Shown here: piece after piece, positions 1-64,000 of the stretch
Layout: each line of letters begins with the position of its first letter
Numbering within the stretch: the first letter of the stretch is position 1
NCBI GenBank assembly: GCA_965603825.1
Contig: CBFDEM010000037.1
Location: 310,001-374,000 of the forward strand
DNA: 64,000 nucleotides
Direction of reading: 5' to 3'
From: Blepharisma stoltei ATCC 30299
Taxonomy: Eukaryota; Protista; Ciliophora
Notes under the pieces: generated by a model
The model's database searches: none
Seen by the model: the letters and a program-made list of their open reading frames with translations, nothing else
Told to the model about the DNA's origin: nothing
Program-made: the position numbers and the translations under genes

Positions 1-231
1 GCTTGCAAGCTCATTGAGGTTAGGCCTTTTTATGCACGCGCGGATTCCATTGATATTCCAAGAGACTATACGAATTTCAGGGCGCGAAAATTGCCCTGTG
101 CTACTTGTTTGGAGCTTGGCTTCTTCTGCAATTAGAGTTGTTTGCTTAGTGGTTTTAGGCAATTTAATAGGCTTTTTTTCTTCTTCTTCACTGTCTGCTG
201 CTTTCCTTTTTGCCGGCTTCTTTTCTTTCAT
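1..231 (-). CDS. AP endonuclease / exonuclease III family protein (5' part only; runs off the window start)
   Basis: Not in the ORF track. ATG at 231 gives MKEKKPAKRKAADSEEEEKK...RIVSWNINGIRACIK: a basic N-terminal tail followed by the ExoIII/APE1 'SWNxNGIRA' motif. Confidence 0.85.
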   Translation of the reverse strand, partial: MKEKKPAKRKAADSEEEEKKPIKLPKTTKQTTLIAEEAKLQTSSTGQFSRPEIRIVSWNINGIRACIKRPNLNELAS

Positions 232-414
232 ATTAATTATAAGAAATGAATAGATTTTTTGATATATTTGAGAATATAGAAAATTATTAGGAAAAATAAG
301 ACAGAAAATTTATTGGCAAGTTAATATTTCCCAATATCTATTTTAAAGTTATATCCAAATAAATCTTTGGCTTCCAATTTAGATTAAGTTAAAAGGGTAC
401 CTTATTTATCCATT

Positions 415-3400
415 TTATTCGTTGATCGATCTATTTTCAGAAGGACAAGGATCAATTTCAATGCTTTTATTTCTATCATCAGCTAGAATTGATGAAAAAT
501 TTTCTAATTCAATGTCTTGAGTACTATTTATAATTCTACTCCCAGTAATATATAAATATTTCGAATTATTGATTACTTGAGTATTAGTTTCATATCCAAT
601 TTTGTACTTTTTCCTTTTAAATAATCTACTTAGTAAAATTAAAGTAGTATCTTTTGCATCTTTTAAAAAGCTACTGAAAATTTTTGGCAATATATAAAGG
701 ATGAACAGTAAATTTGCAAAGATAGTTATAATAAAGATAAAAACTTCACTAGAATAATCTAATTTTCCAGTAGCAAAGAATAAGCCAGTGAAGATTGTGA
801 TTAATAAAATGAGTTTTGCTAGCAATTCAGCGTTGTTTAAGTATGTATCTGTAAATGGCTTATTTCTGTTTTGGAAATGGAAAAATAAAATTAAAATCAC
901 TATTGCAGTGAGCGCTTGCAATGGTAGAGTAATATTTGATAAATACACTGAGAAGCAAATTAAAATAATTTTACTATAAAAGATAAAAAACTCCCAATAG
1001 AAATATTCTGTAGTGTAGCCATGACAAATGAACTCATATTTTAACTTGTCTGATCCTCCGCCCTGCACCCTTCTCAATCTTAAAACTTTCGTAAATAAAT
1101 ATGCTGGCCCTAAAATTCCTCATAGCAGTATTGATGGCAAGCCTATCGAAAATGCATAAAATAAATGCTCGCTAGTTCAGCACTGAATTTCAAGATTTTC
1201 ATTTAGCCAAAATTCTCCTTGGCTAATTTCTTTGCAGCTAAAAATTTTGAAAAATGGCTGCATCAAGTGTGGGTGAATTAAAAATAGTAAAACAATCCAT
1301 ATTGAGATAAAATAATGGGAAAATTCCGAAAAGCTTTTCTTTTTATATAAGAAATAAAGAGATAGCAGAATTAAGCATATGTTTCCTAATAAGAAAGGTG
1401 CAGAACTAATAATAAAAAAATTCGTATAAAATACACTTTTTTGAGAATCTAACTGTAAAAAGCAATCAATAGAAAAAATCTGCTCCATAATAAAATTCAT
1501 ACTAGACTCAATATGAAATAATTTCATAATTTCTTTTGGCCAGTTCAAATTGAAAGTCGTAATGATAGTTAAAATATGCAAATAATTTCAAAAAATTTTG
1601 ATATAAACTGGCGTATATGTTTGTGTGCCAAGTATAGATTTTTTTACAGTAATCCAAATTAAGAGAGTAATAACAGTAAGTACTCCTATAAATCCAAAGA
1701 AGTTCATAAAATTAATTCATCTTTCCGGACAAATTTTACAATAATTTTCATATAGCCTTCCATATCCATATTGACAAGCTTGGCACAATTTTCCCTCATA
1801 TCCTTTTTTACAAACTCCTGTATATGATAAATTTTTTGGATCAGGAGAACCTAAACATGCTGAAGGATTGGGACATCTCCAAAACACTTCAGTATCATTA
1901 CTTTCTCTCCAGTATCCTTCTTTAGGAACAATTGAAGAGTTTCCATAGCAGACAGCATGTTCTGGACAAGTAATGCACTCTGTATTATTTAATTCTAAGC
2001 TATAATATGGTTTTTCACAAATCACACATTGATTACTAGCAGTTGCTTCACCTATCTTGCATAGACGAAGAAAAACATTTATAAGAAAATTATTAGAATC
2101 TTCAATTGTAGGAGCATAAACCTTAATTTTAGTTGAAGATCCTGGAGGTGCTATAACTACATAATCAGTAAAATTGAATATCCCGCTAAAAGCTGTGACC
2201 GTTGTAGTTCCAAAAAGTATGGTATTTGGATCATTTGCTAGTAACTGGACTTGGCTTAAATTGTCTGTATATATTATTTGATCATAGTGATCTACAATTG
2301 CGCAGGTTATTGGCTGCTCGCTTTTCTGACCTGGAGCTATTCCACTAATAGTTGGCATTGAGCTTGAAGGACTATTTAGATATTGATTTTCTCTTTTAGT
2401 GTTTATATAAATCAGTTTAAATGGATATGAAGCTATGTCAGGACCATATCTGGCAGAATTGTTTACAAAAAAATTATCAATGATTACTGGGTTTGAGCTA
2501 TCTCAACTAATGGCTCCTCCATTATTTATGGCTTTATTCCTAGTAAAATGGTTAGATGATATGTTGAAAGAACATGAATCAAATTTATCGCAGTTTATTT
2601 TGATACCTCCTCCAATGCCATCATATATCCCTGCTTCTCTATTTTCAGTATCTGAAGATCCTGCCAGATTATCAATAAACTCAGAAAACAGAACATGCAA
2701 ATTGATATTACTTGCTAAAATGGCTCCGCCATTAAAAGCAAAATTACTAACAAAAACAGATGAAGATATTACATACTGATTTGAAATAGGGGTATCAATG
2801 TCTGTCATCAAGTAAATTGCTCCTCCAGATGATGCAGAATTATTATAAAATAAGCATGATTCAATTGATATTTTCATGCACTTTGAGCAATAAACTGCAC
2901 CCCCATTTGATCCTGATCCATCATAAAATTCAGAATTCATGATTTCTAATGACGCTATTTCGTTCCCAACTATTGTGCTGTCTGAAAGGTTTTGAAATAT
3001 AGCTTTTTCTATTTGAACAAAGCTATGATATGCATCGATTGAAGACCCTATAATATTTTTCATCGTTGAATTATAGATATTTAATGATCCATCTTTGTAT
3101 ATAAATAATGACCCACCAGCTTTTGAAACTAAGTTTGAAAAATAAGAATCTATGATAATAGCCATGCTTGAGAGAGAAAATAAAGCAGTTCCTGAGCTAT
3201 TCGAAAGTCCATTGATAAATGAAGAATTTTTAATTGTAGTTACACTTTCAGATTTAATTTGAATAAAGCAACCCTGGTCCCCAATTTGATCTGAAAAACT
3301 TGTATTTACTATTGTTATATTGGAATTTGTAAGAAGAATGCCTGGATTATCTTGATTTGCAGTATTACTATGGATAATTAATGAGTCTATAGTAATTAAG

Positions 3401-6400
3401 GACCATATTAGAGAAATTATTCCCCCATTTTGTGCATTGTTTTTAGTTATTTCACAGTTCATTAACTTTGAATCTACTGACGAACTTATCATATTCAAAA
3501 CGGATCCTTTATGTTTACAATAATTTTCTGTGAATTTTGAATCTTCAATTAGAAAAAATGAGTCAGTATCTACATAAATAGCACCCCCAGACTCGCCTGC
3601 TTTATTTTTTAAAATCTTGCAATGCATACACAAAAATTGAGAATTTAAATTCATAGAAATCGCTCCACCATTTTCATCACTTGTATTATTTAAAAATGTA
3701 GTATTTGTGCAGTTTGCTAATGCTGAATTTTTCATAGTAATACTACCTCCAGATCTTAATGAGTGACCATTTTGAATTGTCGAGTTGTTTTCAATTAATA
3801 TGCCATTATTAAGAGAAAATGCAGATCCAATATTTTCAGTAAACATACAATTATAGGTTTCTAAAGTGGAATTTTTATTTGAATCTTCTAATAAAACAGT
3901 TGTTTCACCAGAATTATATTGAAAAGTGCAATTATTTAGAGCTATTTTTGAGTTTGATTCGCTATCAATAGAGATAAGTAGTGCAGAGCTGCCTACTCCA
4001 GAATTACCTATAAATGAAGATCTATCAAAGTATAGTATTCCACTATTGAAATAAATAGAAAATATTCCAGATAATAATGCAATATTTTCCTCGAATAAGC
4101 AGCTCTCAATTAAAGAATCTTTTGATAGGCGAATAAAACTATCTATAAATACAGCTGCCCCAGATGAGGCGCGATTGCTATAAAAATCAGAATTGCTTAT
4201 AATAAGATGGGTAGTTGAATTCGAAAAATAGCTTTTCTGAAGATAGAGTGATCCACCATTGAAAGAGCCATAATTATTTCTAAAAATGGTGTCTGAAATA
4301 TAAATGAAGGAATCTAAAGACAATAACGTTGGCGGTAAATAATAATAGATTGCGCCACCTGAGAGCCCAGGTGATTGATTTGACTCATATACGCAATCAT
4401 TCATAGATAGTGTTTGTCCTGAAAAATAAACAGCCCCCCCTAAATCTGCACTATTGCCAATAAACGAGCAATTTGCAAGCGTTAAATTATTTGAGCTATC
4501 AGAAAATGCAACTGCTCCTGAATTTCCTTTAACAGTATTTTGGCTGGAAATAAACATTGAATTGTTTATTAGCAATGAAGCGGTATATGATACTGAGATG
4601 CATACCCCTTTAGCACCCTCACCAATGTTTCTATTGAAATATAAATAATCGCCAACAGAATTTTCTGTACTGTTAATAATAAAAGATGGAGAAGAATTTT
4701 TACAGTAATTTTCTGTGGCATTTACAAATTTCATAATAAAGTTTAAAGAGTTTGATACTGAAAATAATGATGTGCAAGATAACACTTGAGGATTGGGTAC
4801 TGAAAGCTTTAGATAAATGTCAGGGTTACTAATAAATGAATTTAAAAGAATTGAGTTAATGCTATTGCTTTCATTCGGCTTGCCTCCATTTAATTTCATT
4901 TCTATGTTTGTTATTTCAATATTCACCATTTTCCTTATATCTACTAAATCAGTAGTTCCAGAGTAATTATTAAGAAAGTTAATGTTTGCTAATTTTACTC
5001 ATCTTGCCAAATATTTTGCAGTAGAATTCAGCCCATTAAGCATTGTAACAGTAACATATTTTGTTTCAGCATAATCACTAATATTACCATTGCTTCCAAA
5101 ATATAGTAAACTACCTCTTTCGACTCCATTAGAGGTAAAATTGCAAGACTCTATAAGGATATTTTGGGGCTCTATATTGAATTGTGCATATAAAATCCCA
5201 GATGTTTTTCCATAGTTTCCTAAAAATGATGTATTTCTAATATGAATGTGGCTAAGCTTAGAGTCTGCTAACACTCCTTTACTGTCAATTGTCATATTGA
5301 GATTCTTTGTAGCTTGCAGAACATTAATAATTCCAAGTTCACAATAATTGTAAGAGAATATACATGAGTCTATTTCTAATGTTTGAAAATACCCAAGTGT
5401 GAGCAAAGACGCAGTATCCAACAGATTGAATTGGTTCATATACACTAAATTATATTCAAAAATTACATTCCTGATTAGTATTTTAGTCATATTTGAAGCA
5501 TATAAAAATCCTCTAAAGTTTACTGAATCGCCAAATTCATAGCCATTATTAAGTCTACTGACTTTTCCATTTTCATAATAAAATCTTTTTAGGCAATATA
5601 AATCATAAGAATTTAATCCAAGGCTAATAACTGCTGAGACTTCAGACTCTGTAAGCTTTATATTATCAAATGCGACATTATTCATGTATAAGTTTCCGTT
5701 ACTTTGATAAATTAGCGATAAAAATCCAGACCTGAAATTAATTATGTCTGAGTTTATTAGAGTTAAATCATGCCCAGTTGAAAAAAAAAGATTGAATTCT
5801 TTTGAACGGGCACATCATGAAGAGGGAAGGAAAATCGAAATTTCTTCAAGTCTGTCATTATAAAAACCAGTGCTTGATTGAGAGTCCCGAATTACATATG
5901 GGCAGTATTCGCAGTATTCAGATGAGATATTGCTGCAGGTTGACGGATATGTTTTCCCATCAAAAATTACATTGCTGATTTGTAAGCTATAATCAATAAC
6001 TACGAATGTTTTGTTTTTTCAAGTATGTTGGTCTATAAGTTTTATAAACTTTACTTTATTTCCATTTATCGGTTCAATTTTAACTAATTTTTTTTTATAA
6101 TACCTTTTGGCTCATTCTGGATCTTCTGAATTTAGATCTCGATCATTCTGATATATTGGATAGTCACCGTCTTCTAAGAGATATATTATAGAATAAGCAT
6201 GCATAGTATAATCCAATGCTTTAATTATACTGTTATAAGGAGAAATCAATGTACCATCACCATAATTAAGCTCTTCATTGACTTTTGAAGTAGCGAAATA
6301 AATATAGGGATTATTCTTTGTAGATCTGTCTTTGTAATCATACAAAATGAATTTGGAGCCATCAGGGAAAGTCGTCCAGAAATTTCTCTCTCCAATGCTG

Positions 6401-7631
6401 CACCCTCTATTAGTAACAGCTAAATTATTGCAAGACAAGCACTGTATTAGGTTTTCATCGGTTCGATAATATCGATTACAATAATTACCCCCTCAGTAAT
6501 AATTGCAGTTTCCAAATGCATAGTTGCACTGACGTATATTGCATTCTTGATTGCAGTTCTCAAAATCAAATGCTTTTTCTGGCGTGCAGGCATAGTTTGA
6601 GCTTTGATAGCAGTCTTCTAAATAGACTATATAAGTTGTATCATTGCGAATTATATGCTGGTAAGAAACAAAAATTCTGAGGGCGTTGTTTTGGCACCAT
6701 AAATTTGGATATTGAGGTAACTGATCATAATTACACGAAGCTACCAAACAATCTGGTTTACATTTTCCATAGTCTTCTAATAGACAATTATCAGCACATT
6801 GGCAATCAGTATAATCATAATAGCAGTCATAGTTATTGCATTCAGGGTCACAGACACCATTTCCTACCATGCTGGGATAGCATCCGCTGGCACATGCTCC
6901 ACAATCATGATTATCTAATACACAATTTCAATTATTGCAAGCTTCATCACATATTCCATTGTTCAGCATATAGTCATAGCATCCTGGAGCACAATCACAA
7001 TCAAATTTATCATAATCACAGTCAGCCACATAGCAAGCTTCTTCACAGATGGAATTTCCTACCATTCAAATATAGCAGTTAGGAGCGCAAGTTCTGTTGA
7101 TACAATCCCCTAAATCAAAATTGCAGTTTGAAGTTGCACACGCTTCATCGCAATAACCATTTCCTAATAAATCTGGTGAGCACCCAGGAGAGCATTCTTC
7201 ACATTGACTAAGACCATAATAACAGCCTGGGACATTGCAATTAAGATTACAATTTCCCATAAGATCTTTTTCAGAGCCTGAATTATAATTACAGAAAGAC
7301 GAGCAAACACCACAGTCTCCTCAATCGTAGCCGCAATTTTTTGTGTTGCAAGATGGGTCACATATCCCATTTCCTAGTAATTGAGGGCTACAATGATCAA
7401 TCATGGTGCAATAATTAATACAATCTGAACTTTCATGATCCTTTGTTCCATTTATAAGTATATTTGTATCAAAATTGCAGTAAGGAGTCATACATTCCGG
7501 GTTGCATTCGCAGTCACCTTTCTAATTTGGAAACTTACCTTAATATCTGGACATTCAGATAAGTTGCATAATAGTTTTTCTCCAGCACACAAGCTTAAAA
7601 CAAAGAAGAAAATTCTTAACTTTTGAGCCAT
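415..7631 (-). CDS. Giant surface membrane protein A (~2390 aa): signal peptide, LNR (Lin-12/Notch) repeats, right-handed beta-helix (GGA[IVL]/FxxN) repeats, Cys-rich linker, multi-pass TM C-terminus
   Basis: The track ORFs ending at 415, 1177, 1717, 2503, 4999, 6112, 6493 and 7066 share one frame and are separated only by TGA; true stop is TAA at 415-417. The N-terminus MAQKLRIFFFVLSLCAG is joined through introns 7522-7538 and 7278-7292. Repeats such as LLGNGYCDEACATSNCNFDLGDC; C-terminal GY..EYFYWE TM region. Confidence 0.85.
7278..7292 (-). other. 15-nt spliceosomal intron (in frame, stop-free)
   Basis: GTAATTATAATTCAG with A at position 10; same position and phase (T|GC Cys codon) as the obligatory intron 14819-14833 in the paralog. 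Confidence 0.7.
7522..7538 (-). other. 17-nt spliceosomal intron
   Basis: GTAAGTTTCCAAATTAG; removal joins the signal-peptide exon to the first LNR repeat in frame; position matches intron 15063-15077 of the paralog. Confidence 0.75.
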
Positions 7632-8273
7632 TGTTTATTAAATAATTAAATTTTAAATTTGATTTAGTCTTACAAATTCTTCTTTTAATTATGATTAATC
7701 TAATTCTTAGTTACCTTGATTTATCTCCTAAAATTCTTTCTTTAAAATGCTACTAAATCTAAAAATATTATAAAGTTTAAAAATTTTATTAATAATTGAT
7801 ATTGTTTCGAGAGGGCCACGAATATATAGTCGCTACTATCCATCATCATTCCTGATGGACTTCAGTGAGCATTGTCTAAATGGATTGCTATGCTCTGACT
7901 CGAATTTTAAGATCTAGAGTGATGGAACTTCCAGTTTCTTGCTGGGTTTAGCCTTCAGTTAAGACCTGCTCGAGGAAAAGTCTAGGAAGTTGATGAAGAA
8001 TGGTTTTTGTAATATAAGTGTGAGCTTCTTTAATTATATACATAGTTACCAGAGTTAAAACTAAAATTACATATTAATTATATTTTTATACATATATTGT
8101 TTATCAAGACTCAATTGAATTATTATCTGTCTTTATTCTCAATATCTTGACTAAAATCATAATTTATATCCAAGCTTCCTTCAGCAATAGATGGGAATAA
8201 TATTTCCCCACTTTCCATTTGTGAACTTTTCTGATCCATTTCACTCATAGGTTTCGTCTTACTCTTTCATTTT

Positions 8274-11200
8274 TTAATTTTTCTTCAGATAATCGATTAT
8301 GACTTTGATTATTTTATAGGATAAATAAATCAAAAAGTAAGAATTCGAAGCTATAATAATTGCAATGAAAAATATACTGGCACTATCATTTAATGACCCC
8401 ATTAAATAATATAATCCGCTATATATTGTGATAACTAATACAAGCTTTGCCCTCAATTCCGCTTGGTTTAAGCCTGAATCTGTATAGGGATTATTTGAAT
8501 ATTGCATTTGTAAAAATATAGTCAATAAAATTGCTGCAATAATGGCTTGCATCTTTGTAGAGATGTTTACTAAAAACACAGAGCAACAAATTAAAATAAC
8601 TTTGCTATACATTATGATAAATTCCCAATAATAAAGCCTATTTTGGTACCCATTGAAAAGAAAACCATATCTCAGTCTCACTCTTAAGTTATTCAAAATC
8701 TTTCTATTTCTTGAGAGATTTATTAAACAAATAGAAGGAAATAAAATTCCTCATATAAATATAGTTGGCAATGAAATAGTCATAACAGAAAACATATGAT
8801 CATAATCTCAGCATCTTATATCGAGATTTTCAACTAGTCAATATTCACCAGGATTAATTTCTTTGCAATTAAATGAAGCAAGCATTTTTCTGACGGTACT
8901 TGGATGCACTAAAAATAGTAAAACAATGAAAGTTGATATATAGTCATCTCAAAAAGTGGTAAATGATTTTTTCTTGAGCTTAATAAAAATCCAGAAAAGA
9001 AATGCAAAAAGCCCCATAAAAAATGGTATCATTGCAGTAATGAGAAGGCTCAGCATGTATGTGTAGCTTTGAGAAAAGCTACTTTGGAGGAGACATTCAA
9101 GTGATCAAAACTGCTGATAAGCATAGTCTGTACTGGATTGTATACGATATATTTGCCTAATTTTATTTGGCCAATTTAAATCAAAAACAGATGTAAGCTG
9201 GCTTAACTGCAAATAATTTAAAAATATCTTGAAATAGATAGAGGCATGATTTTTTGGTTTTAAAGCTGATTTTCTTGCAGACTTGACCAAAACAAAAGCA
9301 AGTAAGATTAAAACTACTGTAAGTGCTATTAAAATGAGCACATTTCTTAAAGTTGATGGGCATTCATTGCAAGTATCATGGCTTGAGTGAGCAAAGTTAG
9401 ACTCACAGGATTGACACATATTACCTTTATATCCAGCTCTGCATAGGCCAGTAAAAGATAAATTATTTAGATTTGGAGAGCCTAAGCAAGCAGAAGGATT
9501 AGGGCATTTTCAAAATTTATCAGTATACATATTATCTCTCCAATATCCAGCTTTTGGTGATATAGTATAATTTCCATAGCAATTAGCTTCTGAATTTGGA
9601 CAAACCAAACATTTAGTGCTATTTAGGCTTAAACTGTAATACCCATATCCACATGCTTCACAAATTTTTCCACTGTTAACCTCCCCAATCTCACAATGTC
9701 TTAAATTTGCATTAATATATAAACTTTGATTATAAATTGGTTGGCTCACTTTTTGATTTTTATTATTGTCAATTGCAGAAGAAAAAATTTGTATTATGAT
9801 GCTTGATCCTGGTTTATCTGAGATCACATATTCAGAGAAATTGAAGATTCCATTTGATGCCTTTATTTTAGTAGCTCCTGCTATAATTGTACTTAAGTTT
9901 TCACTTTTGAGTTCTGCAAAGCTGATATTGTCAGTTGTAATAGTTTGGTTTGTAACATCAATTAAACCAACCAACAGAGGATTTTTATTTCTTTTTCCTG
10001 GAGCAATGCCTGACATTTGTGATATATCAACTAATTTTCTATCACTTTCATTTATAATCATTAGTTTTGCAGGGTATGAAGCTAAGTCGTTTCCATATTG
10101 CGCTCAATTATCTTGGTATAAATTGTCATCTAGCACTGGGTTTCAGTCATCCCAGTTTATTGCTCCTCCATTATAACTTGCAATGTTTTCTATAAAGCTG
10201 CATGATTTAATCTCAAGTTCGCATTTTGGTAAGTCCAAGCATCCAACTTTAATTGCTCCACCTTTTCCTTCAGTTACAGGAGCATAAATAAAACTCTCGT
10301 TTGTTAACGCTTGATTTTCTGTAAAATCAGATAAATATATAAATAAGGCTGCATTATTTGCATATATTCCTCCACCATTTCTCGCTGAGTTGTTTACAAA
10401 AGAACTCCTCTCAATTGAATAAGTATTTATACTAGCTTCTCCTCAATTACTATCAAAATATAAAGCTCCACCATATAATAAAGCGCTATTATTCACAAAT
10501 ATACTTGAGTCAATTTTAATTTTAGAGCAAGTATGACAATAAATGGCTCCGCCTGAAATCCCATTTCCATTACTGAATAATGAATATAGAATTTCCACCT
10601 CTTTTAAACTCGTGCCGAATATCCCAGTCTTTGAGTAGCTATGAAAGCTAGAATGTTCAATACTTAGTGATGTTTGGTATGAGTCTATAACACCTCCTCC
10701 TTCTGCACTATACGATTCTGAAAATGAGGATTTTTTTATCTTTACGAGACTATCATATGATGAATAAATTGATCCACCTATTGAGTGTGAGGAAAATTGG
10801 CGAAAAAGAGAGGAATCTATCGTTAAATTGCCTGATGTTGAATATATTGCTCCTCCAGAGTTGGTTGCAACTCCATCAGAGAATGTCGAATTTTTGATAG
10901 AAATGCTGCTTTCCATTGCTGAATAAATGAAACAACCTTGATAGCATGTTTGACTATAAAATTGAGAGTCTATTATATTTAAATTTGAAAGTGCTTGCTC
11001 AATTCCACCTTTATTTTTGTATACCTTTGAAGCAATTATTAATAATTTAGAACTCATTGCAACAATTGATCCTTTATTTTTTGAAATATTTTCATAAATT
11101 TGACTGTAGTTAAGCACTGATTCTATGGATGAGCTAAATATATATATAGCAGCACCATCATTTTCACAAGAATTATTATAAAAAATAGAATTCGAGATTG

Positions 11201-14200
11201 AAAAATGAGAATCTTGATCCAAATAAACAGCTCCTCCATCTTGAGATAAATTTGAAGTAAAATTGCAATAGCTGCAATAGAATTGCGATTTTGAAAAAAA
11301 CTTAACTGCACCACCCTTCTTAGAGCTTTTATTATTCAAGTAAAGTGTTAATTTTGAAATTGCAATAGCGGAATTCTCTAAATTAAGGCAAGAACCGCTA
11401 AGAGCTGAGTTTTGAACAAAAATTGAATTTTCGTCAGAGAGTTTATTATTGTTTAGAGCAAAAACTGAACCTTTGTTATATGAAAAATTGCAATTTTTCG
11501 TTTCAATATTCGAAAATTTATGTTGATCATCTGAGAGGATAGATGAGCCTCCTTCATTATAAAGTAAAGAGCAAGAATCTAAAGAAATAGTAGAATTCAA
11601 TATACCAATATACAAAACAGCACTCGATTTTCCAGAATTTCTAATAAAATCGCATGATTTTAGTGCCAGTAAGCCTCCATTATAATGTAATGATATAGCC
11701 CCTGATATTATTGAATAATTTTCTTCAAATTTTGATAATTTGATTGATGAAAGATCAGTTAAAAATACTTCATCATCAATAAAAATAGCAGAACCATATG
11801 ATGCAGAATTTTTAAAAAAAGATGAGTCTTCAATATCAATTTCAATATTTAAGGGCGATGACCATTGCTGAGTGATATAAATAGATCCTCCATAGTAAGC
11901 ATGATTCCTTCTGAAAATGCTTGAGGAGATATACAACAAATTTTTACTTGCCCTTAAATTGGCTTTACTATATATTGCACCCCCAAATCCATTTGGTGAA
12001 GTATTTGAATCAAAAATTGTTGAATTAATAGACAAATTTTGGCTGTTTTGATTAATTGCTGCTCCATAATTCCCTATATTATTTATAAAAGTGCAATTAT
12101 TCACATATAAACTGCTTCCATCTAGCACTTGGACAGCCCCACTTCCTAAAATATTATTATTCTCATTTTCTTCAAATGTTGAATTTATTAAAATCCTAGT
12201 ATAATTTCCAGTAAATAAGAAGCATATTGCAAAAATACTGTTTCCTCTATTTGATAAGCATTCAATGGAATCTATTTCATGAGTGCCAGAGTTAAGAATT
12301 TTATAAGTTGGAGAGGAATTTCTACAAATATTATTTTTCATTGAAAGAGGTACAATGTTTAAATTGTAAGAATTTAATATAGAAACTGCAAATTGGCAAT
12401 CAAGAATTTTTGGTTCTTGCTGTCTTCATTTTAAATATATATCTTCATTTTGAATGAAGTAATCAAGCAAAAGGACATTGAGGTCTTTATCAGGGTTTAA
12501 AGATCCATTTGAATCAATATTCAAATTTTTCAATTCAAAATTGACCATATTAGTTGCGTTAAGTAGACCAGGTCCATGATTACTAGTAAAATTTACGTTG
12601 TTAAATTTGCATCATCTTGGCCCAAAAATAGCCATAATATTTTTACCGAAAGGCTGCCTATATTGTTTAACTGTTGCTACTTTATATTCATCTAAAATAA
12701 AAGCATTATCAATTCACACCAAAGCGTTATTTTCAGCTCCATTAAGTTCAAACGATAAATTTTCCATATGAACATTCAAAAGATAATTAATAAAGTTAAT
12801 CCTGATTAGTGTCTCATTCCCATAATTCGATATAAATTTGCAATCGTAGATATGAATATGATCTTTTTCAAGATAAGTCATATGGTGTGACCCATTTAAG
12901 CTTTGCATATATTTCAAAACATTCATTTGAGCATTAAAAATCCCTGTCTCGCAGTAATTATATTTAAAACTACAGTTTCCAATTTCAATAAAATCTGCTG
13001 ATTCAATATAAATAAGGGAAGCCTGAGAGAAGTAGGTAGGCTTTTTTTGGTAAATCATGTTATATGTGAATTCAATGTTTCTTATTAAAACAGAAGTTGT
13101 GTTTTTAGCATATAAAAATCCTTTGAAATTTAAAGGATCCCAGAATTCATAGCCGTTATTAAGCCTTGAAACTTTTCCTCCTATATATAAGAATTTAGGC
13201 TTTACGTGACTGGGGATTATCGAAACTATACCTCCAGTTTCAAAAGGATTGAGATGTATATTATCAAAATCTACATTAAATAGCTTCAAGTTTCCTATAA
13301 ATGAAAGGATACTCGATAATTCGTTCCTGAAGTTTATAAATTTGGTGTTCCTAATTTTAGTTTTAGGGGCGTCCTCTAGATTATAAATAAGAGCGTAACT
13401 TGCTTGAGGCGTGTTCAATTCCCAATTGCAAATGGCTAAGGGCAAATTTCCATCTATACGTTCATTTCTATCGCTATAATAATACCCATCATTTTCGTTA
13501 TAAGCTGTATAAGGGCAATAAGAGCAATAAGTTGAGCTTTGGCAATAGCTATCATCTTTTCCATCAAATATTAAATTCTCGAGCTCAAAATTTTTTGAAA
13601 CTTGCCAGGCATAGACTCATAAATCATTTTTTATCGTGACCTTGCTGCCATCAAATGATAGTATTTTAAAGTTCGTCCAAACTCCACCATAGCCCATTAT
13701 ATAAATTCCATCATTAAATAAATACAGGACATTATTTCAGGTTTGTATTTTACGAAATGCTGCTGAGATGGATTGGAAAGGGTAAAGATAGCTTCCGTCT
13801 TCAGGCACATTTTCATTTAAGATTGATGATGCATAATAAAAGGAGAGATGAGGAAATTTAGTAAAAAGAGAAGCTTCGTTTATAAAACTTAATGATAGCC
13901 CAAACAAATTTAAATTCTTGCAGGAACTATCAGTGCCAAAGCATTGGTTGCAGAACTCTCCAAAAGGCTTATCTATATCAGTGCAAAACTCGCAAATATT
14001 TCAGGCATCGATAGGGAAATAGTTCAAACAGTTTCAATAGTTTGTGGAGTTGCATGATCCGTAATTGCATTCAGGAATATAGCATTCATGGTAGCAATTA
14101 TAAGGATCTATAGCTTTTCGAAGACTACATTCATAATTACTTGCTAAGTAGCATTTCTCAATGGATACAACATAGTTTGTATCATTCATAATCATCTGCT

Positions 14201-15161
14201 GATAAACTGTAAATAAAATTAATTCCTGGTAATAGCACCAACTATTAGGATCTGGACTCATTCGATCATAGTTGCAAGATCCTACCAGACACTCTGGCTT
14301 ACAATTTCCATAATCATCTTTACTGCACCCCTCAGCACATCCGCAATGATAGTAGTCTCATTCGCACTCTTTCGTATTGCAAGCTGGATCACAAATATCA
14401 TTTGCTAGCATTTTCAAAGTGCACCCTGAAGCGCAATATCCACAGTCTCCATCATCAAAATCACATATTAAATTGTTGCAAGCTTCATCACACACTCCAT
14501 CGCCAAGCATTCAATCGAAACAATTAGGAACGCAATAACAGTCAGTTTTATCATACTCGCATTCTTCTGTATAGCAAGCTTCATCACAAATCCCGTTTCC
14601 TATCATTCACGTGTTGCAGTTTGGCGAACATGTTGAATTTAAGCAATCCCCATTGTCAAAGTTGCAAGCAGAATTGTCACATTCTTGATTGCAGACATCG
14701 TTTCCTCAAATAGCTGCAGTACATCCAGGTGAGCACTCTTTGCAATTGTTTGCATCGTAGTAGCATTCAGGGACATTGCACTCAAAATCGCAATAGCCTC
14801 CTAATTGATCTTGTTGGCCTATATATTATATACATGAAGGTCCACAATAACTACAATCCCCAAAATCGTATCCGCAATAAGCATTATTACAAATTTCATC
14901 ACAGATCCTATTTCCCAATAAGATGCTTGTACAGTTCGTTTTAAGACAAGATTCATAGCAATCTGATTCGCCTGGCAAAGATTCATGAGCAAGCTCTGGG
15001 AATGCAGCATCAAAGCTGCAAGAAGGCGTCATGCATTCGATATTACACGATCCATCCCCAATCTACTTAAGGTTTACAGTGATTTGATTGCATTTATTTC
15101 AGTTGCAAGCAATATTGAGAGCCTCAGATATAGAAAGAACCAGTATCAATAAGTTCAGCAT
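8274..15161 (-). CDS. Giant surface membrane protein B (~2285 aa), tandem paralog of A
   Basis: Track ORFs from 8274 to 15032 share one frame and are joined by TGA=Trp and introns 15063-15077 and 14819-14833. Same domain order and shared blocks with A (GKVSRLNNGYEF..NF.GFLYA.N; GYWR....F(W)..CPNPSACLGSP). The C-terminus may extend to 8123 via a frameshift (see findings). Confidence 0.85.
14819..14833 (-). other. 15-nt spliceosomal intron
   Basis: GTATATAATATATAG with A10; removal deletes an in-frame TAA and restores a Cys codon. Confidence 0.88.
15063..15077 (-). other. 15-nt spliceosomal intron
   Basis: GTAAACCTTAAGTAG with A10; removal deletes an in-frame TAG between the signal-peptide exon and the first LNR repeat. 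Confidence 0.88.
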
Positions 15162-15460
15162 ATGCAAAGACTATTTAATTATTTTTAAAATTTTATTTTT
15201 TATGATTCCTATTTATCTTATAAAATCATGTCTACTCAAGAATAATTTATATGACTGATTAGACTAAATTTAAGACCTGTATAGTCCCTGCATTCTATTT
15301 CTATTGCAAAATCTTAAAGGCTCTAAAACCTTATAGCTAATTAATCTATATAATAAAAAGGTTCATTTATTTTTATATATATTTAGACTAAAAAAGCTAG
15401 CATTAAACATAAAATGCAGATTCTAGTGACATTTTTTACGAGAGTTAAATATAACGAGCG

Positions 15461-17791
<2,331 letters not shown>

Positions 17792-17858
17792 TTTATAATT
17801 GCTTAAGCTATAATAAAAAATAATTCTGAGTGTCAGACCTTTCTCAAGTATACAAAAT

Positions 17859-18665
17859 TTATACATATTGATTTTTCATAGGTGAACCATTTCCTATAAT
17901 ACTATTTCCGTACTCAGCCATTCCTCTTCTCACTGTTGGAGATTCTCTCGAGTGACTTTCAGCAATAAAGCCTGTTATTGGGTTTAAGTTATGGACTTTT
18001 GGGTTATTTTTTGTGTAGAGTGGCTGCTTGAATGCAGGATGCCAAGCTAATGACAGCAAATCTACTGGGTTTTTATAGGATGGAGTATTATACCCAATTA
18101 TATTTGTTGGAACTGGTGAGAGGCTCCTATTGTCTCTTGCTCTTCTGTCGTATGATTTATTCTCAAAGCTTCTATCTAGCTCAGGGCTCTTTTTCGAATT
18201 CAATAAATAATCAAAGCTTCTATCTGCATCAAATGGCTTCTTATGATTCCCTCCAATTCCATTATCAAAAGTCCTATCAATTTCATTAGAATTTCTCTCA
18301 TTTCTTATCAAAGGCTCCTGGCTGTACTGGGACCTCTTTTCTTCTTGCTTTAATAAGTCCAGCTCTATATCTTTCATCCTTAATTTTTCTTTAAGTTTCT
18401 GTAAATCGTCATTGACAACTAAAATTCCTTTGTTTCTCCTTGTTTTTATGGATGATTTAGTTTCGTTCATCATTCCGTGGTTGTGTCTTTCAAGCGGCTT
18501 AAAGGTAGTCTCTTCTGGAGTTAAAGAAGTGGTTGCAGTTATGTCAACTGCAAGGGCGAATTCTGGAGAGTTTAGGTTTTTATGATTATCAAAATATTTT
18601 ACTCCTCCTCTTTGCAATCGTTCTTGGTAGTTTAGCCGAGATGGCTTAAACTTGGAATGATTCAT
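17859..18665 (-). CDS. Hypothetical protein (268 aa)
   Basis: Uninterrupted ATG-TAA ORF; short internal D-R-[ST]-F-[DE] repeats; no recognisable domain. Confidence 0.75.
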   Translation of the reverse strand: MNHSKFKPSRLNYQERLQRGGVKYFDNHKNLNSPEFALAVDITATTSLTPEETTFKPLERHNHGMMNETKSSIKTRRNKGILVVNDDLQKLKEKLRMKDIELDLLKQEEKRSQYSQEPLIRNERNSNEIDRTFDNGIGGNHKKPFDADRSFDYLLNSKKSPELDRSFENKSYDRRARDNRSLSPVPTNIIGYNTPSYKNPVDLLSLAWHPAFKQPLYTKNNPKVHNLNPITGFIAESHSRESPTVRRGMAEYGNSIIGNGSPMKNQYV

Positions 18666-18706
18666 GATTTAATTATTTATTCTCATTTAGTAGAAATAAA
18701 TTAAAA

Positions 18707-21106
18707 TTATTTAGTATTAGAAGGTGCAAGCATCATTGGATTTGGGACTAAATCATATGGATAAAAGAGATTTGGATATAGCAAGCTCGGGCCATATGAG
18801 TATAATGGCTTGTATTCAATCCTTTCATAGTAAACTGGCCTTTCAGGTGGGCTTTCTAAACTATCCCTGTTACTAACCATGAGCCTTGGATCCAGTTGCG
18901 CACCTTCGTTGCTTGCCACAGCTACAATATCCCTTAAATCAATATTATCACTCGATTTAGGTCTTTCACTTTTTTGCTTTTTCGGACCATTAAATACTGT
19001 CACAGTGTGCTTTCTTTCTTGCTTATAGTATTTTGGATTAGGAAATTTATATACTTTTCTGTCTTCAAAGGTCTCCACATTGTGGCATTCTTCATCCCAA
19101 AAGCTATAATAGCTTTCAGGAGGATATTTCTCATTATTCCTTGGCTTCTTAGGCTTGAAAACTGAAGCCTGTTCTCTTTCTGATATTGCAGCCTTAGAAA
19201 ATTCTTTATCTCTTTCGCTTTGGACTTTTTTTACAAGTTGGTCTCTCTTTAAATCTCTAATTAACAAAGAAAACCTATAATTGGCCAGCTCTTGCATATG
19301 CCTTTCTTCACAAAGCAGAGCTTTTTTCCAGTGATTAAACATGTTTGTTTGCCTTTCTGGATGCGATTCAGCTGTAAGGAAAACACTTGTATATCTCCCG
19401 GCAGCAATAGAGGTAACTGGGCACCCTAATAAGTGGTCAATTAGTCTTGGAAGTCCAACTCTTTTGAATTCCTTCGCCATTGTGCCAATAGCTAATTGCC
19501 CTTTCATATTACTTCCCCAGCAATACAACAGCCCATCAACAGTGATTGCAATAGAATGTTCCCAGCCTAATACAAGTTTGACCACTCCTCTTCCTGATAA
19601 ATATTCTACTTTTACAGGATCAGTCATTGTGTGAAACATTGTGCTTGATAGGCCCAGCTGTCCTGATGTATTATAGCCCCATGCATAGACATCTAAATTC
19701 TCAGTTAAAATGCATGTATGTCGACCTCCACAGTAAACTCCTCTTATTTTTTCTCCACCAACAGTTTCATATGTGTGAGGAGATTCTCCACCTAACTTAT
19801 GATCAGAATTACAGCCAAATAAAATAGCAGTGCCATCAAGGGTTACGATTCCACTATGAGTATGAGCGCTCGAAATTTGATGAGCATTTTTTATGAAAGG
19901 TATTATGGTGGGAATTAATATATTTCCGTCATGACCATTAGCGCCTTGGCTATGATCTCCACAGCTTCAAACTTCTCTATTTTCTAATAAGAAAAAACTT
20001 GTATTATAGCCTGCTGTTATTTTTATACATTTTTTGGTAAGAGAGACCAAAGTAGGTGTATGGACACTATTTTCGTGGCCCAGACCAAGTCTGCCGCCTT
20101 CTCCTAAGCCAAAAGTGTAAACGTGGCCTTCTGATAAAATCATTGAATGATAGCAGCCACATGCTACAGCGTCAACAACACTAGGAAAATTAACATGAAT
20201 AGGCTTAGGAGATACTGGAATATAAGGAATTATGTCTTTTTCTAAGTATTCTTTTAAATTCGGTGGCTGAGTGTCGAGCATTTTTACATCTTGCAATTTA
20301 TTCAGCCAGAATTTTTTAACATTAACTGAGATAATTTCTTTTTGAAGATTCACAAAAGTTTCTGGTGGGACGCCAAGCTGCCCAAATGGCCCAGTTCCTC
20401 ATGAATATAGCCTTCCGTCTTCAGTGCACGCTAATCCATGTAGATCTCCAGCAGCTATATCAACCCAAAATGGATAATCAGGGTAACACTCATCACTGTC
20501 TCCTTTCAAGCATAAAATTTCAAAGTTATCCATCACAACCTCTGGTGTTGGTCTTAAAGTTTGCGAAATTTTTGGGGCAAATTCTATTCCTTCCAATGCA
20601 CTTTCCAGCATCAATTGAAATCGCTCACTAGAATTTTTGTGAGACAGCTGATAATGCTCATCAGACCCATTAGTTCGTAGTTCGATGCCTTGTGTGCCTA
20701 AAATGAAAGCTTTTTTTGTTACAGATTCTTTAGTTTCATCACGAATATGGAGGATTTCAACTTCAAGATTTGAGTTCAAGTCTGAAAAAACCATAATGTC
20801 GGCAGTTCGACTTTTTTTGGACAAGGAAATTTTGTCTGGGATTATTCTTATTGGAATTTTATTGCGAGAAGTTATTGAGAGGTTTAGTGATTGTTCTGAT
20901 TCCAGCGTTATGATGTAATGATCTGGGCTCCCAATGCCGCTTAGAAGGAGTTTTTCTTTGGAAAAAGAAATGCCCATCTCTTCTGGAGTTATTTCTTTGT
21001 ATCGAGGGATAAATTCAGAGTTAGCATGAGATCGAGATGAAGGCTTGGAGACTTCAGAAGCTTTATGAGAGAGGATTCTTCGATTTGCTTTTTTGGGCTG
21101 CTCCAT
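18707..21106 (-). CDS. RCC1-repeat (beta-propeller) protein (~799 aa)
   Basis: Three track ORFs in one frame joined by TGA at YS(W)G and EV(W)SCG; typical blades VACGCYHSMIL..GHVYTFGLGEGGRLGLG and YCWGSNMKGQL. Confidence 0.9.
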
Positions 21107-21216
21107 TTAGGCAATTTAATTAACGAATAAATTATAATCATTAGAAGTCAAAATTTTTCTTAAATTTTATTTGCTAAATGATATTTATAAGCCTGGCTGA
21201 TTATTTTTAACAAAAA

Positions 21217-22056
21217 ATGTTAACAACAGCACTAATATGCAGCACTGCTTCTCTACTTGCTTTTATTCTTGGTTTAAATCATAACAAGCTAAAATCAAAA
21301 TTTGGGTGGCTTTATAAAGCAATTTACTACTCATCTTGGCCTTTGTCTTTATTTTATCTTTACAAATGCAAACTTATGCCAGCAAATTATTCAATAGCGT
21401 ATGTCTGTTCAGCAATTGGGTGGAATATTATAGGAAGAACGCTACAAATGATAGGGTTAACTGGAGGGGTAGGAAGCGGAAAAAGTGCAGTGACTTCAAT
21501 AGTAAAATCGTCATTTTCTAGAGAAATTGCTATAATTGACTGTGATTTGGTTTCTAGAGAAGTTGTAATTCCAGGCAGACGGGCTTATAAAAATATCGTC
21601 AAAGCTTTTGGATCCAAAATTCTAGATTCGGAAGGATGTATTGATAGAAAAATTTTAGGTGCAATTGTATTCGCTAATAAAGCTCAAAGGAATAAGTTAG
21701 ACCAGATTATTCAGCCTGCTATTTTTTTAGAGATCTTTAAAAAGCTTATCTATTACAAAATAAAAGGATACTCGTATGTAATCATAGATGCTCCAATTCT
21801 TTTTGAGACAAAAATTTTACCATGGTTTTGCTTTCCGATAATAACAGTGTATGTTTCTGATGAAGAAATACAAATAAAGAGAGTAATGGGCAGAGACAAA
21901 ATAACTAGAGAAGAAGCTATACAAAAAATCCAATGCCAATGGCCAATTGAGCTTAAGATAAGAAAAAGCAACATCTCGATTGATAATATTGGCACTTTCG
22001 AAGACTTGGAACTAAAAATACGATCAATCTTTAGAAGTTTAATTCTATCCGCTTAA
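21217..22056 (+). CDS. Dephospho-CoA kinase (CoaE/DCAKD-like) with hydrophobic N-terminal extension
   Basis: IGLTGGVGSGKS P-loop; IIDCDLVSREVV; IDRKILGAIVF; IIDAPILFE. Confidence 0.92.
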   Translation: MLTTALICSTASLLAFILGLNHNKLKSKFGWLYKAIYYSSWPLSLFYLYKCKLMPANYSIAYVCSAIGWNIIGRTLQMIGLTGGVGSGKSAVTSIVKSSFSREIAIIDCDLVSREVVIPGRRAYKNIVKAFGSKILDSEGCIDRKILGAIVFANKAQRNKLDQIIQPAIFLEIFKKLIYYKIKGYSYVIIDAPILFETKILPWFCFPIITVYVSDEEIQIKRVMGRDKITREEAIQKIQCQWPIELKIRKSNISIDNIGTFEDLELKIRSIFRSLILSA

Positions 22057-22121
22057 TTATTGATAAAAACTCTTTGCTATAAAAATACAGAAAAACATAA
22101 ATGTAAAAATTATTTTCACAT

Positions 22122-22956
22122 TTAAGCTCCACGGCCTCTTCCCCGCCCTCTTCCTCTTCCTCTGCCTCTTCCAGGGCTTAAAATTGGATTTTCTCCAGCA
22201 TTATCTGGATTTCTATTATTTTCATTATCTTTTCCTTTTAGGAAAAATTCTTCACTTTTCCGCTCATTTTTATGATCCTTTTTTAAAACACTATTAAAAA
22301 GACTTTCATTTTTATCTTGATTAACCTTTTTGAAAAGATCTTCATTTTCATTGTTTCTATTTACAGTTGATATTGGCAGAGCTACAAAATTATCTGTATC
22401 AGTCTTATCAAGGGGCTGAATTTTTGATTCATTTACTGACTTTGAATCCACTTCGGGAATTCTAACTTCTTCATCAATTAATTTAAATCTGAGAAGCCTT
22501 CTTATGAAAAAATCTAAAGCAAGTGTCTAAACTATAAATTACTGATGAAGTCAATATAAAGAAAAGACTTGAAATATAGAGAAAAGATTGATATGTTTCA
22601 GGTGAGGATGGTGAGAGGCAGACTATTTTCGCTGATATCATTGAAGGATCAGTCTGATCTGAATTTAGCTCAAGAGAAGATAGTGATAATCCAAAGATTA
22701 TATAGTAAAAATCCCAAAACAGAACAATTATAAGCAAAGCTGCAGCAGCAATTGATAAATTTCTAAGATTTATCCATGAATACAACCCTGATACAATTCC
22801 GCTCGTAAAAGTGATGATAAATAAAAAAAGTTTGACCCAAGTTCTCCATGTATTAACATCAAAATCATCTTTATAGGACTCATATAGATAAGGTCCTGCA
22901 AATCCACAGGAAACCATAAGAGCAGCTCCTATGGAAAAGATATAGATGTTTATCAT
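22122..22956 (-). CDS. Hypothetical multi-pass membrane protein with C-terminal (RG)n tail
   Basis: Two out-of-frame track ORFs are joined by the 16-nt intron 22527-22542; about 4 hydrophobic segments; ends PGRGRGRGRGRGRGA-TAA. Confidence 0.75.
22527..22542 (-). other. 16-nt spliceosomal intron
   Basis: GTAATTTATAGTTTAG with A10; its length exactly corrects the frame offset between ORFs 22483-22956 and 22122-22451. Confidence 0.8.
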
Positions 22957-23075
22957 TTTTTATATAACGAATACATAGCGTTAATGCAATTAAACTCAAT
23001 CATAAACCATTGAAAAGTATAATAATTAACCAATCATATTTAATTCATCCAAATTTTAGCATAAGAATTTACCTA

Positions 23076-23786
23076 TTACTTTTTATCTTTCTTTTCTTTA
23101 TCCGCGTTCTTCATCAAAATGATCAAAATCCTCACAAAAATTGCTACCAAGTCCACAAACAAATGCATAGCGTGAGCTAAATCGTCTTTGTTCCCTATCT
23201 CGATTTGATAAATAATCAGCTGAGTATCATAAATCACATATCCACAGAAGACCAATAAGCCAAGATATAATTGAACATTGAACATGAAATTTGATGCCAA
23301 TCCAATCATCCCTAAAAGAGAGCAAATCATAATGAAAAGGGTTGAAGTCCCCAGAATCCCGCCTAAGTATAAGAACCTTCTTTTGTCAGCTTTGAGAGCT
23401 GCTAAGCTGAAGCTTACAAAGATTCCGAAAGTCGCGAAAAGGGCTGTGATCAGAATTGAAGGGTCAACGTGGAGGGCAAGGTTAATAAGTGGACCAATGC
23501 TGACACCGTCTAGAAAACCGAATAAAAGAAGAAGTGGGAATCTCCATATGCTTTTTTGGTCTGCATTTAGGAAGCAGAGGAGGCAGATAAGTGAAGCGAA
23601 CCCTGTGAATTGACCACCTATGTGCATGAAAATATTGCCAAGAGCACCAAGAGCGCAGCTTCCTGCAAGAAGGGCAAGATTTGAGTACACCTTGCTGAGG
23701 ACTCGCTTAGTAGATGCTGAGAGGTCTTTGAACTCGAACAGATTGGGAGCGTCGTATGATTCGTATGAGAAAAAGCTAGAAGACAT
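23076..23786 (-). CDS. TMBIM6: Bax inhibitor-1 family membrane protein
   Basis: LSKVYSNL; SIGPLI; YLGGILG; YLGLLVFCGYVIYDTQLII; HAMHLFVDLVAIFVRILIIL followed by a Lys-rich end. Confidence 0.92.
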   Translation of the reverse strand: MSSSFFSYESYDAPNLFEFKDLSASTKRVLSKVYSNLALLAGSCALGALGNIFMHIGGQFTGFASLICLLCFLNADQKSIWRFPLLLLFGFLDGVSIGPLINLALHVDPSILITALFATFGIFVSFSLAALKADKRRFLYLGGILGTSTLFIMICSLLGMIGLASNFMFNVQLYLGLLVFCGYVIYDTQLIIYQIEIGNKDDLAHAMHLFVDLVAIFVRILIILMKNADKEKKDKK

Positions 23787-24882
23787 ATTTATTATGATGA
23801 GACGTGTTAGGAGATGAGAATTCTATATTTATTGACTTCAGTATAATAACCAGGTTTGATTTTTAAGCAATATTCGTAGTTTGCTAATTAAAATTCAGAT
23901 AGTCTTTTAAAGAATCGCGAAAATTAAAGAATAAATCTTTCGAAATTGCCATCTAGGCGAAGAAATTCGAGAATTAAATGTGATGAAATTATCAACTCTT
24001 AATATTACTATTAGAAATTTATACCTAGCAGTAAGCATTCTTATAAGAAATTAAGTATATTTTGATACTCTAAGGCTAATTTCGAGCTGTTAACATAAGC
24101 TTTATTATGAGAAATCAAATCATAGAAGTCATGAATCTTAGATTAATTATCAATCTTTGGAATATGATAAAGTAAATAATAACATCTTTACTTCTTAATC
24201 CTTTGCTTATTTTATGCTCTATGCTATTTGCACCGTTTTGTCTTAATCAGAAAATCATTAAAGTATGACATAAAATCATAATTATATGCACATCAATCTT
24301 ACAGGTTAATCAATGAACTGCTTAATTTTTGGCAGCTATATCTTTGCTAAAGGATCAGTTTATACTTGCATTATTATCAATCCTTTGCTACCTAATTACC
24401 AAAGCATAAAACCTTTTATCAAAAAATTGCATCGTCCTGCTAAGCCAATAATTTTTCTTTGAAAATATTACAAATAGCACTTATCCAAAAGAATAAAAAT
24501 TTTATTATGAGTAGACGTGCTTCAATATTATTCAATATATAATCAATTTTTCCAGAAGCTATTATTTACAACATGATATAAGTACTCCACATGTAGCAAA
24601 GAGAGTGCAAAATTGTCACAAGTAATTATATATTGATGTCTATTCCTTCAATATTTAATCAGCGCACATATCTCAAAGGTTTTTCCTTTAAAACTTTTTA
24701 TGGAAGCTCCACATTTATTTCTATTCAATAATCATAATTATTTTCCTTCCATAAATTTATCAATTTTTCTTATACTTTTTCTATAACCACTATCCTCTAC
24801 CATTCTCCTTCAAATCCTCTTCAGCAAGTCCATAATTTCCTTAAGTCTTTATCAATTCAACTTAATGAGTTAATACAATAAA

Positions 24883-25281
24883 ATGGACGGAGGATATACG
24901 CTTCGCACCAGGAAGATCATGACGAATAAACTTCTTCACAGACTTCAAATGGTTGTTGATATAATCCATCCTGAACTCGGAGGAGTATCTGTTGAAAAAA
25001 TAAAGGAAAGACTCGCAAAAACCTACAAGGCAAAGCCTGAACAGATTATTGTTTATGGATTACAAACTGCTTTTGGAGGCTCAAGATCCACAGGATTCGC
25101 ATTGATCTACGATAATAAGGATTTCCTAGCCAAATTCGAACCAAAATACAGATTGAGAAGACTAGGATTACTTCCAGCTAAAACTGGGTCCAGAAAACAA
25201 AAGAAAGAATTGAAAAATAAGAGAAAGAAGGTCAGAGGAAAAGCAAAAGCTACCGTCGGCGTTGGCAAGAAAAAGAAGTAA
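24883..25281 (+). CDS. RPS24: 40S ribosomal protein S24 (eS24)
   Basis: TLRTRKIMTNKLLHRLQMVVDIIHP; TAFGGSRSTGFALIYD; KFEPKYRL; KELKNKRKKVRG. Confidence 0.97.
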   Translation: MDGGYTLRTRKIMTNKLLHRLQMVVDIIHPELGGVSVEKIKERLAKTYKAKPEQIIVYGLQTAFGGSRSTGFALIYDNKDFLAKFEPKYRLRRLGLLPAKTGSRKQKKELKNKRKKVRGKAKATVGVGKKKK

Positions 25282-26075
25282 GCATAATAATTTCTTTCCA
25301 CAAATAAGAGTTATTTATGAATTTAAGCATTTATTTAGCTGAAATTCTTTCTCTTCTATTTAGGAATTTTAGCTGTAAAGTTTCGATACTTGGATTCAAT
25401 TTTTTACCATAAATTTGTATTTTTTGCATTTCGCTTATCCTACGTTATTAAGCTTTTAAAAATAAAATATCATTCCGTATGGTAGTATTTTACATGGGAA
25501 GATATATAAAAAATAGTTCATTTTAAACACAGAAATATTAATTGTCAGATATGAATGAGTTATAGTTGGTGCTAAATAAATAAAAGCTTATAGAATAGTA
25601 GGCTGAAAGTCAAAGAATTTTAAACTTTTATGCTAGAATTATCAAACACAAGAGATGTTTAAGATGCTAAGAAGAATTAAACTGAAAGAAAATAGTAACG
25701 CAATTAAGAGATAATTTTAAGATTAAATTAAAGGCATTAAATTGAATTATTTATTAATAACACATATTAAAGCCAATCAAATATTCATTTTTAAAGACAT
25801 TAATTTATAGTGTAATATAGTCAAAATAAGATAAAAATTTTTAAATTCATATTTATTTAGATCTATTAAGAGGCTCTTATAGACAGCTTAAGAAAAGTGG
25901 AGAGCGGCCAAATTATACAGACAAAATCTTTAGTATCTGTATATTATCTACGAGAAGAATAAGCTTATGTATTTTTATTTAGTCTAATAGTAATGACATT
26001 GAAATTTCTTTGTTTTTATCAAACTTATTTCTTTTCCGTCCTTAATAAAGAAACTCGCTCATTTTTAGCACAAAT

Positions 26076-28298
26076 ATGGATTTCAATTTTGAATGACTTG
26101 ATAATGATCCTATAGAAACCATAGAATCTCCTAACTCCATCAGGTCAGAAGAAGAGATTTCTAAATGAAGCACTGAGGAAAATTTGACAGAAGTTCGAAG
26201 AGCAATAACCATATTAAACAAAGGCTTCCCATCTCAAAAATTGTCAATATTAAGCAATCTTCACAAAATATTAACTGAGTCTATGAATGAGAAATTAATT
26301 GAAATCATAAATGTACACGTTATATAGAGTGAAATACTCTCATGAGCAGAAGATATGCAAGTTGAAACAGGCAAAAGCTTAAGGCTGGCAATTGAAAATG
26401 AGTCTTACCCAATCCAGAATATCTCAATAATCTCTGAAATCTGTATATCCATTCTCAGTCTATGGTCTTCCAAAATCCACGAAGCATGAGTACCTGTTTT
26501 TGAAGAAATCATAAAAAAAGCCCCATCAGACCTGGTAGCCCGTTTATTTATCCCAGCTTGCATTGAATTTTCTGAATACTCACAACCAGAAGGTCTAAGA
26601 AAATCAATTACAAGCATGATAGGATTTTTAGCTGAAAAATCCGAAAATTATATCACAGACGATTTGCTAAAAAGAGTGTTTTTGTTAGCCCAAGACCCAA
26701 GCCACGAGATACGAGAATCCATGGCTAAAAATTTGCATAAAATCTGTAGAGCGCTTGGAGAAGAAAAAACAGAAAATTTAATTTTTGAAGAAATAGCCAA
26801 ATTAGCTGATGATGAAGAGCCGACTGTAAGAAGTGAAGCCATGGGACTTTTAATAGAAATTGTGGATATGCTGCCATTTGATTTTACAATAAATAATGTT
26901 TTACCGATATTGCAAAGAGAATTAACTCAGCCAAGCAGCAGGGCTGTAAAAAGAGAATTAGCCAAGAGATTTGGACAGATGATAGTAAAGCTTGAAGGAG
27001 AGCTGCAAGAAGAGGATTTCAAAAGAAATGCTTTTAGGTTCTATAGAACAATGTGCAGTGACGAAGATGAGTTTAAAAGACTCGCTGCTATAAATTTCCC
27101 AGGAGTCTTAATGACTCTTGGCCCTCAGGAGTTCAATTTTGAACTAAATGGGATTCACAGCAAGCTCTGCATGGATCCTGATGATGATACGAGGAGTATT
27201 ATGGCGACGAGCCTGCATGAAATCGCAAAAATACTAGGGGAAAAATCATTGCAATTAGAAGAAACCTTATTCTACTTGCTTCTAGATAATGTGAAATGGA
27301 AATTATTGGTAAACTTAGATGTTGTCCTATCTTTTATGCATAGCGATGAAATAAAGCATAAAGTCTATGAAGAAATGTGTGGATTTTTAGCAAAAGTTAA
27401 AAACTCTAGATTTCAAATGATGCTATTAAATTCGCTTAAAAAAGTGCTGAAGTTTTTCAAAGTAAACGAATTTATACTGGAAATTTTTCCAATCATGATA
27501 AATTTTATGAAGGCTGGAGCTTGAAATGTAAAAAATAAAGCAGCTGAAATTGCGGCTGAGATTATAAAACTTACTTATTATAAAGACAAGAAGAATGAAC
27601 TTTGCCAAACTTGCATCCAAACATTATGCAATTCACCAAAATCCACTGACAGAATAATCTTTATCGAACTCTCCATTGGCATATATAAATCATGCTCAAA
27701 CTTTTTCTTCAAAAAGCACTTCCTTCAACCAATTTTATCATTAGAAAAAGACCCAATCAAATCAGTCAAAATAAAAATTGCTCAAAGCTTGCCAAAATTT
27801 AGAAAAACTCTATTAGAAGAAGATATAGATCTAAGCAAGAAAATAAGCAATATATTAGAATATTTAGCTGAAGACCCAAGCAAAACTATCCAAGATATTG
27901 CGATTAATTCTCAGATGAATATTATGAGTATCGGATATTACAAAAAATTAAGCTCTCAAAAATATGTCAATAGAGAAAGAGAGAAGAAAAAATACGAAGA
28001 TTCGCAAGAAATTCAAGAAATAAAAGAAGCTGAAGAGCTTAAAAAGAAAGCTGTTGATGACTTGACAAATAAAGCAAGAGTTGCATATACAATGGCTCAG
28101 AGGCTTAAAAATGCATCAAATCCAAGGATTTATTCATCAACTTCACCACTTGCAGGAAGAAATAGAATGGAAAGGAAAAGTGTTGTGGGGAAAATTGATG
28201 TGCCAAAGTCTCCATTAAGAGCTGGATCGCAATTAGACAGGTTAAGAAGAGGAAGCCCTTTGTTATTAACCTCAAGGAAAAATAAGGTTAGTAGATAA
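26076..28298 (+). CDS. HEAT-repeat protein, protein phosphatase 4 regulatory subunit 4-like
   Basis: Single frame from ATG 26076 with TGA=Trp and intron 26313-26327. The N-terminal RSEEEISK(W)STEENLTEVRRAITIL resembles PP4R4; HEAT motifs LAQDPSHEIR and LADDEEPTVR. Confidence 0.75.
26313..26327 (+). other. 15-nt spliceosomal intron
   Basis: GTACACGTTATATAG with A10; removes an in-frame TAG. Confidence 0.88.
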
Positions 28299-28540
28299 TA
28301 TTCAATTCATTACTTTAAGATTTCTTTTAATAATTAGCGATTTAAATTCCAGCTTTATTAAGCTCAAAGAAGTGTTATGCATCAATTTATAAAATTAATA
28401 AAAATATTTCTATCTCCTTAAAAAGTCTTTTGGCATCAGAAAAGACTATAAAATACATATAAATCTAAAATCTTTTCTTACCTTTAAAACTTCATTTCCT
28501 TATCAAAGTGTTCGGCTAGAAATATGGTAATAATTAACCA

Positions 28541-28705
28541 ATGACAAACCTTTGGAACTCACATCCTAAAAGCAACAGCAAAGGATCAAGAAGTTGCCGA
28601 GTTTGCGCAGGACGCAATGGGTTAATCAGAAAATACGAACTCTTTGTCTGCAGACGTTGCATCAGAGAAATTGCTCCACACGTTGGCTTCAAGAAGTATA
28701 GATAA
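28541..28705 (+). CDS. RPS29: 40S ribosomal protein S29 (uS14)
   Basis: Below the ORF-track size cutoff: MTNLWNSHPKSNSKGSRSCRVCAGRNGLIRKYELFVCRRCIREIAPHVGFKKYR-TAA, with the C2-C2 zinc motif. Confidence 0.96.
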   Translation: MTNLWNSHPKSNSKGSRSCRVCAGRNGLIRKYELFVCRRCIREIAPHVGFKKYR

Positions 28706-28820
28706 CTAACACTTAAACATATGCTTCAACCATAAAAAGCCTTTATTTTCTAAACAAAATCAACAGTTTTATGATAGAAAACAAAGAAATTCATTATATC
28801 TAATAAGAATTTAAAATTAG

Positions 28821-29957
28821 CTACCTGATTCGAAGTTTAGGCTTAGGAGTGATCGTAGCACTCTTTGTACTAGTAGGCCCAAGGTAAAACTCACGCAAAT
28901 CTTTAACAGAGGCTCCTATGCTAGATCTGAAAGCATTGCCTGAAATTGACTTCATGACAAATTCTTTCATATTTCCAATATCATTTTGGAATTTTTTCAA
29001 AAAAAGGTCTTTTTCTTGGATGTCACTTTTAATTTTCACTTCTTTTTTGTCGATTTTCTCAATGGCTTCTTCTAGTTCGCTTATTTTTTGGCTTAAGTCT
29101 CTTATTTTTGTTTTATATTCTCTTTCCCTCACACAGTATTTTTTCCATAAATTTTTATGCTTTTCCTTATCAGCTTGCTCATTTTCTAATTTTTCAGCAT
29201 CTTTGACATAAGGATGCTGTAAAAGAGTTTTCTGCTCATCATTATATTGTTCAATTAAGTCGGTGATTTCTTTATATCTTTTATCGGTAAATGCTTGCTT
29301 TTCTTCAACTTTTTGTAGCTTGATTCTGACTACTTCAATTTCTGAGCTGAGATGTGCAAACTCTTGCCTCAGCTGAGAGGTTTCGCCGGTTTCAGTAATG
29401 TTGTTTAGTGCCTTATCTCGTTTATATTGTTTAAGCTCATTAATCCTCATCTGCATATCTTTTGACTGTAGGATACCTTCGTATTCACTAATCCAGTCTT
29501 TTAGCCTGACTTCATATTCAGGATCAGAGATTTGGATTACTCGATCTAACAGGTTTTTGCTTTCATTTCTATATGGGGTTTACTCATAAAGCACTAATTT
29601 CTTTTTAGCGCTATCAAGTTCAATTTGCAAAGCTTCGTCGTTGATTATTACAGGTTTTTGCTTTTTATTGAATTCAGCTAATTCTATGAAAGTGTTGAGC
29701 CTTTGATTTAAATCTTTTAATTCAGCTCGGAGTTTGGTGTTTTCTCGACGAAGGGATTGTAAAGTCACAGGATCCTCAGCAACAATAGTGGTGGATTCAT
29801 CTTTTAGTTTTGATAAAACGGGTTTCGATTTGGAGTGGCTTGGACTTTTAGTAAACTCTATTGAATTTTGCATATTTTGAGGGGAATGGATTTCTTGAGT
29901 AAAATCTTCGTTTGGGTTTTGTTCCTCTTCTTCGAATTGGACTGAATAATCGCTCAT
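28821..29957 (-). CDS. Hypothetical coiled-coil protein
   Basis: Two same-frame ORFs joined by intron 29569-29583; E/K/Q-rich heptads. Confidence 0.8.
29569..29583 (-). other. 15-nt spliceosomal intron
   Basis: GTAAACCCCATATAG with A10; removes an in-frame TAA. Confidence 0.88.
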
Positions 29958-30174
29958 TTTTATTAATTTTACTAAAGAAAAAACTGAAGTTTTTTCATAC
30001 TGAAAGTCAAATGGATAATTTAAAAGATACTAGTAATGATTAGCTTAATAAAAAGATTAAAAGAAATACCTCAATTTTTTTTTCCTTTTAAATATTATAA
30101 GCAGATATCCTTTGTTTAAACTATAATACTTCTCGATAATATTTTTCAATTTTTTATTTTTATTCTAATTTCGT

Positions 30175-31224
30175 CTATCATTTACAAACTACTCCAGGCA
30201 CATATTTTGCTTTTTTCATCCTCTCATATACGCTTGATTGCGCTTCTCCTTTAGGCTTGCCTTTCTGTGCTTCTTTATCAGGTCGTGAAAATTTAGCTAG
30301 TTCATTAGGCCTATTCGTTGAAGGTGGCTGAGGGACAGGATCGTGATTTTGTGGGTTTCTTGGTATAGATAGCGATGTAGAAAAGTAAGGATGCCTTAAT
30401 GCATCTACAGCAGTCGGCCTTGCTTCAGGGTTATAATTTAGCATTGCTTTCATTAAATCAATTGCAAATTCTGATGCATTTGGTACGAGGCTCTGCAGAG
30501 GAATTCCTATTTCATTAGGAAATCGATAGCCGATCTGAGAAGCTAAAGACTGGCCTTGAGGCCAATTTCTTGGAGTACCCATTATTTTACAGATTTTTTG
30601 TAGCATATCTGCTTCACTGCTCCCAGGAAATAAAGGCTTAAAAGTATAGAGTTCAGCCATTAAAGCACCTAAAGCAAACATATCGATTGCAGGTCCGTAG
30701 TTTTGTGAGCGAAGAAGGACTTCTGGTGCTCGATACCATCGAGTTGAGACATACTCAGTAAAAGGTGGCTTTTGCCTCATGTCCCTTACAAGGCCGAAAT
30801 CTGCAATTTTTACAGTTCCAGCCTTGATAAGCAAGTTTTCAGGCTTTAAATCACGATGAAATAAGCCTTTGCTATGCATATAAGCCAAGCCTTGCAAAGT
30901 TTGAAAAATAATGTTTCTAATATGAGTTTCACTTAGTAATTTTGTTCTGTCCTTTATATGATGATATACATCTTCGTCTAAAAACTCAAACACCAATGCA
31001 AGATAATTATTTTCTTTAATAACTTCAAGCATTTTCACTATATTTGGATGATTGATATGAAGTAAAGCCCGCACTTCTCTCATGTTGATACATTCATTTC
31101 ATCCCCTCACGCTTTTTTTCATCTGTTTTATTGCCACAACGTCGCCTGTATTTCTATGGACTGCTTTAGACACACTTCCATAGGTTCCGTCTCCAATAGT
31201 TTTGATTACTTTATATCTGTCCAT
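30175..31224 (-). CDS. MAK/ICK (RCK family) Ser/Thr protein kinase
   Basis: MDRYKVIKTIGDGTYGSV..VAIK..G(W)NECINMREV; HRDLKPEN; DFG; PPFTEYVSTRWYRAPE; ends TGA-TAG. Confidence 0.93.
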
Positions 31225-31328
31225 GTTTTAATTCTAATAATCTTCATGCTAAGGCATCATTCGTAAGCTTTGGTTTTTCATAGAAGAGTATTGGCGTTTT
31301 AAATGATTTTTTTGATTAAAAAATTAAT

Positions 31329-32246
31329 ATGATGAAACAAAACTCTCCAAAATTTTTTCTTTCTCTTGGCACAAGTCCTATGAAAGAAACAAATGAGAAC
31401 AATATCGGAAATATTCATGCAGTAACCAAAATATCAAGACTACCGCTAACAAGTAAAGCGTCAAAAGATGATTCAGAGCCAAAGCCAAGGCTATCAGAGC
31501 CTCTTGTAAAACGGAAACCAAGTATTAAAGTTAAAAGATCCCCAAGAAAATTAAATACTGTTAAGAGTGCAGATACTATAAGGCTTCTGAATGATAATTC
31601 AAAAGATATCAAAACAATGGTGCACGATAAAAACGATCTTAAGGAAGGAATTAATTATCTTATGAAAGAAATTGAAAATCTACATAGTGTTTCCAATAGA
31701 CTTGAAAACGAAGAAAAAGAAATTCTTCAGTTAGAACGAATATTGTCGCAATCCGAACAAGAATCTGAAAATTTAAAACAGACGTTGGAAAACTGCGAAA
31801 GCCTCTTTGAAAGACTAAATTATGAATTGCATGACAATTGCGACATAATGCAGTTATTAAAAATTTCGGATGCAATGAAAGCATTGTTCTCATTAAAACC
31901 AATTTTTCAATTTGGAACGTCAATTAAGCTGGATAAGCCTAAAGAAGATGCTGCACTGTTCAGATCCAAGATGAGAACTACTCCACATAGAGAACTTAAT
32001 AGCAAGCTTACCCTAAAAAGCCCGTATTATGCTGCGCCAGGGATTATAACGCTAACACAGAAGAAGCTAAAGCACACCCAAAGCCATAGTGCTTTCAAAA
32101 GAATTGGCTCTGGCTTTGAAAGCTCAAGAGGTTTTGAGGCTGGAAATGATATAAATAGCCAGCTGAATGCGCTTAAAGAGCGAACAAAGATGATTTTAGA
32201 ATATAAGGGATATTTAAGAGCGACTCCATCTACTCCAGCATTCTAG
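31329..32246 (+). CDS. Hypothetical coiled-coil protein (305 aa)
   Basis: ATG-TAG ORF with a central heptad region. Confidence 0.75.
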   Translation: MMKQNSPKFFLSLGTSPMKETNENNIGNIHAVTKISRLPLTSKASKDDSEPKPRLSEPLVKRKPSIKVKRSPRKLNTVKSADTIRLLNDNSKDIKTMVHDKNDLKEGINYLMKEIENLHSVSNRLENEEKEILQLERILSQSEQESENLKQTLENCESLFERLNYELHDNCDIMQLLKISDAMKALFSLKPIFQFGTSIKLDKPKEDAALFRSKMRTTPHRELNSKLTLKSPYYAAPGIITLTQKKLKHTQSHSAFKRIGSGFESSRGFEAGNDINSQLNALKERTKMILEYKGYLRATPSTPAF

Positions 32247-32419
32247 CAAATATAGTATAGTTTAAATATTTTGTTTTATTTTTCTGGCATTCCAAATTTA
32301 TATATAATTAATAACAAGGGGCTTATTTAGAGATTAGGAGACCTTTAAATCAAGGCTATTGAAAATATTTTATGCTTCATGAAAATCAACAGTCACTGCT
32401 ATTTAATAGTAAATAATAT

Positions 32420-33652
32420 ATGGAAACCCTTAATCGTATATGGAATTACCTTAAAAAGCCCAAAGTTTATAAGAAAATCATCATTATTGCCACAGTCACA
32501 GCTTCTATTGTGGTACTGCGAAAATTGTCAAAATTGGTAAATTCTCATGTGAGTCTTACAGCATTTTTAGCATCATTGAATACAGGCACTGTGAAAGAAG
32601 TAATTGATTATGGGGACACAATTTCATTTAAATCATCAGATGGCAAATGGTTTAACACAAACACTGCTACGATACCTAAAGCAGACCTAATCTCTGCAGC
32701 TGCTAGAAATAGAGTAGAATACACATCTAAGAGCCCATCAATTGTGCTTGCAGCTATTCCTCAAGTTGTCGCAGCACTAGGAGCTTCAATTATGTTATAT
32801 ACTTTGACCCGCAACCCAACCCCTAAAAGAGTTTTAGAGCACCAAACAGGGATTTCTTTTAAAGACATTGCAGGAAACCAAGAAGCCAAGCAATCCTTAC
32901 AAGAAATCATCCAATTTTTCAAAAGCCCAGAAAAATTCATCAAGGTCGGGGCCACTCTTCCTAGAGGAGTTCTCTTATTCGGTCCTCCCGGAACTGGCAA
33001 AACAATGTTGGCTAAAGCAGTCGCTACAGAAGCTGGTGTTAATTTCATACAGACTTCAGGATCAGAATACATAGAACTATTCGTAGGGGTTGGCGCCAAG
33101 CGAGTTCGTGATGTCTTTGCACAAGCTAGACAAAATTCTCCCTGCATTATTTTTATTGACGAAGTTGACAGTTTGGCTCTGCAAAGAGGCTTGAGTTCCG
33201 ACAAATCCAATATGGAGCTTCACAGCACAGTCAATCAGCTTTTATCAGAAATGGATGGATTTGTGCAGAGTGACAGGATTGTGGTACTGGCAGCTACAAA
33301 TAAGCATACAATATTAGATGACGCAATCTTAAGACCAGGCAGATTTGACCGCAAAATCCAAGTAAACTTGCCTGAATATGAAATCAGGCTGCAGATTTTA
33401 AAGTTCAATCTAGCAAATCGACAAAATGAGATCTCTGAAGACTGCTTAAAAATGATGGCAGAGAATACAGATAACTGCAATGGCGCCGAAATTGCATCAA
33501 TTATAAATGAGGCAAGCTTTTTGTGTGTGAGAGATGATCGGGAGTGCATTACTGAAAGAGACGTAATTGAGTCTTTCCAAAGGATGAAGGAAGGGAAGCT
33601 GAAGTTTGTAGCAGAAAAATTAGCGAAATCTATGTTAGCCTATCATAAGTAA
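32420..33652 (+). CDS. FtsH-family membrane AAA+ ATPase lacking the M41 protease domain
   Basis: Two TM segments; FKDIAG..EAK..LQEII.F.K.PEKF..VGA.LPRGVLLFGPPGTGKT; Walker B IIFIDEVD; SRH RPGRFDR; ends AYHK-TAA. Confidence 0.88.
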   Translation: METLNRIWNYLKKPKVYKKIIIIATVTASIVVLRKLSKLVNSHVSLTAFLASLNTGTVKEVIDYGDTISFKSSDGKWFNTNTATIPKADLISAAARNRVEYTSKSPSIVLAAIPQVVAALGASIMLYTLTRNPTPKRVLEHQTGISFKDIAGNQEAKQSLQEIIQFFKSPEKFIKVGATLPRGVLLFGPPGTGKTMLAKAVATEAGVNFIQTSGSEYIELFVGVGAKRVRDVFAQARQNSPCIIFIDEVDSLALQRGLSSDKSNMELHSTVNQLLSEMDGFVQSDRIVVLAATNKHTILDDAILRPGRFDRKIQVNLPEYEIRLQILKFNLANRQNEISEDCLKMMAENTDNCNGAEIASIINEASFLCVRDDRECITERDVIESFQRMKEGKLKFVAEKLAKSMLAYHK

Positions 33653-33673
33653 AATTAGCATTTTCTTTAAATT

Positions 33674-35176
33674 ATGGATATTCCGCAGTTAGATCTGAAT
33701 TTTGAGTCACCTGAGCCGAATTCTGTTAGGAACACAGCCAAAAAGAATTCTCGGTATAATAGAAGAGTTGAGTCAGACCATAAAGTGCCAGACAATGGTT
33801 TAAGAATTCCTTCGTCTGGAAATTACACACCTGGGCCCTTTAAAATCAACCTTAAGCAAGGCTTCCACAAAGGAAAATCAAACCCATTTCCAAGCGACAC
33901 AAAATCACCTCAGCTTTCAGATGATTTCGCAAACTCAGTTGGAAATTTTTTCAAAAAATCAAAAGAAATTCAAATTCAGCTTGACAAACTTAATGATATT
34001 TGCAAAGGGACACCTAAAATAAGAAGCCCAGCTGCTACTTTACACAAAAATAAAACTCTAGACGAAGGGAATATATTGAAGAAAAGAAGCTTTATTGAGC
34101 AAAAATTTTTCCAGAAAATAAATTCTTTGATTGTGAAGTTGGGCTATAATCAAATAATTGATGGAGAATTTGATAGAATGCTATGTATAATAATTGATAT
34201 ATTGGAAGAGCAATGCAGAGGTTATGGCTCAAAGAGGATTTATAATTCTCAGGGCGTTTTCAGTAGCTTTGGAAGCAATATTTGATCAAGATCTATATCG
34301 CCAATAATTAAAGCTGAGGAAGATGAAAATTTTCCTAACTCAAAAGTAACTCTTCAGATGTGGGCTGATGCCAAACTTGTAGATGAAGAAAAAGTGTTCA
34401 TTAATCTGATGAAAAAGGATTTTGATCCAAAATCAGCAGATGATGTAAAAGTTATGAGTATCATTATTTTATATGAAGAGCAGTTATTAATTTATCAAAA
34501 AGAAATTCAAAAATTGCAAGAGCAGTCGCAGATAATCAATTTTGAAGACCCCGAAAGCAAAAATCTTAAAAAAGCAATAAATTCACTTACTGATGAGAAT
34601 AATAGACTAAAAGAGCGCATCGAACAATTGTTAGAAGCAAACAATAAAATCATCGAAACATCACAAAATAAGACTTCAGATCAGGAAATAGTGAAAGGAA
34701 TATGCGAAATTTTGGAAGTTGACACGAATAATCTTGTCAACAGTGTTCTAGCATATAAAGAAAGCGCAAAAAAACACATTTGGCTAAATTCTTCATTGCA
34801 AGAACTCTATGAAGAAATAAGTGAGCACAAGCCGCCGACAGATACATTTCAGCTTCTTCAACAAATAAGAAATGGGGTTCAACAGCTGAAGCTAGCTATA
34901 ACACAGCTAAAAATTTTTAGATCTCAAATCATAAAAGCTTTAGAAATCAATGAAGACGTAAATAATGGCCAAATAGTTCAGACTTGTAACACACTGCCAT
35001 ATTTCAAACAGCTATTTAACCTTAATACTGATGTGACAAACGAGACTGAATCAATCTTTGGATTAATGCATGAACTGCATTCTCTTATACAGTACTTAAA
35101 ATCTAAGCTAGAGATAGATCCAGGAATAAAGATCCCTGATGCGTTTAGAACAATAAGAGAAAAATTGAGTAATTAA
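33674..35176 (+). CDS. Hypothetical coiled-coil protein (~500 aa); C-terminus weakly CEP70-like
   Basis: Two same-frame ORFs joined by TGA at 34283; the YFKQLF..MHEL..L...LEID resemblance to CEP70 is by eye only. Confidence 0.7.
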
Positions 35177-35202
35177 ATAAGTTTTTCATATTTAATTGAT
35201 AA

Positions 35203-35778
35203 ATGGATCAAGAAATTTCAATCAGGTGATCTGATCTCCAAATGTATTCGTCTAGCAACTGCAAAGCTGTAGTCAGGAATATCCCTGTTTCTGAAGCAGA
35301 GTTTAGGATTCTTATTCAAAGATTTAGTGAGAAAATTAAGTGATTGAAGTTTTATAGTAATAATAAGCAAGGCATCATCAAAAAGGACAAACTCTCGAAA
35401 TGCTTTCTGCAGCTGGATCCATCAGTCATTAATGAATTTATTAATGAAATGAATTCTACGTTTTTTGATGCTAAAGGAGAAAAGTTTACATTAGAAGCTG
35501 AGCTCGCATCATTTCAATCAGTTCCTATAGCAACAGCTTCACAAAACACTGAATTCTTCACTTCACCTCAGTTTTTACAATTCAAAGAACTTTATGAGTC
35601 TGGAAACTTGGAGCAGGGAACTTTTAAATCAGAAGAAAACTTGCCACCGAAAAAATCATCACTTGTAGAAATGGTGAAGTCTGAGTTGGAAGAAGAAAGA
35701 AAGAAAAAGGAAAACAAAATCAAAAAGAAAGGAAATAAGTGGAATAAAAAGAATAAAAATTGGAAAAATAAAAAATAA
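35203..35778 (+). CDS. UPF3/Smg-4-like nonsense-mediated decay factor (191 aa)
   Basis: From ATG 35203 with two TGA=Trp codons: KAVVRNIP ... FFDAKGEKFTLEAELASFQSVP ... SPQFLQFKELY ... KKSSLVEMVK. This parallels the UPF3 blocks KVVIRRLP / FxDxKGxEYxAxVEFAPFQK / DPEYxxFLExY / TTPLLxxLK. Confidence 0.7.
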
Positions 35779-35845
35779 ATGAAGATTATTGGGAAGTTGA
35801 ATCAAGGAAAATAATTTTAATTTATTTTATTTATTGCCGAATTAT

Positions 35846-36436
35846 TTAGTCTTTAGAGCTAGTTCGGGATTTAAATGACAAAGTCGCTATTATAAAAACA
35901 AAAACACAAAGCAAGCCAATTAGAAGGGCATAGAAAAATCATTTATTGTTCTTTCCAATGCACTTACTAACCCATGGACAGTGATGATCATACTCCTCTA
36001 TACAAACTCCGCATTCATCGCAATGCACAGTGGTAGATTTTTTGACAACTTCACATAGCTCACAATACCTCTCACCTGATAAATGATGCCCAAGGTCTTG
36101 ATCTCCGCTAAAGTTGTAGCAAATTCCAGGATTTGATAAAGCAGTCATTGTGTAGCTTACAACTAATAGCGTAAATGCAATTATACCAATAATTACGTCT
36201 ATTTGGCTTACTCTAGGGCAGATTATAAATATAAAAAGTAATCCGATGATAATGAAAAATAAATTGAGCCCTATAACGAAAGATCCTATGTAAAATGTAC
36301 AATTTGGGCCAGCACAAAGAAGAGGGACTCCGTTTTTTTTAAATAAAAAGCAGTGAAGATTAGCAATTTTTGCGTATTTAATTCCAACTCTGGAAATTCT
36401 TGAATACACTGGATTGTTTTTTCTTGTATTTTCCAT
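35846..36436 (-). CDS. DHHC palmitoyltransferase (short form)
   Basis: YCELC...HCDECGVCIEEYDHHCPWVSKCIGKNNK(W)FFY; reads through TGA at 35939 to TAA at 35846; probable intron 36286-36300. Confidence 0.92.
36286..36300 (-). other. 15-nt spliceosomal intron (in frame, stop-free)
   Basis: GTACATTTTACATAG with A10; splicing creates T|GA = Trp and gives GPNW. Confidence 0.65.
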
Positions 36437-36790
36437 TTTTCTATGAAGTTATCTTGTCACTGCCTAAAGTAAAATATTTTCAAATCTATTACAGATTACT
36501 CATTATCTAAGGCTATATGTTGAAGATCTATTTTTAAATAAATGAAAAACCTTAAATGAGTCAACATTAAATTATGCGTAAGACTTGATTAATTTTAATA
36601 CAAATAATAATTAACGGTTAAACATTGGTGAATTTCAATATATCAAATATACGTCTAAATCAATCAATTAACTTACGATCTACGTGAAATAAAATGATTT
36701 AATTACTTTCATTACTTTTATTAGATTATTTTAAGTAGTGCTAATAAATTGATGAGTTTAAATTAGATAACCTTTTATTTGTAAATTTAA

Positions 36791-37600
36791 ATGGCCTTAT
36801 TGTCAAACGCCCAAATACTCAGATCGCACTCATCAGACTTAAAAGCAGAGTACTTACGAAAACTCAACGAACTCGAGCTTGAAAAAGAAGAAGCAGAATA
36901 CTACAAACGAAGTTACAAACGCAAAGTAGAAAAGCTTAACCAAGAAAAGCGGAACTATCAAGCCAAAGTTGCTGAACTTGCAATCAGAATGACCCCAAAC
37001 CACACCGAAGAATCAAGCAGCGACAAATCCTTTGACTTTGAAGACTGTCCTATACCTTTTCAAAATGGCGAACGAGAACCAAAAGAAAATTTCCACGAAA
37101 AAGAGGAAGAAGAAGCTTTAGCTAGGGAGCGAGAAGCTTTAAATGAGCTTAAAGAGCAAGTTGAGCAAGAGTTGTCAAAACTTCGAAGGGAAAAGCATAA
37201 ACTTTCAGTCCATCAAAGGATTTCTATGCAGTCTCAAAGCAAGTTCAGCGACTACAATCGACCAATAGAAATAACACGAAATAAAATTTTGAGCAAATGT
37301 GGAAGCCTGGATAAAATAAACAGTCCTGAACCTACTGATTTGGAACAAGAACAGCGAGAAATCGAGCAAGTAAGAATCACGCTTGCGCAGAAGCAAAAAA
37401 TACTAGAGGATGCATATAAAAAAGTACAAGAAGAAAGAGCAGCTTTGGAAAAAGATAAAAAAGAATTCGAAGAAAAAGTGTCAGGATTTATTAAAACCGG
37501 AGAAAAAGTGAAAATGACACCTAAAACAACTCCGAAAGTTCCAAAAAGTCCTTTGAGGTTTAGAGAAATAAATCAATCAGCGGCGAGGCTGATATTTTAA
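36791..37600 (+). CDS. Hypothetical coiled-coil protein (269 aa)
   Basis: ATG-TAA ORF with E/K/R-rich heptads. Confidence 0.78.
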   Translation: MALLSNAQILRSHSSDLKAEYLRKLNELELEKEEAEYYKRSYKRKVEKLNQEKRNYQAKVAELAIRMTPNHTEESSSDKSFDFEDCPIPFQNGEREPKENFHEKEEEEALAREREALNELKEQVEQELSKLRREKHKLSVHQRISMQSQSKFSDYNRPIEITRNKILSKCGSLDKINSPEPTDLEQEQREIEQVRITLAQKQKILEDAYKKVQEERAALEKDKKEFEEKVSGFIKTGEKVKMTPKTTPKVPKSPLRFREINQSAARLIF

Positions 37601-37811
37601 TTGATATAATGAACCATTAGTCATATTATTACTAAAATTGCGAATTTAGTGTATTCTTCACAAATAATTTATTAGTTGAATTATTTTTTTAGTTTTCCAC
37701 AAACCTACGTTTTTCAATTTGAATAATGCTGCCTATAGAATGATTATCTTATAAGGGTAATTATAAGAAAACTAAAATTACTGCTAACATGGCTATAATA
37801 AATTTCCACAT

Positions 37812-38942
37812 ATGATCATCACAGGAGTGAAACAATCAATTAAAGGCTACCTAAGGACACGCCGTATGATTCTTCATCCAGTTTTTATCCTTATGAATGT
37901 AATTTCCACTTAGCTTTGCATCGCTATTTGGATTAATTATAAAAAACAAGCATTTGCAGCTGTAGGTCTAAGCTGAGTATTTTTTATTTAGTTATTCTTT
38001 GAAATGACTGTTGATTTAATAGCAACAATAGCTTTAATTATATGTGGATTTACTATTAGAAGCTGGAGAAACTTCTTCTTAGGTGGCAGATCTGGCATTA
38101 TGATGGCATGTGGATCTGGATTGACTTTAGTCTGGGTAGCTCAGCTGTTCTTCTGCAATGGCTTAAGGCTAACATCACCTGCAGTGACAGCCCCATGAAT
38201 GCTTTTAACTCCCAGCTTGGTCGGAATGTTTGGAATGTTTCTAAAGTATGAGTCAAGTAAAAAACTCAAATGGCTTGGTGTTGGAGTTTCATTATCTGGA
38301 GTAGTTGGTATCATTGTTTATGCCAACTTTACACATGCGACGCACATAGGTGGGCTTTTTTCACTGATGACTCATAGCGTTGGGCTTGCTATAGGATTAG
38401 TCTTATGGAGAAATGTATTAAAGATATCAAAACAATCGCCACTAATTGTAGCTACTTGGGCAGTTGGAACTGGGACTATTTGCATGATGATTACTTATAC
38501 ACAACAAGAATACTTTTGGGCAAGGCCAATTGATATAGAAAAAGATCTTAATGGCTTGAAGGAGATTATAGGGGCTGTTACTGTGATATCTATGGCTTAT
38601 ACATGCAATTATGTAATTCTTGCATGGGCTGCAAGGAAATCATCAATTTCTATCCTCGCTCTTTATGCTAGTGTAAGGCCAATATTCACTGAGCTAGCTA
38701 GTTTTATAGTAACAGGATCATACACAGCAATTGAAGTGGTAATTTCCTGTATTCTGTTGGTTACAGTCCTTACTGGGCTATTAATTACCACATACAGTAA
38801 GAAGAAAGAGAAAAAATCAATCCTAAGAAGACAAGATGAAAGAATTGAAGGCAGACTGCAAAGCAACTTTGAGAATCTTGCGCCTGAGTACCAGCCATCA
38901 GCAGAATCCCCACCTGTGTATAAAAAGTTAGTTAATAATTAA
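37812..38942 (+). CDS. EamA/DMT-superfamily transporter (WAT1-related-like)
   Basis: Frame is continuous from ATG 37812 after removing introns 37899-37913 and 37977-37991 and reading TGA as Trp; about 10 TM segments; GLRLTSP, KWLGVGVSLSG, WAARKSS..LYASVRPIFT. Confidence 0.8.
37899..37913 (+). other. 15-nt spliceosomal intron
   Basis: GTAATTTCCACTTAG with A10; removes an in-frame TAG. Confidence 0.8.
37977..37991 (+). other. 15-nt spliceosomal intron
   Basis: GTATTTTTTATTTAG with A10; removes an in-frame TAG. Confidence 0.8.
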
Positions 38943-38943
38943 A

Positions 38944-39888
38944 ATGAATGGCCTCGCTGTAAGTGCGATTCTAACAGGTATAGCTTATGTTCTTTTATAT
39001 GACTGGGAATTCTTAAAAATTTACATCCTGATTGTCGCTGGCTATTTTGCAATCTCCTGAATCTTTATTGGCAAAAATGCTGAACGATTCAACACTCCTA
39101 GAAGGAAAATCATGATTTCAACCTGGTCAGATCCAAGCGGCCCTGAAATTTATACACAAATCAAGGTCAGGTTTACAAACGCATTGGAATTCTTAGAAAA
39201 GGCATCAAAAGAAACAGGCAAAAAAGTCACTGTGACCCATCTTGTGTGCAGATCAGTCGGAGAAGCTGTAAAGTATTTCCCTGAGCTCAATGGAAAATTG
39301 ATGTTTGGAAATTTTGTCCCATTTGATACTATTGATGTGTCCTGTCTAGTTGCCCTTGAGGAAGGAAAAGACCTAGGATTTATCTGTTTCAAAGACATTG
39401 ATCATAAAGATTTAGCCACCATTTATGATGAAACCCAAAAGAAGGTTGGATCAATAAGAGGAAAAGAAGGAGAAGAACGAAAGATTCATGAAAAAGTCAG
39501 TGCTCCGTTTAAATTGATCCCGACTTGTGTAGGAGCAATTATAATGGAAACATTTTCATGGCTTGGAGGATCGATTGGGCTAGATTTACCGATGTTTAAC
39601 TTGAAAAGACACCCATTTGGGTGTGCAACAGTTACTAATGTGGGAACTTTTAATGTTGAAACTATTTATGGACCGTTTCCACCTGTAGAAAGAATTGCTA
39701 TGCTTGTGGTAATTTCAAGCACAAGAGATGAAGCTATTGTTGTTGATGGACAAATCGTAGTTGAAAAAGTATTAACAATGACAGTTACCTTTGATAATAG
39801 GTTTATTGATGGACATAGAGCTGCCAAGGCAGCCAGCAAAATGAAAGAAGTACTTGAACGTCCTGGAGACTTCTTAAAAATAAGCTAA
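38944..39888 (+). CDS. 2-oxoacid dehydrogenase E2-type acyltransferase catalytic-domain protein with hydrophobic N-terminus
   Basis: TPRRKIMISTW; KVTVTHLV; FPELNG; ATVTNVG; LTMTVTFDNRFIDG; hydrophobic N-terminus reached through TGA at 39058; no lipoyl domain. Confidence 0.85.
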
Positions 39889-40045
39889 ATACTAATAAAT
39901 TACCTCAAATATATAAGCACGTATAATAGCTATAAGCATCAATAATAAAGCTTATTTACGTCTATTAGTGCACTAGAGAAAAATGAAGAGGCTTTATCAG
40001 TAGCTATGTACTAATAATTTCTAATCGACAAAATAATAAATACAT

Positions 40046-41971
40046 ATGTCTAATCCAGAAGTTGAAGAAATAAACTCAGCGAGCAATCTGTTAAATGAAG
40101 AAGCTAAAGAAATTGCAAATAGCGAGAACTTTGAAAACAATATTCAGCCTTCTGAAGAATTAAGCCATGAATTACAAACTGAAGTTAATCGCCCTGTTGC
40201 AGTCTCAAATATTCCAGAAAAAACTGACGAAGTATCTAATGAAATCGAAATTGAAGAAAAACTATCGAAAACTGATGAGATTGTGCAAGAGATAAAAGAG
40301 GTTGAAGAAATTTTGCCGTTAAATCAAGAAAATGATAGCCTGCAAGATCAAAACGAGAAAATAGACGGTCTATCAAATCAAGACATAAATCAAGATATAA
40401 GAAATTTGAGAGAAGAAGAAAGAATTCAAGCAACTGGAGAAGTCTTTGAAGAAGAAAGCAAAGGAATAAAAGAAAACGAAGAGCAAAAATACGATAATTC
40501 TTCAGTTGGAGCAGAAATAGACATCAATGAAATTAATTCAAATATGAAAGCAGCTCATCCAGAAGAAGGATCATATCCTACTTATGAAAGTATGCCAACA
40601 ACAGCTGGAGCTGAAATAAGCTCATTAAATAAAGATTCAATAAATCAGTCTATTGAAGAAAATAGTGGCTTAAGAGAAATTGGCCAGGAGGATATAAGCA
40701 TATCTCCTTCTGAAGAAGAGATTTCTTTAATAGATGGAATCGAGCAGAAAGAAGATTTTCGAGAAATAAATTCAAAAAATAAAGACCAGGAGTCAACATA
40801 TACATATTTTAATGAAGCAAATCAGCCAGATCCATTAGTCAGCCAGCCAGAAGCAGCATCATATTTGAATGAAAGCGAACATCAGCAAGATCTCATCCCA
40901 GAAGGAAAAGAAGATGAGCATCATCCAGCTGAAATAAATCTCTTAAATAAGGATCAAACAGATTCAATCCAAGAATCAGAGAGCATGCTGGATATCCCAC
41001 GAAAAAGTGAAAGCTGCTATATCTCAGGCAGAAACGAAGATTGCAGTCCGGAGCTTGCTCCAGAGCAAACAGAATCCAATGATTCAAAAGAAATTATTGA
41101 CTCAAGAGAAAACACATTTTGCTATATGTCAGTCCGAGATGAAAACTCCATAAGTCATGATAACCTTGATGAAATCATTTCGCAGTCAATGATAATTCAC
41201 AATGAAGCTGATTTATCAATGAAGCAGCCAAGCAGATCATCCAAACAGCCAAACCGTGCCAAAACAAACCTAATTTCCCCTAAATACTCCAACAAAAGAA
41301 TAAACCAAAGCTTCAGGAATCCATTAGAAGATGAACCGGCCCATCCCAAAAAGAAAGCTGTAAACGCTGCAGAGGCCATTGCAATTGGCCAATCTTTATA
41401 CAACAAAGGCAAAGAATTTTTATCCAACAGAGAAACCAAGCTTGAAAAAATTTTCACTGACACCCATTCTTTTAAGCCAACTATTAACTCAAAATCAGCA
41501 AAGCTGGTAGGAGGGATTCACAAAGAGAAAAATGAGCTGTATAGTGATAAAATTAAAAGGCCTAAATATGTGCCTGAAGAAGAGCACAAAAAAGAAAAAA
41601 AAAAACTGAAACTTAAGGATTTCCTTGATAGGAATTATGCTAAACCCTTGGAGCATGTAAAAGAGAAGAAAATTGTTGTACCGAAAGAAGAAGTAGATGA
41701 AGAATGCACGTTTGCGCCAAAAATTGATGGGAAGTCAAAAACAATTGGAAGCATGCACAGGAATCTTTATGATTTGGCTGCAGAAAAGAAAAGCAAGATG
41801 GATCAAAAAATACAAGAAGCGAAGATGCAGAAGGAAAAGGAGGAACTTAAGGAGTGCACTTTTCAGCCAACAGTTTTTAAGCAGATTGACACAATGAAAT
41901 CTCCGAAAAATAAGTTTGTGTCTCATTCAATATTTTCAAATCAAGATTCGTTTCTCAATACAATTGGATAA
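40046..41971 (+). CDS. Hypothetical protein: acidic low-complexity N-terminal half, basic C-terminal half with (EC)TFxP motifs
   Basis: 641 aa ORF; HSFKPTIN, ECTFAPKID, ECTFQPTV. Confidence 0.8.
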   Translation: MSNPEVEEINSASNLLNEEAKEIANSENFENNIQPSEELSHELQTEVNRPVAVSNIPEKTDEVSNEIEIEEKLSKTDEIVQEIKEVEEILPLNQENDSLQDQNEKIDGLSNQDINQDIRNLREEERIQATGEVFEEESKGIKENEEQKYDNSSVGAEIDINEINSNMKAAHPEEGSYPTYESMPTTAGAEISSLNKDSINQSIEENSGLREIGQEDISISPSEEEISLIDGIEQKEDFREINSKNKDQESTYTYFNEANQPDPLVSQPEAASYLNESEHQQDLIPEGKEDEHHPAEINLLNKDQTDSIQESESMLDIPRKSESCYISGRNEDCSPELAPEQTESNDSKEIIDSRENTFCYMSVRDENSISHDNLDEIISQSMIIHNEADLSMKQPSRSSKQPNRAKTNLISPKYSNKRINQSFRNPLEDEPAHPKKKAVNAAEAIAIGQSLYNKGKEFLSNRETKLEKIFTDTHSFKPTINSKSAKLVGGIHKEKNELYSDKIKRPKYVPEEEHKKEKKKLKLKDFLDRNYAKPLEHVKEKKIVVPKEEVDEECTFAPKIDGKSKTIGSMHRNLYDLAAEKKSKMDQKIQEAKMQKEKEELKECTFQPTVFKQIDTMKSPKNKFVSHSIFSNQDSFLNTIG

Positions 41972-42122
41972 GTCTTATTAAATTGATTTTGCATTATTTA
42001 TATGTTTTATATTAAAATTGCAGATGATATTAAAACTGTATCCCCTAGAATTAAATTCTCTTCTACACAATCCTACCATTATATTCTTAGCGAATCTATA
42101 ATTCATAATAAGGAACACCACA

Positions 42123-44354
42123 ATGGCGAATGCAGTCAGAGAAGGTATGAGATCGATCAACGAAAATCTCGTCAAAAACCTATTCACCTATTTGGAGACA
42201 GGTGTTTTTGCCAACAAAACAAACGACGCTTATGTAAGAGCTTATGGGCTAGTTCTTGAGCTGGCAGACCAAGATGACAATGGGAAAGTGCTTTATGATG
42301 AGTATATCAAGACAATTAAAGAATATACTGTAAAAGTTGTGAAGACTGAGCTCTCGCACTTAAAAGGAGAACCCTTGCTCACCAAGCTAGCTTGAAGATG
42401 GGAAAATCATAAAATCCTGGTCTATTGGATGAGAAAAATCTTCATGTACCTTGACAGGTATCACGTAAAAAACACCCAAGCAGTTCCCCTTTTCCAAGCT
42501 GGGCTCAATATTTTCAAATCAGATGTCTTCGACGTCATTTCAGAACAAATCAGAATTGCACTTGTCTTACAAATCCACAGCGAAAGAGAAGGTATTGCCA
42601 TTGACCGCAATCGTGTCAGAGAATGCTTGGTCTGCTTTGCTCAGATGGGCCTGACGGACTCAGAAATTGTCAAAACTCACGATAAAGCTGACGATAGAGA
42701 TAGACTGCTGTGGAAAGGCAACCCAAAGCTTGAACTTTACGAAAGGATTTTTGAAAGCCCATTTTTGGAAGACACCAAACTTTACTATGCCTCAAAATCG
42801 GCAGGCTGGATGTCAAGTCTCTCATGTCCTGAATACTTAAGAGAAGCAAAAAAAGTGCTGGAAGAAGAAGAGGAGAGGGCTGACAGATATCTTGAGCCTA
42901 CAACAAAGCCGAAACTCCTAGGCATCATTGTGGAAGAAATAATTGTGAGAAACGCCCAAAGCTTGTCAGAAATGCCTGGAACGGGATGCGTGGATATGTT
43001 TCAGCATGATAAAAGGGATGAGCTGAAAATGATGTTCGCCATTTTCAAAAGGTCAGAAAACACGCTGCAGCATATTACGTCAAAAATGGGGCCTTATATA
43101 GAAAAAAGAGGATCTGCTATTGTTTCGGATCAGCAGCTACAACAAGACGCAATTGAATATACAAAAGCACTGCTGCAGTTCAAAAACGAAATCGATACAT
43201 TGGTAGAATATTCATTCGATAACCATTCACTGTTCCAAAGATGTAGAGATATGGCTTTTCAGAACTTTATGAACAAATGCGCCTTTTCTGCACCTTATAT
43301 TGCTTCCTACTGCGACAATGAAATGAGAAGAGGTCTTAAAGGAGTCTCTGAAGTAGAAACTGAGAGAAGACTTGACGCATTGATTAAGCTTTTTGTATGT
43401 CTTCACGATCGAGATGTGTTTATTAGGAACTATACGAGATATCTAGCTAAGAGGCTGCTAGATGGGACAAGTATAAGCAATGATGCTGAACAAACAATGA
43501 TAGCCAAGCTTAAGGTAGAATGCGGCAACAACATTGTGAGCAAGATTTCGAATATGTACCAGGATATTGCATTGTCTGAAACCGTTATGAATGAGTTCAA
43601 GACTCAGCGTCACAAAGGCCAGCCTGATGGCATTCAGCTTTCAGTACAAGTATTAAGAAGCGGCTGTTGGCCTGAACAATCATCTGAAGCTTGCACTTTG
43701 CCTCAAGAAGTCCAAGGCTGCACCAGAAAGTTCACTGAATTTTATATGAATAAGCACCAAGGACGTAACCTTACTTGGCTTCTTGGGTTTGGAAATCTTG
43801 AAATGGGTACTTTGTTCTCTAAAAAGAACTATACTTGTATCGTCAACCCTTACCAAGCAGCCATTCTTCTTATGTTCAACCACGGAAACGGATATACAGT
43901 CCAGCAGTTCAGAGAAGCAACAAGACTCAGCGATAACACCCTCAAAGCCCACTTAATTATGTTCTTCAACCCTAAGATGAAACTCCTGAATAAAGAAAGC
44001 AAAGGGAAAACCTTAGATGACGAAGACTTAATTACAATTAACGAAGACTTCCAGTCCCAAACTTTAAGAGTCAACTATATCCCGAAAAAAGTCAAGAAGA
44101 CCGAATCAAGCGCCAAAGAAGATGAAATAGCTATAACTGCAGAAAGAAAAAATATTCTGGACTCTGTTATCGTGAGAATTGCGAAGGCTAGAAGAGTAAT
44201 TAAGCATCAAGAATTAGTAACTGAAGTAATCAGGCAGGTGAACCACTTCAGACCTCAGCCTCAGATGATTAAGACTCAAATAGAAAGCTTAATTCAAAGA
44301 GAATTCTTGGCTAGGGATGAAAATGATAGGTCGATCTATAACTATATCCCATAA
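42123..44354 (+). CDS. Cullin (E3 ligase scaffold), conserved copy
   Basis: WENHK..W...IFMYLDR; DRDVF..Y...LAKRLL; MIAKLKVECG; neddylation region IVRIAKARR; IESLIQREFLARD; one TGA at 42393. Confidence 0.95.
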
Positions 44355-44392
44355 TCTAAACTTATCTTCAATTTAATTAGATTTTCATATAT

Positions 44393-45025
44393 TTATCTAG
44401 ATGAATTAGTTGACAGAGATGCAGTGAAATTAAGCAAAAATGAAGAATTTTGAATTTTTGATGCTTCGAAATTTGAATTTTTTTCCCGCATTTGAGTGGA
44501 AATTATGGTACTACTAGACAGTTTTTTGGAGGTTTTTTTATGTGAGTATGCAGATTTAAGCGCTTTTAATTCATCAGAAATTGATTCATAACTAGAGGTC
44601 ATTTCTTCAATTTCTATATCTTTTAATATAATAGCATTTTGTAAACGGAGTTTGTCAACAGAAGCTATGTCCTTTGCCGACTTCAAATCTTCAACTAAAT
44701 TACTATATTTGATTAGCTCATTTATTAAATAGTTCTGATAAGTCTCATTTTTATACCTTGCGGCGTGCTTTTTAATGAGTTTGGTTTGTTCATCAATTGC
44801 AATTGTGCGCTTGATATTTGCCCTCTCTATTTTTAAAGCATATATATCCATCTTAATTTGTTTATGTTCAAGGTTTATATTGAAAATTTCGTCATTCACT
44901 AAGCTGATGCGATCTTCTATTAATTCTCTAATTTATAATTACTCGTTAAACTCTTCATTTTCAACTGACATCAGCAACTCTTCTATTCAAGCATCTTCCA
45001 GTAAACTCTTGAAAGATTCTGACAT
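44393..45025 (-). CDS. Hypothetical coiled-coil protein
   Basis: ATG 45025, one TGA and intron 44928-44942 connect to the track ORF 44393-44899. Confidence 0.7.
44928..44942 (-). other. 15-nt spliceosomal intron
   Basis: GTAATTATAAATTAG with A10; removes an in-frame TAA. Confidence 0.8.
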
Positions 45026-45346
45026 TTATTAATAATCATATTATTAATTTGATGAATAATAAGAAGAGTTGGGCTAATAATTATTCTATATATGTGCTGG
45101 CATTTATAAATATACTCAAATATTGCTTCAAAGTTTTGCTGATTATTTATATATTGCTGCTCGCTTATGAAAGCAGGTATTTAGAAAAAAGTTAATCTTA
45201 GTAATAATTAATGATATAGTAAATAAATATAATAAGCTAATATAATAATTAAAAAGTAATTACATAATAATTCATCTATGCATTCTTTAAATTTCATATT
45301 ATATTTCCGTTATGAATTTAAGAAAAAAATTATGATAGATTATAGC

Positions 45347-45691
45347 CTATCCAATCTGGCTACTAAATACCAGTCCAATTCCACAAACACTACAGGATAT
45401 ATCTTCTTTAATGTTTTTATTTGAAGGTATCCTAAACGTGCTCTTTCTTTTTGTTGGCCCAGCTTGTCCACCTATTTTGAACGCTTTCAAGTTTCCAGTA
45501 TCTCCAATATTAGCATATCCATTTGTTTGATAATTGCCTTGCATACTCTCTTTCTTCTCACAACATGCAATTGCAAAACACAAAGCTGCAAAAATTACCA
45601 TGAGTAAGTTGAATGCAATGATGCACATGTCATAAATGCTAATTTCGATCCCCCATAGCCTGTGAGTTAGCTCCCAAATTTCTGGTTTCAT
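45347..45691 (-). CDS. Small single-pass membrane protein
   Basis: 114 aa ATG-TAG ORF; one TM segment followed by CC and basic residues; lone CxxC near the end. Confidence 0.6.
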   Translation of the reverse strand: MKPEIWELTHRLWGIEISIYDMCIIAFNLLMVIFAALCFAIACCEKKESMQGNYQTNGYANIGDTGNLKAFKIGGQAGPTKRKSTFRIPSNKNIKEDISCSVCGIGLVFSSQIG

Positions 45692-45981
45692 AATATTACA
45701 AAATTAAAAAACAAAAATTTAATTGCCTTATATTATTGTAAACTGCGAAAATAAAAACTAAATATTTATTTTGGAGTCAAATAGTGTTAAACTAAGAAAT
45801 TAAATATAAAAGGCAATTAAAGTGCGTAAATAGATTTGCTTTAAAAATTCTAAACTTATTTTGCGTTTACTGCAATAAAAAGGAGTCAAAATCTTATGGC
45901 CCTATGCAAATTAATTCAGTTCTATTATATAATCGATCATATCAGTTATTAAAGAGGCTGATTTGAGTATCCTTGGAGTGG

Positions 45982-46707
45982 CTAGTTTAGATTTCCTTGA
46001 GGATTAACTTGATTTAAGGTGAATACTTGAGCTGGACGTTGTGGCTGATTCAGTAATGACTGTTGTGGTGCTTCTGATTGGCTTGGAGGCTGATATTGAG
46101 GCCCAATTTGATATCCCGCAACTTGGAATGGGTTTACTCCAGTCGGAATTATTCCTGCTTGTGGTTGCATGCGATTATCATAGAAGTCCAACCAATAGCA
46201 GGAGTTTCCAGCTACAACTCTAACACCTGCATTTCAAAGTACTTCATCCGAAAGAGATCCAAGCGTTCTATTCATTAAATTCATATGCTTATCCATCCTC
46301 GTTACGTATTGAGCTGCTCCCAGTCTCATTCCCAAAATGCAGACTACAACAACTGTGACATTTCCAAAGAAAATCCCAACGTCTAATGTGATTAAGCCGA
46401 TCAAAAGATCAATGACTCCCCAAAAAAAATAAATTGCCAAAATAATTCTGATAATCGTAAGCTTGAACATTGCGGACCGAATCGTACCATTTGCGACATT
46501 GATCACTGAAGCGTAAGCGTTGTTGATTCTTGCTGTCAAAGGCGAGGTCTGATCTGGGAAACCTTTGTACTCTGCTTTGAAATGTGTGATCTCAAGAGGA
46601 GCTATTAAGTGCCCCATGCTGCTGGCTGGGCACAGAGGTTCATATGGAGGAAGCCAGAACTGGTACCAGGGATTTTGCTTCACAGGAGACACAAATTGGT
46701 TCGCCAT
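45982..46707 (-). CDS. Hypothetical 2-TM membrane protein with Q/P-rich tail (~241 aa)
   Basis: First ATG at 46707 (MANQFVSP); same-frame ORFs joined by TGA at 46234; TAG stop. Confidence 0.78.
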
Positions 46708-46737
46708 CTTAGTTATTATTGAATATTGGTTTAAGAT

Positions 46738-47727
46738 ATGGGCAACTGTGAATGCAGTCCTAAAGCTGCAAAATCTAAGCAAAGTTTGAATAGTTCACCG
46801 ATTTTAAACGAGCAGAGCGTTCATATCCCTCAAATGCATCCTAAAGTCCATGCGCTAGCAGAAAAAGTATTTAAAGAGCAAATGAGCTCTGTGGCAAATA
46901 TAGATCTAGCTGATAAAAGTTTAGGAGAGGAATGCGGAAAATACTTGGCCGCAATACTTCCCTATTATTCACATGCAAGTGAACTTAATTTGGATAATTG
47001 CCAACTGCTTGAAGGGTCATGCGAAGTTATTGCTACGTCTTTAATAGATATGATTAGCTTAAAAGAGTTGAATTTGAGTAGGAACAGAATTGGAGATAAG
47101 GCAGCTGATATACTGAGTTTAAGCTTGAGCAAACTTACAAAGCTGGAAAAACTTATGCTAGAAAATATTGGTATTGGTACAGAAAGTGTTATTTTAATTT
47201 CGACAAGTTTGCTAACACTGATCAATTTAAAAGAATTAAACTTGAGCCAAAATCGGCTTGGAAACCAAGGTGCAAGAGCATTGGCTAATACTTTTTCATA
47301 TATTCCGAAGCTAGAACTCCTCGATATTCATAATACAGAAATCGGAGCTAAAGGAGCAGCATTTATTGGATTTGAAATTTACAAGCTGACTAAGCTGAAA
47401 GTCCTAAATATAGGTGAAAATAAGCTGTTCTCTTCTGGAATTTCGGCTATTATCTCAAGCCTCCCCAAGTCTATCCAAATTCTAAATTTCGAACAGACTG
47501 GCTTGGATAGCCACTGTTTATCAGAAAGCTGTGAATATCTTTCAAGGCTTTCTTCTCTAACAGATCTTTATTTAGATAGAAACAACATAAGTAGCGAAGG
47601 ATCAGCCTCGATCATAAGAATCCTTTCATCACTGAACTTAAAATACCTTGGCCTTTTGGGCTGCGATGTCAGTCAGCAACGCCAAGAAATCACGCTTGCA
47701 AGCATGTCCACAGAAATTTACTTATAG
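46738..47727 (+). CDS. RI-like leucine-rich-repeat protein with N-terminal MGNCEC acylation motif
   Basis: ~28-residue LxxLNLSxNxIGxxGA repeats; Gly2 plus Cys4 and Cys6. Confidence 0.88.
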   Translation: MGNCECSPKAAKSKQSLNSSPILNEQSVHIPQMHPKVHALAEKVFKEQMSSVANIDLADKSLGEECGKYLAAILPYYSHASELNLDNCQLLEGSCEVIATSLIDMISLKELNLSRNRIGDKAADILSLSLSKLTKLEKLMLENIGIGTESVILISTSLLTLINLKELNLSQNRLGNQGARALANTFSYIPKLELLDIHNTEIGAKGAAFIGFEIYKLTKLKVLNIGENKLFSSGISAIISSLPKSIQILNFEQTGLDSHCLSESCEYLSRLSSLTDLYLDRNNISSEGSASIIRILSSLNLKYLGLLGCDVSQQRQEITLASMSTEIYL

Positions 47728-47743
47728 CAGACTAATTATTAGC

Positions 47744-48712
47744 TTATAATGTGCTGATATATAATCCTAATCCAATTAGCAAAAATGAAAATGCTTTTAT
47801 ATCCATATTCTAAATAAATATCACCTGTATTGAGTTCGACTTTCCAAGGTTAAAATAATACTTCAAACAAAAAGAAAAAATCAAATTGAAGCACTGTATA
47901 AGTGAGCCTTCAGCTGCATGAACCAGGCTTACTTGATAATAGCACATGAATGCCCCAGCAGAGACAAAAAATGCAAGCTGTGTGAGGATTTCTGAAATTG
48001 CAGAAAATAAGAAGGCCCTTGAGTATCCTAAATTTACTACATCGTTCATTTCTTTTTTTCGAAGTGGCAAAAAGATAAGAAAGCATATGATAAAAACAGT
48101 GCGTGTGACTGCTGTCATATATAGCTGCATCTCAAATGAGCTTTCTTTATTTGCTTCAATTGATGAAATGGCCAAATCGTAAAATGAGTAGAAAATTTCA
48201 GCAAAAATAGGGTAAATCACATTTGATTGTTTTCAAAATTTTATAGAAAAAGCCCGAAGGAGGTTTCCTTGTGTAGCAGGCAGAAGTCCCCCTATTAATA
48301 ATAAAAGATATGATAAGAGATGCCAATAATTCTCAAGTCAAGCCTCTCCTGTAATTCAACTTTTTATTATAGAGCCAAATAATGTAAACACAGTGCCTGC
48401 CTGAAGCAAAGGCAGTAAAACAGTACTCGGAGTGCTTTCAAATGATTTTAATAGCAATAAATGCGACGCAAAGTAAAATATGCCTGCCAAAATAGAAATA
48501 TTTAATGCTTTTGACATTTCATCTTGATCTGCATCTCATATCAATCATAAACACCCATTTCCAGTGACTGCACATATAAATGCCGAAACAAATAGATTTT
48601 GCACATAATTGAGAGTTCCCTTCTTTTCTTTTCCTACCACAAAATCATAAATCCCATCGCTCAAAGCAAATGATAAGCTTGATATGATAATAAGCTGAAT
48701 TCAATTGCACAT
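47744..48712 (-). CDS. EamA/DMT-like multi-pass transporter
   Basis: Open from ATG 48712 through six TGAs; LLKSFESTPSTVLLPLLQ; final TM exon after intron 47810-47824; TAA at 47744. Confidence 0.75.
47810..47824 (-). other. 15-nt spliceosomal intron
   Basis: GTGATATTTATTTAG with A10; removes a TAG and adds the last TM helix. Confidence 0.78.
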
Positions 48713-49217
48713 TGTTTTAATAAACCAATATTAAATTAATATAGATTTACTACTTCGATGCTTCACTAGTAAAATTATCAAAAAAATCAGCTTATATACT
48801 TTGTAAGAATTTTAAGTAATAATAAATTTGCTTTGGTCTAGCAGACGATTGAGGAAAATCGGAAAATATGAGGTAAAGCTTTAAACTGAGTGTTCTTTTA
48901 TTCTGAATTATCAAATGGCTTACGGGGATCAGGAAAAGCGATTGTACTGGTTGGCTCAGCATGCGTGTGATAGCAGCAACAAAACTGGGAAAAGCTTCCT
49001 TGTGAATCTATGCACCTAGAGGTTAACTCTTGATCTAATTAAATTGAATTAAGATTTTTGATCTCATTTAAGGCTTGAAATTCTTAGCATCATTCTCATT
49101 TTGAATTTGATATTATCATAGTTATTTAAAAGATGCTATAAATGCATTCTCGTTAAATCCCTCAAAACTTTTAAATTAATTACTCCCTCACTTCCGCCTT
49201 TTTGAAATTTATATACA

Positions 49218-50423
49218 ATGTCAGAATTAATTTCAAAACTGATCAAAGAGCAGCAATCACTTACCAACGAATGCAAGCGCGGAATAGAAGCCAATAAACT
49301 TTCTTTATGGAGCTACAAAGCAGAGCTAGGCTCCCTTGAATCTCAATTCAAACGATGCAATCTCATCTTAGAAGAACAAGAAAAATATTATTCAGCTGTT
49401 GTTTCTGAAAGTCGAGCTGCTGCAAAAGAAGCCAGTCTAATAGCAGAATCGTTTAATAAATTCCAGCTTCGCTCCATTCTAGAAATCATAAACCCATGGC
49501 CACTTCTTCAAGATTTAAGCATTGCGATCTGTTTAATGATTGGCTATTCTACAGGTACCTGGTCGACTTTTCGAGTATTTTCTAATTAGAGAGTCATCAA
49601 AGACTGCGAGACTTTTCAAGAAACTCTGCAATCATTTGATCCTCAAAACCTTGAGCCTGAAAGCCTCGATTTTATATTGCAGATTCAGAAAAAACATAAC
49701 CTTTCTCTCATGATTCGTGATGGAAGAATTCCTGATGAAATTGTGGCACTTTCTACGTGAGTTATGAAGGCTTATACCTATACTGTTAAAGATATGGAAG
49801 CACAAGAAATCTGTGAAAAAATGCCAACTTTGGTTAAAGAACAGGCTGAAGTGTATTTGGATATGAAATCAATTAAAGAAGATATAGCAGAAACCGAGGC
49901 TCGGCTTACAAGGCTAATAAGCTGCATTGAATCAGCTGAGGCAAATATTTCACGACTCAAAGAAGTTGATGAAAACTCTCCTCAGGATATAGAAAATGCT
50001 AGTTCTGACTGTAAAAAAATTGATTCTATTGCCAGAAGTAGCATTAATCTTGATCAATTACTTACTAAAATTGTAGTAAATGACGGAGTTAATGCTTATT
50101 GGCAAGAAGAAGATGATAGCCAAAACCCAAGCTTGCTAGTGGAAAGCTTGTTTATTTCTCATAATTTGAGTCCTGATTTAAAAGAAGAGCTTAAATTAAT
50201 TGTAAATCCTACAGATGAAGATGAAGGAAACGTGGACTTAGAAAATGATGTTGTTGATAGAGCGTCACTAATATCAATGCAAGAAGTGACTGCTAGTAAA
50301 AATACTTTCACAGGCAAAAAAACTGATATCGATAACAAAAAGCCATCTAAGAAAAATAATAGAAAAATCAAAGAAGAAAAGATAAAAATACGAAATAAAA
50401 AGAAATGTTGCGGCTTTGTCTAG
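49218..50423 (+). CDS. Coiled-coil protein with dynein stalk/microtubule-binding-domain-like core and polybasic-CCGFV tail (~396 aa)
   Basis: Same-frame ORFs joined by intron 49575-49589 and TGA at 49758; see findings for the alignment. Confidence 0.7.
49575..49589 (+). other. 15-nt spliceosomal intron
   Basis: GTATTTTCTAATTAG with A10; removes an in-frame TAG. Confidence 0.88.
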
Positions 50424-50595
50424 GATAATACTAGAAATTATTTATTATTTACAAATATTAACATAATTAATTTAAGTTTATAAACTCCTCGATGTGGATT
50501 ATTGACACTAAAAAATAAGAATAAAATTGCTGATTAAATGAATAATTAAAGGAATCTACATAAATGATAGAAATATATATATTCAATAAGCGAAA

Positions 50596-51363
50596 ATGGA
50601 TGATATCTGTCTTCCAAACATATCAAGAAAATCAGCAAAATTAAGCCAAAATTCAAGTGTAGTAACAGATGGTGCTTATACAATAAAAACAGCATCAAAG
50701 AGAGTTTCTGTCACTCAAAAAAATGAAGCTCCTCCTCAAGATCCAGAAACTACTCAAAATTTATCTGAATTATGGATAAATTCTGAATCCAAGCCATCTG
50801 AGCATAAGAGATCTATTCAGAATAGCATAAAACCAATAGATAATAGACCAAAAATTCTTAATTACGACATATCTTCAATAATTCCGCCAGAGGAGCATTA
50901 TTCTAGAAATTATGCAATACAAGAAGCCAAAGCAAGATTTATTTTTGAATCAATATATTCTGAAAGCCCAGATATAATTGCTTTTCAGCATATTCAAGAT
51001 GGCTTTGACCAATATTCTTTAATTCAGGGATACCAATCAATATATAAGAATTGAGATGAAGATGGATGTATGATATCTTGAAAAGCTAATAAATATGATC
51101 TCATACAGAGGTTTCATCATAGTGATGCAGGGATTTTTGGGATTATAGGACTTTTAAGGGAAAAATTTGTTTGGACAGAATATATTTTGTTTGCATGTTT
51201 TCAATGCTTTGAAAGTCAAGGCCTTGATATAGCAGATAAATTTTATGAGAGCACCTTGAGAGCTGCAGGAAACTCTCTAAATAAATCGGAGTACAAAAAT
51301 ATCAAAATTATAATAGCTGGAAATTTTGGAATCGTGATGGATAAGGCAGATGCCATATATTAA
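50596..51363 (+). CDS. Degenerate EEP-fold (CCR4/nocturnin-like) protein
   Basis: Reads through two TGAs to TAA at 51361; PDIIAFQHI, DGCMIS(W)K and IIIAGNFG mirror PDIxCLQEV, DGCAIFWK and IICGDFN. Confidence 0.6.
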
Positions 51364-51514
51364 ACTTTATATTATTTATCAGCAGTTTCAATTGCCATTT
51401 GCAAATTATGGAGTATAAAATTTATTTAGGGTTTTTCAATAAATTAATATAAAGTGGATGTTTCTAATTATATGCATATGCTAAAGATCTCTATTATTTA
51501 ATTTAAAAGCATAG

Positions 51515-53734
51515 CTATGGGACATAGTGATAAGCTGAAAGATCATTGATATCTCTTGCCAAGAATTCTCTTTCAATCAAGCTTTCAATTTGTGCTTTAA
51601 TCATGCTAAGCTGAGGTTTAAAACTCTTTACTTCTTCGAGGACTTCAGATACTAACTCCTGATGCTTCATAACTATTCTGGCTTTCGCAATCTTTACAAT
51701 AATAGCGTCCAAAATCTGCTTTCTTTCAGAAATAGCTATTATTACTTCTTCATTATGGCTTGGCTTGGAAGCTCTCACTGCTTTTTTAGGAATGTAAATA
51801 ATTCTAACCGTTGCAGCTGCAAAATTTTCATTAATTGTAATTAATTCTTCATCATTTAACGTCTTCCCTCTGCTTTCTTTATTAAATATTTTTGATTTTG
51901 GGCTGAAAAATTTTATGAAATTGGCTTTAAAGGTATTTTCACTTAATTTGGAGTTCTCTCTTAATTCTCGGACGCTATATGTATTTCCATTATTAAACAT
52001 AAGCAGTATGACTGCTTGATATGGGTTCACTATAAAATTGTAACTTTTATTCAAAAACAAGCTGCGGATCTCAACAGTTCCTAATCCAGTAGCCCAAGTA
52101 ATGCTACGTCCACTGTATTTATTCTTATAAAATAGAGAAAATTCTTTTGCTAGAGCTTGAATTTTATAAGGTAATAAGCAAGCCTCAGATGATATCCCAG
52201 GGCAACACCCTGATTTCAAGATCTGTGCAGAAAACTGAATTTCATGAAGGCCGTCTTGGTTATAGTTCTGATTAAACTCAGCTGTAATAACTTCAGATAG
52301 AGAAATATCTTGGTAAATACTGTAAATTTTATTCACAATTGCATAGCCACCCTCAATCTTCAGTTTTTCAATCAATATTTTTTCTGCGTCATTGCTTATG
52401 CTAGTCCTATCTAATAGCCGCTTTGCCAAAAGGCGAGCATAGAGATTAATAAATATATCTTTATCATATAGCCATACAAAAATCATAGCAATTTCAGATA
52501 ATCTTATATCAATTTCTCTATCAGAAAGTCCAAGAAGTCCTTTTTTCATCATATAGTCGCTATAATCGACAACATAAGGAGCTGAGCATGAGAATTTATT
52601 GATAAAGTTGCAAAATGCAGAAGAGCTGCTTTTCTGGAATGCAAAATGGTTGGAAAATAAATAATCAGTTAGTTTATCAGTTTCTGCTTCATATTTTAGT
52701 ATTGCTCTTGTGTACTCAATAGGATCTTGTTGGAGCTTTTCATCTGATATAATCTCTAACCCCTTTTTTTCAATATAAAGCTTAAATCCAGGAGTGATGG
52801 ATTGAAGAGCAGTTTCATAGTTTTTAAAAACCTCAAACATCATTTTCACTTCATCTCTTTTATCTTGATCAAACATTCTTATTTTCCCAGTTTCTAGTAT
52901 ATCTGCTAAACTCAAGGCAACTCTTTTTACAATCTCTTCAGCGATAATATTTAAAAGTTTATTTTGTAAATTCTCGTAACTTCTAATTCTTTCTGATTCT
53001 TCTTCGAATATTTTGATTGCTTCCTGGAAATTTTTAGGGATCAAAAGGCTTGACATTCATCCTATGGGCTTAGAAGTATAATAAAGCTTGACCCCTTGCA
53101 AATATGATTCTTCAAAAATTTCTTTGGAAAATTCGTAATTGGGGATCCCTTCTCATATAATTTTCTTTTGATTTTTCCTTTTAGTCAGACTTGCATCTCT
53201 TGCAGCAATTTCTGAAAGGCAGGATAAGCATTTTCTCATATAGCTAGCATTGCTGCCATTTCCTTCTCTTTCATATTGTATTTGCTCAATAAGGGCTGCA
53301 CGGATTTTACTTTTTGATATTAAATCAAATAGCTCAGTTTTAAATAGTTGTAATCCTAGCGGAACTATACGTGAAAGTCCATTATTTTTGACATGATACA
53401 AGTCAAGAATGCAAAAAATTTTTTGTAGCCAATAGACAAGAATTTTGTGCTTTTTTCATGATTTATGGAGATTAACTACTAAATTTCTTCCTTCTGAGCA
53501 AAGAAGTTTTGGCTTTGATGTTTTTTCGGTATAAGTCCTGGCAAGATTGGTATATTCCTCATACAAGAAATGTGAATTATCGTCTATTTCATGAGTCTTG
53601 TAAACAAGACCGTAAGCATTCATAAAAACATCGCATCCTAGATCTGCTGGATTTCCATTTTCAACTTGCTCGAATATTTTAGGAGCAAGGTCTTCTTTAA
53701 TGTAGGTTAAAGTTTCTCTGAGCTCATCGTTCAT
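51515..53734 (-). CDS. Cullin, divergent paralog of 42123-44354
   Basis: Three same-frame ORFs joined by TGAs; end-to-end similarity to the first cullin (LAKRLLDRTSISNDAE, NKESRGKTL, QIESLIEREFLARD). Confidence 0.9.
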
Positions 53735-53940
53735 TGAATAAAAATTACTAAAAATGTAGAAAGTTCATTAATTTCAAGAGCAAGCAGATTATATGCTTAT
53801 GCAATGTTATTAATTTTTTAATTCATATTATAAAGTAACAGAGTTTAAATAAATTATATAAAAATATAATTTAAATAAGCTCAAATTTAGCAATGAAATC
53901 TTTATTATAAATCGTCAATTTAATTTTTAAATGATTTTTA

Positions 53941-54002
53941 ATTACTATGGAAATTTGTCCTTTGTCTTTTAATTATTATGGAAATTTATCTTTTATCTTT
54001 TA
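53941..54002. repeat. Tandem direct repeat, 2 x 31 bp
   Basis: attactatggaaatttgtcctttgtctttta / attattatggaaatttatcttttatctttta; 4 mismatches. Confidence 0.85.
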
Positions 54003-54344
54003 ATACAGAAATAGTTCTCACATTTCATAGTTATCAAATTTAAAATTGAGCGAATCAAAAGGTTTAAAATATAAAAGAAGTTTGAACTTTTGATAGAAAA
54101 TTATTAATAGGTATTTACAAATTATTTATAATTGGAACTGAATAAATTTGAAAAGCCTCTTAGGTATGATTCAAGTTCTTTGTTCCAATTTTAATAAAAA
54201 TTAAATGGAGTATGGTGCTTTGCTATATGACACTTTTGAGAGTCAATCAGAAAGCATCAGATATCATAAATTTGAAATGCGGATTAATTGAGCTTTTTAT
54301 CTTTTTTGGATAAATCCATATTGTAAAGGATAAATAAGATAAAT

Positions 54345-55652
54345 ATGGATGACTCCCGAGGAGTAGCTGAGAACATCGAGCAGTGAAAAATCAAAAGATT
54401 GATTCAAAATCTTGACAAGTGCCGAGGGCATGGAACTTCACTTATCTCCCTGATCATCCCACCTACCGAACAATTATCCCTAACAGGCCGTATGATAAAC
54501 GATGAGTGCGGCTCAGCGACATCAATCAAGTCCCGTGTAGTCCGCCAAGCAATCCTAAGCGCTTTAACCTCAATCCGAGAAAGACTAAAGCTTTACAATA
54601 ACAGAATGCCTAAAAATGGCCTTGTGATTTACTGTGGTGAAATCCTAAATGACAAAGACGTCATTGAGAAAAAGGTCACAATTGATATTGAACCATTCAG
54701 GCCGATTAACACAAAAATTTATATCTGCAACAACACATTTCACACCCAACCGCTAAAAGACCTTTTAGTTATGGAAGATAAATATGGATTTATCATTATA
54801 GATGGAAATGGTACTCTTTTTGGCACCTTACAGGGAAACGCCAAAGAGATCCTTAACCAATTTTCAGTTGATTTGCCAAAAAAGCACAGAAGAGGTGGGC
54901 AGTCTGCACTTCGTTTTTCAAGACTTCGAAAGGAATCAAGGCACAATTATTTGAGGAAAGTCTCAGAGCAAGCAGTTGTGCAATTTATTACAGGTGACAA
55001 GATAAATGTGACTGGGATAATTATTGCTGGAAGTGCTGAGTTTAAAAAGGAGCTAGCCCAGAGTGACATGTTTGACGAAAGGCTTCAATCAAAAGTGATA
55101 AAAATTGTGGACATCGCATATGGAGGACAAAATGGCTTCCAACAAGCAATTGAGCTATCAGCAGATACATTGAATAATGTGAAGTTTATAAGAGAAAAGG
55201 CTATTATCAGTCAATTTTTTGAAGAAATCGCCCAGGATACTAAGAAGTATTGCTATGGAATTGAAGATACAATGAGGGCACTTTTGATGGGATCATGCGA
55301 AAAAGTCATTCTCTATGAAAATTTAAGTGCCGTAAGGACTTTGCTAAGACATCCAGAATCAGGAAGAGAAGACATCGTGTATTGCAATCAAGGGAAGGAA
55401 GCAGAAATAAGTACAGTTGATGAAAAAGGAGAGAAGGTTGACATAGTCGAGCAAGGACCTTTAGCCGAATGGATTGTGGAAAATTATATGAAGTTCGGAT
55501 CTGAGCTTGAACTGGTCTCTGATAAAAGCCAAGAAGGTAGCCAATTTGCTAGAGGATTTAATGGGATTGGAGCGTTTTTAAGATATCAACAGGATGTAGC
55601 CCAGCTCGGAGAAAACGGAGATGAAGAGGATTGGGATGAAGATTTCATGTAA
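54345..55652 (+). CDS. eRF1: Eukaryotic peptide chain release factor 1 (435 aa)
   Basis: ATG 54345 NIEQ(W)KIKRLI; GTS loop; xIKS; YICNNTF; LPKKHRRGGQSALRF; DKSQEGSQFARGFNGIG. Confidence 0.96.
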
Positions 55653-55753
55653 AAGCAAAATTTAATAAAAGTTCTTGGGGCAATAATTTAGCTATTATTT
55701 TTTATACCGAACACGTAAGATTAAGCAATTTCTCAATATAAAATAAAATTAAT

Positions 55754-57097
55754 ATGAAGAAATTCCTAGTCATCATCCTTGCAATTTCGCTAGTCCTCTC
55801 CATAGATTCTGATTACCAAGATGATATCGAGGCTGATGGCTACGCAGAAAGTGACAAAAGAAGTGAATTTGCAAAAATGGCCCAAGATCCACACGGACAT
55901 CATAATCATGAAGAAGAATTGGAACATAACTCCCATGATCATAGCCACCATGAGCATTCTCATACACATGAGCATAATGAATATCATGAACACATTGAAA
56001 AACCCCAAGAACCACAAAAAAATCAAAAAATTAATCTTCCAGATGAGAATGGCCCATTCTATCTTGTTTTCGTTAACTTTGCATTGATTACAGAGCATTA
56101 CATTGCTGCTGCTTATAAAGCAATCCGAAGCATGACTCCTATTAACATCATTGTATTTTATATCGCACTTTTCTATTTATGTTTGAAATTAGTTTTGCCT
56201 GAAAGAAACAGAATAAATCTCAGCTACAAAATAACTGAAGAAAATGCGCAAGCTGAAGTTATGCAAATGCTTGAAGCAAAAAACAAAGAGCTTCAACAAA
56301 CTATTGCAAGCGTGAAAAATTCCATCAAAGAAAGCTCAGTGGATGTAAAACTTGATAAAGGAAACAGCAAGATTGACAACGAAACAAGTAAAAAGTTAGA
56401 CACAATCCTTTCTGAGATTGCAAGGATCCAAACTACTCAGCATGAATTTCAGAGCAAAGTCATTGAATCGCATAGAGACCTATGGATTAAGCTAGACAAA
56501 GCAAAAGGGCCTAAGATAAGCATCAATGAAATTCCTGTTGTTGACTCCATAGAAGTTTCCAATCCCTATGATATAAGTAAAGCCTATCTTGATGATAAAA
56601 ATGCTGTCAATGCAAATTTAGGATACAGAGAAGAGACAACATCAGTCATTGAGCCTGAGAAAAGTGAAAGGAAGCAGTCAGATGCTTCTTTCAAGAAAAA
56701 GAAAGAATCATTTGATGAGCCAATCAAAAAAGAAATTAAATCTGAGATTTCTGAAGAATTAAGCTTTGAGCCTAAGTCTGTTTCAAGAGAGAACACTGAT
56801 AAAATTAATGAAAAAACTGAATTTGGCTTAGGTTCAAGTCTGAAGTTTGTGGACATCGATGAGGTCAAAATGCCAGAAAACACAATTGATGAGCTTGAGC
56901 CAAAAAATGAAATTCCAATGCCAATCAAAGCTCCACCTCCAAAAATACCTGCACACATTCCTATGAAGGGATCGAATCCTATAAAAAAGACCCCACCAGT
57001 ACCTGTGAAAGCTCCAACTAAGGCTCCAGCCCCGTCTGAAAATAGAAGCAAATACACTCCTCCACAAGTTGCAACTAATCCTTTTGGTCTTAAATAA
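55754..57097 (+). CDS. Secretory-pathway membrane protein: signal peptide, His-rich segment, TM region, coiled coil, Pro-rich tail
   Basis: 447 aa ORF; MKKFLVIILAISLVLS; HGHHNHEEELEHNSHDHSHHEHSHTHEH; two hydrophobic stretches; KAPPPKIP..PPVPVKAP..NPF. Confidence 0.78.
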   Translation: MKKFLVIILAISLVLSIDSDYQDDIEADGYAESDKRSEFAKMAQDPHGHHNHEEELEHNSHDHSHHEHSHTHEHNEYHEHIEKPQEPQKNQKINLPDENGPFYLVFVNFALITEHYIAAAYKAIRSMTPINIIVFYIALFYLCLKLVLPERNRINLSYKITEENAQAEVMQMLEAKNKELQQTIASVKNSIKESSVDVKLDKGNSKIDNETSKKLDTILSEIARIQTTQHEFQSKVIESHRDLWIKLDKAKGPKISINEIPVVDSIEVSNPYDISKAYLDDKNAVNANLGYREETTSVIEPEKSERKQSDASFKKKKESFDEPIKKEIKSEISEELSFEPKSVSRENTDKINEKTEFGLGSSLKFVDIDEVKMPENTIDELEPKNEIPMPIKAPPPKIPAHIPMKGSNPIKKTPPVPVKAPTKAPAPSENRSKYTPPQVATNPFGLK

Positions 57098-57147
57098 AGA
57101 ACTCCAGCCATAGATAATAAAATTCGTTAATAATTAATCTCGTCATT

Positions 57148-58017
57148 ATGCTGATTTTGGGGATATCTGGACCTTTATTTTCGGGCCGGCACACAGCTGC
57201 AAAATTCCTTATTGATACTTTTAATTTCACTGAAATATCTCTAGAGAATCTCCAAACTCCGTTTCCATACCGAGATGGTCACAAGTATTACTTAGTCTTA
57301 ATCACATCTGAAAGTGACTTTGCAATCCTAAACAAGTACACATTTTCATATCTCATATGAATAGAAGCACCCACCTCTATTCGGTTCAGAAGATATAAAA
57401 GGATAAATAAAACCGCAACTTTAGACGACTTTTTAGACTTGGATGAAAAAATCGATGCAATGCTTCAGTATCAGGCAAAAAGTGTAATTATGAACACAAA
57501 AGCTTTAGCTGATCTAGCAAGATCTTTAAACAGGCTAGATCTCCTGAGTAGAGATTTAAATAGACCCACTCCTGATGAGTATTTTTTAAGGATTTCAGAG
57601 ATTGCTGCAAAGCGAACGAACTGTATGAAGCAAGCGGTTGGCGCAGTCGTAGTTAAAAACGGAAGGCTTATGTCAACTGGATACAATGGAACACCATTTG
57701 GAGCGAAAAATTGCAATGCAGGCGGCTGCAAAAGATGTAACTCTTTAGCTTCTGAAGGCACAAGACTAGACGAGTGTTGCTGCTTGCATGGAGAATTAAG
57801 CGCCATTTTGATGGCTTCTGATACTGATGGAGGTACACTATACACGACGTTGTTTCCATGTTTGAATTGTACAAAGAATCTTATCCACACAGGATTCAAA
57901 AGAGTAGTATACTCCAAGGAGTACAGCGCCAAAGACAGCATACGTTTGCTAAATGCTATTGGAATTCGAGCTGACCAAGTAAAGCCATATCAAGAGAAGA
58001 TAATTTATCCAATTTAG
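57148..58017 (+). CDS. dCMP deaminase with N-terminal degenerate P-loop domain
   Basis: ILGISGPLFSGRHT N-domain joined by TGA at 57358; RPTPDEYFL, RTNCMK..VGAV, TGYNGTP, CLHGE, LYTTLFPCLNC. Confidence 0.9.
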
Positions 58018-58097
58018 TTTGGGTGCATTAGCCTAAGAGTTTTGGGATTTTAAATTATTTATAATAAACTAAGTATATTAAAACGCTTCAAATTTAT

Positions 58098-59255
58098 TTA
58101 AACATATTTTATAAGTCACGGATCAGAAAGCTTTGAGGAAGAATCTGGAGGAATAGGTGAAATATCAAAAGAAACATTGCGCCCACATGGACTTGAGCCA
58201 CTTAAACTCAGCTCATGAGATTGAGGCAATTGCAAAATATTGCTTGAGGACCTGGAAATCAGCTGTTGTAAATCAATGTCTGAGTACGTACTCAGATCAT
58301 TTATGAGTTCTTTATGGTTTTCGCTTCAAGAAAACCCTAGAAGCTCTGCAGCTTGAAGGAGTTTCTGATACTTGGTTTCTTTTAGCTTCAAAAACCTGAT
58401 CTCGTTTTGTGCAAGATTCAAGGAAGAAGTCATAGTTTTATGCTCGTCCATTATTTTCTCAATTTCATCAGCTGTTAAATTTTTATTTCTGCTTATAAAA
58501 GCAGAAAATTCTTCATTTCTCAGCGACAAAGCTTTTAACAGATTTCTATTATCAGCTCTTATAGCATCCACTTCTTTTTGGAGCCTCTTATTTTCTGCGA
58601 TTTCTGCGTTCAGTTTTTCCTCACACTGTTTAAGTACCTTATCAATCAAATTTTGATGATGGAGGAAAAAATCTTCATATCCTTGCAAGATTTTTTTTAA
58701 CAAATCTCCAAAATTTTTATCAATGCTTATGAGCTTTTCGAAAATTGTTTTATAAACATTGTGATATTTACAATAATAATCATCTTCACTCTCCGATAAA
58801 TTATTTAGATCATTTGATAACTCAAATTCAAGCTGCGAAAGATCAATTAATCACTCCTCGTCGGCTTGAGATGGCTTTTGCCGCAGCTTATAAGCTGAAA
58901 TTGTATAAGTTTTCTGAAGATTTTTGGAAAATATTGGATTTTCGTTTAATGTATCTGCTTTTTTAAGTGTGCTTATTTTTTTCAAGCTTTCTTTATGATT
59001 TAATGATTCAAGAATAATTGCACGATTTATTTTCGGTTTCTCTTCTAGACTTTTATGAGTTATTTTAAGAGGCTCTAGGCTTGATTTGCCTTTATCGTCA
59101 TTACTTGAGTGAGCCAATGTGGCGTCATAATCATAAGGTTCGTCTTGAAAATGTACAAAAGAACTGTTTGTAAGTGATATTTTTTTATGCAATTTTTCAA
59201 GTTGATATGATGATTGATTTTTATGGTGAAGATTGGTCCTTGTTCTCTTCCGCAT
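58098..59255 (-). CDS. Hypothetical coiled-coil protein (~385 aa)
   Basis: Same-frame ORFs joined by TGA at 58851, 58326 and 58116; first TAA at 58098. Confidence 0.72.
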
Positions 59256-59665
59256 CTATTCTAATTTAAATTTATATTAGAAAGAGCAATGAGTATATAA
59301 AAATGCCAATTGGATAATTTTTATGATTAATTTATAGTTTATGATCTTGTAGCCTCGCATTCAACAAATACCTTAAAACTATTATATGAGGATAAATGGA
59401 ATAATAAATGGAAAAATAACTTAAAATTGAATTGCATTACTCAACTGAAGAAAAATTATTAATAGCTCTTTTTGATGAATTTAAGTAATGTGAGTTGTTT
59501 CCTAAGATTTTTATATTATCTTATATATTATATATCTTCATCCAAAAAATTAAAATAAAAATCATAATAGGCATATTTTCACTTTAAATTTTAATTTTAC
59601 AGAAAGACATTGAAATATTTTCGCACTCAGAAATTTAATTAATTATTTTATAAACAACAAAAATT

Positions 59666-62203
59666 TTAATCTATATTCTCTTCTTGAGTTGTTTTTGTTT
59701 CTTTTATTGCTTGCAGATATCGACTTGGGAGCCAGCTCATACCTTCTTCTCTTTCATTTATAGAAAAAATAGTCTCAACTGGTATTTCCCCAGGTTTAAT
59801 TTTTGGCTTGCTATTAGGAGGGCTAATTATGCTTTCGTTTCTTGATCGAAAGCTTTGATTTTTTATTGAGAAAGCTGTGCTTGGTGGTTCATCATTAATG
59901 TGGCTTACTCTCAACGAAAAAATTGATTTGTCTGAATTATTTTCATTCTTTGAAATTGAAACATTGTCCTCAGATCCCCTATTCGTTATTTTAAAGCATT
60001 CTTCTTCAGCAGGCACATCTTTATTTACATATTCCACTGCACTAATTTGATTAATTTTAATTCTTTTGCTGAAATGGTCTTTAAATATACAAGTTAATGC
60101 TAAAATATCAACCGCTACACATATAGCAATAACTGTCCACATTATAATATATCTTATAGTAACACTTTGAGAATTAATAATTGCTCCTAAAACCAAAATA
60201 ATTAAAAGCAAAATATCTGCAATTATTGAATATAAATTCAGCTTAAAGTTATAATATGGCTGAGCATAAAATATCCAGGCTATATAAATTAAAGTAAAAA
60301 AAGCAACGATTGATAATTGGGCATAAAATAAAGGATATATGAATACTCCTATAATGAATCCAATTTTACGAATAATTGTGATAATGTGATGGAAGTGTAT
60401 ATAGGGATTTTGGGAGTTTAGATTTAATTCGTTTGATAAAGTCCCAAATTTGTTATAAAATTCAATACCTACTTGTTTATCTAATATAAAAGCTTTATTC
60501 AGTGAAATAAATAAGCACATAAATATCGTGAAAGTGCAAAGCAGAATCAAGGAAGCATATCCTATTAATGTGTTGATTCCAAATGTAAAATTATCAAAAC
60601 CAGGATATAAAATCTGAAGAACTGAATATATGCCAATTTCTAAGTACTCAACAATAAAAAATCTAATAATAGCATTATAGCGATATAGATCTGTAGTTTG
60701 AAAAGACCACTTTCCGCATGATTTTATTTTGCAAGTGACCCCAAAATAAGCAATAATAAATATTGCTACTAGAGCAAAAAAAATATAAGCTAGCTTAAAG
60801 GCATTCACTAAAAAAAATGAATACTGCATATCATCAACATTATTTCACATAAAAGTACGAGCTGACGTATATGAGGATTCATGAATAGAATACCCAAAGA
60901 CATTAGGGAAAATGAAATCCAATGGTATAATGCCTCTTAAAAAGTTATTCAATAGATCTGGAGCATCAAAATTAATCATAGGCAAAAATCCTATAAAAAC
61001 CATAGCTGTAAACCAAATTCAATAAAGTGTAAGTTCTCGATACTTGCATGCATATATAAACACTGCAATAAGAACCCCTTGATGTATATATAAGATAATA
61101 TCAGTGAAGGTGCTATCGAAAGTGCTTCATACTTCTTCTCTATATAAAGTGGTATCTATAATTGGATTTGAAATTTGCTTTCCATTGATGCCAATAACTT
61201 GAGATTCATCAAACTTAAAAACTGCATCTGAATTGTCGTTTATTGAGTTTTGAAGATGCAATTTAACAATATATTCTTTGCTGCTCTTCTTTGTAAGCTT
61301 ATAGCTGACTTTATCTGAGTCGACATAAATGTCTAATTCGCTTTTGGTCAAAGTACTTTTAAGGGTTAAGTTAAAACTAATCTGAATCGTGTTATTAGGC
61401 AAAACATCCAATGTGGCATAAGGCCCATAATCATAATTAATTCTCTCACATACATCAGGTGTTTTTCCTTCGCAAGTCCAGCCAGATTCAATTGTGCATG
61501 TGCTGCTACACCCATCCCCACTTATAGTATTCCCATCATCGCATTCAAGTTGTCCTCTATTAACTCCTTTTCCACAGGTTTCTTTGCATGCCCCATTTTG
61601 AATACTAAAACCTGTAAGTGTGCATCCACACGTTCCAGCACTTGTCAACGTAAATGTTGGGTTGCAAGTGGTGCATAGAGATGCTTGGTTGCAAACACTA
61701 CAATAGCCTGTACAATCATAGCACTTTCCGTCTGAATTTGATAGATATTGGCCTGTAGGGCATGAAGTTGAGACACATTGCCCATTGTTCTTGATATACC
61801 CAGCAGCGCACTCAGTGCAGTAGCTTGAGCCTAAAGCAGTGCAGGTTTTGCAAGAAACGTCACAGTCAGTGCATGTTCTGCCTACATCTTCAAAAGTCCC
61901 ATCAGGGCAGCTATCTAGAGAGCATGATCCTTTGTATTGGACTCGTGATGAATCTGCACATGCAAGACAATTTGAACTTGTAGGACCATAGCAAGAAAAA
62001 CAGTCAGAATCGCAGGCTTGGCAATTTATTCCAGCTGTACTTGAGTCTGCATCATAAAATCCATTATAGCAGACACAGCCAGTTCCAGAAGGTAGGGAAT
62101 GGGATTGGGTGCAAGAAGAGCATAGATTGCTTGAGCATACTGAGCAGCTAGCATCGCAAGATGCTAATGCTTTTTCAAACAATAAGAGTAAATACATATA
62201 CAT
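59666..62203 (-). CDS. Cys-rich surface membrane protein (furin-like repeats + Myxococcus-type Cys-rich repeat + multi-TM C-terminus, ~845 aa)
   Basis: Signal peptide; CDSDCFSCYGPTSSNCLAC repeats; ECDDGNTISGDGCSSTCTIESGWTC; frame continuous through three TGAs into the TM region (KFGTL..EL, QPY). Confidence 0.85.
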
Positions 62204-62718
62204 TATATATAATATTTATTTAATGTTGAAATATATAATTAATCCTGATTATGGGGATTTGAATATATTCAGTATTCAGGCATTTAAATTCTGTCCATAG
62301 GCAGAAAACAATAATATTGGAATATGCAAGTCAATCATTAACTATTTATAAAACTATATATTGATCTTTTAAAACTATAATCACAAATTTACCACTACTG
62401 AGTAACTAAAACGGTTGCGACAAAAATCAGTCTGACTTCGCCAAAAGTGTAAGAACAGAAACAAAGCATTCTCCTCAAGATAATTTAAGCTGAGGATAAA
62501 AAATGAGAATAGACCAATAGGGAAAGCTAGGACTCAAGCTTTTAGTTATTTAATTGATAAAAATTGATCATATTGAATAGCTAAATGTAGCATGGCATAA
62601 GAAAAAGGTTTTGACAAAAAATAATCCCTAAATTCCATGAAAATTTCTTACTCTAATTCTAAAATAGTGCAATTTTTAAAAAGCCCCTGAATTTATTTAT
62701 AGGCACATTATAAAAATT

Positions 62719-63750
62719 ATGTCAAAAAAGCTTACCAGAAGCTCATTAATTGGTTTTTTCACATCAGTTATAAAACTTCAAGAAGATGCCCAAGCACGTG
62801 TAAATTCTCTCTTCAAAGATCTTGGATCCAATTCAATTGAATATCTACATAACACACTAAAATCTCTCCAACACAATAACTCCTCAAATAAATTTGAAAA
62901 CTATGAAATCCCAAATCCCCACAAAACCCCAGATAAGCCCTCAAATTCTAACACTTTAAATAAGTATGAAGAGAATAAAGATGGAAAAAATGGCTCGAAT
63001 ATTAATAGCGAAGAAATCACTAATAATATCCATCAAGACTGAGTGGTCGAAGAAGCATTGGTAATCTCATCAATACCAGCAAAAAGACAAAGGAAAAAAA
63101 ATAAAATGGATTTTCCACTGCTTGATGAATACCGAGAGCGTGCTGAAAAATACAAAGAAATGATCCGCAAGCTCTATTCTATTGGAACAAAGGCAAAGAC
63201 AATAGGTAAATTATTTAGCATTCCTTTAGTGCATATACATATTATAGGAGATTGATCTCAAACTCCCCCAGAGGAAGCTGCGCGATATAGAGAAATGAAG
63301 AAAAGAGCTCGAAAATTAGCAGATGAAGGGCTTTCAATAAAAGAAATTAGCAAAGAAATATCAATCACTAAAGCAATTGCTAACCTTATGCTAAATGCAT
63401 TCCCTCTTGCAATAGTTATAAAATCGCCAAAAGAGAAAAAGCGATTTATTGAAGCAGCTATAAAGGAAAATATGTCGAAAAATACAATGGTAGACACAAT
63501 TGGCATTCGCAATAAAGTTTATCTTTGGATAGATCATTTGAATAACAACGAGGATTTTAGTGATGATGAATATTTAGAAGACGATGGAGAATATGATAGG
63601 GAGTTTATTAGAACAGTGCTTTATGAATATTATCTTACTAGATCCCCTCAAATAGTTGCAAGAAGATATGGAATTTCAAGTCATGAAAAAATTATTCAAT
63701 GAGCTCGAAGTCTTGAAAAAAAACAAAAAAAGAATAATGTGGATAGGTAG
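62719..63750 (+). CDS. Hypothetical protein with tandem helix-turn-helix-like modules (~343 aa)
   Basis: Three same-frame ORFs joined by TGAs and ending at TAG 63748-63750; e.g. YDREFIRTVLYEY...IVARRYGISSHEKIIQ(W)AR. Confidence 0.7.
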
Positions 63751-64000
63751 AAATATTTTAAATAATGCTAAATAATCATATTAAAAATTAACTTGAAAAT
63801 CTAAAGCAAACAACATCAAGACACTTTATTTCCCATTCTTTGTCATGCTTTAACTAAAGATATCATTTATTTTATACAAAGTCTCTGCTAATATTCGATA
63901 ATCATAAAATAGTTATAATTTTTAATCTATCTCAGTCTCTAATTTCTATTAATTAATTGTATTTTACAGTTAATTATAAATATGAGCCAAGACAATCACA

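Follow-up and report, generated by a model that had tools for sequence, protein, structure and literature searches.

A motor-less dynein stalk with a lipid-anchor-type tail in Blepharisma stoltei

The protein described here is a real and previously undescribed variant of the dynein stalk. It is intact, under selection and motor-less, it has a conserved tail of the lipid-anchor type, and it belongs to one of two sister subfamilies. Its gene lies in a window of 64,000 nucleotides from Blepharisma stoltei, which is the whole stretch of DNA that was analysed. We consider it likely that the protein is a lipid-anchored stalk without a motor, and plausible that it functions as a membrane-to-microtubule tether. 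In the literature searched, which includes few subscription papers, nothing describes a dynein stalk protein that stands alone.

The gene consists of two exons on the + strand (49218-50423), with an ATG at 49218 and a TAG stop at 50421-50423. Its features are:

49218..49574, + strand: exon 1, 119 codons (residues 1-119), encoding the CC1 helix, helices H1 and H2 of the microtubule-binding domain (MTBD) and the start of H3; Met1 is conserved among orthologs
49575..49589, + strand: spliceosomal intron of 15 nt, phase 0, GT..AG; position and length are common to six orthologous loci taken from public assemblies
49590..50423, + strand: exon 2, residues 120-396, followed by the TAG stop
49758..49760, + strand: TGA encoding Trp176, the CC2 tryptophan conserved in dynein MTBDs (from a codon comparison in seven loci and the alignment)

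Introns in B. stoltei are mostly of 15-16 bp, and UGA is read as Trp (PMC9942806). The last three nucleotides of the intron form an in-frame TAG, and its retention would lead to a stop after 123 aa. Two other orthologs have no intron at that codon; the orthologs that carry the 15-nt intron are probably heterotrichs. The codon for Trp176 is TGA in three and TGG in four of the seven loci compared, and Trp31 and Trp290, which are TGG in the B. stoltei gene, are TGA in the closest ortholog. The first-pass annotation, made from the DNA letters alone, had proposed both the splice and the reading of TGA as Trp. Both are borne out by the shared intron, by the TGA/TGG alternation, and by a database protein (CAG9325108.1 / A0AAU9JHE5, an unnamed 396-aa protein of B. 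stoltei, here P0001), which is identical over exon 1 and carries the same splice and the same Trp. The two parts probably also belong to one transcript, as had been supposed: the P0001 record spans both exons, and one ortholog is recorded in two transcript forms, one spliced (P0016) and one intron-retained (P0022). The remark that the gene is invisible in the standard ORF track was overstated, since it shows up there in the form of two ORFs (123 aa and 219 aa). Full-length analyses were run on P0001, while exon 1 and exon 2 were searched separately; the genome searched comprises 41.46 Mb in 64 contigs.

Compared with its closest, Blepharisma-like ortholog the protein is 69% identical, with dN 0.21 and saturated synonymous sites (pS 0.80). 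The low dN together with the saturation of synonymous sites shows that purifying selection acts over the whole length of the gene. As a side observation, an in-frame intron with a terminal TAG occurs in seven loci, where retention would cut the protein short within helix H3; in two orthologs the intron is stop-free, and its retention would add five residues.

The AlphaFold2 model (pLDDT about 90 or more over its three main parts) consists of a helix (residues 2-77), a six-helix head (78-170) and a second helix (171-244). Confidence is already low past residue 275, and disorder is predicted past about residue 325. The parts of the protein are:

49221..49448, + strand: CC1, residues 2-77, predicted single helix (pLDDT 90-97), aligning with the dynein stalk
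49278..49337, + strand: conserved stalk-base patch, residues 21-40, family-specific, with invariant E24, K27, L28, L30 and W31
49449..49742, + strand: head with MTBD fold, residues 78-170, six helices without the axonemal flap; H1 contacts lost (S86, L88), H3 Arg119 retained
49725..49739, + strand: H6-CC2 junction, R165-I-P-D-E169; Arg retained at the mouse R3382 position, dynein S-x-A replaced by P-[DE]-E
49743..49964, + strand: CC2, residues 171-244, helix in the AlphaFold2 model, aligning with the dynein stalk
49965..50207, + strand: extra helices after the stalk and acidic region, residues 245-325 (6 K/R, 16 D/E)
50208..50318, + strand: linker, residues 326-362, acidic, weakly conserved, predicted disordered
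50319..50420, + strand: basic tail, residues 363-396 (14 K/R), ending Cys392-Cys393-Gly-Phe-Val, with the CC codons at 50406-50411; candidate for S-acylation with or without prenylation

The model resembles the dynein stalk and MTBD (PF12777; PDB 5AYH, 8I3J, 3ERR, 6RZB) in its antiparallel CC1 and CC2 of similar length and its six-helix head, with Z of 13-16 against these. A model of the domain (pLDDT 93.6) was also obtained. The head model matches dynein MTBDs with TM 0.67-0.75 and Z 12-13.6, and the full model matches two whole-stalk crystal structures with Z 16.2-16.4 over 248-249 aligned residues. Across these comparisons (Z 12-16.4), the model agrees with the likeness to dynein suggested by the first-pass annotation. 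A Z of 13 can be reached by chance for helical bundles, although here the sequence profiles point the same way, as do top ranks filled by dyneins alone. Because the full model aligns over such a length with the whole-stalk crystals, residues 1-251 are predicted to form nearly the whole dynein stalk and MTBD, and not the tip alone. The modelled CC1 would be about 11 nm long (76 residues x 0.15 nm). Mean identity is 49% in residues 21-40, compared with 28-35% in the head and 16% in the linker. Because residues 21-40 are the best conserved, the stalk base is suggested to be a candidate site for partner binding or dimerization.

The sequence relationship to dynein is detectable only with a family profile or through the structure. 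A profile of the family (13 sequences, residues 55-215), run with hmmsearch against the PDB, finds dynein stalk tips with a best E of 1.4e-8, and its top 38 matches are all dynein-length or dynein-named chains (38/38). HHalign of the family against 21 dynein stalks from the B. stoltei genome gives 97.6% (97.5% for the head alone, 0.4% for a reversed control). P0001 and the single exons, by contrast, have no match to Pfam MT (PF12777); the best ortholog reaches 18.3 bits (E 0.0013), below the Pfam gathering cut-off of 24 bits, and the locus is not among the matches of a PF12777 search of the B. stoltei genome. Pfam and PDB searches with single exons gave nothing significant, the best dynein match having E 0.12. 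The dynein stalk-head pattern noticed at first reading is thus upheld, and by the profile comparison proposed for it, though only with the family profile and not with P0001 or either exon. Some candidates were rejected: the haemagglutinin matches of single exons (E 0.08 or worse) are chance coiled-coil similarity, P0013 (a Hydra repeat protein) was discarded as a spurious family member, and the 'MTBD-like' motif of TTLL11 is no link to dynein, the term concerning TTLL6/7.

As a homolog of the MTBD the protein is divergent, not canonical. It shares with dynein MTBDs conserved Pro and Gly, the H3 and CC2 tryptophans, and basic residues in H3 and H6. It differs in lacking the H1 Glu and Arg/Lys, in the P-[DE]-E replacement, in a one-residue insertion after H3, in its added acidic linker and basic di-Cys tail, and in scoring below the Pfam cut-off. 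It is not a dynein heavy chain, as the chain has no six-AAA+ ring and no dynein linker or tail. The absence of an AAA ring had been noted before and holds: the 396-aa protein contains no AAA module, its start and stop are conserved, and the 64-kb window contains no dynein heavy-chain reading frame.

The protein ends in KKKCCGFV-TAG. A basic run and Cys-Cys are present in all 12 full-length family members, though the linker before them is only 16% identical. The cysteine at -4 is present in eight of the 12 orthologs, two of which end in Arg, and absent from -4 in the other four, where the pair is shifted further from the C-terminus by one residue (three members) or five (one member). B. stoltei and three other orthologs end in CGFV, and a further two in CGFA or CCFA; these six proteins have a CaaX box in the sense of Cys at -4 plus an acceptable aaX. 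An exact match to KKCCGFx-stop is found at a single place in the B. stoltei genome, and the other matches, to a looser tail pattern, were set aside as lying inside frames of 13-27 codons. The genome also has three PF00432 (prenyltransferase beta-type) genes, one of which matches farnesyltransferase beta at E 7e-82; the other two are presumably GGTase-I and Rab GGTase, judging by their motifs. A strict CaaX box does not tolerate shifts in spacing, while S-acylation of a Cys pair beside basic and hydrophobic residues does. Because the CaaX spacing varies among orthologs while the pair is invariant, S-acylation of the pair appears to fit better than prenylation alone, with prenylation optional and still possible for the B. 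stoltei protein. In having a basic run and then CC near the C-terminus, the tail is like Ykt6-type CCaaX and Ras-type CaaX anchors with palmitoylation, but unlike their strict box the CC of the family ends at -4, -5 or -9. We infer from these patterns that the tail is lipidated. Of the prenylation-type tail first proposed, what stands is the invariant basic run and Cys-Cys, suggestive of a lipid anchor; what does not is the strict spacing, which is lost in 4/12 and also in the sister subfamily (subfamily B), with its CC at -8/-7.

The interface of the MTBD with the microtubule is formed by helices H1, H3 and H6 (PMC6629372). The H1 glutamate (Dictyostelium E3390, mouse E3304) pairs with alpha-tubulin R403 and is the allosteric switch of motor dyneins, governing stalk sliding and the activation of the ATPase (PMC4298687). 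The partners of alpha-tubulin E416 are Dictyostelium R3469 (mouse R3382) and K3472, where H6 ends (PMC4298687; PMC12706001). These positions were counted in 12 sequences of the family proper (subfamily A) and in the 21 dyneins of the B. stoltei genome. Of the two H1 contacts, the acidic one occurs in 2/12 of the family compared with 19/21 dyneins, and is Ser86 in the B. stoltei protein; the Arg/Lys two residues further on is present in 1/12 compared with 20/21, and is Leu88. The basic residue of H3 (Arg119) is retained in nine of the 12, and that of H6 (Arg165) in ten. After H6, where the dyneins have S/N-x-A (S/N in 21/21, Ala in 19/21), the family has P-[DE]-E, with Glu in 12/12, adjoining the position that faces alpha-tubulin E416. 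The net charge of the head is -8 to +1, compared with mostly 0 to +7 in dyneins. The loss of the H1 basic residue and the two new acids at the H6-CC2 junction argue against a canonical high-affinity pose. The acids may, however, merely cap the N-terminus of the CC2 helix, and a copy without a motor might be expected to lose the switch glutamate. We put direct microtubule binding by the head at close to, but a little short of, an even chance. The first-pass annotation had spoken of a motor-less, lipid-anchored microtubule-binding module. Its stand-alone stalk/MTBD fold and Cys/basic tail are found, but the head has lost the dynein H1 contacts and is neutral to acidic, and the best conservation lies at the stalk base.

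The B. stoltei genome contains at least three other motor-less stalk/MTBD genes, two of which are subfamily B paralogs:

L031:1303-2403 (contig C1) and L033, about 1319-2367 (contig C54): subfamily B paralogs, from the family-profile search, with acidic linker and Cys-rich tail
L021:1492-2166 (contig C46), - strand: P0036, a single-exon, 225-aa, stand-alone CC1-MTBD-CC2 protein (Pfam MT E 5e-16)

The subfamily B proteins have the same stand-alone CC1-MTBD-CC2 arrangement, acidic linker and Cys-rich tail as the protein studied, with a different tail spacing (CC or CY, then basic, aromatic and Cys residues) and more of the tubulin-contact residues. The H1 acid is kept in 7/7, the H3 Lys in 6/7 and two H6 basics in 7/7 each; the H1 basic residue is not kept. 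The subfamily B paralogs would be stronger candidates than the gene studied for a direct contact with microtubules. Subfamilies A and B are grouped in the tree at 100/98 with all dyneins outside; both sit on long branches, so that attraction is possible, yet the one-residue insertion after H3 is common to both. No sequence affinity of the family to any one dynein was seen. P0036 is also a stand-alone CC1-MTBD-CC2, but it has no tail, keeps the H1 Glu and Arg, and is much nearer to the dyneins, branching apart from A and B. Its UniRef name is 'Dynein heavy chain coiled coil stalk domain', and it has 70% identical transcript homologs, one of them from MMETSP1395. Among the dyneins themselves, L022 (C41:611987-612997, - strand; Pfam E 3e-13) is a very divergent heavy-chain stalk, with the longest end branch of the dyneins in the tree, and is the only one of the 21 to lack the H1 basic residue.

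A profile search of a set of 5.8 billion sequences found no member in Tetrahymena, Paramecium or named Stentor; it returned only five proteins and missed known members, so that absence is not implied and the taxonomic range should be read as a minimum. Haptophyte MT-like proteins of 324 aa, which form an Atlas cluster, are a lead for wider occurrence.

The fold search also gave three chains that do not resemble dynein heavy chains, namely 9ya2_L from the Toxoplasma intraconoidal microtubule, 9fqr_Xl from the bovine sperm axoneme and 9e5c_2e from the T. brucei axoneme. The first of these (162 modelled residues, numbering up to 1457) matches the model with Z 10.7 over 124 residues, rmsd 2.9 and 12% identity. 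It is probably ICMAP2, judging from the residue range and size, although the order of accessions in the paper (9YA2 being the other microtubule) conflicts with the PDB title. ICMAP2 is a non-motor protein of 1,678 aa, with a resolved globular domain amounting to 10% of it, which links two microtubules and sits as a dimer between protofilaments on the outside of the microtubule (PMC12819142, PMC10774369). If 9ya2_L is ICMAP2, it is like the protein studied in being a non-motor alveolate protein with a globular domain matching the MTBD, in its case on the microtubule exterior; it is unlike it in its size, its dimerization and its crosslinking of two microtubules, and there is no sign of orthology. 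A dynein fold is not mentioned in the ICMAP2 papers (PMC12819142, PMC10774369), nor is an MTBD likeness of the Toxoplasma and bovine chains in the Toxoplasma and bovine papers examined. The bovine chain is possibly the radial-spoke protein EFCAB5, going by its residue range only. If these identities are right, the MTBD fold would have found further uses, on microtubules as well as away from them; either reading of the head is compatible with this.

We propose that, in an ancestor of the heterotrichs, a gene-sized copy of a heavy-chain stalk (CC1-MTBD-CC2) split off as a gene of its own and gained a C-terminal membrane anchor. Cys392 and Cys393 would be S-acylated, Cys393 perhaps also being prenylated in species that keep the CaaX spacing, and the lipidated cysteines and the basic run would pin the C-terminus to a membrane (plasma, ciliary or alveolar) on its cytoplasmic side. 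Beyond a floppy acidic linker there would be a rigid hairpin, about 11 nm long, and its head would contact a microtubule close by, either with low strength or in a pose that is not canonical, via the retained basic residues of H3 and H6. Loss of the H1 glutamate switch, which couples binding to stalk sliding, would be tolerable because there is no ATPase to couple; it would be dispensable and hence lost. The protein would serve passively, as a low-affinity spacer or tether from the membrane to cortical or ciliary microtubules, probably in arrays or jointly with a partner bound to the conserved base of the stalk. To this explanation as a whole, an anchored passive strut with weak microtubule contact, we assign a probability of roughly 0.45. 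More tentatively, and with the odds somewhat against it, subfamilies A and B may form a heterotrich family of lipid-anchored struts, possibly working together, which fix the distance of the membrane from cortical or ciliary microtubules; together with ICMAP2 this would make the MTBD a reusable passive module for binding microtubules outside motors.

The anchored stalk might instead keep the fold as a pseudo-MTBD, binding a non-tubulin protein or pairing with a subfamily B protein that supplies the microtubule contact. This is a serious possibility, though we lean against it. Both H1 contacts are systematically lost, the acidic motif after H6 is invariant, the head is neutral to acidic, and conservation peaks at the stalk base; moreover, MTBDs are able to bind other proteins (LC1 complex 6l4p), and the fold is matched by the bovine sperm chain, for which EFCAB5 is suggested by residue range. 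A pseudo-MTBD is less easily reconciled with the H3 and H6 basic residues in most members and with the retained stalk length, and no candidate partner was identified. A strictly CaaX-prenylated tether binding with the high affinity of dynein is unlikely. The CGFV, CGFA and CCFA endings and the prenyltransferase genes agree with it, but Cys is missing from -4 in 4/12 (in one through five extra residues), two more members end in Arg, the CC of subfamily B lies elsewhere, and the canonical H1 contacts are gone.

The whole stalk length and the conserved patch at its base are also what might be expected if the stalk were supplied in trans to a stalk-less, catalytically dead heavy chain, as a split dynein, or were a decoy competing with dyneins for sites or regulators. 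A membrane anchor would be superfluous in both cases, and the family has no affinity to any particular dynein, making this very improbable. Finally, the weak similarity of single exons could suggest a dynein heavy-chain gene that has decayed to a fragment, or a mis-annotated part of such a gene. We regard this as negligible: start, intron and C-terminus are conserved in about a dozen genomes and transcriptomes, and selection is purifying. The gene is not a broken heavy chain, because there is neither an AAA module nor a heavy-chain frame, and Met1 and the C-terminus are conserved.

Accounts of the dynein MTBD treat it almost exclusively as a motor's foot under the control of ATP, and an anchored, motor-less stalk would, if true, be a new use of the module. 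To our knowledge, few molecular names are attached to the membrane-microtubule links of the heterotrich cortex, and the anchored strut proposed here, if true, would provide a named candidate in large heterotrichs (Blepharisma, Stentor). The A/B pair offers a natural experiment for telling MTBD residues that act in binding from those that act in allosteric switching. Should tubulin binding by the head be absent, the protein would count as a pseudo-MTBD, which is still of interest, though less so.

Several neighbouring genes in the window were also noted. On either side of the gene studied lies a cullin-like gene of 750 codons (42102-44354, + strand, and 51515-53767, - strand); the two are in opposite orientation, about 7 kb apart, and were assigned by sequence appearance. 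A leucine-rich-repeat protein (46738-47727, + strand) has the N-terminus MGNCEC, a likely start for N-myristoylation and palmitoylation. At 54327-55652 (+ strand) lies an eRF1 gene with an altered NIKS region (SATSIKS, YICNNTF), in an organism in which UGA is Trp.
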